Shown here piece by piece: positions 1 through 64,000 of a stretch of 64,000 nt of DNA. How positions within the stretch are numbered: position 1 is the stretch's first letter; the number at the start of each line of letters is the position of its first letter. The position numbers and the translations under genes were made by a program. Source of the DNA: Alphaproteobacteria bacterium. Its GTDB lineage: Bacteria; Pseudomonadota; Alphaproteobacteria; GCA-2731375. The stretch lies in contig CBDDBZ010000037.1 of NCBI GenBank assembly GCA_965225945.1, positions 352,001 through 416,000 on the forward strand. The letters run 5' to 3'. Below the pieces are notes generated by a model. It was given only the letters and a program-made list of their open reading frames with translations. It was not told the DNA's origin and did not search any database.

Positions 1-255
1 ATGGGGTAGCCCGTCCTCGTCGTAGCCGAGGATTTCGTCATCCGAGCGCGCGTCGAGCAGCGGCAGGGCGGCGCAATGCGCCGCAATCTCCATGACATCC
101 TCGACGAGGCTCTCTATTCGCCGCCGCTTACGCTCTTCCTTGGCCAAGCGCTCCTTGAGCGCGCCGATGACGGCCTGTGTGAGTGTCTCGCCCGTCACGC
201 GCGCCACTTCCCTCGCCAAGCGGTCCGCCTCGGGGTCTTTGATGCTCAATGCCAT
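1..255 (-). CDS. vapB: VapB-type antitoxin (Rv0623-like); runs off the window edge
   Basis: Manual translation [37 protein letters not shown]...[15 protein letters not shown]; absent from the ORF track because the stop codon lies outside the window. Confidence 0.85.
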
Positions 256-426
256 TTAGGTACCTAGGTGCCAATTTGTCTCGCCTTCTAGAAATATAAA
301 GATTCTCCGGCGCATGCAAGCTCGTGGGAATTTGACCGGTGTGGCGCCACGCGGGAGCATTGACACTCTCCCGGCGCCTCCCCGAACATGTAGGCGATGG
401 CGATGGCCCGAGGGGGAGCGGAAGGG

Positions 427-2118
427 ATGGCCATGGACGGCAAGGGCGCGATCCACCCCTATATCCCGGAGATCGTGGAAAAGTGTCGCAAGGGCAAGGT
501 CGCTCGCCGCGATTTCCTGCGCCTGGCGAGCCTGCTCGGCGTTTCCGCCGCCGCCGCGCATGCCTTGATCGGCCAGCGCCCGAGCCTCTTTTCGGCGGGA
601 CCCGCGCGGGCCGCCGGCCCCGGTGGCGTGCTGCGCTGTTCCCACCGTGTGCAGGAAATCACCGATCCGGCGAAATTCGACTGGCCGGAGGCGGGAAACC
701 TGGTCCGCCACGTGGTCGAATACCTGACGGTCACGGGTGCCGACAACATCACCCGGCCCTACCTCGCCGAGCGCTGGGCGGTGTCGGCGGACCTGAAGAC
801 CTGGACCTTCCATCTCCGCCGGGGCGTCAAGTGGAGCAACGGCGACGACTTCGGCGCCGACGACGTGGTCTTCAACATCGAGCGCTGGCTGGACCCGGCG
901 ACCGGCTCTTCCAACATCGCCCTGTTCTCGGCGATGGTCGAGGACGTCGATACCGGCAAGACCGACGGCGAGGGCAACCCGGTGATCGAGAAACGGATGA
1001 ACTCGGGCGCCGTCGAAAAGCTCGACCCCCATACCGTCCGGCTGCATCTCTCCCGCCCGTCGTTGTCGATCCCGGAGAACCTCTACAACTATCCGGCCGC
1101 GATCCTGCACCGTCGGTTCTCCGAGATGGGTGGAGACTTCGCCAAGCATCCGATCGGCACCGGCCCGTTCGAGATCACCGAGCATCGGCCGGGCGAGCGG
1201 TTCTCGCTTCGCCGTCGCGCCGCGCAAGCCTATTGGGGCCCGCCGGTGCGCCTCGACGGGATCACCTATGTCGATCACGGAGACGATCCGGCGACCCGGC
1301 TCTACGCCCTGATCGCCGGCGAGATCGACATGGTGAGCGAGATCGACATCGAGCAGTTCGACGTGATCGAGAAGGTGGCGGGCCTCCGCGTCAACCAGAC
1401 CGTGACCGCGCAGACCGCCGTCGCGCGCATGCAGATCTCTCAGGCACCGTTCGACAATCGGCTGCTCAGGCGCGCCATTCAGGCCGCGACCGACCGGCGC
1501 GAAATTCTGGAGGCGGCCTACCGCGGCCGGGGCGCGCCCGGCGAGGATCACCACGTTGCCCCGATCCATCCCGAATACTTCAAGCTGGCGCCGCTCAGGC
1601 GCGACGTCGACGAGGCGAAGCGTCTACTCGCCGAGGCGGGCTACCCCGACGGGATCCGTTTGAAGCTGGATCTGGGCCAAGCGGAGTCCTGGCACCTCGC
1701 GGCGATGCGGGCCTTCGCGGCGCAACTCGCCCCCGCCGGTATCGCCCTCGAGCTCAACGTGATGGCGGGCACGCGATACTGGGACGTCTGGGAGAAGACC
1801 GCTTTCGGCTTTACCGCGTGGACCCACCGGCCCTTGGGCGTGATGGCGCTCGACCTCGGCTACCGGGGCGGCGTGCCGTGGAACGAGACCCACTACGCCA
1901 ACCCCGACTTCGACCGCGCGCTGGACGAGGCGGGCGCCGCCCTCGATATCGGCGAGCGGCGCCGGAAGATGGAGCGGGTGGAGAGGATCCTGCAGGAGGA
2001 CGCGGTCATCGTGCAGCCGCTCTGGCGTTCGGTCTTCTCCGCGACCCACGAGCGGGTGCGCGACTACGCCGTCCATCCGACCTTCTACCACGACTTCCGC
2101 AAGGTTTGGCTCGGCTAG
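427..2118 (+). CDS. ABC transporter substrate-binding protein, family 5 (dipeptide/oligopeptide-like), Tat signal
   Basis: RRDFLR twin-arginine motif, LAERW...[15 protein letters not shown] and IGTGPF motifs; start uncertain (397/427/433). Confidence 0.9.
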
Positions 2119-2136
2119 TGGATTCTATCCACTAGC
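2114..2136. repeat. Short intergenic palindrome GCTAGTGGAT-TCT-ATCCACTAGC
   Basis: 10-bp perfect arms between convergent genes; inverted second copy at 6699-6718. Confidence 0.75.
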
Positions 2137-2195
2137 GAGGGGCGCAGCACCTCGGCCGCGTCCAGGGTCGCCATCGGTTCCACGCTCGTCTTTCC

Positions 2196-3323
2196 TCATC
2201 CAGCTCGCGCCCGTCGGTATCCCAATGCCTCCGCGACCCGATCGGCGATGGCGAGGGAGGCGGTGAGTCCCGGGCTCTCGATGCCGTAAAGATTGACCAG
2301 ACCCTCGATGCCGTGCGCTTGCGCGCCCTGAATCCGGAAATCCTCGTCGTAGCCGCCGGGCTTCTCCACCTTGGGTCGAATTCCGGAATAGGCCGGCTGC
2401 AGCGCATCGTCGGGCAAGCCCGGCCAATAGCGGCGCACCGCCTCGTAGAACACGTCGGCGCGGCGGGGATCGACGTCGTAATCGATCTCCTCGATCCATT
2501 CCTGATCGGGACCGAAACGGTTGCGCCCGGCGAGGTCGACGCTGACGTGGACGCCGAGGCTGGTGCTCCCGGGCACCGGATAGATCAGCCGGGCGAACGG
2601 CTGGCGGCCGAGGAGCGAGAAATAGCTGCCCTTGCAGAAGAATTGATCCGGCACCGTCTCCGGCGCCAGCCCGGCGAGCGCGCGAGCGACGTCGGGGGCA
2701 TGGAGGCCGGCCGCATTGACCAGCATCCGCGCGGCCAGCCGGTATTCGCCTGTTCCCCCGTCGCCGATCGCCAATTCGAAGCCCCGGCCCGTCGCCTCGC
2801 CCCGGAGCAACGGCGAGAGGAAGGCGATCATCGCGCCGTGATCCTCCGCCTCGCCCTGATAGGCGAGCATCAGGGAATGGCTGTCGATGATCCCGGTGGA
2901 CGGCGAGACGATTGCCCCCGTCGCGCGGATCTCCGGCTCCAGCTCGCGCACCGCGTCGGCGCCGATCATGTGGAGGTCGTCCACCCCGTTGTCGTGGCCC
3001 CGGGCGATGATGGCCTCCAGCGTCTCGGCCTCCCCGTCCGAGGTGGCGACGATCAACTTGCCGCAATTCTGGTGCGGCACGCCGCGCTCGCGACAATATT
3101 GGTAGAGCCCGTGCCTGCCCTCGACGCAGAGTTGGGCCTTCAGGCTGTCCTTGGCGTAATAGATGCCGGCGTGGATCACCTCGCTATTTCGCGAGGAGGT
3201 TTCGGTGCCGATCATATCGGCGCGTTCCACCACCACGACCTCGACCCCGGCCATCGCCAGGCGGCGAGCCACCGCCAGCCCGACCACGCCGGCCCCGATC
3301 ACGATGCATTCGACCTGTTCCAT
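2196..3323 (-). CDS. FAD-dependent oxidoreductase, L-2-hydroxyglutarate oxidase (LhgO)-like
   Basis: GAGVVG Rossmann motif, TSSRNSEVIHAGIYY, GIESPGLTAS. Confidence 0.9.
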   Translation of the reverse strand: MEQVECIVIGAGVVGLAVARRLAMAGVEVVVVERADMIGTETSSRNSEVIHAGIYYAKDSLKAQLCVEGRHGLYQYCRERGVPHQNCGKLIVATSDGEAETLEAIIARGHDNGVDDLHMIGADAVRELEPEIRATGAIVSPSTGIIDSHSLMLAYQGEAEDHGAMIAFLSPLLRGEATGRGFELAIGDGGTGEYRLAARMLVNAAGLHAPDVARALAGLAPETVPDQFFCKGSYFSLLGRQPFARLIYPVPGSTSLGVHVSVDLAGRNRFGPDQEWIEEIDYDVDPRRADVFYEAVRRYWPGLPDDALQPAYSGIRPKVEKPGGYDEDFRIQGAQAHGIEGLVNLYGIESPGLTASLAIADRVAEALGYRRARAG

Positions 3324-3429
3324 GAGGCCGGATTTCTGGCGCCATCGGCGAGGTTGGTCAAGCAGGTGTGATTTGTGCCGGGTCCGAGATTTCTGGGAAA
3401 CTGCCTGGGGAAATTCGGGAGAAGATCGA

Positions 3430-4419
<990 letters not shown>

Positions 4420-4437
4420 GTTGGAAGGCAGGGGCGT

Positions 4438-4749
4438 TCAAACATTCTCCGGCGCGTAACGCGCGACGTCGATGGTGTCGGCGCGCTCTCGCATGAGCGT
4501 GGCATCGTGCCAGGCCTGCATTCGAAGCATCGTGTTCATGTCCAGTCCGAAAGCCTTCTCAATCCGGATCGCCATTTCCGGCGTGAGGCGCGCCTTCTCG
4601 TTCACGAAATCGGACAGTGTCGCCCGGCGCACGCCCAGGATCTCGGCGGCCCTGGTGATCGACAATCCCAGCTCGTCGAGAATTTCCGCGCGGATAAAAT
4701 CGCCAGGGTGATCGGGCTTAATGCCGATTCTTTTTATCGCTTCGCTCAT
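4438..4749 (-). CDS. higA: HigA family antitoxin (HTH)
   Basis: HPGDFIRAEILDELGLSITRAAEILGVRRATLS; ATG overlaps the higB stop (TGATG). Confidence 0.9.
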   Translation of the reverse strand: MSEAIKRIGIKPDHPGDFIRAEILDELGLSITRAAEILGVRRATLSDFVNEKARLTPEMAIRIEKAFGLDMNTMLRMQAWHDATLMRERADTIDVARYAPENV

Positions 4750-5033
4750 CAGTGATAATTCTCCAAGTTCAGACGCAAAATGTCTCCGTCCTCGACATCG
4801 AAGGTAATGCGCCAGTTGCCGGACACGCTGATGCTCCACGTCCCCGCCCGCTCGCCAGTCAACCGGTGGATACGTCAGACCGGCGGCGCCACAATGGTCT
4901 CCATGCCGTCGGCGAGGACCGGTGCCGTCACGACGCGGCCAAGGCGCCAGACCAGGTCACCGTGAAGCGCCCGCTCGTCGTTATTCTCGATAAGGCGCCT
5001 CAATCCTCGATGCCTGACGGAACGGATCCTCAT
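4749..5033 (-). pseudogene. higB: HigB (RelE/ParE-fold) toxin with an in-frame TGA at 4875-4877
   Basis: MRIRSVRHRGLRRL...APPV*RIHRLTGERAGTWSISVSGNWRITF...LENYH; the frame continues past the stop. Confidence 0.85.
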
Positions 5034-5196
5034 GGGGCATTGTACGCCTGTACCGTACGATTTCAAATCACTTTTTCGGCTGCGCGACTTCGGGGCTCGC
5101 TGGACAGGCATCGTTTCGGGTACAATCTAGGGAACGCGGTGGCGCTACCTGTCGCCGCGCGGGGAGTGACGCGGAAGAGCGAGGGAGCACGTCGTC

Positions 5197-5922
5197 ATGA
5201 CGTCCGAGGATCGACCGGTCGCGCGCAAGGCGCCCACGTCGGTACCGTCCGCCTTGTCCGAGGTCAATGCGTTCCTCGACCAGGTCGCCGCCATGCCGCG
5301 CGTCAAGGAGAAAGCGGCACGCGGCCGCTTGCTCTTCGCCATGGACGCGACGGCGAGCCGCGAGCCCACCTGGGACATGGCCTGCCAGATCCAGGGCGAC
5401 ATGTTCGCCCAGGCGGCGACGCTCGGCGGGCTCGACGTGCGCCTCGTGTTCTATCGCGGTTATCGTCAGCTCAAGACGACGCCTTGGATCTCCAGCGCCG
5501 CCGATCTGATCCCCCACATGACCCGGGTCCGTTGCCTCGGCGGCCAGACCCAGCTCGAGCGGATGCTCGACTACGCCATCCACCTCACCCGCGAGCACAA
5601 GATCGATGCCATGGTCTTCGTCGGCGACGCGCTCGAGGAGGAGATCGACGCGGTATGCGCCAAGGCGGGCGAACTCGGCATGCTGGGCGTGCGCTGCTTC
5701 ATGTTCCAGGAGGGCCGGATCGAATTCGCCGAGCGCGGCTTTCGCCAGATCGCGACCCTGACGCGGGGCGCCTATTGCCGCTTCGATGCCGGCTCGGCGG
5801 CGCAGTTGAAGGCGCTGTTGGGCGCGGTCGCGGTCTATGCCGCGGGCGGCCGCCAGGCCCTGCTGACGCATGGCGAGCGGCGCGGCGGCGACGTCCTGCG
5901 GATCGCGCACCAGGTTCGATAG
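5197..5922 (+). CDS. VWA domain-containing protein
   Basis: MIDAS-like DATAS, GGQTQ, FVGD. Confidence 0.8.
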   Translation: MTSEDRPVARKAPTSVPSALSEVNAFLDQVAAMPRVKEKAARGRLLFAMDATASREPTWDMACQIQGDMFAQAATLGGLDVRLVFYRGYRQLKTTPWISSAADLIPHMTRVRCLGGQTQLERMLDYAIHLTREHKIDAMVFVGDALEEEIDAVCAKAGELGMLGVRCFMFQEGRIEFAERGFRQIATLTRGAYCRFDAGSAAQLKALLGAVAVYAAGGRQALLTHGERRGGDVLRIAHQVR

Positions 5923-5929
5923 GCGGGCG

Positions 5930-6682
5930 ATGCACATCGGTTTCGCCTTTCTCGGCGTCTGCCTGCTGGTGGCCCTGTTGCTGGCGCGTAACTGGCTGCT
6001 GAACGCCGATCCCATGGCGATCGCCCGGGGCCTGCGCTATCTCGGCGTCGGCCTGTTGGGCGCGACGGGACTGTTTCTGCTGATCACCGGCCGCTTCAGT
6101 TGGGGAATACCCGCCGCCCTGGCGGCGCTCGCCCTCTTGCGGGGGATGTCGTTCCCGAAAATATCCTTTCCCTCCATGGGTGGCGGCCCGTCGAGTGGAC
6201 GCAGCTCCAAGGTCGAGACGATGTACCTTCGCATGCGCCTGGAGCACGACAGTGGCGAGATGAGCGGCGAGGTGTTGAAGGGGCCCTTCGCCGGCAAGCA
6301 GCTGGCGGCGCTGGATTTGGATAGCCTGGTGGCCCTGCTCGGCGAATGCCACCGCGAGGATGCGGATTCGGCGCAACTGCTGGAGACCTATCTCGACCGG
6401 GCGGTGGGCGGCGACTGGCGCGAGGCGGCCCGGGCCGGCGGCGCCACCGCCGAGGAACAGGGCGGGCGGGGTTGGGGGCCGCGCGGCGATAGCGCCCGCC
6501 CGCGCCCGCAGATGACGGCGGAGGAAGCGCGCGAGATCCTCGGCGTCGGGCCCGAGGCGACGGCGGAGGAGATCAAGGAGTCCTATCGCCGACTGATGCA
6601 TAAGCTGCATCCCGATCAAGGCGGCTCCACCTACCTCGCGACCAAGATCAACCAGGCCAAGGATATCCTGCTTGCCGTTTGA
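5930..6682 (+). CDS. Membrane-anchored DnaJ-domain protein
   Basis: N-terminal hydrophobic helices; C-terminal J-domain with HPD (LHPDQGGS). Confidence 0.85.
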   Translation: MHIGFAFLGVCLLVALLLARNWLLNADPMAIARGLRYLGVGLLGATGLFLLITGRFSWGIPAALAALALLRGMSFPKISFPSMGGGPSSGRSSKVETMYLRMRLEHDSGEMSGEVLKGPFAGKQLAALDLDSLVALLGECHREDADSAQLLETYLDRAVGGDWREAARAGGATAEEQGGRGWGPRGDSARPRPQMTAEEAREILGVGPEATAEEIKESYRRLMHKLHPDQGGSTYLATKINQAKDILLAV

Positions 6683-6698
6683 ACCGAGCACGCGATCC

Positions 6699-6718
6699 CA
6701 GTGGATAGAATCCACTAG
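6699..6718. repeat. Second, inverted copy of the CTAGTGGAT/ATCCACTAG palindrome
   Basis: CAGTGGATAGAATCCACTAG is the reverse complement of the 2115-2134 element except for one terminal base. Confidence 0.7.
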
Positions 6719-6734
6719 AGCGGACAAATCGCCC

Positions 6735-8114
6735 ATGACGCACGAACTCGACGCGAGCGTGCTGCGCGAATACGACATTCGCGGCATCGTCGATTCCACC
6801 ATCGGGCCGGGTGATGCCTATGCGATCGGCCGCACGCTGGCGACCATCGCCGGGGAGGTAGGGGGGCGCGCCGTTGCCACCGGCTACGATGGCCGCCATA
6901 GCTCCCCCGGATTCGAGCAGGCGGTGGCCGAGGGCATTCGCGATGCCGGCCTGACGGCGCTCCGGGTCGGCCTGGGGCCGACGCCGCAGCTCTATTTCGC
7001 GGAGCACGAGCTCGGGGCCGACGCCGGGATCATGGTCACCGGCTCGCACAATCCACCGGATTACAACGGCTTCAAGTTGACCCTCCAGAGCAAGCCGTTT
7101 TTCGGCGAGTCGATCCAGGAGCTCGCGCGGCGAGCTGGCGCCGGCGCTTGGGCCACGGGCGAGGGCGAGATGATCGGCCACGACGTCGGGCCCGCCTATC
7201 TCGACCTGTTGGCCGCGACCTATGAAGCCGGAGCGCCGCTTTCCGTCGCCTGGGACTGTGGCCATGGTGCTACCGGCGACATCGTCGCGGCGTTGGTCGA
7301 GCGGCTGCCCGGGCGCCATCTGACGCTGTACGAGCGGATCGACGGCGACTTTCCCGCCCATCATCCGGACCCGACCGTGGCCGCGAACCTCCGGGACCTG
7401 ATCGACTGCGTGCGCCGCGAGGGTCTCGACCTCGGCATCGGCTTCGATGGCGACGGCGACCGGATCGGCGTGGTCGACGGCGAGGGCCGCATCATCTGGG
7501 GCGATCAATTGCTGACGCTGCTGGCCCGAGACGTGCTTCGCGAGTTTCCCGGCGCGCCGATTCTGGCCGACGTGAAGTCGAGCCAGACGCTCTTCGACGA
7601 GGTCGAGAAGGCCGGCGGTCGCGCCGTCATGTGCCGCACCGGTCACTCCATAATCAAGGCCGAGATGGCGCTCCTCGGCGCCCCGCTGGCGGGCGAGATG
7701 AGCGGCCATATCTTCTTCGCTGACAAGTTCTTCGGCCATGACGACGCGATCTACGTAGGCCTTCGCTTTCTCGATTTGGTGGCCCGCTCGGGCACCTCCG
7801 CGGCGGCGCTCCGCGACAGCCTGCCGGCGGTGGTGAACACACCCGAGATCCGCGTCGATTGCCCCGACGAGCGCAAGTTCGATCTGGTGGCGGAGGTGCG
7901 CGAGCGCTTGCTCGCGCGGGGCGCCCGGGTCAACGATCTGGACGGCGTCCGCGTGACCACCGAGGCAGGTTGGTGGCTGCTTCGCGCCTCGAACACCCAG
8001 CCGGTGGTGGTGCTCCGCTGCGAGGCCGGCGACGAGGCCGCGCTCCAGGCTCTCAGCGCCGAGGTCCGAGGCGAACTCGAGGCTTGCGGTCTCGCCGTAG
8101 GCGACGCGCTTTGA
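6735..8114 (+). CDS. Phosphomannomutase/phosphoglucomutase (AlgC-like)
   Basis: REYDIRG, TGSHNP, DGDGDR, GEMSGH, RASNT motifs. Confidence 0.93.
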   Translation: MTHELDASVLREYDIRGIVDSTIGPGDAYAIGRTLATIAGEVGGRAVATGYDGRHSSPGFEQAVAEGIRDAGLTALRVGLGPTPQLYFAEHELGADAGIMVTGSHNPPDYNGFKLTLQSKPFFGESIQELARRAGAGAWATGEGEMIGHDVGPAYLDLLAATYEAGAPLSVAWDCGHGATGDIVAALVERLPGRHLTLYERIDGDFPAHHPDPTVAANLRDLIDCVRREGLDLGIGFDGDGDRIGVVDGEGRIIWGDQLLTLLARDVLREFPGAPILADVKSSQTLFDEVEKAGGRAVMCRTGHSIIKAEMALLGAPLAGEMSGHIFFADKFFGHDDAIYVGLRFLDLVARSGTSAAALRDSLPAVVNTPEIRVDCPDERKFDLVAEVRERLLARGARVNDLDGVRVTTEAGWWLLRASNTQPVVVLRCEAGDEAALQALSAEVRGELEACGLAVGDAL

Positions 8115-8142
8115 TGCCGCCGGCGCGTGCCGTGGACTGGCC

Positions 8143-9042
8143 GTGATCCGCCTCGACGCCGAGGTCGCCGACGCCCTCGAGGCGGGACGCCCCGTGCTGG
8201 CCTTGGAGACCAGCATCGTCGCCCAGGGCTTTCCCAGGCCGGACAACCTGGCGGTCGGCCGGGAGATGGCGGCGGCGGCGCGGGGCGCGGGCGCGGTGCC
8301 GGCGATGATCGCCGTGGTCGACGGCGGGGTCCAGGTCGGTCTCGACGACGAGATGCTATTCCGCCTGGCGAACGAAGAGGTGCTGAAATGTTCGACGCGC
8401 GATCTGGCGGCCACGCTGCTCTCCGGTGAACTCGGCGCGACCACGGTCGCGGCGACGACGCGGATCGCCGCCGAGGTCGGCATCCGAGTCTTCGCCACCG
8501 GCGGTATCGGCGGCGTGCATCGCGGTGTCGGGCCGCCCGACGTTTCCGCCGATCTGGCGGAGTTGGCGCGCCGTCCGCTCTGCGTGGTCTGCAGCGGCGC
8601 CAAGTCGATCCTCGACCTGCCGGCGACGCTCGAGGCCCTGGAGACGCTGGGCGTTCCCGTGATCGGCCACGGCACGAATCGTTTTCCCGCTTTCCACGCC
8701 GTCGACAGCGGCCTTGCCGTGGCCAGCCGATGTGACGAGATCGCAGCGATTGCAGCACTTGCCGAGGCCCATTGGCGACTCGGCGGCGGCGGCCTGCTGG
8801 TCTGCGAGCCGCCGCCCGAGGATTTGGCGGTGGCGTCGGGCGAGCTCGAGATCTGGCTGGCGCGGGCGCTGGCGGAGGCGCGCTCGGCCTCGGTTTCCGG
8901 GCCGGCCTCGACGCCGTTTCTCTTGGCCGCGCTCAACCGCATTTCTGGTGGCGCGACGCTGGCGGTGAATCGCGCGCTGGCAATCGCCAATGCCGCCGTC
9001 GGCGCGCGTCTGGCCGGCGCGCTGAGCGGATCGCGGAGCTAG
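8143..9042 (+). CDS. psuG: Pseudouridine-5'-phosphate glycosidase
   Basis: VLALETSIVAQG, GATTVAAT, FATGGIGGVHRG, DVSADL, GAKSILD. Confidence 0.92.
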   Translation: MIRLDAEVADALEAGRPVLALETSIVAQGFPRPDNLAVGREMAAAARGAGAVPAMIAVVDGGVQVGLDDEMLFRLANEEVLKCSTRDLAATLLSGELGATTVAATTRIAAEVGIRVFATGGIGGVHRGVGPPDVSADLAELARRPLCVVCSGAKSILDLPATLEALETLGVPVIGHGTNRFPAFHAVDSGLAVASRCDEIAAIAALAEAHWRLGGGGLLVCEPPPEDLAVASGELEIWLARALAEARSASVSGPASTPFLLAALNRISGGATLAVNRALAIANAAVGARLAGALSGSRS

Positions 9043-10277
9043 GAAACGGAGCGGCGGGCCGAGGTTCGTATTCGGGACGGCGGTAATGCCAGGCAGTCCA
9101 TGCGCCGTTGCTTGAGGACCCGGCAGGCTCGCTCGGCCTGCTCGCGCTTCAGACCGATCAGACGCGCACGGTAAGGTGGTTTGGCCCCGTCGACGACGGG
9201 CGAGACGGCGTAGCCGAAGCGCCGCAGCACGTCACCGACGGCTTCGCCGGCGAGCAACGCCTGGCGGCGCGCCAGGGCGAATTCCCGATAGGCGCCGACC
9301 TGAACCACCCATCCGCCGGTCCTGACCGGGGCGGCGGCGAGGGCGCGTGGCTTGCTCTTCGAAGCGATGCGAGGAACCGGCTTCGACCCCGGCCTCGGCG
9401 GATGTTTGTTGCTCGGCGGTGGCAGAATTCTGGCGGCGCGCTCGAAGCCGCTATCCAGCAAGCGCCGCATCCGGCGGTCGCGCCGCGCCGCCGTCCGGCC
9501 ACCATAGACGACGCCGATCAGCCGCCGCCCCTTACGCTCGGCCGAGGCCACCAGATTGAACCCCGAGACTCGAATATAGCCGGTCTTGATCCCGTCCGTG
9601 CCTTGGTAATTGACCAACAGCTTGTTGTGATTCTTGTAGCGCTGGCCCTTGAAGTGGAAGCTCTTGCGGCTGAAGTAACGATAGTCTGCCGGGAAATGCC
9701 GCAGCATGGCGCGGGCCAGGCGGGACATGTCGCGCGCCGTGCTCTTTTGGCGGGTATCGGGAAGGCCCGAGGCGTTGCGGAAGAACGTGCGATTCATCCC
9801 CAGGCGGCGCGCCGCCTGGGTCATCCGCCGAGCGAAGGCCGCCTCGGTCCGCGCGATCCGCTCCGCCAGCGCCGTCGCCACGTCGTTCGCCGACTTCGTC
9901 ACCAGGGCGAGAATTGCCTGCTCGACCGTGATCGATTTGCCCGCCGCGAGGCCCAGCTTGGAGGCCGGCTGGCTCGCTGCCCGCTTCGAAAAGCGAACCC
10001 GATCCTCGAGTTTGAGGCGGCCCGCGCGCAACTCCGCGAAGGTGATGTAGAGCGTCATGATCTTGGTGAGCGAGGCCGGATAGCGAAGTTGGTCGGCGTT
10101 GCGGGAATACAGCACCCTACCGCTCTCGGCGTCGACGACGATCGCGGCGTATTTCGCCGCTGCCGAAACCGTGCCGGCGAAGCCCATGAAGGCGAGCAGA
10201 GCCAGGAGCGTCATCAGGGCGGCGCGCGTGCGGGCGGAGCGCAAAATCGGCGAGCCGGGCAACCAGAATCCGAACAT
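9039..10277 (-). CDS. D-alanyl-D-alanine carboxypeptidase (S11) with C-terminal SPOR domain
   Basis: SxxK (SLTK), SxN (SAN) and KTG motifs; WVVQVGAY SPOR motif; start may be 10214. Confidence 0.9.
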   Translation of the reverse strand: MFGFWLPGSPILRSARTRAALMTLLALLAFMGFAGTVSAAAKYAAIVVDAESGRVLYSRNADQLRYPASLTKIMTLYITFAELRAGRLKLEDRVRFSKRAASQPASKLGLAAGKSITVEQAILALVTKSANDVATALAERIARTEAAFARRMTQAARRLGMNRTFFRNASGLPDTRQKSTARDMSRLARAMLRHFPADYRYFSRKSFHFKGQRYKNHNKLLVNYQGTDGIKTGYIRVSGFNLVASAERKGRRLIGVVYGGRTAARRDRRMRRLLDSGFERAARILPPPSNKHPPRPGSKPVPRIASKSKPRALAAAPVRTGGWVVQVGAYREFALARRQALLAGEAVGDVLRRFGYAVSPVVDGAKPPYRARLIGLKREQAERACRVLKQRRMDCLALPPSRIRTSARRSVS

Positions 10278-10300
10278 CCGTCTCTATGGCCCTGAAATTC

Positions 10301-10316
10301 TTAACGAATCGTTAAC
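10301..10316. promoter_or_regulatory. CtrA-binding box TTAA-N7-TTAAC containing a GANTC (CcrM) site
   Basis: TTAACGAATCGTTAAC between the divergent carboxypeptidase and clpS genes. Confidence 0.7.
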
Positions 10317-10504
10317 ACCATACGGAAGAAGACGGGTTCTTGTCCAGCGCTTATCCCACCGCCGCGTCTCGACCTCGGGCGGGTCGCGCGCCCCGCCTCG
10401 CCGATCGTCGGACCCCCGAGAGCGCTTCCCCCTTTCAAAGCGTCGACGGATCGCCGATATTAGGTGCTTGGGGGGTGAACCCGTGGAGGCCCCGGGCGAA
10501 GGCC

Positions 10505-10831
10505 ATGAAGGACGACCGAGACGATCAGGATTCCGGTACCGGCACCGGCGTCGTCACCTCTACCAAGACACGGACGAAGAAGCCGTCCATGTACAAGGTG
10601 TTGCTGTTGAATGACGACTACACGCCGATGGAATTCGTCGTCCACGTGCTGGAGCGCTTCTTCCACAAGGACCGCGAGGAGGCGACGCATATCATGCTAC
10701 ACGTGCATCGTCGCGGCGTCGGGATCTGTGGCGTCTATACTTACGACGTGGCCGAGACCAAGGTGGTGCAGGTGATCGATTTCACCCGTCGTCACCAACA
10801 CCCTCTGCAGTGTACAATGGAGAAGGATTAA
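10505..10831 (+). CDS. clpS: ATP-dependent Clp protease adaptor ClpS
   Basis: [26 protein letters not shown]. Confidence 0.96.
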
Positions 10832-13182
10832 TGCCTTCCTTCGCCTCGGAACTGGAGCAAAGTCTCCATCGCGCCCTGCGCTACGCCAACGAGCGACAGC
10901 ATGAATACGCGACGCTCGAGCATCTCCTGCTCGCACTGGTCGACGATGCCGACGCGCTGGCCGTGCTGAGGGCCTGCAACGTCAAGGTCGACGAATTGCG
11001 CGATCAACTGGTCGGCTACCTGGAGGAGGAGCTGACCAGCCTCGTGGTCGACGAGGAGGAGGACGCGAAGCCGACGACTGGATTCCAAAGGGTGATCCAG
11101 CGCGCGGTCTACCACGTGCAATCCTCGGGCCGCGACGAGGTGACCGGCGCCAACGTGTTGGTGGCGATCTTCGCCGAGCGCGAGAGCCATGCGGTCTACT
11201 TCCTGCAGGGCCAGGAGATGACCCGGCTCGATGCCGTCTCCTATATCTCGCACGGCATCGCTAAGGCGGCCGGGATGACGGAAAGGCGCTCGGTGCGTGG
11301 TGTCGGCGAAGAGGAAGGTGGTGAAGGCGGCGAGGACGGCGGCCAGAAGACGGCGCCGGGAGAGGCGCTGGACGCCTACTGCGTCAACCTCAACGAGAAG
11401 GCCAAGAGCGGCCGCATCGATCCCTTGATCGGGCGCGAGTTGGAGCTCGAACGGACGATCCAGATCCTCTGTCGACGGCAGAAGAACAATCCGCTCTACG
11501 TCGGCGATCCCGGTGTCGGCAAGACGGCGATCGCGGAGGGCTTGGCCAGGCGCATCGTCCTGGGCGAGGTGTCCGACGTGCTGGCCGATGCCACCATCTT
11601 CGCGCTCGACATGGGCTCGTTGCTGGCCGGGACCCGCTACCGGGGCGATTTCGAGGAGCGGCTGAAGGCGGTGATGGATGAATTGGAGGCCTATGCCGGC
11701 GCCATCCTCTTCATCGACGAGATCCACACCGTGATCGGCGCGGGCGCCACCTCGGGCGGCGCGATGGACGCCTCCAACATGTTGAAGCCGGCGTTGCAGA
11801 ACGGCGCCATTCGCTGCATGGGCTCCACCACGTACAAGGAATTCCGGAACTATTTCGAAAAGGACCGAGCGCTGCTGCGGCGCTTCCAGAAGATCGACGT
11901 GCATGAGCCCTCGATCTCCGATGCGGTGAAGATCCTGAAGGGCCTCAAGCCCTATTACGAGGACTTCCACCACATTCGCTACACCAACGAGGCGGTGAAG
12001 GCGGCGGTCGAGCTTGCCTCGAAATACATCCACGACCGCAAACTTCCCGACAAGGCGATCGACGTCATCGACGAGGTGGGCGCGGCGCAAATGCTGGTGC
12101 CCGAGGCGCGCCGACGCAAGACCATCGGGGTTAGGGAAGTCGAGGATATCGTCGCCAAGATCGCCCGGATCCCGCCGAAGAGCGTTTCCAAGGACGACAC
12201 CGAGAGCCTGCGCCATCTGGGTGACGAGCTGAACAAGGTCGTCTATGGCCAGGAAAAGGCGATCGACGAGCTGTCGATGGCGGTGAAGATGTCGCGCGCG
12301 GGCCTGCGCGAGCCGGAGAAGCCGATCGGCAGCTATCTGTTCTCCGGGCCCACCGGGGTCGGCAAGACCGAGGTCGCGCGGCAGTTGGCCCGGATCATGG
12401 GGTTGGAGTTGGTCCGCTTCGACATGTCGGAATACATGGAGCGTCACTCCATCAGCCGGCTGATCGGCGCGCCGCCGGGCTATGTCGGGTTCGACCAGGG
12501 CGGCATGTTGACCGACGCGATCGACAAGAATCCGCACAGCGTCCTTCTGCTCGACGAGATCGAGAAGGCCCATCCCGACCTCTTCAACGTGCTGCTGCAG
12601 ATCATGGACTACGGCAAGCTCACCGATCACAACGGCAAGCAGGTCGACTTCCGCAACGTCATGTTGATCATGACGACCAACGCCGGCGCCACCGAGATGT
12701 CGAAGACGGCCATGGGCTTCGGCCGCGAGGTGCGCGAGGGCGAGGACGCGGAGGCGATCAAGCGGATGTTCACGCCGGAGTTCCGCAACCGGTTGGACGC
12801 CGTGGTCGGCTTCCAGGCGCTCGGCCCGGAATCCGTCCACCGGGTCGTGGTCAAGTTCGTCGACGAGTTGGAGGCGCAGCTCGCCGATCGCAACGTCCGC
12901 TTTGAGTTGAGCGAGGCGGCGGCGCGCTGGCTGGCCGAGAAGGGCTACGATCGCCTCTACGGTGCCCGCCCGCTGGCCCGGGTCATCCAGGACAGCATCA
13001 AGAAGCCGCTGGCCGACGAGTTGTTGTTCGGTCGCCTGGTCAAGGGCGGCGTCGTACACATCGATGCCAAGGGCGGCGAGCTGGCCTTCGAGATCACCGA
13101 GGCCAAGCGACCGGCCCGCAAGCGGCGGGGCGGCGCGCCCTCGGGCGAGAAACCCGAACGCATCCCGGAACCGGTGGAATAG
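10831..13182 (+). CDS. clpA: ATP-dependent Clp protease ATP-binding subunit ClpA
   Basis: Two AAA+ modules ([16 protein letters not shown]), no ClpB middle domain, coupled to clpS (TAATG). Confidence 0.96.
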
Positions 13183-13207
13183 AACGCGCCCAGCTGCCGA
13201 GCCCCGA

Positions 13208-13966
13208 TCAGCAAACGGTGCAGTTCTCGCGGGTGGCGGCGACGATCGCCACCATTTTGGCGTAGGGGATGGCGCCCGGCACGTAGGTCTCGCCGATGAA
13301 CATCGCGGGCGTGCCGCGGACCTGCATGGTGAGTCCGAGCGCGATATTTGCCTCGATCACCGCCTTGACCTCCGGCGCCTTCATGTCGGTCTCGAGCTCG
13401 GCCACGTCGAGCTCCGCGCGAGCCGCCACTTCCAGCACGGCCCGTTCGCTCAGGCGGCCGCGAAAGCCCATGAGCAGGTCATGGAAGCGGAGATACTTGC
13501 CCTGCCGGCGCGAGGCGATCGCGGCGCGGGCGGCATATTCGGAGACCGGTCCGAGGATCGGATATTCCTTGTAGATCATCCGGACGTCCGGGATCTCGGC
13601 GCGCAGGCGCTGGATCGCCGGCAATACCCGCTTGCAGTAGCCGCATTGATAATCGAAAAATTCGACCATGGGGATGCGGCCGTCGGGGTTGTGGACGAAG
13701 TCGTCGGCGGAGGCGAACAACGCCGCCTTGTTCGCGACCACCCGCTGCTTTTGCGCGATCTTCTCTTCGGCCGCCTGGCGTTTCTCCAGTGCCTGCGCGG
13801 CCTCGACCAGAACTTCCGGATTGGCGATCAGATACTCTCGGATCAGCTTTTCGATCGCCGTCTTTTGCTCGGGCGTCAGCGTGTCCTGCGCCTTCGCCGG
13901 GAACGCGAGCAGCAGGATCAGGGCCACGGCGGTCACCACCATGCCCCCACGTTCACGAATAGTCAT
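13208..13966 (-). CDS. DsbA family thiol:disulfide oxidoreductase (Com1/ScsC-like)
   Basis: Signal peptide, IREYLIANPEVL, EFFDYQCGYC, cis-Pro loop GTP. Confidence 0.9.
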   Translation of the reverse strand: MTIRERGGMVVTAVALILLLAFPAKAQDTLTPEQKTAIEKLIREYLIANPEVLVEAAQALEKRQAAEEKIAQKQRVVANKAALFASADDFVHNPDGRIPMVEFFDYQCGYCKRVLPAIQRLRAEIPDVRMIYKEYPILGPVSEYAARAAIASRRQGKYLRFHDLLMGFRGRLSERAVLEVAARAELDVAELETDMKAPEVKAVIEANIALGLTMQVRGTPAMFIGETYVPGAIPYAKMVAIVAATRENCTVC

Positions 13967-14059
13967 CGACCGTTGCCTCGCAATCCTTCGGGCCCCGCCA
14001 CCGACAAGATTTGCGCCATGGCGCGCCGGAAGGCAAGGCGCCATTTGTCGCGGGGCCGC

Positions 14060-15550
14060 TCAACCGCTTCGCACGCGGCCGACGGCGGTCCGCCAGCCGG
14101 CGTAGAGTGCCTCGCGCCTCGCCTCGGGCATCGAGGGCTCGAAGCGCGCCTGGCTACGCCAAATACCGCCGACGGCCTCGAGCGATGGCAGCAGCCCCGC
14201 CCCAAGGCCGGCGAGACACGCGGCGCCCAGCGCCGTCGTCTCGTGCACCACCCCTCGCTCGACCACGCAATCGGTGATGTCGGCGAGAAAGCCCATCAGC
14301 CAGTCGTTCGCCACCATGGCGCCGTCGACCCGAATCACCGTCGCCCGCTCGCCCATGTCCGCCGCCATCGCCTGCAGCAGATCGCGCGTCTGGTAGCCGA
14401 CCGCCTCCAACGTTGCCCGCGCGATCTCGGCGCGCCCGCTATTCCGGGTGAGGCCGACCAGGGCGCCGCGCGCCTCGGCGTCCCAATAGGGCGCGCCGAG
14501 CCCGGTGAAGGCCGGCACCAGGTAGACCCCACCGGTATCGTCGATGCCGGCGGCGAGCGCCTCGCTCTCGCCCGCGCTTGCGATCAGGCCCAAGCCGTCG
14601 CGGAGCCATTGCACCGCCGCGCCGGCGGCGAAGATCGATCCCTCCAGCGCATATGTCACAACGCCGTCGAGGCGGTAGGCGACGGTCGTGAGCAGGCGAT
14701 TCTGGGAGGCGACCGCGCGGCCCGCCGTATTGGCGAGGACGAAACAGCCGGTGCCGTAAGTGCTCTTGAGCATGCCGGGCTCGAAACAGGCCGCGCCGAT
14801 CGTCGCCGCCTGCTGGTCGCCGGCAATCCCGGTGATCGGGATCTCCCGGCCCAGGTGCGAGGCTTCGGCGAGGCCGAAATCGTCGGCGCAATCGCGCACC
14901 TCGGGCAGCAGGGCCGAGGGGATATCGAGCAAGCCCAGCAGCTCCTCGTCCCAGCATTGACGATGGATGTCGAACAGCAGCGTCCGGCTGGCGTTGGTCG
15001 CGTCGGTCGCGTGGCGCCGCCCGCCGGTGAGCCGCCAGAGCAGCCAGGAATCGATGGTGCCGAAGGCGAGCTCGCCGGCCGCCGCGCGTTCTCTGGCGCC
15101 GGCCAAATTGTCGAGCAGCCAGGCGAGCTTGGTGGCGGAGAAATAGGGGTCGAGCCTGAGGCCGGTACGGCTTTGGAAGAGCGCTTCGTGGCCGTCCTCC
15201 GCCAGGCGGCGGCAATGCTCGGCGGTGCGGCGGTCTTGCCAGACGATGGCGTTGGCGAGGGGGCGTCCCGTCGCCCGGTCCCAGAGTAGGGTGGTCTCGC
15301 GCTGATTGGTGATGGCGATGCAGGCGATGTCTTGCGCCTCGAGCTCGGCCAGGCGAACCGCCTCGCGGCTGACCTCCAGGGTGTCGCGCCAGATCACCTC
15401 GCCATCGTGCTCGACCCAGCCGGGCCTCGGGAAGATCTGCGCCAGCTCGCGGCGCGCGGTGGCTAGGGGGTTGCCTTCGGCATCGAAGACGATGGCGCGA
15501 GACGAGGTCGTTCCCTGGTCGATCGCCAGGATGTGGCGGGGCTCGTTCAT
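14060..15550 (-). CDS. glpK: Glycerol kinase
   Basis: [34 protein letters not shown]. Confidence 0.96.
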
Positions 15551-15553
15551 GGG

Positions 15554-15628
15554 CTAGGGTCTGTACTCAATTAGGGATTCCCAAAATGGGTTTGATGTGA
15601 TTCAAGGTCTCTCACAGCAAGGAGGCCT
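15554..15628 (+). mobile_element. Orphan left end of an IS5-family (IS427-like) element, no transposase
   Basis: CTAG-GGTCTGTACTCAATTAGGGATTCCC...GTGATTCAAGG...AAGGAGG resembles alphaproteobacterial IS5 left ends (recalled pattern). Confidence 0.55.
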
Positions 15629-15766
15629 TTCACAGGGCCTAGGGTCACAAGCAGGGGTCCACAGGCCTGGGGTCACCCATTAGGCCTCTGTTAGCAAGAG
15701 CGCGCATCTTCCCTTTCCTCCGGCGATGTGCCGGCAGGTTGTTTCGCTCTCCTCGCTCCCTCCGAG

Positions 15767-15834
15767 AAAAAGGGGTCAGAAAAAGGGGTCATTGTACTTT
15801 ATTCGGCGGAACGGCCGAAAAAGCAGAATGACCC
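15767..15834. repeat. REP-like imperfect hairpin forming the 5' exon of intron A
   Basis: Tandem AAAAAGGGGTCA, then arms GGGTCATT..TTCGGC / GCCGAA..AATGACCC, cut by the intron. Confidence 0.6.
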
Positions 15835-16193
15835 GTGCGCCGGGAGGCCGGCGAGGAGTAGCGGATGAGAGAGCCGTACGGTGAAGGATTAGCCATCCAC
15901 ACCGGCCCCGAGTCATGCGCCTGCGGTCCGCGAGGGCGAGGCGAAGCGTTGACAGGGGTACATGTGGGCTGGGTATTGAGCCGCGAAAAATGCGCATTCG
16001 AGGCGCCGACCCTGTGGGTCTATGGGGAAGGCCACACCGACGAGCGCGCATTGGCGAGCGCTCGGAGGGCCTTGCGCGGTCGTAGACCCCACGCACGCAT
16101 GGAAATCGCCTGAGCGGAAACCGGGAGATCTCTCGAGTGGCCGTCCTTGCGTTTGCGCGGTCCGCATCGGGAAGGCCCGAAGGGCCGTAGCCG

Positions 16194-16926
16194 ATGACGC
16201 ACGCTCGAGAGAAGTCAGATTTGCCCATAGTACCTGGGAAGCCGACGAACAAAGCCTTGTGCGAGGCGGCGGAGCCGGTGGAGGGAAGGGGCGGAGCCAA
16301 GGGGAACGTGGGTCAGCAACGCAGGCGCCGGACGCGGAGTCGGGAAAGCCTGTCACAGGGGCTGGAGCGCGTACGAGAAGCGGCGAGACGAGATGGGAAA
16401 CTAAAGTTCACCGCGCTGCTGCACCATGTCGATGTCGAACTCCTTCGGGCCTCCTACCTGGCGCTGAAGCGCGACGCGGCGCCCGGAGTGGACGGCATGA
16501 CGTGGCAAGAGTACGGCCAGGATCTGGAGCAGCGTCTCCCGAACCTGCATGGGCGGCTCCATCGGGGCGGCTACCGGGCTCTGCCGAGCCGGCGACAATT
16601 CATCGCGAAGTCGGACGGCTCGGCGCGGGCATTGGGGATCGCGGCCCTGGAGGACAAGATCGCCCATATGGCCGTGAGCACGGTGCTGAACCAGATTTAC
16701 GAGGAAGATTTCCTCGGGTTCAGCTACGGCTTCCGTCCGGGGCGCAACCAGCACGACGCGCTGGACGCGCTCGCGGTGGCGATCACCGAGCGCGAGGTGA
16801 ACTGGATCCTGGACGCCGATATATCCGGCTTCTTCGACTCATCCGACCAAAACTGGCTGAGAGGGTTCCTAGAGCACCGGATCGGAGATCGGCGTCTCCT
16901 CCGCCTTACGGCCAAGTGGCTGAAAG
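16194..16926 (+). pseudogene. Group II intron A reverse transcriptase/maturase, N-terminal part
   Basis: APGVDG, LGIAALEDK, SYGFRPGR, DADISGFFD; ends at KWLK where IS110 begins. Confidence 0.92.
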
Positions 16927-18108
16927 ATGGTATATCGCGGCGGCTGTGGCTGATGATATCAGGATGATGGCAGCCCCTTCACGCATGATCGATAAATCGG
17001 GGTCGCCCTGACCTCGAACATCGAGGAAGGAGCGATGACGATGGCACATTTCGTAGGTCTGGATGTTTCGGTGAAGGAGACGGCGGTATGCGTCGTCGAC
17101 GAGGTTGGCGAGGTGGTGTTGGAGCGGAAAGTGCCGACCGAGCCGGACGACATCGTCACGCTGCTGACCTCGATCGGCGTGGCCTATGGCCGGATCGGGA
17201 TCGAAGCCGGTCCGCTCTCGCAATGGCTGGTCAACGGTCTTGCCGCCGCCGGGCTGCCGGTTGTCTGCGTCGAGACTCGGCACATGAAAGCACTGCTCAA
17301 GGGGCAGCAGATCAACAAGAGCGACCGCAACGATGCGCGCGGCATCGCCCAGATGATGCGGGTCGGGCTGTTCAAGCCGGTGCATGTGAAGACCCTGGTT
17401 GCCCAGGAGCAGCGGATGCTGCTGACCAGCCGCAAGCTGCTCCAGAGAAAACTGCTCGACGTCGAGAACGATCTACGCGGGACGCTGCGCAACTTCGGTC
17501 TCAAGGTGGGCATGGTCAGCACCCGCGGGTACGAGGCGCGGATCCGCGAGCTGGTCGAAGACTTTCCGAAGCTGGCCGCTATCGTGGAACCGCTGCTCAC
17601 CGTCCGGCGAGTGATGCGCCAGCAATTCGCGGTCCTCCACAAAATGGTGCTCGACACGGTCCGCCATGACCCGGTCTGCCGACGGCTCATGACGGCACCC
17701 GGCGTCGGCGTGGTCGTCGCGCTGACCTACCGGGCTACCATTGATCAGCCGCAGCGCTTCGTTCACTCCAGGGCGGTCGGCGCGCATGTCGGCCTGACGC
17801 CGAAGCGCTTCCAGTCCGGCGAGATCGACTATGATGGTCGCGTGTCCAAGTGCGGCGACAGCATGCTCCGCACGATGCTGTACGAGGCCGCGCAGTCCCT
17901 CCTCACCCACGGCCGGAAATGGTCCTGGCTGAAGGCGTGGGGCATGCGAGTGGCCCAGCGACGTGGCATGCGCCGTGCCATCGTCGCCGTCGCTGTGGAA
18001 CGGCGTGCAAAGTTGACCCCTGTTGAGGGGTGATCGGCGTCCAAATTTGACCCCCTGAGCCTGGCTAGTCCAAGTCACCTCGTTTTTGGGCGGACGAGGT
18101 GGTGGGGG

Positions 18109-19620
18109 ATGTTGGTCGTGGAGACGATAGCGCGGATCCGGCGGGAGTATTTCGTCAAGGGGAAGCCGATCAAGGAGATCGTGCGGGACGTGAAGGTCTC
18201 GGGCAACACGGTGCGCAAGGTGATCCGTTCGCAGGCGACGGCGTTCACCTACGACCGGCGGGTCCAGCCGATGCCGAAGCTGGGGCCGTGGATGGCCGAG
18301 CTGGAGCGGATGCTGGAGGCCAACGAGACCAAGTCGAAGCGGGAGCGGCTGACGCTGCTACGGATCTCCGAAGCCCTCGAGGGTCTGGGCTATGGCGGCG
18401 GCTACGACGCGGTGCGGCGCTACGCCAAGGCGTGGCGGTGGCGCCGTTCGGCATCGACGGCGCAGACCTATGTGCCGTTGGTGTTCTCGCCGGGCGAGGC
18501 CTATCAGTTCGACTGGAGCCACGAGTACGTGGTGCTGGCGGGGGTGACGACCAAGGTCAAGGTCGCGCACGTCCGGCTGTGCCACAGCCGAATGTTCTTC
18601 GTCCGCGCTTATCCGCGCGAGAGCCAGGAGATGGTGTTCGACGCCCACGACCGGGCATTCCGGCTGTTCCAGGGTGCCTGCCGGCGAGGCATCTACGACA
18701 ACATGAAGACGGCGGTGCAGACCGTCCTCATCGGCAAGGAGCGCGCGTTCAACCGGCGCTTCGTGCAGATGTGTGGCCACTACCTGGTCGAACCGACAGC
18801 ATGCACGCCGGGAGCGGGATGGGAGAAGGGGCAGGTCGAGAACCAGGTCGGGATCATCCGCGGTCGGTTCTTCACCCCGCGGCTGCGCTTCAAGACCTAC
18901 GACGAGCTCAACGCCTGGCTCTTGGACCAGTGCGTCGCCTACGCCCGGCGTCATCCCCACCCGGTGTTCAAGGACAGGACTGTCTGGCAGGTGTTCGAGG
19001 ACGAGCGTCCGTCCCTGGTCGGCTATCGCGGGCCGTTCGACGGCTTCCACGCGGTCCCGGCGTCGGTGTCGAAGACCTGCCTGGTGCGCTTCGACAGCAA
19101 CAAGTACAGCGTGGCGGCGCGCGCCGTCGGCCGTCCGGTCGAGGTCCATGCCTACGCCGATCGCATCGTCATCCGCCAGGACGGCGAGATCGTCGCCGAG
19201 CATGCCCGGCGCTTCGGCCGCGACCAGACCGTCTATGACCCGTGGCACTACGTGCCCGTGCTGGCGAGGAAGCCCGGTGCGCTTCGTAACGGCGCGCCGT
19301 TCAAGGACTGGGCGCTGCCCGGCGCCCTGGGTCGCGTGCGCGTCCGGCTCGCCGGCCACGACGACGGCGACAGGCAGATGGTCGAGATCCTCACCGCCGT
19401 GCTGGCGGATGGGCTGGCGGCGGTGGAGGCCGCCTGTGCCGAGGCGCTCGCTGGCGGCGTGTGCAGCGCCGACGTCGTGCTCAACATCCTCAATCGTCGG
19501 CGCCAGCCGTCCGAGACGGCGCCGATCCCGACGCCCGCGAACCTGCGTCTTCGCTTTGAGCCGGTGGCCGATTGCACCCGCTACGACCGCTTGAGGGGGG
19601 TCGGCCATGGAGCGCCATGA
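18109..19620 (+). CDS. istA: IS21 transposase IstA
   Basis: [19 protein letters not shown]. Confidence 0.95.
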
Positions 19621-20335
19621 GGTCCTGGAGATGATGGCCGCACTCAAGCTCGCCGGCATGCGCGACGCGTTCGACGAGGTGCTCGCCGACGGCCTCAAGC
19701 GCCAGCATCCGATGCAGCGAATCATCGGCGAGCTGTTGAAGGCCGAGATCGCCGACAAGCAGGCGCGATCCATCAAGTACCAGATGAGTGGCGCCAAGCT
19801 GCCGCTGGCCAAGGAGCTGGCCGACTTCGACTTCACCGACACCCCGGTCAACGAGCCGCTGGTCCGCGAGTTGGCGGTCGGCGGCTTCCTGGCCAACCAG
19901 CGCAACGCCGTGCTGATCGGCGGCACCGGCACCGGCAAGAGCCATCTCGCCGTCGCCATCGCGCGGGCCTGCATCCGCGATGGCGCCCGGGGCCGCTTCT
20001 TCAACGTCGTCGACCTGGTCAACCGGCTCGAGGCCGAAGCCCGCGCCGGCCGCCAGGGCCGGCTCGCCGATCAGCTGGCCCGGCGCGACCTCGTCATCCT
20101 CGACGAGCTCGGCTACCTGCCCTTCGCCCAAACCGGAGGCCAGCTGCTGTTCCACCTCGTCAGCCGGCTCTACGAGCGCACCTCGATCATCGTCACCACC
20201 AACCTGACCTTCGGCGAATGGCCGTCCGTCTTCGGCGACGCCAAGATGACCACCGCGCTCCTCGATCGTCTGACGCACCACTGCGAGATCATCGAGACCG
20301 GAAACGACTCCTGGCGCTTCAAGAATCGGTCCTAA
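19607..20335 (+). CDS. istB: IS21 helper ATPase IstB
   Basis: [23 protein letters not shown]. Confidence 0.95.
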
Positions 20336-20697
20336 AGGCAACCGATCCACCTGCCGCCCGGTCGCCCAGGTGGGCCCACAGGAACCTCCCACGCGCGGTC
20401 CGCCGCCAGCCGCGTGGTGGGCGCGTCGGCCCGCGCGCGGGCCCCTCCTATGGACTACCTGTACGACCTCCGCCGTGCATCCCCAAAGGGGTCAACATTG
20501 CACGCCGATAGGGGGTCAATGTTCAACGCCGATTGACACCGTCGCGAGGCGCCTGGCCGTAGTTCTGCACCGCATGTGGGTCGACGGCACCGAGTTCCGC
20601 TGGAGCAACGGCCCTGCTGACGCCGTCAAGGCGGCTTGAACCTTCGACTGTACTGACAAGGAGATCAACGAGTTCTGCTTAGGCAGAGAGATGTCCT

Positions 20698-20848
20698 CAC
20701 GGGGACGACGGGTGGGGTGAGTTCGTAATGTCGGTAGACCCTGCCGCTGACCGGCGGCAAGGACGCGCGAAAGATTGAACCGCCTCATCCTCTGATCCCA
20801 TCATGAGGTGGCCACGCGCCAACCTCGAAGAGAAGCAAGAGCCCCGTG
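20698..20848 (+). ncRNA. Putative IS1111 bridge/seek RNA with target- and donor-binding loops
   Basis: Outer stem CACGGGG/CCCCGTG; segments TAATGTCGG and GAAAG match the target flanks, ATCCCATC and AGAGAAG match the donor junction; each pair flanks a hairpin. Confidence 0.75.
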
Positions 20849-20857
20849 CGGCAACAT

Positions 20858-22197
20858 GATTGAGCAACCTGATGTGTGGAAATTCGGAACGCCGTTGATC
20901 AGTCATCCTCTGCTTTCCAAGTGATGTAGGGTTTTTCGGTGGTTTCCCATTTCTCGTCGATTTCGACGAGGATGGCGGTGACCAGGCGTTCGAGCGAGGC
21001 CTCGTTGGGAAAGACCCTGACCTTTACGGTGCGGCGCTTGATCTCCTGCTGGATGGATCGCTCCATGGGGTTCGAGGTTCGCATGCGCTTTTGGTGGCGC
21101 TCGGGCAGGGCGAAGACGGCGAGGCCCTCGGGGATCGCCGCCTCCAGCCAATCGGCGAGCTTGGGGGCGCTATCGCGGTAGGCCGCCACCAGGTGGCCCA
21201 GCTCGGCCTCGGCGGCCTTGCCGTCGGCGGCATTCCAGACCCGGCGCAGCTCCTTGCCGATGGCCTTTCGGATGGCGAGGTTGGGGGCGTGATGGATGGC
21301 GTTTTGAGCCAGATGGTACTGACAGCGCTGCCAGACGGCGCCGCCGAGGACGGCCTTGCGCGCGGCGCCGAGGCCTGGATGATCATCGGAAACGATATAG
21401 GCGACACCGCGCATGCCACGGGCAACCAGGGTCTCCAGGAAGGCGCGCCAGTGCACTTCGGCCTCGGAGAGCGCACAGGAAACACCGAGCACCCGGCGGC
21501 GCTGGTCGGGGCCGATGCCGATCACCGAGAGCACGGCGGCGTCGCGCACCACGCCACCCTCTCGGACTTTCTCATAGCGCGCGTCGAGGAGCAGGTAGCG
21601 GATCTCGCCCAGCGGCCGGTTGCGCCAGGCATCCAGCTCCCCATCCAAGAGCTTGGCGGCGCGGCTGACCTGGCTCGACGACAGGCTCTCCAGGCCGAAC
21701 TCGCGCATCACCGCCTCGGCGTCACGGGTGGAGACGCCTTTGATATACATCTCCGCCACGGCCAGCATGACAGCGCGGCAGGAGCGCCGTCCGCGCTCCA
21801 GGGCTTGGGGGTAAAAAGGCGCCTCATGACCGGCGGTCTTGGGAACCTCGAGCCTCACCGTACCGGCCGGGGTGTCGATCTTCTTGGGTCTGGTGCCGTT
21901 GGCGTATCCCCGCCGCTCGGGCGTGCGCTCATAGTGGCCGGCGCCCAAGAACCTCTCCCGCTCGATCCGCATGGCGAGATTGAAAAGGCCGGCGAAGACC
22001 GTCGCCATGTTCTCGCTACCGCCTTCGATCAATTGTTCCACCAAAGCCTCGACAGCGCTATCCTGGTCTTTCCGCATACTGGTTCTCCATGTTTGTTTGG
22101 ACGCTTTCATGGATAACCAAAATGACGGATCGCCCCGCGCCGGGGTATACCCCGGCGCGGGGCGAAGCCAAATTTCCAGACCTCACGCTACACAAGC
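20858..22197 (-). mobile_element. IS256-family element inserted in the IS110 right end
   Basis: Imperfect IRs of about 30 bp; 8-bp target duplication GGCAACAT (20850-20857, 22198-22205). Confidence 0.92.
20899..22077 (-). CDS. IS256 transposase
   Basis: GVSTR, LDARYEKVR, SDDHPGL, WQRCQYH, RTSNPMER. Confidence 0.93.
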   Translation of the reverse strand: MRKDQDSAVEALVEQLIEGGSENMATVFAGLFNLAMRIERERFLGAGHYERTPERRGYANGTRPKKIDTPAGTVRLEVPKTAGHEAPFYPQALERGRRSCRAVMLAVAEMYIKGVSTRDAEAVMREFGLESLSSSQVSRAAKLLDGELDAWRNRPLGEIRYLLLDARYEKVREGGVVRDAAVLSVIGIGPDQRRRVLGVSCALSEAEVHWRAFLETLVARGMRGVAYIVSDDHPGLGAARKAVLGGAVWQRCQYHLAQNAIHHAPNLAIRKAIGKELRRVWNAADGKAAEAELGHLVAAYRDSAPKLADWLEAAIPEGLAVFALPERHQKRMRTSNPMERSIQQEIKRRTVKVRVFPNEASLERLVTAILVEIDEKWETTEKPYITWKAEDD

Positions 22198-22285
22198 GGC
22201 AACATCCGCCAGTGCGGAACGACGTGAAGAAGGAATATGGCATGACGTAACCAGAAAGGGCTTGACCGAGGACGCGATAGAGAAG

Positions 22286-23066
22286 CCGGCATTATGCAAG
22301 ATGGCAAACTCACGGTCCCGGAGCAGGGGACGCCACAGGGCGCGGTGCTCTCACCGCTGCTCTCCAACGTCTACCTGCACTATGTCCTGGACTTGTGGGC
22401 GCACCAATGGCGTCGGCGCCATACCCACTGCGACATGGTCATCGTCCGCTACGCGGACGACTTCGTCGTGGGCTTCGAGTACCGGGAAGACGCGCTTGCC
22501 TTCCGGGCGGCATTGGAGGAACGCTTGCGGGCTTTCGGCCTCGCGCTGTTCGCGGAGAAAACCCGGCTCATCGAGTTTGGGCGGCACGCCGCGAAAAGTC
22601 GGAAGGGCCGAGGCGACGGCAAGCCGGAGACGTTCGACTTCCTGGGCTTCACGCACATCTGCGCGAAGGACCGGAAGGGACGGTTCCAACTGCGACGCAA
22701 GACGCGGCGTAAGCGCATGGGGGCGAAGCTCGGGGAGATCAAGCGCGAACTCCTCCGGCGACGGCATCAGCCAATCGCCGAGCAGGGCCGCTGGCTGGCA
22801 TCGGTGGTGCGAGGCTACTTCGCGTACTTCGCCGTGCCGACCAACGCTCCGGCCCTGAATGCCTTCCGCTATCAGGTCGCCCGGTTCTGGCTGAAAGCGC
22901 TCCGGCGCCGCAGCCAGAACGACCGCACGACCTGGAAGGTCTTTGCCAAGCTGGTCGAGCGCTGGCTTCCGCCAGTGACGATCCTCCATCCCTGGCCGTC
23001 GAAACGCTTCTACGTCAAATACCCGAGGCAGGAGCCCGGTGCATTAGCAGTGCACGCCGGGATCTG
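22286..23066 (+). pseudogene. Group II intron A reverse transcriptase/maturase, C-terminal part (no endonuclease domain)
   Basis: GTPQG, VRYADD, FDFLGF, HPWP; the frame runs into domain V. Confidence 0.92.
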
Positions 23067-24947
23067 GTGCGCCAGGCGAACTGGCAGAAGGTAGGGGGTG
23101 CAAGTCCCCCGGAACGAAGGAGTAACCGAACCACGTTTCTCCGCGAGCCGTGCGTTGGCTCCCGTGAGGGGGCAGGCGAAGCGTCGGTAGCGGCATGGAT
23201 GGGCAGGGCTATTGAGCACCGTAAAAGCGATGGTCCGGGGTGCCGAGGCTTTCAGATCGGTCGAAGGCAATATCGCAGGCGTCGTTTTGGTGAGATGTCG
23301 GCGAGCCCCGCGGTGTCAGAGAACCCATGCACGTTCGCACGCCTTCTGTTGGGACCCTGGGAGGTCTTCAAACTGCCCCGGTTGTCGTAAAGGGGCCGCG
23401 TAGGGAATGGAGAAAACCGAAGCCTATGATGAACGGTTTGAAGAAGTCGGATGAGGCCATACGACCTGTGAGGGCGGCGAACAAGGGAGCGCGAGCTTCT
23501 GCGGAGTCGCCGGAGGAAAGGGCCTCAACCAAGGGGAATCCGGATTGCCAAAGCACGCGCCGAACCCAGTGTCGGGTAAGCGTGCCACAGGCGGCGGCCC
23601 GGATACGGAAAGCTGCAGAGAGAAACCCGAAGGAACGTCTCACTGCGCTCTTCCACCACATTACGCCGGACGCGCTCGGTGCGGCCTACTTCGCATTGAA
23701 GAAGGACGCAGCAGCCGGTGTCGACGGCGTTACGTGGGACATGTACGGCGAGGGTCTGGATGAGCGCCTGCTCGACCTGCACCGGCGCCTGCACAGAGGG
23801 GGAGCGTACCGGGCGCCGCCGGTTCGGCGGGTAGAGATACCCAAGCCGGACGGGGGGACACGACCGCTCGGGATCGCGGCGCTGGAGGACAAGGTCGTCC
23901 AGAAGGCGGTTGTGGATGTGATCCTGACACCGATCTACGAGGTGGTGTTTCTTGGCTTCAGCTACGGGTTCCGACCGGGGCGGGGGGCGCACGATGCGCT
24001 CGATGCCCTGGCCTTCGGGATAAAACGGCGCAAGGTCAGCTGGATAGTCGATGCAGACCTCCGGGCGTACTTCGACACGATCCCGCGGGATTGGTTGATC
24101 AGGTTCCTAGAGCACCGCATCGGAGACAGGCGGGTCATCCGTCTGATCTGGAAATGGCTGAACGCCGGCGTCATAGAGAGTGGGTCATGGGCAGATACGG
24201 GTATGGGCACGCCGCAGGGGGCAATAGTCTCCCCCGTCTTGGCGAACGTGTTCCTGCATTACGTGCTCGACTTGTGGTTCCACAAGAAATGGCGCCCGAA
24301 CGTCCCGGATGGCGAAGCGATCATCGTCCGTTACGCTGACGATATCGTTGTCGGGTTCCAACACAAGCGGGATGCGGAGCGGTACCTCCGCGACGTTCGG
24401 GAGAGGCTGGCCCGGTTCGGTCTCAGCCTCCACCAGGACAAGACCCGCCTCGTGGAGTTTGGCCGGTTCGCGGATTTGAACCGGCGCCAGCGCGGGGTGG
24501 GCAAGCCGGAGACTTTCGACTTTCTGGGCCTCACGCACTATTGCACGACGACCCTGAGAGGACGCTTTCGGCTTGGTCGCAAACCGGTCGCCAAACGGGT
24601 CAACAGGACCCTGGCGCGCATCGACGAGGTGCTCCGCAAGCGCTGGCACCACGACATCTGGGAAGTTGGTAGGTGGCTGGGGCGAGTCTGCAATGGCTGG
24701 CTCAACTACTTTGCCGTCCCAGGGTCAGGCCGGTTCATCCGTGCGTTCCTCCGCAGGCTGCAACGCCGGTGGATGCGGGCGCTACGCCGCCGGTCCCAGC
24801 GAGCCCGATTTAGTTGGAAGCGACTGGAGCGCATGACCGAAATCCTGTGGCCACGCGCCTCCATCCGCCACCCATGGCCGGACCAGCGGTTTGCCGTCAA
24901 GCACCCGAGGTAGGAGCCGGATGGTTCAACGACCACGTCCGGATCTG
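23067..24947 (+). mobile_element. Group II intron B copy 1 (class E-like); domain VI missing
   Basis: GTGCG at 23067 directly after intron A domain V; EBS1 CAGATC at 23253-23258; own domain V at about 24914-24945. Confidence 0.9.
23426..24913 (+). CDS. ltrA: Group II intron reverse transcriptase/maturase (intron B1)
   Basis: AAGVDG, PKPDG, SYGFRPGR, GTPQG, RYADD, FDFLG; no HNH domain. Confidence 0.95.
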   Translation: MMNGLKKSDEAIRPVRAANKGARASAESPEERASTKGNPDCQSTRRTQCRVSVPQAAARIRKAAERNPKERLTALFHHITPDALGAAYFALKKDAAAGVDGVTWDMYGEGLDERLLDLHRRLHRGGAYRAPPVRRVEIPKPDGGTRPLGIAALEDKVVQKAVVDVILTPIYEVVFLGFSYGFRPGRGAHDALDALAFGIKRRKVSWIVDADLRAYFDTIPRDWLIRFLEHRIGDRRVIRLIWKWLNAGVIESGSWADTGMGTPQGAIVSPVLANVFLHYVLDLWFHKKWRPNVPDGEAIIVRYADDIVVGFQHKRDAERYLRDVRERLARFGLSLHQDKTRLVEFGRFADLNRRQRGVGKPETFDFLGLTHYCTTTLRGRFRLGRKPVAKRVNRTLARIDEVLRKRWHHDIWEVGRWLGRVCNGWLNYFAVPGSGRFIRAFLRRLQRRWMRALRRRSQRARFSWKRLERMTEILWPRASIRHPWPDQRFAVKHPR

Positions 24948-26878
24948 GTGCGCCAGGCGAACTGGCAGAAGGTAGGGGGTGCAAGTCCCCCGGAACGAAG
25001 GAGTAACCGAACCACGTTTCTCCGCGAGCCGTGCGTTGGCTCCCGTGAGGGGGCAGGCGAAGCGTCGGTAGCGGCATGGATGGGCAGGGCTATTGAGCAC
25101 CGTAAAAGCGATGGTCCGGGGTGCCGAGGCTTTCAGATCGGTCGAAGGCAATATCGCAGGCGTCGTTTTGGTGAGATGTCGGCGAGCCCCGCGGTGTCAG
25201 AGAACCCATGCACGTTCGCACGCCTTCTGTTGGGACCCTGGGAGGTCTTCAAACTGCCCCGGTTGTCGTAAAGGGGCCGCGTAGGGAATGGAGAAAACCG
25301 AAGCCTATGATGAACGGTTTGAAGAAGTCGGATGAGGCCGTACGACCTGTGAGGGCGGCGAACAAGGGAGCGCGAGCTTCTGCGGAGTCGCCGGAGGAAA
25401 GGGCCTCAACCAAGGGGAATCCGGATTGCCAAAGCACGCGCCGAACACAGTGTCGGGTAAGCGTGCCACAGGCGGCGGCCCGGATACGGAAAGCTGCAGA
25501 GAGAAACCCGAAGGAACGTCTCACTGCGCTCTTCCACCACATTACGCCGGACGCGCTCGGTGCGGCCTACTTCGCATTGAAGAAGGACGCAGCAGCCGGT
25601 GTCGACGGCGTTACGTGGGACATGTACGGCGAGGGTCTGGATGAGCGCCTGCTCGACCTGCACCGGCGCCTGCACAGAGGGGGAGCGTACCGGGCGCCGC
25701 CGGTTCGGCGGGTAGAGATACCCAAGCCGGACGGGGGGACACGACCGCTCGGGATCGCGGCGCTGGAGGACAAGGTCGTCCAGAAGGCGGTTGTCGGGAT
25801 CGCGGCGTGGAGGATCCTGACACCGATCTACGAGGTGGTGTTTCTTGGCTTCAGCTACGGGTTCCGACCGGGGCGGGGGGCGCACGATGCGCTCGATGCC
25901 CTGGCCTTCGGGATAAAACGGCGCAAGGTCAGCTGGATAGTCGATGCAGACCTCCGGGCGTACTTCGACACGATCCCGCGGGATTGGTTGATCACGTTCC
26001 TAGAGCACCGCATCGGAGACAGGCGGGTCATCCGTCTGATCTGGAAATGGCTGAACGCCGGCGTCATAGAGAGTGGGTCATGGGCAGATACGGGTATGGG
26101 CACGCCGCAGGGGGCAATAGTCTCCCCCGTCTTGGCGAACGTGTTCCTGCATTACGTGCTCGACTTGTGGTTCCACAAGAAATGGCGCCCGAACGTCCCG
26201 GATGGCGAAGCGATCATCGTCCGTTACGCTGACGATATCGTTGTCGGGTTCCAACACAAGCGGGATGCGGAGCGGTACCTCCGCGACGTTCGGGAGAGGC
26301 TGGCCCGGTTCGGTCTCAGCCTCCACCAGGACAAGACCCGCCTCGTGGAGTTTGGCCGGTTCGCGGATTTGAACCGGCGCCAGCGCGGGGTGGGCAAGCC
26401 GGAGACTTTCGACTTTCTGGGCCTCACGCACTATTGCACGACGACCCTGAGAGGACGCTTTCGGCTTGGTCGCAAACCGGTCGCCAAACGGGTCAACAGG
26501 ACCCTGGCGCGCATCGACGAGGTGCTCCGCAAGCGCTGGCACCACGACATCTGGGAAGTTGGTAGGTGGCTGGGGCGAGTCTGCAATGGCTGGCTCAACT
26601 ACTTTGCCGTCCCAGGGTCAGGCCGGTTCATCCGTGCGTTCCTCCGCAGGCTGCAACGCCGGTGGATGCGGGCGCTACGCCGCCGGTCCCAGCGAGCCCG
26701 ATTTAGTTGGAAGCGACTGGAGCGCATGACCGAAATCCTGTGGCCACGCGCCTCCATCCGCCACCCATGGCCGGACCAGCGGTTTGCCGTCAAGCACCCG
26801 AGGTAGGAGCCGGATGGTTCAACGACCACGTCCGGATCTGCGCGGGGGGTGCGCAGCAATGCGCATTCCTACCGTAAC
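24948..26878 (+). mobile_element. Group II intron B copy 2, complete
   Basis: GTGCG at 24948; near-identical to copy 1; domain V, then domain VI CGCGGGGGGTGCGCAGCAATGCGCATTCCTACCGTAAC ending in AC. Confidence 0.92.
25307..26806 (+). CDS. ltrA: Group II intron reverse transcriptase/maturase (intron B2), 4 aa longer than B1
   Basis: Same motifs as B1; VVDVIL replaced by VVGIAAWRIL. Confidence 0.92.
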   Translation: MMNGLKKSDEAVRPVRAANKGARASAESPEERASTKGNPDCQSTRRTQCRVSVPQAAARIRKAAERNPKERLTALFHHITPDALGAAYFALKKDAAAGVDGVTWDMYGEGLDERLLDLHRRLHRGGAYRAPPVRRVEIPKPDGGTRPLGIAALEDKVVQKAVVGIAAWRILTPIYEVVFLGFSYGFRPGRGAHDALDALAFGIKRRKVSWIVDADLRAYFDTIPRDWLITFLEHRIGDRRVIRLIWKWLNAGVIESGSWADTGMGTPQGAIVSPVLANVFLHYVLDLWFHKKWRPNVPDGEAIIVRYADDIVVGFQHKRDAERYLRDVRERLARFGLSLHQDKTRLVEFGRFADLNRRQRGVGKPETFDFLGLTHYCTTTLRGRFRLGRKPVAKRVNRTLARIDEVLRKRWHHDIWEVGRWLGRVCNGWLNYFAVPGSGRFIRAFLRRLQRRWMRALRRRSQRARFSWKRLERMTEILWPRASIRHPWPDQRFAVKHPR

Positions 26879-27206
26879 TGTCCGCCTCCAGGATCGCGTC
26901 GACGATGCCGGTGAACCCGTCCAGCTTGGGCCGCCGGACCGGCTTCGTCCGCCGGTAGCCCGGCGGCGCCGAGTAGCTCAGCATCTTCTTCACCGTCCGG
27001 CGGTCGATGCCGAATCGTCGGCCCGCCTCGTGATGGCTCAACCCCTCATCGACAACCGCCAGACGAACCGCTGCATGGAGCTCCACGCCGTACATCTCCT
27101 GCCCCTCACCACAACCGACAAGGGGCTATAGGTGGCGCATTTTTGCGCCGCCGCGACCGGACCGCCCGGCCGCTCCGCGTGGTGCATTATTCCTCCGCCG
27201 TTAACA
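26879..27206 (-). mobile_element. IS21-family left end with the istA 5' fragment, truncated at the intron 3' end
   Basis: TGTTAACGGCGG terminus at 27206; MYGVELHAAVRLAVVDEGLSHHEAGRRFGIDRRTVKKML...RPKLDGFTGIVDAILEAD. Confidence 0.85.
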
Positions 27207-27661
27207 CCCTGCGGACGAGCACCACGGACGAAACACGGAATCACATGACAGCGGAGGTCCAGGAGCTGCGCGCCCGCAAACTTCTCGCACAACACGAGAA
27301 GATTGTCTTGGATGGGATCGAGCGTAAAAGGAAGCATGCCGCCTACGGCCTTTGTATCGACGACACCAAGACGCGGGCGATCACACAGAAGAGCACCGCC
27401 ATCACGCGCATTGCGGTTACCCGGAAACTCAAACAGAGTTTTCAGGACGAGCTTTCAAAGCTCGCTTTCCGGCATGTCGAAGTCGAATTAAAGGAAGTCG
27501 GCGGCACAGAAGGTGTTCTCTATCACAAGCTTGTCCTCACACGCGCGCCGGGAGTTGAATCGCCGAAAGTCGTCAGCGAAGGGGAACAGCGCTGCCTCTC
27601 CATCGCAGAGTTCTTCGCCGAACTCAGCACAGCCGACGATCCTTCAAGCATTGTGTTTGAT
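27207..27661 (+). pseudogene. C-terminal fragment of an SMC/ABC-type ATPase (AAA_13/RloC-like)
   Basis: Signature SEGEQR and the start of Walker B (IVFD), then the similarity breaks off. Confidence 0.7.
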
Positions 27662-27674
27662 GCCCGTCGCAGCC

Positions 27675-28151
27675 TCACGCGCCCCGTCGGCGCTGGACCC
27701 GCCGGGGCGCCTGGCGGAATAACCGCAGATAAACGAAGAGCAGCCACGCCGGCAAGCTGGCCGCCACCGCACAGGCCGCGACCGCCACCGGACCCAACAG
27801 GTCCACCGCGACCGAGCCTGCCGCGATCGCGGGCACCATGACCCCCAGCACCGCCCAGGCCGCGACGACGTGACCGCGCCGCCACAAGCCGCCGCAGGCC
27901 AGCGCCAGTGGCAGCCCCGCCGGTGCCAGCCCTGCAAGGACCACCCACGCATCGAGATTCGCCGGCCACTGCATCGCGCCCAATGCCGCGCCCGATGCCA
28001 CATGGTGCACAACCGGAAACCAGGCCAGGGCGAGCACGGCGGCCGCGCCGCGCGCCGCCGCAACGCGCATTCCATGCACGTTCGACGGCCCCGACAGGAT
28101 CCGCGGCGGGTAGCGCACGAGCGTGAGTGCTACGAACTCTTTCATCCCCAC
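27675..28151 (-). CDS. Hypothetical membrane protein
   Basis: About four hydrophobic segments; start uncertain. Confidence 0.5.
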   Translation of the reverse strand: MGMKEFVALTLVRYPPRILSGPSNVHGMRVAAARGAAAVLALAWFPVVHHVASGAALGAMQWPANLDAWVVLAGLAPAGLPLALACGGLWRRGHVVAAWAVLGVMVPAIAAGSVAVDLLGPVAVAACAVAASLPAWLLFVYLRLFRQAPRRVQRRRGA

Positions 28152-28479
28152 AGCCTTGTGTTGGAAGCGGCGCGAATTAACGGCCGCGCCATCGTGGATA
28201 GCAACCCGCGCGGACTCTGTTCCGCAATGCCCGTTGCCCGTCTGCCACAGCCCCTACCGCCGCGGTCTTCCGCAATTCCCGATGCTGCGTGCTTGCCCCA
28301 CGCCCGCGACCCGCCCTGAAGAGGGTGCGTCCCTGCACGCATGCCGTGCCCACCCTGCGCGGCCCCTCCCCCTGCGCACCTTCAAGTGGAGAGTAGCCGG
28401 TACAGGGCGACGCGCCCGGGGGCCGGAGAGAGGGATTCCGGCCCGGGCGCCGTCCGAACCCGAGAACCGGAGGCAGCCC

Positions 28480-28674
28480 ATGTTCTATCCCGCACCCGCG
28501 TCCAGCGACCCCCACACCCTCTCCGAGCCCGCCCCTGACGACCCCGACCGATCCCACCCGGGCTTCACACCCCTGCGTCCCGACCCGGGCGCGCTGCTCG
28601 CCGCCGCCGGGCTTTCCTCCCGCGCCATTCGCGAGATCGTCGGCAGTCCGCCCGGCGTCGGCGCGGACGGCTGA
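28480..28674 (+). CDS. Small hypothetical protein
   Basis: GGAGG RBS before the ATG at 28480; 64 aa. Confidence 0.4.
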   Translation: MFYPAPASSDPHTLSEPAPDDPDRSHPGFTPLRPDPGALLAAAGLSSRAIREIVGSPPGVGADG

Positions 28675-28774
28675 GCGCGGTGCGAGAGGAGGCGGTTCGC
28701 GCAGGACGCGTGACATCCGGCCCCTGTTCGACGGCCGGCGGCCCGAGCAGTGCATCGTCAACGAATACCGCCTC

Positions 28775-29881
28775 GGCCATGCGCCCGGCATGTAGCGCGC
28801 CATGATCGAGAGCGCATACAGCGTCACTGCGGCAATGGTCCTGTACTCGCGAAGGCCGCCCATCGTCGGGAAGAGGAGTGCAGGGTTGTTCCCGAACGGC
28901 GACGAATGGGTCGGGAGCACCGGCCACATAGTGTCATGGCCGGCGTGATCCACGCGGGCGCGAAACACGCTTCCCGTGCCCTCGCCGTCGGTTTCTTGCC
29001 GGATTTCCGCGATTGGCCACCCGGCACTGTGCAAACTATCGACGGAAACCTTCCCGGAGGAATCGAGTAACAACCCATAGGTGCTGGTCACCTTCCGCGC
29101 AGGCCTCCGCGCGTTGGCCACTTGGTCGTAAGCGACTGAGATCCATCTGGGTGGACCGCCGACTACCTCGGCGTAGAGGTCGTCGATCTCGGGCATGGAT
29201 GCGAACAAGTCCGGGAGCAAGCAGGCCATCCCGAAAGGTACCTTCTCGAGATCGGCCAGCGATCGAGGCCTCTTCTTCGGATAGCCGGAGGTGTCCTGCC
29301 GCAGGAACTTCATCCACTGTGGAAAAAAGCCGCTTGCGAGGACACCGACGTGAATATCCGCAAAGCCGCCGTGCGACGCCGCCAGCGTATATAGTCCGTG
29401 GCCGTCCCGGGTCATCGCTTCGACCTTGTCCAGATCGATCGGTCCGGACGGAGAGGCAAGCATCTCGGACTGAGCAAGAGCCATCGTGCCGTAGTAGAGA
29501 CCGAGAACCTTCCTGTTGAGTGGATCGCGCGGCGTCGAGACGATGTAGTCGAGAGCGCTCCGCATCGAATAGGCGACGCCGGTCGCCTTTGCGTCGGCCT
29601 CGGTAGGTGCCAGAGCAATGTTTTCCGCTTCGGCCCGCCGGTGCTGGACGTGATCGAAGGCCTGCCCGAAGAGGGATGGAACGATATCGGAATGGGCGAG
29701 GACACGATGCTGGTGCGCTATCGCCCGGCGGGCTGGGAGGAGCAGAGCTACGTGGTGATCCGTCGGCGCCGTGACAGAGGTCGTGTACGTGGGGCGACAG
29801 TTCATGCCCGGCATCGTCGGCCGCGCGCAGCATCTCCCCGACAAAGTCGAGCGCTGGTTCCAGGTAGCTGAAGGCGGCCAC
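28775..29881 (-). pseudogene. YaaC-family protein fragment (frameshift near 29776, 3' truncated)
   Basis: LYYG, GHGL and LSIMARYMPGAW motifs; the N-terminal part lies in another frame. Confidence 0.6.
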
Positions 29882-29883
29882 GG

Positions 29884-30597
29884 ATGCAGGATCGGTACGT
29901 AGGGGACATTGGAGACTTCGTGAAATACGCCCTATTGAGGGTCGTCACGGGCGAGTCCAAGCTCGGTGTTGCTTGGTACCTGCACCCTAACGAAAGCGCG
30001 TCGGCGGACGGCCGACACACAGACTATCTAGCGCTCCCTGCCGAATGGCGCTGCCTCGACGAGGACTTGTTCGACGGGCTGAAGAAGATCGTAGAGTCGA
30101 CGCGCCGATCCGTCACCGCGGTCGAGGCGTCGAAGGTGTTGCCGGATGTGGTCTTCGCTGACGAGCGCTTGGACATCGCCAAAGTCCCCGTCTCCTGCCG
30201 TTCGTCCTGGAGGCGGATTTGGTTCGAGGGGGTCCGGCGGCGCCTCGACGGTTGCGATGTGGTCTTCGCGGATCCCGACAACGGCTTGCTACCGGACAGC
30301 CGCTTCCAGCCAACCGTCAAGAGGAGCGCCAAGAGCATTCCCGAGCAGGAAGTACGGGACTTGTCGGCGGGGCGACCGATGGTCGTTTACCATCACAACA
30401 CCAGACGCAAGGGCGGGCACCGAGCGGAGATCGCCGACTGGCAGAGCCGACTGCCCGGCAGGGTCTATGCGTACTACTGGCGACGCTGGAGCAATCGTAC
30501 GTTCTTCTTGGTGAACGGCGACAGTCGGACGGTGGCCCGTCTCGGGACCTTCGCAAAGCGTTGGGACCCGAACGGGGAGTTAATCAGGCCTCCATGA
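29884..30597 (+). CDS. Conserved hypothetical protein, possible methyltransferase-like fold
   Basis: MQDRYVGDIGDFVKYALLR and VVFADPDNG motifs. Confidence 0.7.
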   Translation: MQDRYVGDIGDFVKYALLRVVTGESKLGVAWYLHPNESASADGRHTDYLALPAEWRCLDEDLFDGLKKIVESTRRSVTAVEASKVLPDVVFADERLDIAKVPVSCRSSWRRIWFEGVRRRLDGCDVVFADPDNGLLPDSRFQPTVKRSAKSIPEQEVRDLSAGRPMVVYHHNTRRKGGHRAEIADWQSRLPGRVYAYYWRRWSNRTFFLVNGDSRTVARLGTFAKRWDPNGELIRPP

Positions 30598-30709
30598 ATG
30601 TTATTCGGCGCGGAAATTTGGGTCTGTCGCAAATTTGGTGCAGTCATAGGCTTCTTGACGCCAGATGCCAGCAAAGGAAGGCAGATCGGCGATCTGAAGG
30701 CCCTTCAGC

Positions 30710-31108
30710 GTGTTCGCCGCCGCCCACATCTCCCGCGAGGACGGCAACCGGCTCACGACCCAGGTCACTCGCCAGGGCTGGCTGTTCCTTCCCGCCCTGA
30801 TCCTGCGCCCGCCGTTGATGCTGCTCGGCCTGATCCTCGGCTACTTCGTGTTCCTCGCCGGGATCGGCCTCTTCAACCAGATCTGGCTGCCGCAGATGCG
30901 CGACGCCGGCGCCTCGGGCGGCCTCGGGCCGGTGGGCTTCCTCGCCATGCTCGCCCTCTACGTCATCGTCGCCTACGGGCTGATGAACGCCTCCTTCAAG
31001 CTGAGCGACCTGCTGCCCACGGCCGTCCTCGACTGGATCGGCGGGCGCGCGGGCGCCGGCGACGACGGCAGCGAGCGGACAGGCAGCGCGGCGGTCGGCG
31101 GCATCTCC
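30710..31108 (+). pseudogene. DotA/TraY (type IVB secretion) C-terminal membrane fragment
   Basis: GWLFLPALILRPPLMLLGL...LPTAVLDWIGG. Confidence 0.65.
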
Positions 31109-31430
31109 AAGCCAGCGCGCCCGCGCAACGTCCGCCCCGAGGAACCCGGTGGTGACGTCACCGTCCATGCGCACCTCGTCCACGTCGGCCTCGAACCCGG
31201 CCGTCGCGAACCGGCCCCACGCCGTCCACGCCGGCACCCCCGCCTCGCTGCCGGCCGCGAGCTGGAACGAGCTCCCGAGCAGGAACTCGCGCCCCGTCAG
31301 CGACCGGGTGCTCCCCGAGGGCTTCGCTTCCGTCAGCGCAATCGTGTCGAGCGCGCTCCGCAGGTCCTCCTCCTCGTCCGGAGCCTTCGCACCGCCCGAG
31401 AGCGGCAGCGCTGGTAGCGGGCACCGGACG
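31109..31430 (-). pseudogene. Autotransporter-like beta-domain fragment
   Basis: LTGREFLLGSSFQL...WTAWGR...MDGDVTTGFLGAD. Confidence 0.6.
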
Positions 31431-31431
31431 C

Positions 31432-31986
31432 TCAGCCCCACCCGATGTCGATCAGGAACGCTTCCAGTTCCGGCAGGTTCGCGCGAGCCCGCACCAGATG
31501 CTCGATCGAGATCTCCCTTTCGTATTCCGTCGCGTCCAGCCCCTTTCGGTATGCGGGCCAGACGGCCAGCAACGCCGCCTCGCACGCGCTCGCGTCAGGA
31601 GGATTGCGATCCTCTGTCCCGGCAAAATGCTTGAGCAGAAAACATTCGTGGCAGATCGGCTGCCAGATGATCGAGAACGAATGCTTCCCGGCGATCTGCC
31701 GAGCCCGCTCGATTTCCTGGCGGTATCTGGCGCTACGACCGCGGTCCATCAGCAGATATCGCTTCTCGTACATCGCCGGCCCGCCGGCGCTTCGCAGCAG
31801 CGCCCGTGCCGCCCGGTCCGCAATCTTCCCGGCACCGCCGCCCTTCATGTCCCGTCCCGTTATCGAAACCGGAACGCCCTCGGCATCGGCCAGGCGGTTG
31901 AGCCACCGCACATACCCCAGCTCGCTCTTGCCTTCGCACGCAACGAAGACCGCCCGCTTGATCCGCCGGTACGTCCGCCTACGCAA
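31432..31986 (-). CDS. RloB/AbiLii-like Toprim-fold protein
   Basis: FVACEGKSE and PICHECFLLKHF; overlaps the upstream ATPase. Confidence 0.8.
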   Translation of the reverse strand: MRRRTYRRIKRAVFVACEGKSELGYVRWLNRLADAEGVPVSITGRDMKGGGAGKIADRAARALLRSAGGPAMYEKRYLLMDRGRSARYRQEIERARQIAGKHSFSIIWQPICHECFLLKHFAGTEDRNPPDASACEAALLAVWPAYRKGLDATEYEREISIEHLVRARANLPELEAFLIDIGWG

Positions 31987-33163
31987 TCTTCGGCACCCCG
32001 CCGAACGCGCCGGCCAGATAGTTCGCGTAGATGTTGCTCTCCCGCCTGACCCCCCTGATATCCTTCAGGCCGTAGATCGATGTCGCCCCTTCCGACGACT
32101 TTTCCGTGAAATAAATCTCCTCCTTTTCCAGGTACTGCAAAATACTCGGGTTGTGGCAGACCGCGATCAGCTGCGCCCGATGGGGATTGCGGTCCGGATC
32201 GACGAACAGGTCGACGATTTCCGGAACCAGCAGCGAGTGAATTGCATTGTCCAGTTCGTCAATGACCGCAACGCCGCCTCTTTGCATGGCGTAGAAAAGC
32301 GTCGGGAACAGGTTGTAGACCATGTTCGTTCCATGCGATTCAGCCGCACGGGAGATCGGTCTATGAACGCCCCGATGAAAGAAGAGCGGCTCCATGCCCC
32401 TGTTGGTTATGGCGATCTCGACCTTTTCGATTCCAATGTCGAATCTCCGGGAAAACTCCAGAAATCCCTTCCTCAACTCCTCGCTATGAAAGTAGGAATC
32501 GGCCGCGCTCGACGCTGCCGTTTCGCGATTGCCAAAAACATCCTCCACGTTCGTGTACAGGAACGACAGGTTCCGGCAAATTTCGACGCTGACGGAATGG
32601 TTGAACTGCGCTAGTGTGGAGATGACGCTGCTGTTTTTCCTGATTTTCGGGATGGTGGGATCGTTTCCGCGAATGTGATAATCGCCGCCGAACCTGAACT
32701 CCTGACCACGCCGCGAGAACAGCCGCTTCGGACGACCCAGCGGAAAATAGACCAGCTCCTCTTCCAGCACGCGTTCCTGGTCGTGGGAAACGACCAGCCT
32801 GTGGCGAAAGACTTCACGCTTTCCGGAGTTACCGAACTTCCCGTCGAGCTCCACTTCGAACTCGGTCGGTTCCTCGTCCTGGCCCTCTCCGTAGAACTGT
32901 GCCATCGGCAGACGTGCGTTCGCCGGCGCCGCCTGCGAGGACCGCATGAAGTTCGCGAGAAACGCGATGGCGCGCAGGATGTTCGTCTTGCCCGATGCGT
33001 TCGCGCCGAATATCACAGCGAAGGTCGGGAAGCGGTCCTTCGTCCCCGGGACGGGGTGCACGAAGCGCCCGGGGAGGTCCGGGGCGTTGGCCGCGACCGT
33101 CAGATCGAGGGTCTGCCATTCCCGGAACGAGAGGAAGTTTCTTACCCGGAATTGTCGAAGCAT
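31979..33163 (-). CDS. RloA/AbiLi-like AAA_21 ATPase
   Basis: NFLSF, GANASGKT, ESHGT, IDELD, AQLIAVCH. Confidence 0.88.
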   Translation of the reverse strand: MLRQFRVRNFLSFREWQTLDLTVAANAPDLPGRFVHPVPGTKDRFPTFAVIFGANASGKTNILRAIAFLANFMRSSQAAPANARLPMAQFYGEGQDEEPTEFEVELDGKFGNSGKREVFRHRLVVSHDQERVLEEELVYFPLGRPKRLFSRRGQEFRFGGDYHIRGNDPTIPKIRKNSSVISTLAQFNHSVSVEICRNLSFLYTNVEDVFGNRETAASSAADSYFHSEELRKGFLEFSRRFDIGIEKVEIAITNRGMEPLFFHRGVHRPISRAAESHGTNMVYNLFPTLFYAMQRGGVAVIDELDNAIHSLLVPEIVDLFVDPDRNPHRAQLIAVCHNPSILQYLEKEEIYFTEKSSEGATSIYGLKDIRGVRRESNIYANYLAGAFGGVPKIA

Positions 33164-33592
33164 TTGAAGCCCACTTTCCAGCTTTTTCGTCAAAGTAGGT
33201 CCAATATGCTCCTTTCTCTACCCTGTTTCAACCTCGTGCGAGCGCCCACCGCAGCCAGCCCAAACAGCGCCGCCACCGGCCATGAACTGGCACCGCACGT
33301 GACCCGCGGACCGGCGCCGCGGTCTCCTCCCCTCTCCCGCGTTCGCGATCCGGTGCCACTTCATTCGACAGCCGGCCAGTCGTGCCCGACCAGATCCATG
33401 AGCGACGTCCCCTGGAACCGAAGGCATGGCTCACCGGGGAATCGTTCCCGGATCCCCTCGACCAGCTTACGGTCGTTATCGGTGAGGAAGAAGAAGCACG
33501 CCATCGCGGTACCCGTGACGTAGACCGAAACCCACGAGCAGCTTCCGAACGTCTTCGTCCACACCCGAACATCCGGCGCAAAGGGTCTCGCC

Positions 33593-33765
33593 TCGCCGAG
33601 ACGCTGGCATCCTGGCCGACGCTGCCCGCCAGCCGCCTCTACCAGATGGTGCGCGAACGCGGCTAGCTGACAGGCGGTCTTGTCGGGTAGCCGCGAGGAG
33701 CGCATGGCGGTCTGGAGACGGCGGTTGTTGCGCAGCACGATCTGGGCATTCAGCAACTGCTCAAT
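33593..33765. pseudogene. Fused IS21 scraps: about 73 bp of istA (+) and about 100 bp of an istB (-)
   Basis: [22 protein letters not shown] matches the istA near 42404-42476 with 1 mismatch; IEQLLNAQIVLRNNRRLQTAMRSSRLP is IstB-like. Confidence 0.7.
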
Positions 33766-34130
33766 TCCGAGCGCCCCCTTGCCTCGGGCGAGTAGGCCGG
33801 GATCAACTTGATGCCGAGCTGCGCCAGGGCGCGGCCGACCTGGGTCGGGGTGTCCTTGCCCACCTTGCCGCCGGCCTCGGGCGTGTTCCAGCAGTGGCTG
33901 GCGCGGTCGGCGTAGAGCGAGCAGAACAGGCCCTTGGCCCGGATCGCCTCGGACACCCCCTGGAAGCTCGACGTGGTGCCCTCTTCGGCGACGAAGAAGA
34001 CCGAGTAGATATCGCTGGTCGCATCGTCCATGGTGACGATCAGGTCCCACCATCGACCGGGGACCCACTCGTGGATCGAGCCGTCCTGATGCAGCATCAT
34101 GCCGGGCAGGGCACGGCGCGGCCGCTTGCG
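33766..34130 (-). pseudogene. ISNCY/IS481-like DDE transposase internal fragment
   Basis: GMMLHQDGS, MDDATS, LYADRASH, AYSPEARGRSE. Confidence 0.8.
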
Positions 34131-34150
34131 TGTCAAACGGCTTTCAATAT

Positions 34151-35175
34151 GGCTCAATTCGTGAATTGTATGCGTCACCTTGTTACGGCGGCGGCGAGGC
34201 AGGCTCGGTCATTGGCGCCGGGGGCGAGGCCGACGAGGTGGAACCAGCTCAGGTAGTTGTCCAGATAGCGGGTGGCGATGCCGCGGCGGGGACGCAGGAA
34301 GTCCTTCAACCGGCTGTGGCGGCTGTTCACCGTCTGCACATGCAGATCGCCCCGAACCCGTTCCCCCATCGAGCGGTTGAGTGCTTCGTGGCTCACCCCG
34401 AGCGCGGCGGCGCACGGTGGGTAGCTCGCGCCGCCGTCGGAGACCAGCAGGGCGTCCTTCGCGACCACCGGGTCGAGGGCAGCCGTGAGCGCCGCCGCAT
34501 CGACCCTGGGCAGCACCGCGCTGACCGTCGTTCCGCTCCGGTCCGCCGCCATGAGAACCGGTACCTGCTCGCGCGAGAGGCCGCGCTTCTTCGCCTTGCC
34601 GCCCCGCCGCCGTGCCTTGCGCCCCAGCCCGCGCGCGCCCTTCCGGCTCTCCAGGACGTAGGTCTCGTCCGCTTCCACGATCCCCTTGAGCACCTCCGAA
34701 TCGCTCCGCGCCGCCGCCAGAAACCGGTGACGCCAGCGGAACGCCGTGCTCACCGCCACGTCGCAGCGCGCCGCCGAGGCCTTCACCGTCTCCCCCTTCG
34801 CCAGCGACGCCCCGAACGACAGCCAGCGTTCCTTGTGGTGCAAGCCCGACAGCGGCGTACCGCTCAGCGCGTTGAAGGTCCTGCCGCAGCCCTTGCACTG
34901 GTAGCGCCGCAGACCCCGCGCCATACCGCGCGAAACCGCCCCTTCGCTCGCGCAGTGCGGACAGCGCCGGGCCTCGTCCACACCAAGCTCGATCGCGGCC
35001 TTCGATGCCTCGCCCTCGCTCCGGCCCGACAGCACCGCGAGCGCCTCGCGCCGCTGCGCGCGCGTCAGCCCGCGCGCCGCCGAAAGCCACACCTGGAAAC
35101 CCTTGCCGTCCATAACCCAACCTCCTGACGTTCCAGGCACTCTATCACTAATGCATACAATTCGCGAATTGAGCC
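34151..35175 (-). mobile_element. IS1595-family element
   Basis: IRs GGCTCAATTCGTGAATTGTATGC / GCATACAATTCGCGAATTGAGCC; 8-bp duplication TTCAATAT. Confidence 0.93.
34175..35113 (-). CDS. IS1595 transposase
   Basis: CPHC..CKGC zinc ribbon, VEADETY, LVSDG, HVQTVN, RGIATRYL. Confidence 0.92.
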   Translation of the reverse strand: MDGKGFQVWLSAARGLTRAQRREALAVLSGRSEGEASKAAIELGVDEARRCPHCASEGAVSRGMARGLRRYQCKGCGRTFNALSGTPLSGLHHKERWLSFGASLAKGETVKASAARCDVAVSTAFRWRHRFLAAARSDSEVLKGIVEADETYVLESRKGARGLGRKARRRGGKAKKRGLSREQVPVLMAADRSGTTVSAVLPRVDAAALTAALDPVVAKDALLVSDGGASYPPCAAALGVSHEALNRSMGERVRGDLHVQTVNSRHSRLKDFLRPRRGIATRYLDNYLSWFHLVGLAPGANDRACLAAAVTR

Positions 35176-35365
35176 TTCAATATTGACCCCCGATCGGCGT
35201 GCAAAATTGACCCCCCTGAGCGGCACGGCGGAGGTTGTCCCGGTAGTCAATAGGGGGGACCCGCGCGGCTTCGTGTAGCGCCCTGCGCTACGCGGAGCGA
35301 AGCCGCGCGGGGGGTACCTGTTGACCCACCGGGGCAACCGGGCCGCGGGCACGGCCGGCGGCGGC

Positions 35366-36094
35366 TCAGGAGCGGTTCTTGAAGCGCCAGCTCTCGTTGC
35401 CGGTCTCGATGATCTCGCAATGATGGGTGAGACGGTCGAGCAGCGCGGTGGTCATCTTGGGGTCGCCGAAGACGGATGGCCATTCGCCGAAGGCGAGCTT
35501 GGTGGTGATGACGATAGAGGTGCGCTCGTAGAGCCGGCTCATGAGGTGGAAGAGCAGCTGCCCGCCGGCCTGGGCGAAGGGCAGGTAGCCGAGTTCGTCG
35601 AGGATGACGAAGTCGCGGCGTACGAGCTGGTCCGCGGTGCGGCCCTGGCGTCCGGCGCGGAGCTCGGCCTCGAGGTGGTTGACCAGGTCGACGACGTTGT
35701 AGCAGCGGCCCCGGGCGCCCTTGCGGATGCAGGAGCGCGCGATGGCGACGGCGAGATGGGTCTTGCCGGTGCCGGTGCCGCCGACCAGCACGATGTTGCG
35801 CTTGCCCTCCAGGAAGCCGCCGCCGGCGAGCTCCTGGATCAGGGGCTCGTTGACTGGCGAGGCGGCGAAGTCGAAGTCGGCCAGCTCCTTGGCCGTTGGC
35901 AACCTGGCGGACGCCATCTGGTACTTGATCGAGCGCGCCGTCTTGTCGGCGATCTCGACCTGCAGCAGCGTACCGATGATCTGCTGCACCGGATGACGAC
36001 GCTTGAGCCCGTCGGCAAGGATGTCGTCGTAGGCGGCGCGCATGCCCGCGAGCTTCAACGCCGTCATCATCGCCAGCACCTCATGACGCTCCAT
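35366..36094 (-). CDS. istB: IS21 helper ATPase IstB
   Basis: [14 protein letters not shown]. Confidence 0.95.
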
Positions 36095-37595
36095 GACCGG
36101 CCTCCCTCAGGCGATCGTAGCGCTGACAGTCGGCCACCGGCCGGTGGCGAAGCTGCAGGCCCTCGGGCGTCGGGATGGTCGCCGGCGGTGCCGGCTGGCA
36201 CTGCCGGGCGAGGATGTTGAGCACGACGTCGGCGCTGCAGGCGCCGCAGTCGAGCGCCTCGGCACAGGCCGCCTCGACCGCCTCCAGCCCGTCCTCCTGA
36301 ACCGCCGCGAGGATCCTCACGAACTGCCTGTCACCGTCGTCGCAACCCGTCAGCCGGGCCCGTATGCGGCCGAGCGCGCCGGGCAGTTGCCAGCCCTTGA
36401 AGGGCGCGCCGTTCCTCAGCGCACCAGGCTTCCGCGTCAGGATCGGCACGTAGTGCCACGGATCGTAGGCGATCTCGCCGCGCCCGAAGCTCCGGGGATG
36501 CTCGGCGACGGTCTCGCCGTCCTGGCGGATGACGATCCGATCGGCGTAGGCCCGCACGTCGACCGGCCGCCCGACGGCACGGGCGGCGACGCTGTAGTGG
36601 TTGTTGTCGAAGCGCACCAGACAGGTCTTGGACACCGCCACCTCGGTGGCGTGGAAGCCGTCGAAGGGGCCGCGATAGGCCATCAAGAAGGGCCGCTCCT
36701 CCTCGAACACCTGCCACACCGTCTTGCTCTCGATCGTCGGATGCGGCCGCTTCTTGGCGTCCTCGATACACCGATCCATCAGCCACTCGTTGATCTCGAC
36801 GTAGGAGCGGCCCCGCGGGATGGGCACGAACAGGCGGCCGCGGATGTCACCCACCTGCCTCTCGACCTGCCCCTTCTCCCAGCCCGCACCCGGAGTGCAC
36901 GCCACCGGCTCCACCAGATGGTGGGAGCACAGCTCCAGAAAGCGCCGGTTGTAGGCGCGCTCCTTGCCGACGAAGACCATGCTCACCGCCGTCTTCATGT
37001 TGTCGTAGATGCCCCGTCGGCAGACCCCGCCGAAGAAGTGGAAGGCCCGTTCGTGCGCCTCGAACACCATCTCCTGGCTCTCGCGCGGGAAGATCTGAAC
37101 CAGCTGCATGCGGCTGTAGCAGAGCCGCATGTGCGCCGCCTTCACCTTGGTCGTCACACCCGACAGGCGCGCGTACTCGTGGCTCCAGTCGAACTGGTAG
37201 GCCTCGCCGGGATCGAAGCTCAGCGGCACAAAACCCTGCGACGGCGACAACAGCCGCCACCGCCGACGCCAGGTCCTGGCGTAGCGGCGCACCGCGTCGT
37301 AGCCGCCGCCATAGCCCAGAGCCGCAAGGTCTTCATGAATCCGCAGCAGAGACAGCCGATCCCGGCGCGGCTTCTTCTCGTTGGCCTCCAGCTGGCGCTC
37401 GAGCTCATCCACCCACGGTCCAAGCTTCGGCATCGGCTGGATCTTGCGCGCGTAGCTGTACGAGGTCTCATCGCCCCGCACCACCTTGCGCACCGTGTTC
37501 TTCGAAACCCTCAAATCCCGGGCGATCTTCTTGATCGGAACGCCCCTCACCAGATGATCCCGACGGATCCGTGCGATCGTTTCCACTACCAGCAT
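36081..37595 (-). CDS. istA: IS21 transposase IstA
   Basis: [19 protein letters not shown]. Confidence 0.95.
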
Positions 37596-37711
37596 CTCCC
37601 CCACCTCGTCTGTCCAAACAACGAGGTGTGTTAAAAATCACAAAACCAGGGGGGTCAATTTTGGACGCCGATTACCCCACCAAGGGGGTCAATATTCCAC
37701 GCCGATCAACA

Positions 37712-38028
37712 CACCGGGCGACCAGACGGCCGTAGCGGTCGACATCGCGTTTGAGGCACCGCACCGGCCGGCGGCCGACAAGCGCTGCAAGCGCACGCGT
37801 GGAGGCCTGCCCGCAGCGCCGGTCCTCTCCTTGGGCGGACCGGCACAACTGCCGTCGTTCGGGGGCATCGATCCCGTGGATGCGGATACGGAGCTTGCCG
37901 ATCCGGATGCTGTCCCCGTCGGTAATCGACGGGATGCCCGAGACTTCGTCCGGCGCGGCCACGGCGGCGCCGGCGGCAAGGACGGCCAGGACCGCGGAGA
38001 AAATCGAGACCAGGCACATCTTCTTCAT
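37712..38028 (-). pseudogene. Thermonuclease (SNase) family exported protein, truncated by IS21
   Basis: Signal peptide, DGDS, RIHGIDAPE, DRYGRLVARC. Confidence 0.85.
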
Positions 38029-39482
38029 CGGGGCGTTCCATCGTGGGCGGTGTGGGGCGGTGTCCGAAGGCTTCATCGGCGGCGATCCCGATTCGGCGCC
38101 GTTTGCAGTGTGTTGGGCGAATCATCGATGCCGGGCAACGGACCCGATTGTCAGCCAATGGAGCTTCCGAACAATACCTTGCGGTCGTGTTGCCGGGTGA
38201 GCCTGGCCTCGTAGGCTTCGTGCGTCTCGAAGCGTCCGAAATCTTCGATGGCCGAGGACAGGCTGGCACATTCCTGCAGGTGGCGGGCCACCTGCTCGTC
38301 GTGGATCGTCTGTCTCTGTCCGATCGCAAAGTCGATCATGGCTCTCAGGGCCAGGGTCGCGGCGAGCGGGTGTCTGGCCGCCAGGGCGTCGGCGGCCGGG
38401 ATCAGGATGTGGTCGAAGATGCCTTCGAGGTTTGACGCCTGTTCGATTACCAGCGCGGCGGCCCTGTCCAGGGCCGGCCAATCTATCAGGAAGGACAAGG
38501 CGCCGATCGGGCTCCGGGACTGCTGGACGTAGTCGAGGGCTTTTTCCTCGGCTTCCATGTCGTCGAAATCGGGAAGTTTCCTCAGATACGCCCGGAGATG
38601 GGGCGCCGACAGGGAACGCTCGAAACAGTTCCACCGGAACGCCTGGGCCTCATCGGACTGCCCGAGCGCTTCCAGTGCATCGATCCGGGCGTCCTCGCAC
38701 GCGAATCGGTGCCGGGTCGAATATCCGTCGTCATCGTGTTCGGCCGCATCCACAGCCTTCAGGGCCTCCTCGGCCCGTCCCGCCGCCAGGAGCCTGCGGG
38801 CAATCGCGGCGGCGACCGCGGGCTCCTTCCGGCCGCCTTCGTCAACCTGGTCGATGAAGGCATCGACATCGCCCTGGGCGTCGGCAATATCCTGCAGGGC
38901 CGAGCGGGCGGTCTGGGGCCGCAAGCGCTCCGCCGTCTCGGCTTCGACGTCTGTGCCCCGGTGGCGCCAGTGTATTTTCCGCCGGTGCGCTTCTGGCAGC
39001 TGTACGGTCGGCGTGTTCGAATATTCGGTCATCAGCTGCTTCAGACGCTCCAACCCTTCCTGTCCCAGGGCCGGCGTCAGCGCAGCGACGAGACCGTCGT
39101 ACTGGCTGTGGGCGTTCTGGGTCAGCGCCTCGAAGGCCCGCTCCGCCAGCTTGTGCGGATCGGGGCTGGCTGCGGAGGCAATGGCGCCCGGATCGGAGGC
39201 GCTGAAGGCGCCGGCGATTGTTTCGTCGGTATAGTGGAGGCGGTTCTGGATCGGGTTCGCCAGCCCCATGTACTGCCACATCAGGTCGAGCGCCTGGGCA
39301 GCATCCTCGATGGCGATCCGGTCGACGATGGTCCTGCGGCAGAGTTCCAGGTCGTCCACGAGATCCCGGTGTTAGCGGTGGTTCCAGGGTGCGCTTATAT
39401 GGTGCTCTTTTTGAGCGGTCGGTGGCGGTTGGCTGACGGGATGCTTTTGGGCTTGGCTGATTTTGTTTCGCGCTGTGGCTAT

Positions 39483-40373
39483 TCAGTCGAGGGGCCGGTC
39501 ATCGATCTGGAGCGGTTCGCCGGCGCGGTCGCGCATGAGCATGTCGTTCCAGTCCAGGCCGTCGAGGGCAGGGCGCAGGCGGACGACCCTGCTGTCGTTT
39601 CGGATGAGCCGTGCCGCGGCGTCATCGCCCTGGCGGGTGGCGTCGTAGGCGCAGAAGATCCGGCCGGGGTTCCAGGCCTCGATCCATTCGGGGAGGCTTG
39701 CGGTGGCGCCGCCGGTTGAGACCACGGCGCATCCCTTGCGCCCGGCCGGGACGAGGTGGAGGGAGCGGACCGACAGGGCGTCGATTGCGTTCTTGGCGAG
39801 GATGACGGAGTTCGGCCAGTCGGGTTCCCACGACATCCAGAAGCCGCCGCGCGCGGCGGCGCCGGTCGGCGCGAGGCGGCGTGGCGCCGCGGCAGGGACG
39901 ATCTCGGCGCCGAGAGCCTCGCCGGCCGCGTTTCGGCGGACGAACACGGCGTTGCCGTGGCGGTCGGCGTAGAGCAAGCCGAGGTCGCGGCACAGGGCGA
40001 CGAGCACATCCGCGAGGCCGCGCTGCTCGACGAGGTAGCTCTGGATGGCGGGCCAGTGGCGGTCCGGGCACGGCGGCTTCGGGTGGCGATCGGCCGGGAA
40101 CCGGTCACGGCACGGCAGTTCCGAGAAGAAGCCGAGGGCCTCGGGCACGGTGCACCGGCAGGCATGGATTACCAGGTCGATCGCTCCGCCCCCGCCGCGC
40201 AGATGTTCGTAGAACATAAAGCCGTTGATGCTGACGACGGATCCGGGACGCCTCCAGCGCGCGGCATCGGTGGGATCGCGGCGGTAGCCGAGGCGGCGGA
40301 CGACGTCTTCGAGGGGATAGCCTCGCAGGGCCTCGGCCCGCACCCGCCGGTCCCAGAGGCGGGGACCATCCAT
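39483..40373 (-). CDS. Primase-like protein (DUF3991/Toprim-type), catalytic acids degenerate
   Basis: GGGAIDLV N-terminal motif, YLVEQRGL, NAVF, NAIDALS, STGG, CAYDAT..GD, RLRP...DWND. Confidence 0.75.
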   Translation of the reverse strand: MDGPRLWDRRVRAEALRGYPLEDVVRRLGYRRDPTDAARWRRPGSVVSINGFMFYEHLRGGGGAIDLVIHACRCTVPEALGFFSELPCRDRFPADRHPKPPCPDRHWPAIQSYLVEQRGLADVLVALCRDLGLLYADRHGNAVFVRRNAAGEALGAEIVPAAAPRRLAPTGAAARGGFWMSWEPDWPNSVILAKNAIDALSVRSLHLVPAGRKGCAVVSTGGATASLPEWIEAWNPGRIFCAYDATRQGDDAAARLIRNDSRVVRLRPALDGLDWNDMLMRDRAGEPLQIDDRPLD

Positions 40374-40375
40374 GG

Positions 40376-41164
40376 CTACGCCGGCGGCGGTTCCCCGCGG
40401 TCCTGCGCGCCGGCCTTGCCGGCTCGCCGCCGGCGGCGCTCGGCGCTGCGCTGCTTCTGGCGTTCCTCGGCCTCCTTGCGGCGCCAGGACTCGGCGTCGA
40501 TGGCGATGATCTCGGCGTTGTGGACGAGGCGGTCGACCAGGGCGACGAGGCAGGCGGCGTTGGGGAAGGCCTCACCCCACTCGGCGAAGGGCCGGTTGGT
40601 GGTGATTATGGTGGAGTTCTGCTGGCTGCGGCTGGAGACGATGTTGAACAGCAGATCGGCATGGCGGTTGCTGTAGGACAGGTATCCGACCTCGTCGATC
40701 ACCAGCAGGTGCTGGCGGGCGTAGAAGCGCAGCCTGCGCTGAAGCAGGGTGTCGCTGTCGAGGGCGGCGAGCTCGCCGAGCATGCTGGCCGCGGTGGCGA
40801 AGCGCACGGTGTGGCCCTCGAGGACGGCGCGGTGGGCGATATTGGCGGCGATGGTCGACTTGCCGACGCCGTTTGGGCCGACCAGGACGACGTTGGCGGC
40901 CTCGTTGAGGAACTCGAGGCTCATGAGATCCTCGACGGCCATGCGGTCGCAGCGGCGCGGCCATGCCCAGTCGAAGTCGGCGAGCGGCTTGAACTGTCCG
41001 AGGCGGGCGTCGCCGAGGCGGCGCTTGAGGCTGCGGCTTCGCCGTTCCTCCTCTTCCCAGGCGACCAGCGCAGCGGGCCAGTCATGCCCGGCGACCTCGC
41101 CCCAGTGGGCGGCGAGGCCGTGCAGGCCGAGCGCCCGGGCACGGCCCATGAGGGTATCGTTCAT
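40376..41164 (-). CDS. istB: IS21 helper ATPase IstB
   Basis: [27 protein letters not shown]. Confidence 0.93.
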
Positions 41165-42666
41165 TGCTCGCTGTCCTCCTCGGGTTCGCCGGCCAGCCCG
41201 TCGTATCCGACGAGGTCGTGATCGCGGACAGTGATGTCGCGCACTCTCGGATCGCCGGGCAGTTCGACGGGGATGGGCGGGGGTTGGTGCCGCAGCTCGC
41301 GCCGCCGGGTCAGGCTCAGGCGCACGGCGTTGGGATGGGGAACGTCCCGCTTCAGGGCCTCGTCGATGGCCGCCTCGAGCTCGGCGGCGCCGTAGGCGTC
41401 GAGGAGGCGCAACAGGGCGGCGACGGTGGCGCCTATATAGCCGCCGCGCTGGGCGGCCTCGGCGAGCAGGCGCTCGCTGTTGGGCGCGGCCTGGACCAGC
41501 CGGTCCTGGCCGCGAAGGCGGCGGGCATGGCTCTTGCGCCTGACCAGCTCGGCGATGTGCTCGGGGTTCTCGATGCGGGCCGCCTTGTCGAAGCTGCGCG
41601 GATGGCTGGCGATGACGTCCACACCGTCGAGGATGCGCACCTCGTCGAGCGTCGCGACCACGACGAGGGTGCGCCGCACATGGGTGTGCGGCACGCTGTA
41701 ATCGTTGAGATCGAAGCGGGCGTAGGGGGTCTTGCCGATGGCGACCTCGACCCGGTCGTGGTCGGGGAAGGGATCGCCGGGCAGCGCGATGAGAGAGCCG
41801 CGTTCCCGCTCGAAGGCCTCGCGCACGGTGATCGAGCGGTCTTCGGGCCAGGGGCGGTCGGCGGCGATGCCGTGGCACCAGGCCAGGGCCTGGGCGTTGA
41901 GATCGTCGATATCGCGCCACCGGCGGGCGGCGAAGAAGCTGGTCCGGACATAGCGAATCGCCCGCTCCACGCGCCCCTTCTCGTTGCCGCGCGCGACCGC
42001 GACGGGCTTGGGCAGGAAGTGGTAGTGGCCGGCGAGGTCGAGGATCCGGGGATTGAACCGGATGGCGGCGCCGCGGCGCTCCAGCACGACGCTCTTCAGG
42101 TTGTCGTACCAGAGCTCGCGGGGCACGCCCTGCCACGCCTCGAAGGCTTCGACATGGCCGCGCAGGAAGTTGCTCATCCCGGCGTCGAGGTAGAAGCGCA
42201 GGAAGATCCGCCGCGAGTAGCTGAGAACCATCACGAAGCCCATCAGGCGGCGCTCCGCGCGGCCGATCGTCACCTTGCCGAAGTGTCCCCAGTCGACCTG
42301 GGCCTGCTCGCCGGGAAGGGTCTTGAGGCGCAGATAGGCCTCGGCCACGGGCCTGGGCCTGAAGTGGCTGAGCAGATGACGGAAGTGGTCGCCGCCGCCC
42401 GGATAGCCGCGTTCGCGCACCATCTGGTAGAGCCGGCTGGCGGGCAGCGTCGGCCAGGATGCCAGCGTCTCGGCGATGAACGGCACGTATGGATCGATCA
42501 TCGACGGCCTGGGCGACCTCGCGTCCCGGGGCTCGCCGGCCGCGGTGAGGAGGCGCTCGACGGTGTAGCGATGCACGCCGAGCTGGCGTGTGATCGTGCC
42601 GACCGTCCACTTCTCGACGTGATACAGGCGCAGGATCTCCGCGCGGGTCTCCTTGTCGATGGTCAT
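41161..42666 (-). CDS. istA: IS21 transposase IstA
   Basis: [23 protein letters not shown]. Confidence 0.95.
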
Positions 42667-43103
42667 CTCACCCCCTTTCCCGTCGGGCGCAGCCCCGGAT
42701 AGACCGCCTGCCCGCAGAACCGGCCGCAGCGATCGCAGCGGAAGACCCTGGCGGGCCGCTCGTGCCCGAAGGGCCGTGTTCCGGGACGCCCTGCCGGCGT
42801 CCGCACCACAACAGGACGCCGCCGCGCGGCGGTCAAAGGGTGATGCGTCACTTCCTGCCCGCGGCGCCGATTCACCGGCGTCCGGCGCCGCCGGCGTTCG
42901 CGATAGCGCCGCTGGCGCTCAGCATGCTTGTGACGGCCCCGCCGGCTGTTCTGGTAGCGCTGCCCGGCATGGCGCTGCGATCGCCGGCGCACCCGATCGC
43001 TGCAGCTCCGTGAACAGTAGATGTTGCCGTGGTCGCAGTGCCGGCAGAGAACCACCTGTTGATGGCACGAGGCGCAGTTGAACAGGCGGGCGGTGTTCTT
43101 CAT
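42663..43103 (-). CDS. Cys-rich basic accessory protein, translationally coupled to istA
   Basis: CxxC-x6-CxxC-x6-CxxxC, Arg-rich helix, C-terminal CxxC; ATGA overlap. Confidence 0.75.
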
Positions 43104-44332
43104 CGCGCAGCCGATGAGAACGGGGTGGACCCACGCCCAAACCCGCACGATACTGCGCATATGGGTCGTGCCTTGCATGGCTCGGGGGGTGCGGTGCCGG
43201 TCGTTGCCAGCAAGCAAACGGGGCCGGCGCCGCATCGTTCTCAGCGGCCCGAGTGTACTCCCGCGGCTCCCCTTGTCAGGTCCGCGGAACCGCCGCCGCC
43301 AGCCAGCCAAAACAGGAATCGAGACGCCCGCCCGCGGTGGATAAGCAGCCCGCCGCCGCCAGACTCTTGGCGGTCGCCGCGGCGGGCTACTTACCCACCG
43401 CTGCGCCGAGCCAACTCCCGCCTGCAAACCACGCAGCTACAGCGCCACGATGCCCGATGTCGCTGAAATCACCATCTAAGCGCGGTTTTTCATCGCCACC
43501 GACACCCGGCGCCTTCGCGAATCGATGACCGCGCGAGACCGGCGGATAGTCGCCATCCGATGCCGCACCTCTCTGGCGAGCTTGGCCGTGCCCTGCGCAC
43601 CGGCAAGCTCGAGTCGAAGCATCCGCCGAGCCGCGGGTCTTCCCTTGCTGACTTCGATCAGCAGGTCGGCGAGGCGCTCTGCCCCGAGAGCCTTCAGGTT
43701 CCTGGCGTTGAGAGTTTTCTTCGATGTCATATCGCAGCCGGGTCGCATTGCAGTCTGGGTGCGCAGGACCTTGATCCGTCGCTCCATATCGCGCAATAGC
43801 TGGGATGGGGGCGGGCTGGCCCGGAGACGCTCGGGCCAGCTGACCCCACTAAGGGACGCAGCCGCAATCCCGGGGCCGGCCAGGAAGCCGGGATAAACGG
43901 GGACGGAAGGATACAAGGGGGTTAAACAAGAGCGATTTCGATTCGATGACGGATGCCCTAGGCTCTGGCGCTCGACAGTCCGGAAAATTGAGCCACACCA
44001 AGGACTTGATATCTGGGCGGATACATGGCGCGACACGAGATTGCAAATGCGGCAAGGAGGTGATGTACCGCAACATCTTGATGTGGTTGATCAGGTAGGC
44101 GGCCTGAGATTCTGTTTGAGCATGTGATCTTGGTCCGGTGTGTTGCGTGAGTTTCCCGCTGCGGCACCCCCGAAGCAACGATTGATGCCACGTTGGGCTG
44201 TCCGAGCGCGCCAAAATCACTCGTTGAACGCATTCTCAAACGGTCTCTGAGAAACAGACGGAATACACCTTAAGTCAGCCGCCAAGCAGCTCGAATAGGC
44301 GAGGTCAACTCAGCACAGGAGCGCGTCACCAA

Positions 44333-46375
44333 ATGAAACTCTTCCTCCAGCAGCTCGAAGCGCATCTGTGGGGCGCCGCGAACATCCTGCGCGGCAAGAC
44401 AGCGGGACAGGACTACAAGAACTACATATTGTCGCTGATGTTCTACAAGCGGCTCTGCGATCAGTGGGAGTGGGAGGCGGACGACGCCATCACCGAGCAG
44501 GAACGGCAGCAGGGCCGACCATTCACCGAGACGCAGAAGGCGATCTTCCGCAAGCGCGGCGAGCATCGATTTGCCATCCCGGACGGCTCGCGGTGGGGAG
44601 ATGTCAAGGCAGTCTCGGTGAACATCGGCGAGGCCCTGACACGCGCGATGCGGGCCGTGGCCGACGCCAACAACGAGCTGCGGGGTGTGTTCACGGTTGA
44701 CTGGAACCAGCCGGCACCCGACGGGTCGGGCAAGCCGCTGATCGCCAATGAAGTCGTCCATGCGCTGGTCCAGCACTTTGATGAGCACGATCTGTCGAAC
44801 CGTAGCGTGCCGGCCGATGTGCTGGGCCGGGCCTACGAGTACCTCATCAAGAAGTTTGCCGACGACGCCGGCGCGAAGGCGGGCGAGTTCTTTACGCCCC
44901 CAGAGGTCGTGGACACCCTGGTGCGCATCCTGGAGCCGGGTCCCGGCGATAGCATCTACGACCCGACCGCGGGCTCCGGCGGGATGCTCGTGCACGCCGC
45001 CGACTACCTCCGCGAACACGGGCATCACGCGACCCATGCGCGCTACTTTGCGCAGGAAATGAACTGGGGCAACGCCGCCATCGGCAAGATCAACTCCGTG
45101 CTCCACGGCCTCGAAGCCGACATCCGGGCCGGCAATAGCACCATCACCGACCCGCTGTTTCTCGAAGGTGGCGAGGTGCGCAGGTTCTCTCTGGTGCTCG
45201 CCAATTTTCCGTTCTCGGACGACTACTGGTGGCTGAAGCCGGAGCAGCATACCGACGACAAGACCAGGAAGGCCCGGCTCAAGAAGGAGATTTTCGGCAA
45301 TGAGGGCTACAAGGACCCGTTCGGTCGTTTCGGCCGCGGCACCGGCTTCCAGGCGCCGCCGGCCGGCTACGGGGACTACGCGTTCATACTCCACATCCTC
45401 GCTTCGCTCTCCGACGACGGGCGGGCCGGCATCGTCTGCCCGCAGGGCGTGCTCTTCCGCGGCCAGCCGGAAGTCGAGGAAGAGACAGGCGACTTCGACG
45501 CCAGGGGGAAGCCCAAGGTGAGGCGGCGCAAGGCCGACGACGAGCATCTCATCCGCCGGGCGCTGCTCGAGTCCCGGCTGATCGACGCCGTCATCTCGCT
45601 GCCGCTCAACGTCTTCTACGGCGCAGGCGTGCCCGCGTGCCTGTTGATCCTGCGCAAGCAGCGCCCCGTGGAGCGCCGGGACCGGGTTCTGCTGATCTAT
45701 GCCGCCCGGCACTACCGCGAGCTCTCCGCCCAGAACGAGCTGCGCCCCCAGGACGTGATGCGGATGCTCGTGCACTACCACTCCTACGGTGATGCGTCGA
45801 AGGCGCCCGGCCTCGTGGAAGAGCACAGCGAGAGGGTTCACTGCGAGATCGACCGACGGGAGGCGGACGAGGTCGGCCGGCTCGAGGCCGAATATCAGCC
45901 TCAAGCCGACAGGCTGGCCGCGCTCAACAACGCGCTTCAGGAGGCCCGCGAAAAGCAGCGCGCATCCGCGACGAAGCGCGACAAGGCGAAAGCGGCGCCA
46001 GCGTTGACAAAGCTCCAGAAGCAACGCGACAAGATCGCGGCGAAGGTCGCGGAGCGCGACGAGCGCATCGCCGAGGCGCGTCGCAACGCCGAGGACGACC
46101 GTGCGGACATCAGCGCGGTGGGCGAGGAGCTGGTCGCCCTCTATGCCGATCCCGACGAGCTGATCAAGCACGCCCGCGTCGTCGACATGGATGAGGTCGA
46201 GGAGAACGAGTTCAACCTCAACGTGCCTCGGTACGTGGATACCTTCGAGCCGGAGCCGCGGATGGATGTCGATGAAGTGCTCAGGGCACTCGTTAATGCT
46301 GAGAAGAAGGCGGAGGACGCCGAAGCGACTCTCCTGAATCTCTTGCGGGATGTCGGTTATGCCGTCGGTAAGTAG
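44333..46375 (+). CDS. hsdM: Type I R-M methyltransferase subunit
   Basis: LWGAANILRG, GEFFTP, YDPTAGSGG, motif IV NFPF, FNLNVPRYV. Confidence 0.94.
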   Translation: MKLFLQQLEAHLWGAANILRGKTAGQDYKNYILSLMFYKRLCDQWEWEADDAITEQERQQGRPFTETQKAIFRKRGEHRFAIPDGSRWGDVKAVSVNIGEALTRAMRAVADANNELRGVFTVDWNQPAPDGSGKPLIANEVVHALVQHFDEHDLSNRSVPADVLGRAYEYLIKKFADDAGAKAGEFFTPPEVVDTLVRILEPGPGDSIYDPTAGSGGMLVHAADYLREHGHHATHARYFAQEMNWGNAAIGKINSVLHGLEADIRAGNSTITDPLFLEGGEVRRFSLVLANFPFSDDYWWLKPEQHTDDKTRKARLKKEIFGNEGYKDPFGRFGRGTGFQAPPAGYGDYAFILHILASLSDDGRAGIVCPQGVLFRGQPEVEEETGDFDARGKPKVRRRKADDEHLIRRALLESRLIDAVISLPLNVFYGAGVPACLLILRKQRPVERRDRVLLIYAARHYRELSAQNELRPQDVMRMLVHYHSYGDASKAPGLVEEHSERVHCEIDRREADEVGRLEAEYQPQADRLAALNNALQEAREKQRASATKRDKAKAAPALTKLQKQRDKIAAKVAERDERIAEARRNAEDDRADISAVGEELVALYADPDELIKHARVVDMDEVEENEFNLNVPRYVDTFEPEPRMDVDEVLRALVNAEKKAEDAEATLLNLLRDVGYAVGK

Positions 46376-47621
46376 GGTCCTCTCGGGGTGTCAGATCTTC
46401 GACAGCCGCACCGCGCCCGACGGTTGGGCGTGTGTCCCGTTGGGAGAGCGCATCGAATTGGCATATGGACGTGGTTTGCGTGAAGAGGACCGGGAACCGG
46501 GCGACATCGATGTCTACGGATCGAACGGCGTTGTCGGAAGCCATACTCGTGCCCTCGTGAGCGGACCGGGGATTCTCGTCGGCCGCAAGGGCACGGTGGG
46601 CGCTATTCACTATGCAAGTGATCCGTTCTGGCCAATCGACACGGTCTACTACGTCGTGCCGCGGCGTGGGGACAATCTGCGATTCCTCCATCATCTCCTG
46701 AATTACTTGCCTCTGAAGTTTATGAACGCCGCTACCGGCGTACCGGGTTTATCTCGTCGCGACGCCTATTCACTTCTTGGCGTATTCCCCCGAGTCGAAG
46801 AGCAAGCCGCCATCGCCCGCATTCTCGACGCCGTGGACACGTCGCTGAAACGAACTCGTGAAGCTGTAGAACAGACGCAGCAGCTAAAAAAAGCTTTACT
46901 TGACCAGTTTCTCTACGAAGCGCTCGGCGAGACTATGTACGCGGACCGACCGCGGCGCGAGTTGCCCGACCGTTGGACGCTTGTATCCACAGAGCACCTA
47001 TTGGCTAGTGATCCGAAGAATGGAATGTCACCACCGACATCTTCCAGACCCCCAGGAGTCCCCACCTTTAGCATCGGAGCTATCCGGCATGGTCGAGTGA
47101 ATCTCAATGACAAGGACCACCTGAAATACGCCAAACTATCGGATACCGACACGTCGAGTCGTTTCCGCGTCAGAAGGGGAGATATCCTGATCGTTCGAGG
47201 CAATGCAAACCCCGATCTTGTGGGAAGGGCTGGAGTGATTAATGAATTCCCACGCGACTGCTTCTATCCTGACATTGCAAAGCGTGTCACATTCGGGACT
47301 AATTGTTCACCAAGAATTCTGCCAACATTCGCCGTTCTCGTTTGGAACCATTCGACTGTGCACAACCAAGTCCTGCGCCGGGCAAAGACTTCGAATGGGA
47401 CGCTCAAGATAAACAACCGCGACGTTAAGCAGATAGTCCTGCCGGTTCCGCCGGAGAACGACCAGGTCCGGATCGCTGCGATCACCGTGGCAATCGAAGA
47501 AAAGTGCGATGCGCTGATGGTTGTCAACGCCTCACTTGAACAACTCAAGAAATCCCTCATGCACGACCTATTCACCGGCAAGGTCCGAGTCGGCGATATG
47601 ACGGAGGCCCTCGCGCCATGA
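46359..47621 (+). CDS. hsdS: Type I R-M specificity subunit
   Basis: Two TRDs with EEQAAIARIL and LKKSLMHDLFTG conserved helices; lower GC. Confidence 0.92.
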   Translation: MPSVSRVLSGCQIFDSRTAPDGWACVPLGERIELAYGRGLREEDREPGDIDVYGSNGVVGSHTRALVSGPGILVGRKGTVGAIHYASDPFWPIDTVYYVVPRRGDNLRFLHHLLNYLPLKFMNAATGVPGLSRRDAYSLLGVFPRVEEQAAIARILDAVDTSLKRTREAVEQTQQLKKALLDQFLYEALGETMYADRPRRELPDRWTLVSTEHLLASDPKNGMSPPTSSRPPGVPTFSIGAIRHGRVNLNDKDHLKYAKLSDTDTSSRFRVRRGDILIVRGNANPDLVGRAGVINEFPRDCFYPDIAKRVTFGTNCSPRILPTFAVLVWNHSTVHNQVLRRAKTSNGTLKINNRDVKQIVLPVPPENDQVRIAAITVAIEEKCDALMVVNASLEQLKKSLMHDLFTGKVRVGDMTEALAP

Positions 47622-50600
47622 GTGAGTACGGCTACGTCGAACGGCCGATCCTGAACTGGCTCTGCGGAGAGCCCGGAGCCACCTACCCGGTAGGTGGGCT
47701 CGGGTGGACGTACCGCGACGAGGCGGCCATGGCGGAGTTCGGTCGGCCCTTGGAAGACCCGCTCGTTGAGCAGTTGCTGAAGGAGGCCATCGTTCGCCTC
47801 AACCCGCACGTGGAGACCGAGACGCAGGCATGGCGGGCAGTGGAGGCGCTGCGCAAGGCGATGGGGCAGCCGGACCGGCTTGCCGCCAACCGCGCGACGC
47901 TCGACCTGCTGCGCGACGGGGCCAGGGTCGCGCTCCGTCCCGGCGAGGACGCCCGGACCGTGCAGTTCATCGCATTCGAGGCGGAGCGTCAGCATCTGAA
48001 CGACTTCACCGCGACCAATCAGTATCGCGTGCAAGGTGTCAAGCAGTGCCGCGATGACACGGTGCTGCTGGTCAACGGCATCCCCATCGTGGTCGCCGAG
48101 TACAAGAGCTACCTGACCAGCGGCGACGACTGGTGCCAAGCGGTGCACCAGCTCCACCGCTACCAGCGCCAAGCGCCCTTGATGCTGGCCCCCAACGTCT
48201 TCTGCGTGGCTGCCGACGAGGACGAATTCCGTTACGGGACGGTGCTGTTTCACGACGCGAGCAAGGAGGACGTCGACCGCCACCTCGACCAATGGGGCCG
48301 CTGGCTCAGCCTCTATCCGGACCATCACGGCTGGTGGAACGAGCCCGCGGCCGCGGACCCCGCCGACCCGCTGGAGACGCCCGTCAAGGGTCTCCTGCGG
48401 CTGAAGCCGGCGCACTTGCTAGACTTCTTGCAACACTTCGTCGTCTTCGAGACCAAGAGAGGCGCGACCGCGAAGAAGATCGCCCGCTATCAACAGTTCG
48501 AGGCGGTGAACGAGCTGGTAGACCGCACGGTGGCGCAGGTGGGTAATCCGGTCAGCGCCCAGGATCGGACCGGCCTCATCTGGCATACGCAGGGCTCCGG
48601 CAAGTCGCTCACCATGGTGTTCGCCGGCCAGAAGCTGCGCCGACATCCGGCGCTCGACAATCCGACGGTGCTTATCGTCGTCGACCGGCGCGACCTCAAG
48701 ACACAACTCTCGGACGACTTCGACGCCTGCGACTATCCCAACGTCGAAAAGGCGCTGGGGGTCCAGGATCTCAAGCGGAGGCTACGGACTGACTGGCGCG
48801 GCACACTGGTGACGACCCTGCAATCGTTCCAGAAGATGGATGACCTTGATCCGCTGAGCCGCGACAACATCGTGAGCCTGGTGGATGAGTGCCATCGCTC
48901 GCAGACCGGAACGAGCAAGGGCAGTCGCGAGAGCCACGCGCTCACCATGCGCGTCAAGCTTGAAAACGGGTTCCGGTTCGGCTTCACCGGGACGCCCATC
49001 GACCGCACCCTGCAGAACACCCATCGCGATTTCGGCCCGCTGAAGGACGGAGTGCAGGAGCGCTACCTGAGCTACTACGGCATCCGCCGCTCTATCAAGG
49101 ACGGGGCGACGCTGGAGGTCCACTACGTCCGCGACACAGTGCCCATCGAAGTGGACGAGGAGCCCTTGAGCGTAGGGTTCGAGAAGCTCTGCGAGGAAAT
49201 GGAACTCGAGGACGAAGAAGCAAAGGACTTCGTCCAACGCCAGCGGTCCCAATGGAAGGAGCTTGTTCGGCATTCGGACCGGGTGGACATCGTGCTCGAC
49301 AAGATGCTTGCCCACTTTCTGGCATATCCCGACCCGAGCGGCTTCAAGGCTCAGCTCGTTGCCGTCGATCGCAAGGCGTGTGCGGTCTACAAGGATGCCC
49401 TCGACCGTCGGTTGCGCGACCGGGGACTCCCGCCGGAAACTTCGGACGTGATCATCTCCAAGGCGCAGAACAGCGAGCCCGATGTCCAGCGATTCGAGTA
49501 TGCCAAAGCGAAACAGGACGAGCTGATCGACTACTTCAAGCTGACCCCGGCGCAGTGGGAGGACTGGAACCGGGAGTGCCACGGGGACGACCGGAGCCGG
49601 TGGCGACCACCGCTCAAGATTCTCATCGTCTGCGACCGCCTTCTCACCGGGTTCGACGCGCCGGTGGAGCAGGTGATGTATCTGGACAAGCCGCTGCGCG
49701 ACCACAACCTGCTTCAGGCCATCGCCCGAACCAACCGGCCGCTGCCGTCGATGAAGAAGCGGACGGGGATCGTCGTCGACTTCTTCGGAGTCTTTGCCGA
49801 CCTCGAGAAGGCGCTTAACTTCGATGAGAGCGTTTGCGAAGAGTCCCTGATCGACTGGGACAGGCTGCGGGAGGCGGTGTCCGGCGAAAGCTCCCGGTGC
49901 ATGGAAACCTTCGAGGGCATCGCCATCGAGGATACGCGCGAGTGTCTCCTGTCCGCCCTGCGGCGGCTCCGCGATTCCGAGACCGCGAAGAACTTCGAGC
50001 AGAACTTCAGGAGCCTCGAACGGCTCTGGGAAGCCGTGTCGCCCGACCCGTGCCTGTACCCGTACCGTCTCCAGTACAACTGGCTGTGCGGCATCTACGT
50101 CGCGCACCGGCGGCGGCAGCGCGGGAGCAGGGATACCTATGGGAAACTGTCCGCTAAGACGAAGGAACTGATAGAAGAGAACACGACTTTTGTCGAGATG
50201 GCGCAGTCGCTGCCGGTCCTCAAGATCGACCGGGACTACGCAGGGAAGCTGGACGAACTTCCGACGCCAGCCGACAAGGCGGCCGCCCTCGAAGCGATGC
50301 TGACCGCCGAGCTGGCGGAGGACGATCCGGGCTTCCTGTATCGACTACTGGGGGAGAGGCTCCAGAAGATCAAGGAACGGCAGGAAACTGATGAGGAAGC
50401 CACCGCGAAGCGCCTGCGGGAATTGGAAGCCATCGCAGGCGAGGCGGCCGACGCGAGGGTGGAGCCGGAACGGCTGGGCCTCACGCAATCCGGGGAGTAC
50501 GGACTGTTCACGATTCTGCGGGTCCACACCTCCGTCACCGACGAGACCTACATCGCGGAGTGTGCACGCAACATGGTCGGCCACCTGCGGCAGCACAGAC

Positions 50601-50782
50601 TCCTGGTGACGGGGTGGAGCAACTCGGTCAGTGGGCGCATGGGCGTGGAGCAGTCGCTGTTAGCGGAGTCGTGGAATCCGCGTTACGAACGGCTGGGGTT
50701 CGATACGACCGCCCCAGCCCCTCCGTTCCTGAAGCCGGCAGTGGAGGAACTGGCCAAGTCGGACGGGGTATCTGACGGGTGA
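47618..50782 (+). CDS. hsdR: Type I R-M restriction subunit
   Basis: D..LLVNGIP..EYK nuclease motif, QGSGKS, DECHR, FTGTP, LLTGFDAP, QAIARTNR. Confidence 0.95.
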   Translation: MSEYGYVERPILNWLCGEPGATYPVGGLGWTYRDEAAMAEFGRPLEDPLVEQLLKEAIVRLNPHVETETQAWRAVEALRKAMGQPDRLAANRATLDLLRDGARVALRPGEDARTVQFIAFEAERQHLNDFTATNQYRVQGVKQCRDDTVLLVNGIPIVVAEYKSYLTSGDDWCQAVHQLHRYQRQAPLMLAPNVFCVAADEDEFRYGTVLFHDASKEDVDRHLDQWGRWLSLYPDHHGWWNEPAAADPADPLETPVKGLLRLKPAHLLDFLQHFVVFETKRGATAKKIARYQQFEAVNELVDRTVAQVGNPVSAQDRTGLIWHTQGSGKSLTMVFAGQKLRRHPALDNPTVLIVVDRRDLKTQLSDDFDACDYPNVEKALGVQDLKRRLRTDWRGTLVTTLQSFQKMDDLDPLSRDNIVSLVDECHRSQTGTSKGSRESHALTMRVKLENGFRFGFTGTPIDRTLQNTHRDFGPLKDGVQERYLSYYGIRRSIKDGATLEVHYVRDTVPIEVDEEPLSVGFEKLCEEMELEDEEAKDFVQRQRSQWKELVRHSDRVDIVLDKMLAHFLAYPDPSGFKAQLVAVDRKACAVYKDALDRRLRDRGLPPETSDVIISKAQNSEPDVQRFEYAKAKQDELIDYFKLTPAQWEDWNRECHGDDRSRWRPPLKILIVCDRLLTGFDAPVEQVMYLDKPLRDHNLLQAIARTNRPLPSMKKRTGIVVDFFGVFADLEKALNFDESVCEESLIDWDRLREAVSGESSRCMETFEGIAIEDTRECLLSALRRLRDSETAKNFEQNFRSLERLWEAVSPDPCLYPYRLQYNWLCGIYVAHRRRQRGSRDTYGKLSAKTKELIEENTTFVEMAQSLPVLKIDRDYAGKLDELPTPADKAAALEAMLTAELAEDDPGFLYRLLGERLQKIKERQETDEEATAKRLRELEAIAGEAADARVEPERLGLTQSGEYGLFTILRVHTSVTDETYIAECARNMVGHLRQHRLLVTGWSNSVSGRMGVEQSLLAESWNPRYERLGFDTTAPAPPFLKPAVEELAKSDGVSDG

Positions 50783-51522
50783 AGGCCGTAACGCAACATC
50801 GGATCGAGCTGCGCGGCAGTCGCGTGGACTACGACGTGGTCGTCTCCAGGGCCGCCCGGCAGACCCGCATTCGGGTCGGTCCAGGCGGTGTCGAGGTCGT
50901 GCAGCCGGCGGGCGCGAGCGACGGGGACGTGTCGGCGTTCTTGCGTCGGAACGAGAGCTGGGTGCTCGCCCAGCTCGACCGAGTGGCGAGTCTTCGTGCA
51001 CTAAGGCGGCCGGTGCGGCGGCAGTCTGGGGAAATCCTGTATCGCGGCGAACTGACCCCAGTGCGCGTCGAGTTCGTCGACACGAAGGCTCGCGGAAACC
51101 GCGTCGCGTGGAGCGACGGGGAGATCGTCGTTCGCCGCGGGCCGGAGACGCAAACGCCAGCAGTGCGCGGTCTCGAGAACTGGCTGAGAGGACAGGCGCG
51201 CTCGGCCATTGCGGACTACTTGCTTGTGGTGACCGCGCGCATTGGGCGGGAGCCCGCGCGGGTCTACGTGATGGGTCAGCGCACGAAGTGGGGCAACTGC
51301 TCGTCCCGCAGGAATCTGTCCTTCAACTGGCGGCTCATTCTTGCGCCGGATTTCGTACTCCGTTACCTCGTTGCGCACGAGGTCGTGCATCTGGTCGTCC
51401 CGGATCATTCGGCGAAGTTTTGGTTGACCGTGCAGAGCCTTTGTCCCGACATGGAGCGAGCCAAGCAATGGCTAAGCCGTCATCACGCAGAGCTCACCGT
51501 GAGCCTTGCAAGCGTCATGTAG
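50779..51522 (+). CDS. M48/YgjP (DUF45) family metal-dependent hydrolase
   Basis: KWGNCS, FNWRL, HEVVH, HSAKFW; overlaps the hsdR stop. Confidence 0.9.
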   Translation: MKAVTQHRIELRGSRVDYDVVVSRAARQTRIRVGPGGVEVVQPAGASDGDVSAFLRRNESWVLAQLDRVASLRALRRPVRRQSGEILYRGELTPVRVEFVDTKARGNRVAWSDGEIVVRRGPETQTPAVRGLENWLRGQARSAIADYLLVVTARIGREPARVYVMGQRTKWGNCSSRRNLSFNWRLILAPDFVLRYLVAHEVVHLVVPDHSAKFWLTVQSLCPDMERAKQWLSRHHAELTVSLASVM

Positions 51523-51592
51523 ATACAGGTGAAGGCAAAAAGAAACTCAACCGGCTGTCTGAGGACTACGGGATGGAGCAATAGGTGAAAAC

Positions 51593-52496
51593 ATGAACCT
51601 GAGTAAACGTTCCAAGCTGTCCCTCTGCCAGTTCCTGTCGTTGTTCGGACGCGAAGACCTGATCCTCCTTCTCAGCAAGTACGGGTTCTCGACAGACGAG
51701 CTCGAAAACCAATGGGCTGGTGTCAGCATTGCTGCTGCGTTGAGAGAAGTCGTCATTCCGGCGTCGGCTCAGCTTGAAAGTCTCGTTCAAGAGCTCGCCA
51801 GGACCCGAGACTCCATGCGTACCGGTGTTTCTCCGCGCTATCACTTTGACGAGCGATGGACTGACTTGCGCTTCACAGCTTGAAAGTCTCGTTCAAGAGC
51901 TCGCCAGGACCCGAGACTCCATGCGTACCGGTGTTTCTCCGCGCTATCACTTTGACGAGCGATGGACTGACTTGCGATTGTGTCTGGAACTCGATGGATA
52001 TGCCAAGGAGCGGGATGAATACGAAGTGGAGCAGGATCGTTTCGTTCCGATTGAACCGATCATTGAAGGCGCCGAGGCCGCCGAAGACGACCTGACAAAG
52101 GAACTCCGACGGTCTGGCCTTCCCGACATCGAAGGGATAATTCAGGTCTTGGACGGTTCAGCGAGCGCATTTCGGAACAGTGATTTTAATGGCTGTCTCA
52201 ACAACGCACGCGTGGCCCTGCAAACATTGGCGACTTCGATCGCGCGTGAACGGCTCCCGAACGATCCTGGCGGCTTCGATGAAACAAAATGGGGCCAGGT
52301 GATCGCCCAGCTAAGAACCACGGGCTTCATTACCCGGCAGCAAGAGCATGGTCTTGCAGGAGTGTTTGGTTTGATAAGCCCCGGCTCGCACACTCCAATC
52401 GGTTTCGACGAGGAGGAATTCGCGAGACTGGGCCGAGGTCTTGCCGTCTCTATCTCCTACTTCCTTGCAAAACGAGTCAACGCGAATGAAGTCTGA
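51593..52496 (+). pseudogene. Hypothetical, possibly Abi-type protein frameshifted by an internal tandem duplication
   Basis: The N-terminal ORF 51593-51883 and the C-terminal frame ending at 52496 share the duplicated segment. Confidence 0.7.
51770..51976 (+). repeat. Direct repeat, 2 x 101 bp, period 106
   Basis: 51770-51870 is identical to 51876-51976. Confidence 0.95.
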
Positions 52497-52927
52497 GCGA
52501 TTTTGCACAATGCGGAGCCATTTCATGCCTCTAACCTTGTCGCCGGGCAGGGTTGTCAAGTGCTGTAGCACCTCCTCTGCAACCCGAGCAACGACGCTCG
52601 CGCATCGGTTGCATAGGAGTGAACCGATCATGGTGGTCGGCGGTTCGGATGGGTGACGGTTGTTCACGGAAGTACCGAACTTTTGGATCCGGACATCGGG
52701 CAGCTCGACGCGCGTCCAGATGCGCTGCCAGGGATGCTGGAGGCCCGTGAGATACTAACCGGGCACCTTGCGCGCGATCACCCGGGGGTTGTACTAATCG
52801 CAGGGTAGAGAGGGCAGGAGTCGAACTGCCGATGGCGCTAGGGGAACCGCGCGCCCGCAAGCCTTTGCGGGAAGGGCATGTGGTCCGAGCCCGGAAACCG
52901 AGTGTAACGTCACAAGCGAGGGTTTTC

Positions 52928-53374
52928 TCAGCAACCCAAGCGCATCCGAGTGGTTAGGTCCCGAATGCCATTAATAGATTGCAAAAAACGGTTTCTTGTT
53001 ACTTGAGTAACACTGCCCTTAGAAAGGCTCTGTTGAACGAGGTAGACCTCTTCAACAAATGCTCCGGGTGCGGCGTGAGCGATGCTTATACATTTTTCAA
53101 TCTCTTTCTGCGTTTCAGGATGTTGAGAGGCGTACCCGCGGGTCTCCAGTATCGTTATCCAGCGATTCCATACTTGCTTCCGGGCAACGTCGAGTTCAGG
53201 TAGCTTTTCTTGCCGGATGAGTCCCGTTGGCGAGGTGGCGGCAAGAACATCTGACATAAGATCCGCCAACTTATCTAGTTCATCAGCTAACGTCTTAGTT
53301 GCTTCCCTCCTATCTACAATCTTCTCTCTTTTCATAATACGGAGCCATTGAAGAACTGCAATTATCATACTCAT
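52928..53374 (-). CDS. Hypothetical low-GC helical protein
   Basis: GGAGGA RBS, 148-aa ORF. Confidence 0.6.
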   Translation of the reverse strand: MSMIIAVLQWLRIMKREKIVDRREATKTLADELDKLADLMSDVLAATSPTGLIRQEKLPELDVARKQVWNRWITILETRGYASQHPETQKEIEKCISIAHAAPGAFVEEVYLVQQSLSKGSVTQVTRNRFLQSINGIRDLTTRMRLGC

Positions 53375-53514
53375 AATTCCTCCGCTTTTTACCGGTCGTG
53401 ACAATGGCGCTGTGACCGGGTGTCCGTTAACAAGATGATTTGGACACTGGCGGCGGTTGTCAAACGGAGTGACGATCCCTCGAATCTGAAGTTTTCCGAA
53501 GCTATACCTCGGAG

Positions 53515-54406
53515 GGCTCTGTTGCAAACCTGACGTAGGGGTGAGTCAGATCAGGACGACAACCGTGCTTTCGTCATGTTTCTGCGTTGGCCAGACGGTC
53601 CTGTAGCAACGCCACCGCCTCGGTCAGAGCGCACGGTCCGAGATCGAAGGCACGCTCGACGATCCGGGCCTCGCCGACGATGCCGCCCTGGAGGGCGAAC
53701 GTCCCGGCCTGGCCCTTGCGCAGCGCGCGCATCACCTCGAAGCCCTTGATCGTGGCGTAGGCCGTCTTCAGCGTCTTGAACCCGCGCACGGGCCGGATCA
53801 GCAGCTTGAGCTTGCCGTGGTCGGCCTCGATGACGTTGTTGAGGTATTTCACCTGCCTGTGCCTCGTGTCCTTCGGGCACTTGCCCTCGGCCTTCAGCTC
53901 CGCGATGGCAGCGGCATAGGCCGGCGCCTTGTCGGTGTTGAGCACCTCGGGCTGCTCCCACTCTTTCAATCCTCTCAGCGCCTTGCCGAGAAATCGCTTC
54001 GCTGCCTTGGTGTTGCGGGTCGCCGAGAGGTAGAAATCGATCGTGTTCCCGGGCTTGTCCACCGCCCGGTACAGATACGCCCACTTGCCGCGGACCTTGA
54101 TGTAGGTCTCGTCGACGCGCCAACTCCGCGACTGCGGCCGGCGCCACTGCCGGCGCAGACGTTTCTCCATCTCCGGCGCGAAACGCTGCACCCAACGATA
54201 GATCGTGGAGTGGTCGACCGCGACGCCGCGCTCGGTCATCATCGCTTCGAGGTCGCGGTAGCTGATCGGATACTGGCAGTACCAGCGTACGGCCCAGAGC
54301 ACGATCTCCCCCCGGAAGTGACGTCCCTTGAAGTCGCTCATGCCTCAACCCCTCTCGGCAGATCACACAGACACGTCACCAAATAGCCGGATTTTGCAAC
54401 AGAGCC
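53515..54406 (-). mobile_element. IS6-family element
   Basis: 14-bp IRs GGCTCTGTTGCAAA; no target duplication. Confidence 0.93.
53574..54341 (-). CDS. IS6 transposase
   Basis: FKGRHF, WRVDETYIKV, TDKA, NNVIEADH. Confidence 0.95.
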   Translation of the reverse strand: MSDFKGRHFRGEIVLWAVRWYCQYPISYRDLEAMMTERGVAVDHSTIYRWVQRFAPEMEKRLRRQWRRPQSRSWRVDETYIKVRGKWAYLYRAVDKPGNTIDFYLSATRNTKAAKRFLGKALRGLKEWEQPEVLNTDKAPAYAAAIAELKAEGKCPKDTRHRQVKYLNNVIEADHGKLKLLIRPVRGFKTLKTAYATIKGFEVMRALRKGQAGTFALQGGIVGEARIVERAFDLGPCALTEAVALLQDRLANAET

Positions 54407-55299
54407 CGATAAAGTATCAGATGATTAGTTTACTCAACGGTGTAACTATAGATCAACCACTGATATTACAAGAAGGATTGGGGATGTATCAATTGCCCCA
54501 ATCGTCAAACGAGATCGCCGCGTACTTGCCCGCGATGAGCTTGGATATGCATGGGCTCCACGCTCTGTTGGGGCGTGTGGGGCTTTCAATCGAATGTGAA
54601 GCCGGTCCTGCGCTGTTCTCGCCATCAAAGGGAGAGCCATTTTCAAATAGTATGAAGCACACATGGGCGGGAGGAGAAATCGAAAATCTATCTGTTGACG
54701 GTTTTTGCGAAGCAATGTTTTTAGCGTGCGGCGGATGCGTCCGGTGGGAATTCAGCTGGAGGGACTTTGGGGACGTTCGAGAATTCCTTAGTGTGTACGG
54801 CGGAACATCATTTACTAATGTGCCAATTTGGACCAATGCATCTGGCTTTACTCAAGAGAATTTAGAGCATGCACGAGAAATACATAATCTGCGAAATGCG
54901 AGGAGGGAAAGCAAACCAGGTTTGGACACTGCGGTTAGGAGGTGGATCAAGTCTAAATCGTCAGAATCATCATTCTCGGATCAACTTATAGATCTACGTA
55001 TCGCTTTAGAAGCTTTGTATTTGGATAACACAGAAGGAGAGCTTCGATTTGGTCTGGCAAGCCACGGAGCGTGGCACATAAGCCAAAGCACGGACGAAAG
55101 GAAACAGAATTTTCAAACATTATTGCAGACGTACAAGCTGGCATCCAGTGCAGTTCATGGAGGCGATGTCAAGACGAACGACAAAAACAAGACACTGTTG
55201 GAGAATGCACAGACTCTATGCCAAAAAGGAATTATGAAACGATTAAAAGAGAAAGTAGATCCGAAGTGGAACGAATTGATAATGGGGGACATTATCTAG
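54407..55299 (+). pseudogene. ApeA-like HEPN domain protein, probably 5'-truncated by IS6
   Basis: IDLRIALEALY, ELRFGLA, YKLASSAVHGG; the frame is open up to the IS6 end; low GC. Confidence 0.7.
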
Positions 55300-55324
55300 A
55301 GAAGACTGTCAGGTTGTGTAGAGA

Positions 55325-55459
55325 TGCCCGCGCGGTGCGGATGGTTCTGGATCACGAGGGCGAACACGCCTCGCATTGGGCGGCTGTTTCCTCGATAGCC
55401 GGGAAGATTGGCTGCACTTTCTCAAGAGTTGGAGCCTCCGCCAAACCCGGTGCGGTTCA
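55325..55459. mobile_element. IS3-family remnant (orfA scrap plus a terminal IR)
   Basis: RAVRMVLDHEGEHASHWAAVSSIAGKIGCT; TGAACCGCACCGGGTTTG on the minus strand. Confidence 0.7.
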
Positions 55460-55493
55460 AGTTGCCAGATGCGAAATCCCTTACACTATTTAA

Positions 55494-56954
55494 CAGCCCG
55501 TTGATTAAGTGGCTTTTTCCGGCTCTCACTCCCAGATGAGGAATGCGGCGGCGAAAACCGTCTGGCCGCTTTGCGAGACCCCCAGTGCGACCAGCATGGC
55601 CCCGGTGGGCGTGAGCAGCACGAAAATACCGCCATATCCGCCCGCCACGGCCTCGCGCGGGGTGCCGGCGCCGATGAGTTGGCGCATCAGCAACGATAGG
55701 TTGTGGCCGGCGACGTGGAGCAGGTATCGCTTGTGCACGTTCTCGCGGCCCCGAAGCCAGGTCCGGCGCATGCCGCCGCGATCGAGGTTGTGGGCGAAGG
55801 AGCGCTCGACGATCTCGGCGCGCAGCTTGAAGGCTTCCTTGGCCACCCCCGATAACAGCCGGGTCCGGTTGTTGGTGACCGCGCGCCGCGCCGCCTCGTC
55901 GCCGCGCCAGCGCGCGAAGCCCTTCTGCTTGGGCTCGGCGATCCGGGTCTTCCACGGGCCGTTGTCCAAGGCCTTCAAGACCGCCCGTGAGTGATAGCCT
56001 TTGTCGGTCACACATTCGGCCGGGTCCTCTGCCGTCGGCGCCGCGTCAACGCTCGCAAGGTTCTCCTTGGCCGTCTCCAACGTTTTGGGAAGCGTCGTCG
56101 TGTCGCCCTCGTCGGCCGGGTGCAGCTCGGCGGCCACCACCGCGCCGGTGTCCAGATCCACCGCGTGCTCGGGCTTGTAGGCCAGATGCGTCGTGCCGTC
56201 CTTCATCTTGGCGATCTTGGCCTCGGGATCGCTCTTCGAAACCCAGTCCTCGTTGGAAAGCTTCTTGCCCTTGCGCTTGCGGTCCAGACGCGCCAAGTCC
56301 TCGGCCGTGGGCGTCTCGATGCCGCTCTCCCGGGCCAGGTGCTCCAGCATCTCCCGGTAGCCTTCACCCGTGTCGCGCCGCACGATGTTGCGCAGCGCCG
56401 CGTTGGCCTCCATGGTCGAGGCATCCACCCCGATGCGCTCGCCCTTCACCAGACCCGCCTCGCCGATCAAGGCCAGAACCCAGTCGAAGACCGCCGCGTG
56501 GACTTCATGGGGCAGGCGCGCGCGGGTCCGTGACAGCCAGGAATGGTCCGGCACCCGTTCCCGCATCTCCAACAGCAGGAACTCCCGTAGCGACAGGGAA
56601 TCCGAGCAGCGCCACTCCAGCCCACGCTCAGAGTCGATACCCTCGAAGTAGCCCACCAGGTGCATACGGAAGTAGCGCCCGGGTGGCACCGAAGGCGCCC
56701 CCATCCTGGCCGCGTAATAGGGCTGGCAGACCGCCTCGGCGAAGCCGTCGAAGCCGCCCTCGATCAGCACCGACTGCAGGCGGTCGTAAAACACATGACC
56801 CGGCGAGCGCGGCATCTCCGCCCAGCCCACCATCAAGTCCCCCTGAGGATCCTTCTGCTGTCCCATCGCCATCGGCGAATCCTCCGGTCAAATCAGAACA
56901 TCAAAGAATCAGACCAAGCCGCTTGCGTCCAGTGCCGACTTCGTCAACGGGCTG
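55494..56954 (-). mobile_element. IS1182/IS5-like element
   Basis: IRs CAGCCCGTTGA / TCAACGGGCTG flanked by TTAA on both sides. Confidence 0.88.
55526..56872 (-). CDS. DDE transposase (DUF772 + DDE_Tnp_1 type)
   Basis: PDHS, VDASTMEANAA, TDKGYHS, VERSFAH. Confidence 0.92.
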   Translation of the reverse strand: MAMGQQKDPQGDLMVGWAEMPRSPGHVFYDRLQSVLIEGGFDGFAEAVCQPYYAARMGAPSVPPGRYFRMHLVGYFEGIDSERGLEWRCSDSLSLREFLLLEMRERVPDHSWLSRTRARLPHEVHAAVFDWVLALIGEAGLVKGERIGVDASTMEANAALRNIVRRDTGEGYREMLEHLARESGIETPTAEDLARLDRKRKGKKLSNEDWVSKSDPEAKIAKMKDGTTHLAYKPEHAVDLDTGAVVAAELHPADEGDTTTLPKTLETAKENLASVDAAPTAEDPAECVTDKGYHSRAVLKALDNGPWKTRIAEPKQKGFARWRGDEAARRAVTNNRTRLLSGVAKEAFKLRAEIVERSFAHNLDRGGMRRTWLRGRENVHKRYLLHVAGHNLSLLMRQLIGAGTPREAVAGGYGGIFVLLTPTGAMLVALGVSQSGQTVFAAAFLIWE

Positions 56955-57277
56955 TTAAACAGCTCGTCCGAGGTCATCGGCCTCGCGGTGATGAGAGCTT
57001 GATGCCAATCATGCTCACCGAGTGATTGCGGAAACGCATCAGGACGCTTGCCTTGGCCAACCCGGTGAACGCCTGGTCATCTTCTTCCCCAATGGGTGCG
57101 CGCTCCATTCTCTTCCTTGATCTTGTGGTCCTCCGGCACACAAGAAACTCGTAGCCTCCACACGGGCGCACTGCCCCCCGCAGTACTTCCCGGCGGTTCC
57201 CGCCCGAGCTACGCTACTCCGAGATTCAGGATGGACTGCCTGTCCATCCCAACGATGTACGACCTGCGGTGCCGTTC

Positions 57278-57769
57278 ATGCGAAAGAAAGCGCCCCGGCG
57301 CGCCTCTCTCGACGAAGTGAAGATCACCCGCGAGGGCGAAATGGCGGTTATCGAGCATGCCGACCCCAACGTGTCGGTGGCCCGCGTGAACGTCGGCTCT
57401 CAGCTCCAAACCATGTCCGACGGCGCTGTGCTCGACCTGTTCAACGCGATGATGGACGCACAAGAGAACTTCGCTGCCGAGTTCGACAGCACCGCGGTCG
57501 AGATACCTCCCGGCAGACCTCAGGTCAGGTTCGTCGAAGACAGCGCCCAATGGGTGCCTCGCGGCCGAGTGCTCCGCTGCCATATCGAGGACGACGAGAA
57601 TGGTGAGACTGTGATCTATATCGACGACCGAGCATTCGACCTCGCCGAGTTCGACGGCCTGCTGCGATTTTTTGCCGGGTGGGGCATGCGCATCACCTTC
57701 GTGCCCGAAGACCAGGTCACGGAGCAGCCCAAGATCGAGGTGCGCGAGCCGGAGGACGAAGAGGGCTAG
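57278..57769 (+). CDS. Conserved hypothetical acidic protein
   Basis: Good codon bias; WVPRGRVLRC...FAGWGMRITFVPED. Confidence 0.7.
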   Translation: MRKKAPRRASLDEVKITREGEMAVIEHADPNVSVARVNVGSQLQTMSDGAVLDLFNAMMDAQENFAAEFDSTAVEIPPGRPQVRFVEDSAQWVPRGRVLRCHIEDDENGETVIYIDDRAFDLAEFDGLLRFFAGWGMRITFVPEDQVTEQPKIEVREPEDEEG

Positions 57770-57787
57770 GAACGCGGCGAGGGCGTC

Positions 57788-59168
57788 GAGCTATTGTCAA
57801 AAGTTGGTGACGCAGGTTTCAGGCGGCGCGTTCGGTTAGCTTTTCTCGGTCCTTGAATTTGACGCCTTGAATGATGTCGGCGATCTGGTGCGAGCCGTCC
57901 AGGCGGCGCCACTTCTTGCTGGCCGACTGGCACAGCTTGAAGACCATGGTGAGCGCCGTCATGCGGCTGAGGCAGCCCTTGGTCTTGGTGGTCCTGAGGC
58001 GCGCGGTCGCAAAGGTGCTTTCGATGGGATTGGTGGTGCGAATGTGCTTCCAGTGCTCGGCCGGGAAGTCGTAGAAGGCGAGCAACACGTCGCGGTCCTT
58101 GGCCAGGCAGGCCACCGCTTTGTCGTACTTGGGGCCATGGGCCTCGAGGAAGAAGTCGAAGGCCTTCTCGGCCACCGCGCGGGTCTCGGCCATCCAGATG
58201 TCCTGTAGGTGCTGCTTGGCGCGTGGCTGGACGGACTTCGGGAGCTTGTTGAGCACGTTGGCGGTCTTGTGCACCCAACAACGCTGCTCGCGCGTCGTCC
58301 CGTAGACCTCGCGCAAGGCTTTCCAGAAACCGAGCGCCCCGTCGCCGGTGGCCAGCTCGGGCGCAATCGCCAGGCCGCGGCGCTTGAGATCGAGCAGCAC
58401 TTCGCGCCAGGACTGGGCGCTCTCCCGGTAGCCGTCGGCGATCGCCAGCCGCTCCTTGCGGCCCAGCTCGTCGGCACCGATGATCACGCACATGCATTGC
58501 TTGTCATGGTCGAGCCGTGGTGAGAAGTAGACGCCGTCGGCCCAGAAGTAGACATGACGCTTGGCCGAGAGATCGCGCCGTTGCCAATGCTCCAGCTCGC
58601 CTTGCCAGACCTCCTTGAGGCGGGCAATGGTCGAGGCCGAGAGCCCCGGCGCCTCGGGCCCCAAGAGCGCCGCAAGCGCCTCGCAGAAATCGCCCGTGGA
58701 GATGCCCTTCAGATAAAGCCAGGGCAGGAGTTCCTCGATCGACTTGGCGCGCCTGAGATAGGGAGGCAAGATCCGTGAGGTGAAGCGAACCCGCGGCCCC
58801 GTCTCGCCGGCGCCTCGGTCGCGCACCCTGGGACAGCGCACCGCAACCGGACCAATGCCGGTCTGGATCTCACGCTCCGGCAAATGCCCGTGGCGTACGA
58901 TCCGACGGCGGCCGGCCGAGTCCGTCATATGCGCATACGCCTCGACAAAACCGGCAACTTCCGCCCCCACCGCTTGCCCAAGTAAACGCCGCGCACCAAG
59001 ACGCAAAACCTCCGTCAGCGGATCGTCCTCAAATGATCCTGGTTGGCGAAGCTGGACGACTGTATCCTCTCTCATGGCGTATCCCTCCTTCGTGGAAAAT
59101 GGCGACTCTAACATCGCCAGGATACGCCGCCCTCATCTCATCCCATCACCAACTTTCGGGTATAGCTC
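57788..59168 (-). mobile_element. IS256-family element
   Basis: IRs GAGCTATTGTCAAAAGTTGGTGA / TCACCAACTTTCGGGTATAGCTC; 9-bp duplication GAGGGCGTC. Confidence 0.93.
57819..59075 (-). CDS. IS256 transposase
   Basis: GISTG, WADG, GDGALGFW, QRCWVHK, RTTNPIES. Confidence 0.94.
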   Translation of the reverse strand: MREDTVVQLRQPGSFEDDPLTEVLRLGARRLLGQAVGAEVAGFVEAYAHMTDSAGRRRIVRHGHLPEREIQTGIGPVAVRCPRVRDRGAGETGPRVRFTSRILPPYLRRAKSIEELLPWLYLKGISTGDFCEALAALLGPEAPGLSASTIARLKEVWQGELEHWQRRDLSAKRHVYFWADGVYFSPRLDHDKQCMCVIIGADELGRKERLAIADGYRESAQSWREVLLDLKRRGLAIAPELATGDGALGFWKALREVYGTTREQRCWVHKTANVLNKLPKSVQPRAKQHLQDIWMAETRAVAEKAFDFFLEAHGPKYDKAVACLAKDRDVLLAFYDFPAEHWKHIRTTNPIESTFATARLRTTKTKGCLSRMTALTMVFKLCQSASKKWRRLDGSHQIADIIQGVKFKDREKLTERAA

Positions 59169-59766
59169 GAGGGCGTCTTCGACAAGTCTCTAACTGGAAC
59201 CTGTCCTCACCAAGAATTTGATCTGCGGGTTTGGGCCTTGATCCCGCGACGCATCGTGAGCCGATCCGGCGGCGATGCTTGCACTTCTGAACGCCATTTT
59301 CTGGAGTTTGTTTACGCGCTCGTTGCGCCCCTCGCGGCCTTCTGAGTGCCCGCCATGCGTGCGCTAATGCTCGCCCAAGCTTAAGGTATCTCGTGCACGC
59401 TTTATCCGCCGCCCGCCGGAAACGCGCCCCACTCGGACCAACCTCGTGATCGTGTCTCGATTCGAGACCGTTGATGAGATTCTCTGCCACACAAGGTCCG
59501 GGATGCCCGGCAGTCGTAACGAAGCCGCTTCCACGTTGATTGCGGCATCGTTGAAGCGGCTCCTACCCGCCGCCACGAAAGCCACTGAGTTCGGCATCAA
59601 GACAACGGATTGCGTGAATGACGGAGACAATCACGGTCCAGAGACCCACGTACGTGTCCGAAATGTATCCCGTGCCCGTGTGGTGTATCATCGTGTCCAG
59701 ACTCGGCAGCGCGCATCGCTCCGTTGGCGAGTGGCCTCCGCGGCACAAGGGCGACGGCAAGACGAT

Positions 59767-60229
59767 ATGAACCAAGCGGTGCAGCCTCGGATGTTCGTGG
59801 ACGGCAACTAATGTGATGGGGTCACGGCCAGACGGCTGGTGGCGCGACCGTGCCGGAGCCGCGCGAAGAATCGCCGCCGAGATCGCCCTGCTTGCGCGCA
59901 ACCGTAAGGGGGTATGGACGATTGTGTTCGATGGGCCGGGGCCGCGTGGCACGGAACCGTCGCCGGAGCACCTTACGGTGATTCACGCTGGGCATGGCGG
60001 CCGCGATAGCGCGGACGATCGCATCGTGGAGTTGGTGGGTGCACTCCCAGATCGGGCGATGGCACTGGTCTACACCTCCGACGCGGCTTTGCGCGCACGT
60101 TTGCATGTGATGGGCGCGCAGGTCGTTGGCGCCCGGGCACTGCTGAAGGATATCGCGGCTGTGCGCGGCACAGTGGAGCCTGCCACCAGTGGCGGTGCAT
60201 TTGCCCCCCGGCGCCGACGCCAGGCATGA
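59767..60229 (+). pseudogene. NYN/YacP-like (PIN-fold) RNase, frameshifted near 59809
   Basis: FVDGN / NVMGSRPDGWWRDR, IVFDG, SADDRIV, VYTSD. Confidence 0.75.
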
Positions 60230-60269
60230 CCTTGGGTGTTATTCGGTGCTGAACTTTGACCCCGATCCC

Positions 60270-60490
60270 CCGACGCATGTGCTGCGGTCGAGGGCGCGCC
60301 GGCTGCTGGCCGAAGCGCTCGAGTCGGAGGTCGAAGCTTTTGTTGCCGCGCATGCCGATCTTACGGACGAGAATGGATGCCGCTGGGTGGTGCGCCATGG
60401 TTATCAGCCCGCGCGCGAGGTGCAGACGGGGGATCGGCGCGGTTGCAGTGCGCCGGCCGCGGGTTCGTGACCGTCACCCCGATGCCACCG
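60270..60490 (+). pseudogene. IS256 transposase 5' fragment
   Basis: VLRSRARRLLAEALESEV...VVRHGYQPAREVQTG, similar to the N-terminus of the 57819-59075 transposase. Confidence 0.75.
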
Positions 60491-60614
60491 AACGGCGAGC
60501 GAACCTATATCGTCACCTAAGCCATCTCCGATACTCGGCGATGGCGTCGTGTCTTCAAGACCATGAACGGTTTCGAAGAATGGCTCCAGCTCTCGGACTT
60601 TCAATGCCGGCTGT

Positions 60615-60779
60615 CTCGCTGGGGCGTATGACGAACGCAGTGATACCTTCCTGATCATGGACGTGAACCCCAACCGGGCACCCTGGGTGTGGGTCAGGTC
60701 CGATGACCTGACTGCGGCTATGCGGACCTTCGATACGGTCGAAAACCGCGGCTACCTACTGGTTTCGGAAGTGGAATAG
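60615..60779 (+). pseudogene. Phytochelatin-synthase-family C-terminal fragment
   Basis: LGAYDERSDTFLIMDVNPNRAPWVWV...MRTFDTVENRGYLLV. Confidence 0.65.
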
Positions 60780-60946
60780 AAGAACGACAGACATGTTCGG
60801 CGGGAGGCATCGATCGGCGATCGAACGATGCGAAGATGTTACAGCGGACTCGGAGCGCGGCTAAAGGGTACGTTGAGACGCCGCTCCCAGGTGCACCCTT
60901 CGGCGAATCTCTCCCCGATCGGCCCTGCCGTAGTTGCGCCGGTTAG

Positions 60947-61582
60947 TCAGAAGCCGGCCGCTGCCGCTTGCCGCTCGGCCTTCTCCCGCTCCCACTCGGC
61001 GAATTCCTCGGCCGTCAGACCCCAGCTCGGCGGCTCCTTGAGGTATTCCGCCTCCTCCGGCGTGCTGTCGCGCCCGAGCACCGCGTTGCGGTGCGGGAAG
61101 CGGCCGAAACGGAGAATCGCGTCGCGGTGCCCGATCGCGGCCGCCAGCGAGCGCTCCTCTCCCAGCCCCTTATAGAGCTCCAGTGCGCGGTCTTGGTCCG
61201 CGACGTTCTCGCTGTGCTCGAAGGGGAGGTAGAGGAACACCCTGAACGCCGGGCAGATGCCCTCGTCGTAGCCCCGGTTCAGCGCGATGCGGGCGATCTC
61301 GCGCGCCTTGGCGTCGGATGCGAAGGCGCGCGGCGTGCCGCGGAAGATGTTACGGGGAAACTGGTCGAGCGCCAGCACCAGCGCAAGGCACTCCTCGCGC
61401 GTCTCGACGAAGCCATCGAAAGCCCCGCCCGCCGTCCGCTCGTGGCTTACGGTGTAACGCTCACGCAGCGTGGCGTCGAACTCGGGCGTGGAACGGAACC
61501 ACACCTGCCGCCGCTCCATCACGGTGGAGAGGTCGGTGGTGCCGAACCAGAATGTAAGAATGTCTTCCGCGATCAGGTGCAT
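60947..61582 (-). CDS. DUF924 family protein
   Basis: ILTFWF, LDQFPRNIFRG, YLPFEHSE, RFGRFPHRN. Confidence 0.92.
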   Translation of the reverse strand: MHLIAEDILTFWFGTTDLSTVMERRQVWFRSTPEFDATLRERYTVSHERTAGGAFDGFVETREECLALVLALDQFPRNIFRGTPRAFASDAKAREIARIALNRGYDEGICPAFRVFLYLPFEHSENVADQDRALELYKGLGEERSLAAAIGHRDAILRFGRFPHRNAVLGRDSTPEEAEYLKEPPSWGLTAEEFAEWEREKAERQAAAAGF

Positions 61583-61614
61583 GGGATTGGGGAGGAACCG
61601 CTGGCATTGTCAGA

Positions 61615-61700
61615 CTAAAATGAGCGCCACGGCCCGCGCCGGTGAATGACCTCGGCTTTGTAAAGACCATTGATGGTCTCGTCCAGAGCAGTCATAGAAG
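61615..61700 (-). pseudogene. IS3-family integrase scrap
   Basis: ALDETINGLYKAEVIHRRGPWRSF. Confidence 0.65.
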
Positions 61701-61718
61701 CCGCCGACTGATGCTGCG

Positions 61719-62891
61719 CTATTCCGCGGCATCGAGGTCTCGGTCGATGCTGTCTCCGATGCGGGCGGCGGATGCCTTGACGGTGTCGCGGGCGAGATGG
61801 GCGTATCGGGCGGTCGTCTGGACCTGCGTGTGTCCCAGCAATTTTCCTATCATGGGCAAGCCCTCGCCGAGCGCCAACGCGCGGGAAGCGAACGAATGGC
61901 GGAGGTCGTGAATTCTCACCCCGTCGAGTCCGGAGCGGGCTCGGATACGCCGCCAGGGGTGCTGCAGGTCGGTGAGGTGCCAGCCCGGCTTGCGGCCCGC
62001 GATCACCCACGGATTGTCCTCATCGCGGGGCAGGGAGGTCAGCAACCGTACGGCGGAGGGCGCAAGCGGGACCGCCCGCCCGCCGGTTTTGGTGTCGGGC
62101 AACCTCAGCTCGCCCGCATCGAGATCGACATGCTCCCAGCGCAGTTTCTGGATTTCCGACAGCCGGCAGCCGGTCAGCATCAGGAGACGGATTGCGGCTA
62201 CCGCCGAGCGGGTCTCCGATCCGTCCCCCAGAATCTCGTCGAGAACCTGGCCAAGCCGGGTGAACTCCTCCGCGCTCAGGAATCGTTCGCGCTTCTCCTC
62301 CTTGTAGCGCTTGACGTGCAGGCAGGGGTTTGAGCCGTCCGGACGCAGACCCCACAACTCGGCCAAGTTGAACATTTTTGAAAGCACCCCGAGGGTCCGG
62401 TTGGCCTGATAGGGAGTCTCCCGCATGCCATGGTGCAGTTCGGCGATGTCGCTCCGCTGGATCTCCGTCACCTTGCGGGTTCCGATCCTGGGGTCGATGA
62501 AGAACTTCACCGAACGGCGGTACTCGTAGGCCGTGCTCGGCTTGCAATGGACCGGGACGTACTCTTCCAAAAACCGCTTACCCAGAACCTTCATCGTTGC
62601 CGCCTTGCGGCCCTTGTCTCGAAGGGCGGCCGGATCCTTACCGCCCTTGGCCTCCGAGATCAGCGCCATGGCACGCCGCCGTGCGGTCTCCGGCGTCACC
62701 GCCCCATGGCGGCCCAGGGTCATGCGGCGCAGCCGGCCGTTGGCTCGGAACTGGACGACGTAATACTTGCGTCCCGAGGCGCGGACGCGAAGGCCGAAAC
62801 CGGGAAGATCGTCGTCCCAGTAGAACCTGTCCGACCCGTCGCCGGTGATCCTGTCGACGGTTCGCTTGGTGATCTTGATCTGAGCGGCCAT
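61719..62891 (-). CDS. Tyrosine integrase (P4-like, N-terminal arm-binding domain)
   Basis: WDDDLPGFGLRV, TGCRLSE, HDLRHSFAS, LLGH, TARYAH. Confidence 0.95.
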   Translation of the reverse strand: MAAQIKITKRTVDRITGDGSDRFYWDDDLPGFGLRVRASGRKYYVVQFRANGRLRRMTLGRHGAVTPETARRRAMALISEAKGGKDPAALRDKGRKAATMKVLGKRFLEEYVPVHCKPSTAYEYRRSVKFFIDPRIGTRKVTEIQRSDIAELHHGMRETPYQANRTLGVLSKMFNLAELWGLRPDGSNPCLHVKRYKEEKRERFLSAEEFTRLGQVLDEILGDGSETRSAVAAIRLLMLTGCRLSEIQKLRWEHVDLDAGELRLPDTKTGGRAVPLAPSAVRLLTSLPRDEDNPWVIAGRKPGWHLTDLQHPWRRIRARSGLDGVRIHDLRHSFASRALALGEGLPMIGKLLGHTQVQTTARYAHLARDTVKASAARIGDSIDRDLDAAE

Positions 62892-63110
62892 GGCGGGTTC
62901 CCGGTGTGTCCAGCAATGGGAAGCACCATATCATATTGGGAATCACATGGGAATCATCAGAATTACAAACTCTGCGCATCCGTACGCACGATTGTCATGG
63001 TGACTGTCTCTTGCATGGTCACCGAACACCCGGTAAAATCGCCAATTATCATACTTTAGCGTACCTCTGCGCACCCATGGCTGTGACTGTCGTTCCGGTT
63101 ACTTGACAAA

Positions 63111-63155
63111 CTCATAACCTGAAGGTCGTTGGTTCAAATCCAACCCCCGCAACCA
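63111..63155 (+). tRNA. 3' half of tRNA-Met(CAT), an att-site remnant rather than a full tRNA
   Basis: CTCATAA anticodon loop, GGTTCAAATCC T-arm, CCCGCAACCA end; no D-arm or 5' acceptor strand upstream. Confidence 0.88.
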
Positions 63156-63158
63156 AAT

Positions 63159-63198
63159 AATCCCCGCTATTCCAATAGGATGGCGGGGATTTTCTTTT
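63159..63198 (+). terminator. Rho-independent terminator
   Basis: AATCCCCGC/GCGGGGATT stem followed by TTCTTTT. Confidence 0.75.
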
Positions 63199-63369
63199 GT
63201 GGCAAAGAACCCTGTTTTGCCCAGGTACCGTATAGGCACCGTTTTGTTTCCAAGTTGTGCGCAGCACTGCGCAGGGTGAAAGGTAAAGGTTCGGTTGGAC
63301 CGGTATGGGGGTATGGGGGATGTAAGTGTTCGGCGAAGCCGTGGAATCGTCCGGCTGGCGCGCGAGGTC

Positions 63370-64000
63370 GGGGGCCACCGACGGCGGCGCCATCAGGGCA
63401 TCTTGATCGCGGACAAACCGTTCCTCGATGCTCTCGCGATGGCCGCGCAGGATATCCGTTCCTCGTCTACGGCAGTGCGCCGCCAGATCGGCGTTGAAGG
63501 CGTCCCAGCTCTCGACGCGCGGGATCGGCACCATGAAGTTGCGCCGTGCGAGGCCGACCATCCCTTCAACCTTGACTTTATCGTTGCCCTTGCCGGGCCG
63601 GCCGTAGCGGTCCTCGAACAGATAGTGGGATTGCAACTTGCTGAAGTCCTGCGTCCGTTGCCGCGTGCCGTCCTTCAGAATCCGCGCGACCAGGCGCTTG
63701 TCGTTGTCGTAGAGGATCGAGCGCGGCACGCCGCCGAAGAAGGCAAAGGCGCAAACATGGCCGTCCAACCAGGCTACCGTCGTCGCCGCCGGATAGGCCT
63801 TCACGAAGCACCTGTCGCTATGGGGAAGAGCCATCACGAAGAAATGGATCTTCCCCTCCACGCCGGCGATGTACGCCTTGGCTTCCCCAAAATCCGCTTG
63901 CGCATGGCCGGGAGGGTGCGCCAGTGGCACGAACATCTCCCGCCGACGACGGCGGTGTTCGCGAACGTAGTCCTTGACGATGGTCTCCCCGCCCTCGAAG
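63370..64000 (-). pseudogene. IS21 IstA, 3'-truncated; starts beyond the window
   Basis: TIVKDYV, PPGHAQADFG, LYDNDK, NDKVKVEG; similarity is lost after about 63375. Confidence 0.85.

Follow-up and report, generated by a model that had tools for sequence, protein, structure and literature searches.

A predicted bridge RNA of an IS1111-group element fits a genomic repeat exactly and a group II intron reverse transcriptase gene approximately

Bridge RNAs (seekRNAs) of IS110 and IS1111 elements have been known since 2024, and so the kind itself is not new. Members of the IS1111 group have transposases of 330-350 aa with a GL-P----S(T)G motif, and their seekRNAs, as characterised in passages of PMC11187229, are encoded downstream of the transposase, carry the complement of the target top strand 5' of that of the bottom strand, and come in a short form of 70-100 nt and a long form of 145-170 nt. 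Close IS1111 relatives are naturally redirected by changes in the guide segments (Siddiquee et al. 2024, PMC11187229), and for 93% of IS1111 elements a bridge RNA has been predicted, its donor guides often lying in a multi-loop (Durrant et al. 2024, PMC11208160). Known targets include the terminal repeats of Tn21-type transposons for IS4321 and IS5075, and REP sequences for ISPpu9, ISPpu10 and ISPa11 (PMC11208160, PMC12288879).

The locus described here comes from a window of 64,000 nucleotides, by which we mean the whole stretch of DNA that was analysed, on contig CBDDBZ010000037.1 of Alphaproteobacteria bacterium GCA_965225945.1, where an insertion sequence (IS) sits within the reverse transcriptase (RT) gene of a group II intron, intron A (Table 1). 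The element can be placed in the IS1111 group of the IS110 family from its transposase, its ends and its manner of insertion. The transposase has 350 aa, matches PF01548 at residues 7-153 (E 5.7e-19) and PF02371 at residues 215-295 (E 1.6e-20), scores 249.7 bits against NF033542 'IS110 family RNA-guided transposase' (cut-off 140), has the GL-P----SG motif in the form ..HVGLTPKRFQSGE.., and shows homology in its C-terminal domain to the solved recombinases ISCro4 (E 1.7e-13) and IS621 (E 1.3e-12). Intact copies in the same genome measure 1459 bp, with 108 nt ahead of the start codon, the 350-aa ORF and 298 nt past the stop, the long non-coding region 3' of the transposase making the right end longer than the left. 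The subterminal inverted repeats, of 7-17 bp in the group, are of 7 bp here and of 9 bp (TATCGCGGC/GCCGCGATA) in most homologues. Insertions all take the same position and orientation within a specific sequence, and nothing but the common core is duplicated: all 12 right junctions in the genome read AAG and then CCGACATT, CCGGCATT or ACGACATT, and all 11 left junctions end in AG. A conserved TTGAC lies 19 nt from the right tip, with TATATC as the best −10-like hexamer at 22-nt spacing, and may serve as the −35 box of a junction promoter.

Table 1. Features of the IS1111-group element, its predicted RNA and the surrounding intron A, in window coordinates
Feature	Position	Strand	Remarks
Intron A, 5' part, with N-terminal part of RT	15821..16926	+	ORF 16194-16926, cut after W-L-K
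Left core copy AAG	16924..16926	+	donor and target share AG only, family-wide
IS1111-group insertion sequence	16927..22285	+	ends taken from 10 intact copies of this genome
Left subterminal inverted repeat TATCGCG	16933..16939	+	partner CGCGATA at 22273-22279
Transposase, codons 1-319 and two bases of the next	17035..17993	+	resumes at 20546-20639
Nested IS21-type element	17994..20538	+	istA 18109-19620, istB 19607-20335
Transposase, C-terminal 31 codons and stop	20546..20639	+	
5' hairpin TTCTGC-TTAG-GCAGA	20673..20687	+	conserved, upstream of 20698
Predicted bridge/seek RNA body	20698..20848	+	151 nt, closed by P1, CACGGGG 20698-20704 / CCCCGTG 20842-20848
Target-binding stem-loop	20710..20790	+	81 nt; stem, internal loop with both target guides, apical hairpin
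Long stem GGGTGGGGTGAGTTC/GAACCGCCTCATCC	20710-20724 / 20777-20790		
Right target guide AAUGUCGG	20727..20734	+	complement of top strand CCGACATT right of the insertion point
Apical hairpin TGCCGC/GCGGCA	20742-20759		
Left target guide GCGAAAG	20767..20773	+	same as top strand left of the insertion point
Right donor guide GAUCCCAUC	20794..20802	+	7/9 positions against G-ATGGTATA (core G and IS left end)
Hairpin 2, GAGGUGG..CCAACCUC (GAGGT/ACCTC)	20805..20826	+	between both donor guides
Left donor guide AGAGAAG	20829..20835	+	same as IS right tip and core, 7/7
Nested IS256-type element	20858..22195	-	transposase 20899-22110, minus strand; PF00872, 297 bits
Displaced right-end tail of the IS1111 element	22206..22285	+	TTGAC 22262-22266, right subterminal repeat, tip GATAGAG-AAG
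Intron A, C-terminal part of RT	22286..23094	+	begins CCGGCATTATG

The left junction reads TGGCTGA-AAG/ATGGTAT at 16917-16933 (here and below a slash within a site marks the insertion point) and the right junction GATAGAG-AAG/CCGGCATTA at 22276-22294, with the core at 22283-22285. Joining of both flanks in silico recovers the RT frame (..TAKWLKAGIMQDG..), and the rejoined intron A RT aligns without gaps over a 124-residue block with that of a second intron type, intron B (..IWKWLNAGVIESG..). Intron A has an Rfam RF02005 match at 15868-16089 (177.9 bits), and its 5' boundary at about 15821 is the start of homology with the two other intron A copies of the genome.

At 5359 bp the window copy of the element is far longer than the intact ones because two further IS are nested inside it. 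The IS21-type element is bounded by a 7-bp duplication, CCGTCGC, at 17987-17993 and 20539-20545, and intact IS1111 copies run unbroken across that point. The IS256-type element is flanked by GCGGCAACAT at 20848-20857 and 22196-22205, where intact copies join 20857 to 22206, and so the right end of the window copy at 22285 is displaced by 1.35 kb relative to theirs. This interruption of the 3' non-coding end was absent from an earlier note on the locus that was made from the sequence by eye of a model. The IS256-type element entered at the exact 3' edge of the RNA closing stem, and its direct repeat (GCGGCAACAT) is of 10 bp; duplications flanking IS256 are usually of 8-9 bp and thus shorter. 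Since the IS21-type element splits the 350-aa transposase and the IS256-type element parts the RNA from the right end, the window copy is dead in cis, a defective copy of an otherwise putatively active element.

The non-coding DNA at 20698-20848 very probably encodes the bridge RNA (seekRNA) of this IS1111-group element, with a genomic repeat as its cognate target and the intron as a secondary one. Folding analysis reproduces the fold that the earlier note had described for it (minimum free energy −66.7 kcal/mol, z = −3.35, equalled by 0 of 200 shuffles), and the strings and coordinates named there, in the RNA and at the junctions, were all found in place. The segment TAATGTCGG at 20726-20734 is, as had been claimed, the reverse complement of the right intron flank CCGGCATTA at 8 of 9 positions, the remaining one being a G:U pair. 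The same note had picked out ATCCCATC at 20795-20802 as a donor segment and GAAAG at 20769-20773 as the left target match, GAAAG being the only part of the left guide that fits the intron site. The left target guide has the sequence of the top strand and so can pair with the bottom strand. On the donor side AGAGAAG is present in 33 of 34 aligned loci. The RNA may start earlier than 20698, because the hairpin upstream of it is conserved with compensating changes, reading TCTGCC/GGCAGG or TCCACC/GGTGGA in homologues (read by eye from the alignment, and uncounted). Rfam 15 offered no relevant family, the only hits in the window at gathering score being three group II introns, and a search of 20540-20900 at E up to 10 likewise returned nothing relevant.

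Relatives were gathered by a transposase scan with one genome per species, which found 559, and the best 80 of these (65-95% identity) were fetched. In an alignment of 39 distinct homologue RNA regions 98.2% of the cells are paired, against 32.7-53.3% when the partners are slid, and 10 of the 29 pairs show changes on both sides. Neither the paired share nor the covariation score was reached by any of 500 shuffles, and the number of pairs with both-side changes was reached by 34 of the 500. P1 retains at least 7 of 8 pairs in all 39 sequences, with variants such as CGCAGGG/CCCTGCG; the target-arm helices 2-4 are 94.9-98.2% paired with 6 pairs changed on both sides, and hairpin 2 (helix 5) is 99.6% paired with both-side changes in 4 of its 7 pairs.

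In the same homologue alignment the target-guide columns vary and the scaffold does not. A regular expression for the scaffold matched 62 places in the 91 loci scanned, and only those were scored; 49 of them had both flanks (the other 13 lacked a flank or contained an N) and represented 29 distinct guide pairs. The right guide pairs with its cognate flank at 7.17 of 8 positions, the permuted mean being 6.04 (sd 0.15), and the left guide is identical to its flank at 3.47 of 6 positions, the permuted mean being 2.48 (sd 0.15). Neither score was reached in 5000 guide-flank permutations, which used distinct guide pairs and ignored kinship of the elements. Individual loci illustrate this: guide and flank both read GCGCTAAAG in L078 and GCCCGAAAG in L024, the guide CCACTTAG stands against the flank GCACTTAG in L047 and L063, and in L089 and L091 a guide complement of CGGACAAAC meets flanks of CGGACAAAT and CGGACAAAC respectively. 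Covariation of guides with targets across homologue insertion sites, which the earlier note had put forward as a check, is thus found (29 guide pairs, 49 sites). The reading of its four segments as target guides and putative donor guides holds too, the target columns varying with the flanks and the donor columns staying constant with the IS ends, and domains, motif, inverted repeats and guide-flank covariation together bear out its proposal of an IS1111-type recombinase and guide RNA pair.

These sites also revise the core. AG ends 48 of the 49 sites, the exception being one CAA site, and the base before it tracks the left guide (TAG with TAG in 11, AAG with AAG in 34, discordant in 3 of the 49 sites), while the IS tip always reads ..GAGAAG, even where guide and site read TAG. 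The shared core is therefore AG (that of IS621 is CT), and the third base of AAG is part of the programmable segment. An AAG core had been proposed before; AAG does flank both junctions of the window copy, but only AG is shared across the family. At TAG sites with an AAG tip it follows that the left junction retains the target base and the right junction the donor base. The donor guides are near-constant in relatives, as are the IS ends, which leaves little variation to test. One position can be checked: opposite LE position 6 the right donor guide has C mostly in relatives with ATGGTGTA, and U here with ATGGTATA, and copies in this genome that read ATGGTGTA retain a U able to pair with G. For pairing on the donor side this is weak, if consistent, evidence.

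In this genome the element is present in 11 full copies, with one right-end fragment besides. The 349-350-aa ORF is intact in 9 of the 11, the C26 copy having a disrupted N-terminus, and the nine copies with an intact ORF, which do not include the window copy, carry the same RNA. Six of the 11 lie in a genome-specific repeat of about 85 nt and three in intron A. The repeat-borne copies sit at GCGAAAG/CCGACATT (four) and, with one mismatch each, at GTGAAAG/CCGACATT (one) and GCGAAAG/ACGACATT (one); one more is in a related repeat at CGATAG/CCGACATT, one in unique DNA at GGAAAG/CCGACATT, and the three in intron A are at TGAAAG/CCGGCATT. Together GCGAAAG and AAUGUCGG fit the repeat junction GCGAAAG/CCGACATT at all 15 positions, and against the intron site they offer GAAAG and 8 pairs, of which one is G:U. 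The cognate target is thus the junction of the repeat, and the intron RT site is a near-cognate secondary site: because the guides fit the repeat exactly and the intron only approximately, the element is not specialised on the intron, which is a secondary target.

In the 6.27 Mb searched no empty GCGAAAGCCGACATT and no empty AAAG+CCGRCATT are left. Near-cognates that stay empty are four members of the repeat with C for the G of the AG core (AAC), GCGAAAG/CCGACATC and GCGAAAG/CCGACAGT, and four sites CCGAAAG/CCGACGTT, which match at 6 of 7 positions on the left and have one G:U on the right. The defects of the empty sites are an AAC core, a mismatch at right position 7 or 8, or a G:U at position 6. 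Since sites that look as good as that of the intron, the four with CCGACGTT and one with CCGACATC, stay empty, match counts alone fail to predict which sites are used.

A profile of the target repeat finds it at 30 places in the genome, with the sequence ..GAGTCTCGGGGGTACACCGGACGTGA.C.GAGCGAAAG/CCGACATTCGG.. (among others in L094, G000:C34:81321-83321). In places it stands directly after the right end of an element with a tyrosine integrase and an IS91-like component, and by our own reading it adjoins about 5 of the roughly 25 copies of that element; the repeat could not be shown to be part of it. A related repeat, GGCCCGACGGGGAGTCT.CCCCCGAAAG/CCGACGTTGG, in places faces the 85-nt repeat in inverted orientation. 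An Rfam scan of four empty target repeats gave no family, a search of 20 related genomes gave one weak match, in one genome of the same genus, and the repeat profile found nothing in the best 80 of the 559 related loci.

Some copies deserve separate mention. The right-end fragment (L012, G000:C37:60701-60962, minus strand) is an orphan with the whole RNA body and the right tip and without the transposase gene, and it adjoins the CCGACATTCGG flank. The C29 copy (L011, G000:C29:43159-44614) has a mosaic patch of 20 unique changes at alignment columns 1093-1300, which looks like the product of recombination with a relative. The patch spans the target loop and changes the guides to AAUGUCUG and GCAAAAG, which fit the site of that copy worse than the common guides do. 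The element occurs in several public samples. Contigs from 4 runs of public RNA libraries, from two studies, extend over it and over the RNA region within it, as at 1597-1868 of L002, a locus with an intact copy at 434-1892; contigs of this kind are silent on transcription, and no joined IS ends appear in them. At L002 1902 such contigs pass from the IS right end through a shared CGACATTCG into flanks unlike that of L002; one of these flanks is that of the C33 site, and another, absent from the 12 right flanks of the genome, suggests further insertion sites in related strains.

A working scheme can be proposed for how such an RNA would act. It would form a three-way junction, with the target arm at 20710-20790 and the donor guides on the junction strands flanking hairpin 2. 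The target arm would present the guide for the top strand, AAUGUCGG, first and that for the bottom strand, GCGAAAG, some 40 nt further 3', ending in the AG core, and the donor guides would match the junction between right and left IS end (..AGAG-AAG-ATGGTATA..). On the model of ISEc11, ISPa11 and IS621, the 350-aa DEDD/serine recombinase would bind the RNA, which would bring the excised circular IS and the target together for strand exchange at the AG core. The intron RT site may have come into use after the perfect sites had been occupied, or in parallel with them.

How the three intron copies arose is a separate question, on which the surroundings of intron A bear. The genome has only three copies of intron A, and in each of them the IS occupies the same base. 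Downstream of the RT stop at 23094 the window has two intron-B units head to tail (23101-26862, period 1881 bp), each with an RF02005 match and an RT ORF of 528 or 532 aa, and the 1881-bp spacing recurs on contigs C38 and C31, where the arrays have three units. The homologous site of intron B, TGGCTGAACGCCGG at 24155-24168 (plus strand) with a second copy at 26048-26061, reads W-L-N-A-G, has no AG core and is uninterrupted, all as first noted for this DNA. Some 14 further intron copies in the genome (66-70% identity) have the intron B reading and are likewise untouched.

The strongest competing account is that the three intron copies go back to one insertion, after which the composite of intron and IS was copied, whether it was duplicated or retrohomed with the help of an RT in trans. 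We regard this as somewhat unlikely. In its favour, no uninterrupted intron A is present in this genome, nor was any close intron A, empty or filled, found in 32 other genomes of the family. The three copies share the 5' boundary at about 15821 with differing upstream flanks, as is the case for mobile introns; the divergence of the introns (about 5 per 1880 nt) resembles that of the IS (6 per 1459, window copy against C24); and the window and C24 copies share the junction to the following intron B unit with 100% identity over 501 nt. Against a single hit, the window copy shows 1 difference from C37a, which lies in the repeat, 6 from the C24 intron copy and 29 from the C29 intron copy, the window copy and C37a sharing variants at columns 666 and 1166, and C24 and C38 sharing others at 825 and 922. 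Because the three intron-borne IS copies are in this way not each other's nearest relatives, independent hits are favoured, though on small numbers, and with every AAAG+CCGRCATT site filled three independent hits would be expected. Moreover the RT is broken in every intron A copy, and the intron B RTs with which it was compared are only 52% identical (257/492). The bolder version, in which retrohoming with an RT in trans copied the composite and the bridge-RNA element hitch-hikes on a retroelement, seems to us improbable; if true, it would explain the IS at the same base in every intron A copy. In a weaker form of that reading, the IS would have knocked out every member of one intron lineage independently, by way of a near-cognate site that tolerates G:U.

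The earlier note had raised another view, in which the conserved W-L-K-A-G region of group II intron RT genes would be the speciality of the element or its lineage, a parasite of retroelements; this view is not supported. The occupation of all three intron A copies at the same site speaks for it, as do 2 of the best 80 related loci, L045 and L051, whose fetched flanks hold a group II RT and which lie in or beside such an intron, the right guide of L045 fitting its own flank (AAGGGACGGAAC against AAGGGACGGAGA). But the guides match the repeat at every position and the intron only in part, 8 of the 11 full copies and the right-end fragment lie outside introns, the other intron copies of the genome are untouched, and 78 of the 80 loci have no RT in the fetched flanks. 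In L045 and L051 themselves the RT is uninterrupted and the IS is at other positions, and in L045 the element is single-copy in its genome. With homologue targets mostly outside introns, the outcome that the note itself had named as fatal to the idea, a specialist is hardly credible; the caveat attached to it at the outset, that the intron site may be an off-target, was right. For location, the L045 element (1140-2617) has its right end about 40-60 nt from the RT stop, and that of L051 (1-1400) its left end about 60 nt from an RF02005 match. In the papers searched no insertion of an IS110-family element into a group II RT gene is described. Finally, that the matches are due to chance and the 3' non-coding end is merely a structured terminator or leader with no guiding role is scarcely conceivable, for although the left guide matches the intron site over no more than 5 nt and 171 of 20000 mononucleotide shuffles of the 298-nt end hold a pairing 8-mer and GAAAG as good as those for the intron site, the 8-mer with GCGAAAG for the repeat target arose in 9 of the 20000, both guide columns change with the homologue flanks, and the surrounding helices are kept by compensatory changes.

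With a bridge RNA whose cognate target is the repeat as the preferred reading, the locus is a natural data set for a programmable recombinase, giving 12 insertion junctions for one guide pair in one genome. The junctions span exact, one-mismatch, G:U-wobble and short-left-arm sites, with near-cognates left empty beside them, and the 29 natural guide variants of the relatives indicate that the base before the AG core is programmable. Data of this sort help to predict the off-targets of IS1111-type recombinases. The locus is also a case of one mobile element disabling all copies of another, here a group II intron lineage.

Overall the closest known counterparts are the seekRNAs of ISEc11, ISPa11, ISKpn4 and ISPst6, with which this one shares its place 3' of the transposase, the order of the guides and their position in the loop of a long stem, as well as forms of about 80 and 150 nt (here a predicted arm of 81 and whole of 151), subterminal inverted repeats, the GL-P----SG motif and the redirection of guides among relatives. 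It differs from them in the sequence of transposase and scaffold and in being known from sequence alone, and its target is a genome repeat where theirs, in the parts of PMC11187229 drawn on here, are attC sites, Pseudomonas REPs or Tn21 ends. With IS621 it would share a bispecific RNA whose target and donor loops each read both strands around a dinucleotide core, and a right donor pairing that is discontinuous (PMC11208160). In contrast the IS621 RNA, as set out in passages of that paper, lies in the left end, has the opposite guide order and simple internal loops, whereas here the RNA lies in the right end with the donor guides in a multi-loop, and the proteins are similar in the C-terminal domain only (E 1.3e-12). 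Like IS4321/IS5075 and ISPpu9/ISPpu10/ISPa11, as far as the sections cited above describe them, the element takes one position and orientation in a repeated sequence, sometimes within another mobile element; unlike theirs, the target repeat here matches no Rfam family and has its like in 1 of the 20 related genomes searched.

Follow-up and report, generated by a model that had tools for sequence, protein, structure and literature searches.

Background

Group II introns lodged within other group II introns are known from a few systems. Nests of up to five levels occur in Methanosarcina acetivorans (Dai and Zimmerly 2003), where, as two later articles describe it, insertions are balanced by homologous-recombination deletion and a nest acts as a perpetual homing site (PMC4424553, PMC2882425). 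The twintrons of Thermosynechococcus elongatus are described as carrying ORF-less inner introns between the first and second ATG of the outer ORF, in domain IV (PMC2882425). The 'hypermobile' plant mitochondrial intron cox1i1149g2 is reported to have invaded one of its own copies (Zumkeller, Gerke and Knoop 2020, PMC7049729), and the EcKTE56.groEL intron can integrate a second copy beside the first, since the earlier insertion leaves the IBS pairings intact (PMC12584367). Published work already includes introns that home into introns, nested arrays and one old instance of self-invasion. Here we describe an intron, B, found twice in a 64,000-nucleotide stretch of an alphaproteobacterial genome (the window), most of whose junctions in this genome lie at the boundary between domain V (DV) and domain VI (DVI) of other introns and of its own copies.

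Intron B and its host in the window

Its sequence features place B among the bacterial group II introns, in the D1D4-6 structural class of Rfam, and it encodes a reverse transcriptase (RT)/maturase that lacks an endonuclease domain. Both copies match RF02005 (group-II-D1D4-6) over the full model positions 1-225 with 163.7 bits (gathering score 49), and their 5' ends (23067 and 24948) read GTGCG, which fits the GUGYG expected there. The intron-encoded protein (IEP) scores 345.2 bits with TIGR04416 (cutoff 300), and its closest relatives of solved structure are group II intron RTs. A Pfam search of the IEP returned RVT_1 (128.9 bits) and GIIM (21.8 bits, slightly under its cutoff of 23) alone, with no DNA endonuclease domain. 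At the 3' end of the inner copy, RF00029 aligns full length with DV, the J5/6 linker and DVI (26805-26878) at 35.4 bits, under its gathering score of 40, and a whole-genome search with this model found none of the B copies. The region folds as two adjacent hairpins, DV having an AGC triad whose G lies opposite an A, and DVI a bulged branch-point A (26871, placed by the RF00029 alignment) 7 nt from the intron 3' end. Class C (IIC) introns have an IIC ribozyme and a short IBS1 that follows a stem-loop. This class was considered for B because DV is a hairpin; features bearing on the assignment are the RF02005 match and an EBS1 of 6 bp with clear covariation.

The host intron, H, lies on the plus strand and is split by insertion sequences. 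Its 5' part (15835..16921; D1-D3 and the N-terminal part of the RT ORF) contains an RF02005 match at 15868-16089 (177.9 bits) and an ORF at 16194-16967 that matches RVT_1 in Pfam; an EBS1-like loop, GGGUC, at the same loop position as the CAGATC of B, faces the 5' exon ...GACCC. The interrupting pile (16922..22196), identified by Pfam matches and by many near-identical copies elsewhere in the genome, comprises an IS110-type element (16922-17993 and 20539-20857; DEDD_Tnp_IS110 and Transposase_20), an IS21-type element that splits it (17994-20538; rve and IstB_IS21) and an IS256-type element with its transposase on the minus strand (20858-22196; Transposase_mut). At another locus, C29:42052-45332, colinear sequence joins the 15835..16921 part to 22196-23003. 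The 3' part of H (22197..23066), colinear with loci C29 and C24, holds the C-terminal half of the RT (ORF 22294-23031, RVT_1 match), DV (23032-23064) and the J5/6 linker TG (23065-23066). The initial annotation had taken this part for a separate intron, A; its DV end does precede B, but it is the 3' half of the IS-split intron that starts at 15835. The DVI of H is absent from the window, while at C24 the order is H DV, then B, then the DVI of H itself (TGCGGG...).

Two plus-strand copies of B follow. The outer copy, B1 (23067..24947; RF02005 match 23101-23325), consists of D1-DV and J5/6 without a DVI of its own; it has its EBS1 at 23253-23258, an intact IEP ORF (23426-24913) that ends immediately 5' of DV (24914-24945), and the linker TG at 24946-24947. 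The inner copy, B2 (24948..26878; RF02005 match 24982-25206), is complete, with EBS1 at 25134-25139, the IEP ORF at 25307-26806, DV at 26807-26838, the linker UG at 26839-26840 and DVI at 26841-26878. Both copies begin directly after GGATCTG, as had been noted at the outset: the 23066/23067 junction reads ...GCCGGGATCTG (H DV end) followed by GTGCGCCAGG (B1), and the 24947/24948 junction ...GTCCGGATCTG (B1 DV end) followed by GTGCGCCAGG (B2). Downstream, on the minus strand, lies a truncated N-terminal fragment of an IstA-like, IS21-type protein (26879..27095), recognized by protein alignment; its ORF of 72 aa can be aligned over its whole length to the N-terminal end of the IstA encoded at 18109 (28% identity, E 0.005). 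The fragment forms the 3' exon of another, distinct insertion site of B. An intron-less allele of it is present in 4/4 sequencing runs, in contigs that read ...GCGCGGCACGTCCGGATCCG and then resume exactly from 26879. The break falls precisely at 26878/26879, where CACGTCCGGATCCG, which has 12 bases in common with the DV 3' strand of B, is followed by T.

Recognition of the domain V end

The motif CAGATC lies in a hairpin loop that the RF02005 model leaves unpaired, and its proposed role as EBS1 is borne out by covariation across relatives, on which the assignment rests. When the 6-mer at this loop position was compared with the last 6 exon bases, at least 5/6 pairs formed in 22/26 unique intron/exon pairs, versus 2/104 cases with shifted exon windows as the control. 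In B itself, EBS1 pairs with GATCTG at 6/6 positions. The GGATCTG followed by TGCGGGGGG is conserved class-wide, among introns whose IEPs are 50-99% identical.

The genome contains 14 B 5' junctions, all of them after GG(A/G)TCTG: eight follow the DV of B itself, two that of H and one that of a third intron, D, and the remaining 3/14 are non-intron GGGTCTG sites. This pattern is more than chance. There are 2259 GGRTCTG sites, of which 165 match CGY-N2-GGRTCTG and 21 of these are DV ends; B occupies 11/21 of the DV-end sites versus 0/144 of the others. The junction counts do not represent independent events, since the four B copies at locus C38b, which are identical to each other, could stem from unequal crossing-over instead of four insertions. 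The self-site is suboptimal for B, because its DVI begins with C whereas 11/15 known 3' exons begin with T.

In five further records, close relatives of B occupy DV–DVI junctions of other introns. These were recognized in G028 by the 5' flank (L055) and the 3' flank (L067), in OZ253470 by both flanks (L073), in OZ220465 by the host DV flank (L078, L079, L081, L101) and the host DVI flank (L079, L080, L081, L101), in CAZNYE by the 3' flank (L102) and, in the metagenome contig L154, beside a host DV. The initial proposal that B targets the DV–DVI junction of other introns and of itself therefore stands, with three introns hit in this genome and five further records. Its stronger form, that B is specialized on the DV–DVI linker, does not: non-intron sites account for 3/14 junctions here, for 8/9 in the sister genome G028 and for 5/5 in the MAG CBDHDN, the last mostly at GATCTG and once at GAGCTG. 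The intron in those two genomes (9 and 5 junctions) is identical or 99% identical and has the same self-target, and no self-nesting was found in either; the tandem-DVI pattern described below is likewise absent from G028 and G027, and none of the metagenome contigs searched contains the self-nest junction in its exact form.

Nested arrays and domain VI footprints

Tandem 38-nt DVI units follow the innermost copy at six loci, numbering 6, 5, 4, 3, 3 and 2. In total the genome has 27 DVI units versus 19 B bodies, with DVI units outnumbering bodies in four arrays (C33, C34b, C38a and C39); the C35 array (2 DVIs) runs into the end of its contig. At C34, the DVI of D comes after three DVIs of B. 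The earlier claim that every copy of B brings a new target is upheld, yet the layout is not the tandem one envisaged: it is nested, in the order D1-DV, D1-DV, ..., D1-DV-DVI, DVI, DVI. As for the earlier suggestion that B might disable competing introns, such a nest would in principle resolve by sequential splicing, and several of the introns that host B are ORF-less or already broken.

An outer intron flanks B on both sides at C24 (H), C34 (D) and C38, C33, C39 and C35 (B itself). In the window it does so on the 5' side only (H DV, B1 DV), and no outer-intron DVI, as a twintron would have, occurs after 26878. The window array has two B bodies and one DVI, where a clean nest in a host would leave three DVIs (two of B and one of the host); an extra recombination step would be needed to account for this. 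The array is probably recombinant, because the sequence on its 3' side belongs to an IstA-like element that is a B target in its own right. The reciprocal product of such an exchange was not found among the B 5' flanks of the genome. Eight self-junctions together with surplus DVIs are the pattern expected of recombinational turnover of the M. acetivorans type, and recombination may have acted here too.

Recent spread is indicated by the 17/19 B copies that depart from the consensus in no more than 0-5 alignment columns. A further copy, B2, does so solely through a private insertion of 12 nt near 25795-25812, which neither the remaining 18 copies nor one run contig (X2 record 21) has. Another contig of run X2, possibly a DNA library (record 18, 3 differences), covers the B 5' end, and its loose upstream end reads as a D-type DV. 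No spliced joints were seen among the run contigs aligned, and contigs cannot reveal rare spliced forms.

Origin of the arrays

We consider it likely that B retrohomes to the boundary between J5/6 and DVI in related introns and in its own copies, and thereby gives rise to nested arrays; on this explanation, taken as a whole, B would be active or recently active and competent to splice. The EBS1 loop, 5'-CAGAUC, would pair with G(A/G)UCUG, that is, with the class-conserved DV 3' strand and the two-base J5/6 linker, and this complementarity would direct B exactly between J5/6 and DVI. Guided by EBS1-IBS1, the intron would reverse splice into DNA, and reverse transcription would then be primed at replication forks, as known for endonuclease-less introns. 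A B copy that receives an insertion would be divided into its D1-DV portion and a DVI left stranded, and further rounds would build arrays nested like Russian dolls, (D1-DV)n, D1-DV-DVI, (DVI)n. Bodies, each of 1.9 kb, could then be lost or gained through homologous recombination with one another, while the 38-nt DVI repeats would stay behind as footprints. In the window, B1 would have inserted into H and B2 into B1, after which a crossover with a B copy in an IstA-like element could have swapped the 3' side, so that two bodies and a single DVI remain and the host DVI is gone.

The same window state, two bodies sharing one DVI, is what local tandem duplication without retrohoming would produce, through slipped-strand or unequal recombination involving the GGATCTG in front of B and the one at the DV end of B, and the identical copies at C38b would also suit unequal crossing-over. 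We nevertheless think this origin unlikely. B1 and B2 are not local duplicates, as they differ at three polymorphic sites at which the B1 variants (394G>A, 501A>C, 1105C>G) are common to B copies at other loci; outer and inner copies differ at C31, C33 and C38a too. Duplication cannot make tandem DVI arrays of 2-6 units, and it can join B neither to the DVs of host introns of three types nor to DVs in other genomes; the 3' flank of the window is a bona fide B target in its own right, with an intron-less allele. Nesting at the RNA level is a good deal less probable again. In that case B would reverse splice at IBS1 into intron RNA, guided by the same EBS1-IBS1 pairing and favouring targets co-transcribed with it, such as B itself, and the composite would reach DNA through cDNA and recombination; the non-intron insertions and the precise empty site fit ordinary DNA targeting.

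An assembly artefact, in which a path through the repeat graph joins B copies from different loci, deserves mention because B is a 1.9-kb repeat of >99% identity, four contigs end inside B copies, and the left and right flanks of the window appear to derive from different original loci. It is slightly less probable still: B copies differ from one another, some 50 near-identical 2.5-kb IS21 copies are resolved within long contigs, DV–intron junctions recur in other assemblies, and a separate RNA-library contig (X14 record 6, 864 nt, 0 differences) bridges the self-nest junction at 24947/24948 with 652 + 212 bases. Least probable of all is head-to-tail re-insertion at the 5' exon/intron junction, a mechanism demonstrated experimentally for EcKTE56.groEL (Gomes et al. 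2025, PMC12584367), which predicts an intron 3' end (GTAAC) joined to an intron 5' end, whereas 0/14 junctions in this genome have that form and all eight B-to-B junctions join DV to a 5' end with no DVI between. It does fit OZ220465, where complete and ORF-less copies of a relative, B', stand in succession between host DV and host DVI, the head-to-tail form is present at L078 and L081, and the sequence 5' of the array copies, CGTAAC or CGTACC, matches EBS1 at just 2/6 positions; survival of the IBS pairings, as set out in the EcKTE56.groEL study, would explain these arrays.

Significance and comparison with known systems

Beyond retrohoming to J5/6–DVI as such, we tentatively raise the possibility, which we hold to be somewhat less than even, that B is a hyperparasite of introns: the J5/6–DVI boundary would be the dedicated, ancestral homing site of its clade (EBS1 CAGAUC), and runaway self-nesting would be limited only by recombination. 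If so, B aims at a sequence that its hosts cannot alter without losing catalysis and, being of the same intron class as they are, unavoidably carries its own target; tandem DVI arrays would be a countable record of past invasions. ORF-less hosts may in turn depend on the RT/maturase of the inner intron, forming a composite mobile unit.

What appears to be new here is that the target is a boundary between two catalytic-core hairpins conserved across a whole intron class, that own copies are hit repeatedly, with arrays reaching at least four bodies and tandem DVI runs six units, and that invasions leave a countable footprint of tandem 38-nt DVIs. We found no description of homing to a DV–DVI junction in the literature searched, a body that excludes the full texts of Dai and Zimmerly 2003 and Simon et al. 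2008 and all supplements, so an earlier description may exist. The system offers a test bed for target choice in endonuclease-less introns, the splicing order of nested ribozymes, the tolerance of a large insert between DV and DVI, and the means by which self-targeting retroelements avoid runaway growth. The intron copies probably also serve as substrates for recombination and thereby rearrange a genome that IS elements have already saturated.

Repeated, site-specific homing into group II introns other than itself is a feature that B would share with the M. acetivorans nests. Going by the title of that paper, ORFs of related introns hold the targets in M. acetivorans, whereas B has its target in the ribozyme core, at the J5/6–DVI boundary; the tandem 38-nt DVI array is its footprint because this target is carried by its own copy. 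Here, as in the T. elongatus twintrons (Mohr, Ghanem and Lambowitz 2010), ORF-less and ORF-bearing partners coexist. Unlike the inner introns described in that work, B is ORF-bearing and lies between the DV and DVI of hosts that often lack an ORF, and it self-inserts, which the passages on T. elongatus do not describe (PMC2882425). In EcKTE56.groEL, two complete introns lie head to tail at a host gene, while in this genome the new B copy lies within the old one, at the DV end of the latter. With cox1i1149g2, B shares the invasion of its own copy and of other introns. The plant case, however, is described as a single, old, degenerate event at outer-intron position 652 (ii652g2), with a non-splicing 'zombie' inner copy and neither a recursive array nor a DV–DVI target, whereas the self-insertions of B are repeated.

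Structure of the intron B copies

In the segment 23030-26878, the end of one group II intron precedes two copies of a second, hereafter intron B. Both copies start with GTGCGCC, at 23067 and 24948, directly after GGATCTG, which confirms the placement proposed in the initial annotation. The outer copy, B1 (23067-24947), extends from domain I to domain V (DV) and the two-base linker J5/6, and the inner copy, B2 (24948-26878), is a complete intron. The RF02005 model (group-II-D1D4-6) matches B1 at 23101-23325 and B2 at 24982-25206, each with 163.7 bits (gathering score 49). RF00029 aligns over its full length to the last 74 bases of B2 with 35.4 bits, below its gathering score of 40, and this alignment places DV at 26807-26838, J5/6 (UG) at 26839-26840, domain VI (DVI) at 26841-26878, and the bulged A of DVI at 26871, 7 nt before the intron end. 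The predicted fold of this 3' end gives two hairpins side by side. An RF00029 search of the source genome was unusable for listing DVs, since it returned only two weak matches, both elsewhere.

B1 encodes an intact 495-aa protein (ORF 23426-24913) that reaches 345 bits against TIGR04416 (group II intron reverse transcriptase/maturase; cutoff 300) and carries the Pfam domains RVT_1 and, near threshold, GIIM; an endonuclease domain was not found. A 12-nt insertion in the ORF of B2 is private to that copy. The components of B are those of an ordinary group II intron of the endonuclease-less kind; it is the target that is unusual. Throughout B's class, the G of the AGC triad faces A rather than the usual U (in the window, 23034/23062, 24916/24943, and 26809/26836), and the DV 3' strand reads GGAUC, compared with GGUUC in the RF00029 consensus, while a third intron, the remnant D, has AAC facing G. 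This A/G difference opposite the catalytic triad may represent covariation at a non-canonical pair.

The intron upstream of B1 had been annotated as an element of its own, "intron A". It is instead the 3' half of a host intron, H, that begins at 15835 and whose 5' part matches RF02005 at 15868-16089 (177.9 bits): contig C29 of the source genome joins the sequence of 15821-16921 to that of 22196-23003 across a single IS110-type element, so the two parts are halves of one intron. Between them, at 16922-22196, insertion sequences are stacked three levels deep: an IS21-type element interrupts one of IS110 type, and an IS256-type element comes next (family names based on Pfam); near-identical copies in the genome number about 50 for IS21 and about 30 for IS256. 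The IS110 insertion in H also occurs at contigs C24 and C29, reflecting either a duplicated region or site-specific insertion.

Target recognition

The hexamer CAGATC (23253-23258 and 25134-25139) lies in a hairpin loop that is unpaired in the RF02005 model, in agreement with its initial assignment as EBS1, the loop that pairs with the 5' exon end. At the same loop H has GGGUC, and the 5' exon of H ends in GACCC. We scored this pairing in 79 related loci fetched with the B protein, which yielded 43 scorable introns and 26 unique exon/loop pairs. The loop 6-mer pairs with the final hexamer of the 5' exon at five or more of six positions in 22 of the 26 (14 of them at all six), as against 2 of 104 in a control using shifted exon windows. 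Two of the four misses are copies standing head to tail behind another copy, and one of the four is probably a false 5' end.

Among 19 unique targets, position -6 is always G (19/19) and -5 is A or G, followed by TCTG. CGC is weakly preferred at -12 to -10 (11, 12, and 12 of 19), a candidate IBS2 position, and +1 is T in 11 of 15. B's own DVI has C at +1, which makes the self-site less than optimal. Throughout B's intron class, GGATCTG followed by TGCGGGGGG is kept as a motif; the RF00029 consensus at the GGATCTG position is GGUUCUG. The genome contains 2259 GGRTCTG sites, 165 of which fit CGY-N2-GGRTCTG, and B occupies 11 of the 21 that are DV ends versus 0 of the other 144. This excess at DV ends suggests either that recognition extends further along the DV 3' strand or that self-insertion is favored by nearness to B's own locus.

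A second lineage also targets the DV/DVI region: on C24 (80350-80986, minus strand), an ORF-less mini-intron of B's class (RF02005, 168.9 bits) splits the DVI of H six bases in, the order being TGCGGG, mini-intron, GGGCGTGGGG. Its loop at the EBS1 position contains CCCGU, opposite a 5' exon reading GCGGG.

Genomic distribution and domain VI footprints

The genome contains 19 B bodies, 17 of which lie 0-5 alignment columns from the consensus; B2 differs from it by its private insertion block alone. The diverged bodies are those on C20 (53 columns) and C34a (91 columns, mostly insertions). Fourteen 5' ends are readable, and eight of them follow B's own DV (two on C31, one on C33, window B2, C38:143957, and three at C38:558-562 kb), in keeping with the proposal that every copy carries a target for self-insertion. 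Two follow the DV of H (window B1 and C24), one the DV remnant of intron D (C34:400136), and three a non-intron GGGTCTG (C20, C31:260175, and C34:328597). The copy at C31:260175, outermost of a three-copy array whose inner copies are intact, starts with TTGCGCC; by the usual rules, this G1-to-T change should block its own 5' splicing.

Tandem 38-nt DVIs stand 3' of the innermost B copy, with six units at C38:142 kb, five on C33, four at C38:556 kb, three at C34:398 kb (followed by D's own DVI), three on C39, and two on C35; four loci, including the window, have a single unit. Entry of a complete intron at the J5/6-DVI boundary of a resident copy would be expected to leave such tandems as its footprint. 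Four of the arrays have more DVIs than bodies, and genome totals are 27 DVIs and 19 bodies, a surplus that would fit the subsequent removal of bodies when the 1.9-kb repeats recombine. A review describes this process for Methanosarcina acetivorans (PMC4424553). On C33 (304405-304820), a scrambled mosaic after five B DVIs, in which pieces from the 5' end of the mini-intron are intermixed with a partial B DVI, resembles a scar left by recombination.

B1 has the variants 394G>A, 501A>C, and 1105C>G in common with copies on C38 and C33, while B2 carries the consensus base at all three positions, and outer and inner copies differ likewise on C31, on C33, and at C38:142 kb. These differences favor independent insertion events with different donor copies. 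At C38:556-562 kb, where all four B copies are identical, unequal crossing-over could equally have multiplied them, so that counts of junctions are not counts of events. Lariat read-through or circle junctions would join at the branch A or the 3' end rather than after J5/6 and are rejected as a source of the tandems.

Contigs assembled from sequencing runs also cover the B junctions. An 864-nt RNA-library contig (24296-25159, no differences) spans the self-nest junction, although RNA-library cover is not proof of transcription, and a contig from a putative DNA run (23052-23136, 3 differences) covers the B 5' end together with the bases immediately upstream, and its loose end on that side reads as a D-type DV. 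Another contig of that set lacks the 12-nt insertion of B2. No joints occur among the contigs of three RNA-library runs and one putative DNA run, which are uninformative on splicing either way.

The right flank of the window array

A clean nest would leave the DVIs of B2, B1, and H, yet the window array has only one. Next to it, encoded on the minus strand, is a 72-aa fragment whose sequence can be aligned to the N-terminus of an IS21-type IstA. Contigs from all four runs examined read GCGCGGCACGTCCGGATCCG and then straight on from 26879 (in one, 99 bases of the GCGCGGCACGTCCGGATCCG-side sequence precede 26879-26927 with no differences); they are an intron-less allele of this IstA-like element. 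The break falls exactly at B's 3' end, and the intron-less site contains CACGTCCGGATC, which also occurs in the DV 3' strand of B itself, and forms five of six base pairs with EBS1; these features mark the right flank as a separate B target. The same allele (window flank 26879-26900) carries CACGTCCGGATCCG, a 12-base match to the DV 3' strand of B.

As the best reading of the window array, we infer a crossover that joined a nested array inside H to a B copy residing in the IstA-like element. The reciprocal product, with the other IstA-like half beside a B 5' end, is absent among the 14 flanks of the genome, and the nearest genomic homologue, on C3 (82% identity), differs at the site. On this reading, the window array has been reshaped by recombination.

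Intron B and its relatives in other genomes

B is present in 2 of 33 family genomes, the source genome and its sister G028. Eight of the nine readable 5' junctions in G028 are at non-intron sites, two of them one and the same position, where an IS21 istA begins. Together with the IstA-like site of the window, this suggests that IS21-type elements are secondary targets hit more than once. Also in G028, one B (L055) follows the DV of another full-length intron and another (L067) has a foreign DVI as its 3' flank. There was no self-nesting in G028, and the tandem-DVI pattern had no match in G028 or G027. In CBDHDN, whose intron-encoded protein (IEP) is 99% identical, all five junctions are non-intron. 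The sole copy in OZ253470 (IEP 93%) is inserted in an ORF-less host intron, with the host DV on one side and the host DVI on the other. In OZ220465 (IEP 81%), copies at four loci (L078, L079, L081, and L101) are preceded by the DV of a host whose ORF is degenerate and whose DVI lies downstream; at two of the four, the space between the full copy and this DVI holds ORF-less derivatives in head-to-tail order. At CAZNYE L102, the copy has a foreign DVI on its 3' side. In OZ219747 (IEP 85%), EBS1 is now CGCATC and the copies are at non-intron GGATGCG sites. None of the relatives with IEP identity of 70% or less and located 5' ends follows a DV; one regex match among distant relatives (L144) proved to be a different hairpin. 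Metagenomes gave no match to the exact self-nest junction pattern and four to a looser one, of which L154, a foreign DV and then a copy, is relevant and L151-L153 are unrelated sequences.

The junctions and EBS1 of the initial annotation hold as observations, and its interpretation, an intron specialized on the DV-DVI linker, is partly supported: targeting of the DV/DVI junction is borne out by eight own and three foreign DVs here and by the relatives, but exclusivity is contradicted by the non-intron junctions (3/14 here, 8/9 in G028, 5/5 in CBDHDN).

The ORF-less or ORF-degenerate hosts at L073, L079, and L101 start with TTGCGCC instead of GTGCGCC, and hosts of this type can stand head to tail, each with a B-like intron between DV and DVI. 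Such a host and its inner intron may form a composite mobile unit depending on the inner intron's reverse transcriptase.

Relation to known systems

In the Euglena psbF twintron, the inner intron lies in domain V. Homing to the DV/DVI junction and tandem DVI footprints are undescribed in the literature searched, and an earlier description outside it is possible. Neither the Trichodesmium twintron, whose inner intron sits in domain I (PMC4649490), nor the circularly permuted introns, whose domain order is unlike that of the B arrays (PMC8637638), is a parallel. Head-to-tail tandem integration, known from experiment, explains the OZ220465 arrays and none of the 14 junctions here (PMC12584367). 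Plant mitochondria present one old self-invasion (PMC7049729), and Thermosynechococcus elongatus presents twintrons as a route of proliferation (PMC2882425). For M. acetivorans, introns that home into one another and build nests are described, together with the concept of a perpetual homing site (PMC4424553, PMC2882425). What is unusual in B is its target, the catalytic-hairpin end of its own class, through which related introns and its own copies become homing sites and nested arrays result, leaving DVI footprints that can be counted.

Follow-up and report, generated by a model that had tools for sequence, protein, structure and literature searches.

The window, a 64,000-nucleotide stretch of an alphaproteobacterial contig, contains istA and istB flanked by a gene for a Cys-rich protein and a gene for a primase-like protein. 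Canonical IS21 elements are about 2–2.5 kb long and contain two genes. The question raised by this locus is whether the primase-like gene belongs to the transposon and what it does there.

Extent, gene order and copies of the element

The element (39370–43504, 4135 bp) is an IS21-family insertion sequence that has been active recently and has four genes in one apparent operon. It starts with TGTTAGCGG and ends with CCACCGACA. Its features and those of the interrupted host gene are as follows.

38151–39369, reverse strand: host gene, 3' part, DUF6880 profile positions 78–469 (Pfam)
39365–39369, unstranded: left copy of the target-site duplication, CCCGG (read from sequence)
39370–39404, unstranded: terminal inverted repeat at the primase-gene end, starting TGT (ungapped comparison of both ends)
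39483–40373, reverse strand: primase-like gene, 296 aa (Pfam, AF2 model, Foldseek, motif census)
40376–41164, reverse strand: istB, AAA+ helper ATPase, 262 aa (PF01695, 1.8e-53; NF038214)
41161–42666, reverse strand: istA, DDE transposase, 501 aa (NF033546; HTH_23, rve, Mu-transpos_C_2)
42663–43103, reverse strand: Cys-rich basic protein gene, 146 aa counted from the conserved Met (Met start, relatives, model)
43104–43250, reverse strand: conserved leader, non-coding, separating the promoter-like site from the Cys-rich gene (alignment)
43252–43279, reverse strand: putative sigma-70-like promoter, CTGACA, 16 nt, TACACT (site scan, alignment)
43334–43401, reverse strand: conserved 23-bp stem with conserved 23-nt loop, upstream of the promoter-like site (inverted-repeat search)
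43470–43504, unstranded: terminal inverted repeat at the Cys-gene end, ending ACA (end comparison, copies)
43505–43509, unstranded: right copy of the target-site duplication, CCCGG (read from sequence)
43505–44036, reverse strand: host gene, 5' part, DUF6880 profile positions 2–74 (Pfam)

The block GCGCTTAnATGGTG is common to both terminal inverted repeats in the ungapped comparison. The TGT...ACA ends and the CCCGG duplication confirm the discrete unit described in the original prediction. Its removal restores the host gene in frame, as had been claimed: deletion of the unit and one CCCGG in silico yields a single 599-codon open frame, both halves of which match DUF6880.

The genes follow the order Cys-rich, istA, istB, primase-like, with the tight junctions that had been noted (ATGA, ATGA and a 2-bp spacer). 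IstA and IstB pass the NCBIfam models for the IS21 transposase (NF033546, 249 bits, cut-off 160) and helper ATPase (NF038214, 204.3 bits, cut-off 200). In Pfam, the primase-like ORF scores 36.5 bits for DUF3991 (cut-off 24.5) and 22.0 bits for Toprim_2 (cut-off 22.1). The ATGA overlap of istA and istB, the TG...CA ends and the 5–7-bp duplications are also shared with canonical elements such as IS21 and IS5376. The term "candidate new element class" is overstated, since in its transposase, helper ATPase, ends and duplications the element is an ordinary IS21. Unlike canonical elements, however, this one is 4.1 kb long and has four genes instead of two. Its inverted repeats also enclose a Cys-rich gene upstream and a predicted DnaG-fold gene downstream, and its 5' region has a stem-loop and a leader, both conserved. 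No description of a four-gene IS21 with a primase-like gene was found in the literature searched.

The genome contains 19 full-length copies, including the one in the window, with 99.2–100% identity, and two interrupted copies. Further copies had been suspected from a 73-bp istA scrap at 33593–33665, which is 98.6% identical. Direct duplications of 5–7 bp flank the same ends in 15 of the 19 full-length copies, and the terminus on the primase-gene side recurs in 18. The copies show no preferred orientation with respect to local GC skew (8/19 positive). The contigs of DNA run X1 are broken precisely at 39370 and 43504, and depth is approximately 90 within the element versus approximately 4 in the flanks. 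Contigs from an RNA library cover the element, with DNA carry-over a possible source. No circle or tandem junction is seen in the assembly or contigs.

Relatives and other primase-bearing transposons

A primase profile identified 84 related loci. The four-gene order, which the original prediction had proposed to look for in other genomes, is repeated in 23 of them, from 10 other assemblies, with 59–68% primase identity. Together with the 19 copies, this agrees with the claim that the primase-like gene moves with the element. None of the complete four-gene elements examined (23 loci) has a truncated copy of the gene.

The nearest IS21 relatives, in which IstA is 54–69% identical, contain the same Cys-rich family in the same order but do not contain the primase gene. 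This three-gene subgroup (Cys-rich, istA, istB) is seen in Paraburkholderia, Cupriavidus, Massilia and many MAGs, and some of its members have a long hairpin upstream of the Cys-rich gene. The primase-like gene is absent after istB in 12 distinct three-gene elements with enough downstream sequence. The IstA sequences of all 12 primase-bearing elements group in a single clade that is embedded among those of 12 primase-less elements, and the primase clade has 100/100 support and a long stem (0.7). Within the three-gene subgroup, the primase-like gene seems to have been acquired a single time. The Cys-rich gene is the older partner and precedes istA throughout a large IS21 subgroup. Because the nearest relatives lack it, the primase-like gene is dispensable for the basic IS21 reaction.

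Primase genes are also terminal in at least four other transposon architectures. These are ParB-like, IstA, IstB, primase (9 loci); DUF6431, rve/Mu-type transposase, AAA_22, primase (23 loci, multicopy); rve, AAA_22, AAA_25, primase (5 loci); and a primase convergent with istB and istA inside IS21-type ends (4 loci). One primase-bearing architecture also encodes a RepA/DnaB-like ATPase. The window gene's source is a family of small DnaG-fold proteins, encoded by the last gene of several unrelated transposons with a DDE transposase and an AAA+ ATPase. The original prediction had named, as evidence against it, relatives that lack the ORF or carry random cargo in its place. The nearest relatives do lack it, but a primase gene occupies the same terminal position on other backbones and is therefore not random cargo.

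The Toprim Glu and the DxD motif are required for DnaG activity. Nearly all primases of the other architectures have these residues intact: both are kept in 8/8 primases of the ParB-IstAB type and in most of the TniAB type. In the convergent type, the Glu is kept in 4/4 and DxD in 3/4 (L043 reads DYxD).

The 23 loci with AAA_22 (TniB/MuB-like) resemble the window element in having a DDE transposase followed by an AAA+ regulator, a homologous DUF3991/Toprim gene in last position and a small Cys-containing ORF (DUF6431) in front. They have TGTTG...CAACA ends and 4–5-bp duplications. In contrast to the window element, their transposase and ATPase belong to other families and their primase mostly keeps E and DxD. 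Their transposase is of a Mu/Tn552/Tn5053 type, where the names Tn552 and Tn5053 serve as comparisons, not memberships.

The Cys-rich protein and the 5' region

The Cys-rich protein has no family match in Pfam, NCBIfam, PHROG or PADLOC, and no homology to the DUF6431 ORFs in the same position of TniAB-type elements is detectable. It has more than 500 relatives, which are also found directly upstream of istA in primase-less elements. In the three-gene subgroup the ORF is mostly unannotated, and it is uncalled in two annotated plasmid records. Among 33 relatives, eight Cys never vary and a ninth, C130, hardly does. The structure model places a zinc-ribbon-like part at the N-terminus and CxxCxxxC at the C-terminus, and also contains a helical hairpin.

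The leader has a mean pairwise nucleotide identity of 0.845 across 10 elements, versus 0.76–0.89 for the four genes. Its indels are not multiples of three, and just 1 of 43 predicted pairs covaries. The promoter-like site, with hexamers conserved in the relatives' alignment, is the only one in 39300–43600, where shuffles predict 0.3. In the stem, 97.1% of cells pair across nine elements and 8 of 23 pairs have compensatory changes; 0/500 shuffles reach the observed value and slid controls give at most 1. The G-U pairs fall on the sense strand. The stem-loop cannot be tied to the primase-like protein because some primase-less relatives also have it.

The primase-like protein and its possible role

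The primase-like protein has no sequence-level match to solved chains. Structure modelling, which had been suggested for this ORF, gives an AF2 model (pLDDT 79.5) in which the extra ORF is a DnaG-primase fold, with a ZBD-like N-terminal domain, DUF3991 and Toprim. The best Foldseek match is the ZBD and RNA-polymerase domains of Aquifex DnaG (E 1.7e-5), and further top matches are the E. coli DnaG core, T7 gp4 and Twinkle; these modelled likenesses extend over the ZBD region, the RNA-polymerase subdomain and Toprim. Unlike DnaG, the 296-aa protein lacks a helicase-binding C-terminal domain, Cys/His zinc ligands in its N-terminal domain, the Toprim Glu and the second Asp of DxD.

The altered Toprim acids described originally are present, as AKNAIDALS (Glu to Lys) and YDAT (DxD to DxT). 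The Glu and second Asp are absent in 16/16 proteins of the lineage. Thr always takes the place of the second Asp, and K, G, A and D are all found where the Glu would be. Catalytic priming by the window protein is therefore unlikely. Of the suggestion that this copy is non-catalytic or decaying, the first part stands in that sense; the second does not, as the loss is lineage-wide. The gene is probably an integral accessory gene that is non-catalytic here.

The following reading, taken as a whole, is the best explanation and is somewhat likelier right than wrong. By analogy with the families involved, IstA and IstB would perform the ordinary IS21 reaction, with IstA cleaving 3' ends at the terminal CA and joining them to a target held by IstB, giving 5–7-bp duplications. 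Because these transposases cut only 3' ends, a branched or copied-out intermediate would arise. In relatives with an intact Toprim, the protein may prime DNA synthesis on this intermediate; in one relative the primase is accompanied by a RepA/DnaB-like ATPase. In the window lineage the protein, with the catalytic Glu and one Asp gone, would no longer make primers. It may instead have been retained to bind DNA or to act as an adaptor subunit, assisting in the same step after strand transfer or in its regulation. The Cys-rich protein most likely binds nucleic acid in the 5' region (stem-loop, leader) and could there regulate expression or end use. Tn7 (TnsABC with TnsD/E) provides an analogy, in which extra proteins encoded by the element modify the outcome of a MuA/TnsB-type reaction. 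No TnsA-, TnsD-, TnsE- or TniQ-like protein is detected in the window element with Pfam and NCBIfam profiles.

It is an unlikely alternative that the gene is a mere passenger, which became functionless once captured and is now slowly degenerating, with no role in transposition. Such a gene could show the lineage-wide residue loss, the variable Glu position, the long stem branch and the absence from sister elements. Its frame is intact in 18 of 19 copies, as is that of istB (istA, 17/19; Cys-rich ORF 146 aa in 18/19), but intact ORFs alone are weak evidence because GC-rich DNA keeps long ORFs open by chance. The primase dN/dS (0.32–0.66) is the highest of the four genes (Cys-rich 0.14–0.37, istA 0.17–0.41, istB 0.10–0.42), yet is below 1 in 8/8 pairs, and the gene in the window lineage is under purifying selection. 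Conservation tracks domain boundaries, with Toprim (0.70) no less conserved than the other two domains (0.70–0.74) and the linker at 0.39. A 6-bp polymorphism among the 19 copies stays in frame, and the 2-bp junction with istB is kept. The full length of the gene in all 23 complete loci and its relatives' terminal position on at least four other backbones also argue against a passenger.

It is improbable that the protein retains enzymatic activity through a reconstructed active site, whether as a primase or as a Toprim nuclease; in the latter case its task might be 5'-strand cleavage, the part played by TnsA in Tn7. In favour of this, the model preserves the DnaG fold, acidic residues remain at three positions (D198, D244 and the D...D of the DWND block), and cyanobacterial plasmid homologues also have Lys at the Glu position, with a Glu four residues later. 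However, a re-engineered site would be expected to keep its replacement constant, unlike the variable residue at the Glu position of the lineage; the second Asp is Thr in all 16 proteins, and the fold matches are primases, not nucleases.

Service to the carrier replicon or host, as plasmid establishment or as a decoy against competing replicons or phages, is likewise improbable. The closest annotated homologues, 27–32% identical over approximately 90% of the length, are domains of MobV-family relaxases on cyanobacterial and Paracoccus plasmids. Plasmid records with a match number 128, with MobV relaxase as the annotation in most of the 25 listed; among the 150 best library representatives, many form the C-terminal domain of a protein of 560–2400 aa. 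In the window, by contrast, the protein is free-standing and encoded by the last transposon gene. That gene lies within the inverted repeats, is tightly joined to istB and is found in this genome mainly in the 19 full and two interrupted copies. No relaxase or origin-of-transfer gene is nearby, and the window proteins have no PADLOC defence family match.

An ordinary IS21 beside unrelated genes, or a nested insertion, could be imagined from the approximately 45 two-gene IS21 copies in the same genome but is rejected: the same two ends and four genes recur in 19 copies, contigs of independent runs also break at 39370 and 43504, and the duplications flank the whole unit, excision of which restores the host gene.

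The preferred reading has a non-catalytic accessory protein in the window lineage and priming by relatives that keep an intact Toprim; for those primase-bearing relatives, it is plausible that replicative transposition is primed by the element itself. The presence of primase genes in several types of transposon hints that some transposons may bring their own replication starter.

Anatomy of the element and its place in the IS21 family

The element at 39370-43504 of the window carries four genes on the minus strand, with ATGA overlaps at the first two junctions and a 2-bp spacer at the third. Its ends are TGT at 39370 and ACA at 43504, and CCCGG flanks it on both sides. Excision of the unit together with one CCCGG leaves a single frame of 599 codons. 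Pfam DUF6880 matches both halves of this host gene, at profile positions 2-74 in one and 78-469 in the other. A 680-aa ORF in the ORF listing (44333-46375, plus strand) adjoins the interrupted gene. The original prediction had described the ORFs, their junctions, the ends, the CCCGG duplication and the restoration of the host frame on removal, and all of these statements are correct.

Genes of the element, in window coordinates
42663-43103, minus strand: Cys-rich ORF, 146 aa from the conserved Met; no family match
41161-42666, minus strand: istA, 501 aa; NCBIfam IS21 transposase NF033546, 249.1 bits (cut-off 160)
40376-41164, minus strand: istB, 262 aa; IS21 helper ATPase NF038214, 204.3 bits (cut-off 200)
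39483-40373, minus strand: primase-like ORF, 296 aa; DUF3991, 36.5 bits (cut-off 24.5)

The element belongs to the IS21 family by every defining feature tested, except for gene number and size. IstA contains an N-terminal HTH, an rve core and a Mu-type C-terminal barrel (HTH_23, rve and Mu-transpos_C_2). IstB, the AAA+ helper encoded just downstream with an ATGA overlap, matches PF01695 at 1.8e-53. The terminal inverted repeats are imperfect, have the TG...CA ends of IS21 in the form TGT...ACA, and hold a 14-nt inner block common to both ends. Short direct target duplications of 4-8 bp are typical of IS21, and duplications of 5-7 bp, differing in sequence, flank 15 of the 19 full-length copies in this genome. 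The usual IS21 contains only two genes and is about 2-2.5 kb long. The element is filed as an IS21 variant because its four genes and 4135 bp depart from this norm.

An ordinary two-gene IS21 lies 1.8 kb from the element (istA at 36081-37604, minus strand; istB downstream at about 35378-35974). Its IstA is about 30-31% identical to that of the element. In tblastn searches the genome holds about 45 istA/istB pairs of the two-gene kind, none of them with a primase-like gene.

The only sigma-70-like site in the element lies upstream of the Cys gene (43279-43252), and the transcription start is predicted near 43245. The 147-nt leader before this gene is as conserved as coding DNA (mean identity 0.845), yet it is not coding; a small ORF is ruled out, as indels break the frame. 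RNAalifold folds the leader with 43 pairs, one of them covarying, the single-sequence fold has a z of -1.04, and a search of Rfam returned nothing relevant. At 43334-43401, further upstream still, covariation in the alignment gives good support to a 23-bp stem-loop: pairing holds in 97.1% of cells, compensatory changes occur in 8 pairs, and 0 of 500 shuffles reached this level. Its G-U pairs fall on the sense strand. Because comparable hairpins are present in some primase-less relatives, the stem-loop can be assigned to the Cys/IstA module.

Copies and spread in this genome

The element is active and multicopy: the genome (6.27 Mb, 39 contigs) contains 19 full-length copies that are 99.2-100% identical. 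In two more, other small repeats break up the element, and a few fragments exist as well; one of these is the 73-bp scrap at window position 33593, from which the existence of other copies had been predicted. The primase-like, istB and Cys-rich ORFs are each intact in 18 of the 19 copies and istA in 17; an in-frame 6-bp insertion within the primase-like gene is present in 12. Four copies have no flanking duplication, which is the pattern that recombination between copies would produce. Orientation relative to local GC skew, which is weak, is positive for 8 of 19 copies. The copies at C37:75401-79541 and C18:73087-77221 (contigs of this genome) share the same flanking sequence on both sides; they may have arisen by segmental duplication, or the assembly may contain one locus twice.

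The genome carries a heavy repeat load. A MITE-like 332-bp unit with 167 BLAST matches in the genome (C27:62270-62601) interrupts the primase-like gene of one copy, and a 264-bp piece with parts that reappear at 53 places (C39:307800-308063) interrupts that of another. Fragments of a second primase-like gene occur at C38:323-1150 and C30:9313-10140. These have 66-67% protein identity, lack the first ~34 residues and have no detectable istA or istB beside them; a related element probably left them behind.

Contigs from public runs stop precisely at 39370 and 43504, and DNA run X1 has a depth of approximately 90 inside the element versus approximately 4 in its flanks. Runs from eight studies contain the element, some of them labelled sponge metagenome. 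It is also present in two RNA-library runs, with one 4171-nt contig spanning the element, where DNA carry-over is possible. No abutted-end, circle or tandem junctions were found in the assembly or in the contigs of four runs, and contigs drop rare forms. Among 40 related genomes, matches occur in a single genome of the same genus and all are fragments; since matches are limited in this way, the element came in by transfer and then expanded recently.

The primase-like protein and its relatives

A primase-like profile search of the species-genome collection returned 322 relatives, of which the best 80 were examined together with four from a first scan (84 loci). The four-gene synteny, in the same order and on the same strand, recurs in other genomes, and at least 14 copies with 5-bp duplications are present in one of them.

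Gene arrangements at the 84 loci
Cys-rich, istA, istB, primase-like, same order and strand: 23 loci in 10 assemblies, mostly alphaproteobacterial MAGs; primase 59-68% identical
Partial or decayed four-gene versions: 5 loci
ParB-like, divergent IstA, IstB, primase: 9 loci; Acidobacteriota, Verrucomicrobiota, Planctomycetota and one deltaproteobacterial MAG
DUF6431-type Cys ORF, rve/Mu-type transposase, AAA_22 ATPase, primase: 23 loci and 2 partial
rve transposase, AAA_22, AAA_25 ATPase with winged-helix tail (RepA/DnaB-like), primase: 5 loci
Primase convergent with istB and istA: 4 loci
Cyanobacterial loci, no transposase detected: 8 loci
Contigs too short to classify: 5 loci

The DUF6431-type elements are multicopy units of 4.05-4.34 kb with TGTTG...CAACA ends and 4-5-bp duplications. 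They are found in Bryobacterales, Paracoccaceae and other MAGs (L056:2857-7161, L047:2798-7134, L066:2743-7063 and 20 further loci), and their Toprim residues are intact in most proteins. At L037:2333-6591 and L062:2178-6858, the AAA_22 ATPase and primase genes are separated by a gene for an AAA_25 (RepA/DnaB-like) ATPase that has a winged-helix tail, an arrangement that amounts to a helicase-like/primase pair within a transposon; three copies of the AAA_25-bearing unit are present in one genome. The loci L094:795-4811, L077:514-5033 and seven others are four- or five-gene IS21-like elements in which a ParB/KorB-like gene precedes istA and istB is followed by a primase gene with intact Toprim; some begin with a small Cys-rich ORF. 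In the 3.5-kb IS21-type element at L038:5814-9334, the primase gene points towards istB and istA. At this locus, the one convergent-type locus checked, the primase gene sits inside IS21-type ends with two repeated 25-nt motifs; the istA reading frame, as cut, held a stop.

The primase-like family has 3416 library representatives at E <= 1e-3, many of which are C-terminal domains of larger proteins. The closest plasmid relatives are 27-32% identical and are domains of MobV-family relaxases. The window's protein falls just under the Toprim_2 cut-off (22.0 bits versus 22.1), and its relatives exceed the cut-offs for both DUF3991 and Toprim_2. Its assignment as primase-like is borne out by structure prediction. 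In a Foldseek search with the AF2 model (pLDDT 79.5, pTM 0.76), ranks 1-11 are all DnaG primases (E 1.7e-5 to 3.2e-4), in agreement with a DnaG RNA-polymerase-domain and Toprim fold. The matches include the ZBD and RNA-polymerase domains of the Aquifex protein, at E 1.7e-5, the catalytic core of E. coli DnaG, T7 gp4 and Twinkle; TM-scores are low (0.31-0.40 for the first 11 ranks, 0.31-0.44 over these matches), as expected of multi-domain proteins. No solved chain in the PDB matches the protein by sequence. Apparent IstB-primase fusions (proteins P0006, P0246 and P0256) were rejected as read-throughs of frameshifted copies, and no IstA-primase fusion is present among 20 longer matches. The predicted complex of IstB with the primase-like protein scored 0.00, which is uninformative either way.

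A CHC2 zinc-binding domain with its ligands is a feature of DnaG-type primases. The N-terminal domain of the primase-like protein aligns structurally with the Aquifex ZBD region and has no conserved Cys there, so the CHC2 ligands are absent. All 16 distinct proteins of the window's lineage lack the Toprim Glu and the second Asp of DxD; the Glu position is occupied by K, G, A or D, and the DxD motif has become D-x-T (Lys and D-A-T in the window's protein). Both are present in 8 of 8 ParB-type proteins and in most TniAB-type (DUF6431/rve/AAA_22) proteins. In the convergent type, Glu is kept in 4 of 4 and DxD in 3 of 4 (L043 reads DYxD). The original prediction allowed that the altered Toprim residues might reflect decay of one copy; instead, as the alteration is common to 16 of 16 proteins, it is a fixed trait of the lineage. 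In the primase tree, the lineage is a single clade with 100/100 support whose stem is long (0.7); its sister is the convergent type (98/92).

These losses might mark the primase-like gene as a decaying passenger, which we consider unlikely. Its dN/dS lies at 0.32-0.66 in 8 of 8 pairs, versus 0.10-0.42 for istA, istB and the Cys-rich gene. Identity within the lineage is 0.70-0.74 for the three primase-like domains and 0.39 for the linker. By these comparisons the gene is still under selection. Most likely, the protein of the window's lineage is no longer catalytic and has been kept as a subunit for binding or as an adaptor.

The three-gene subgroup and a possible role in DNA synthesis

Elements with an IstA 54-69% identical to that of the window have the Cys gene directly before istA and istB and no primase gene after them. 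In the IstA tree (FastTree, rooted on the window's other IS21), all 12 primase-bearing sequences form one clade nested among 12 primase-less sequences. Because of this nesting, the primase gene appears to have been gained once, inside a three-gene IS21 subgroup.

The Cys-rich protein has more than 500 relatives. Across 33 relatives, eight Cys never vary and a ninth almost never does. No family for it was found in Pfam, NCBIfam, PHROG or PADLOC, whose defence-protein models also do not match the primase-like protein, and the protein atlas returned only 'hypothetical protein' clusters. The structure model (pLDDT 73.6) has a small beta unit at the N terminus, a helical hairpin spanning residues 32-74 and, at the C terminus, a Cys knuckle. 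It has no significant fold match in the PDB (best YacG, E 1.3). In hhalign comparisons, neither the DUF6431-type ORFs (E 0.2) nor the Cys ORF of a ParB-type element (E 0.034) is significantly similar to it. No description of the Cys-rich family, or of IS21-type or TniAB-type transposons with a primase gene, was found in the open-access literature searched.

Beyond the anatomy, mobility, history and selection observed for the element, we infer how it may act. To our knowledge, the handover from strand transfer to DNA synthesis in transposition of the Mu/IS21/Tn7 kind is known in detail only for phage Mu, in which host restart proteins carry it out. The likeness of IstA to MuA and TnsB is emphasised in one account (PMC10122671). 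Since transposases of the IstA, MuA and TnsB types would cut 3' ends only, strand transfer would give a branched intermediate or a copied-out form in need of DNA synthesis. A DnaG-fold gene that is last in five architectures, and once beside a RepA/DnaB-like ATPase, would fit a role in this step. Because sister elements are without the primase-like gene, its product would modulate the transposition reaction rather than enable it.

More broadly, and tentatively, widespread bacterial transposons may form an undescribed, self-priming guild in which a DnaG-type primase of their own is encoded last and the window's lineage is a derived branch. The guild would cover IS21-type (IstA/IstB) and Mu/Tn552-type (rve and AAA_22) backbones, with a RepA/DnaB-like helicase as well in one branch. 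Its members would themselves supply the primers for replication at the strand-transfer or copy-out intermediate and would not rely fully on the restart primosome of the host. In the window's lineage, the primase would have become a pseudo-enzyme subunit of the IS21 machinery that works with an undescribed zinc-finger protein and the conserved stem-loop.

The Cys ORF was not called in the two annotated plasmid records checked. A large IS21 subgroup has a third gene, the Cys-rich gene, that goes mostly unannotated and is missed by current annotation. With about 20 copies, the element disrupts genes, a point that matters for the interpretation of this IS-laden genome, whose DNA occurs in sponge-metagenome runs. 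Transposon-encoded primases, with a helicase in one branch, would, if true, provide a direct experimental handle on the step from strand transfer to DNA synthesis.
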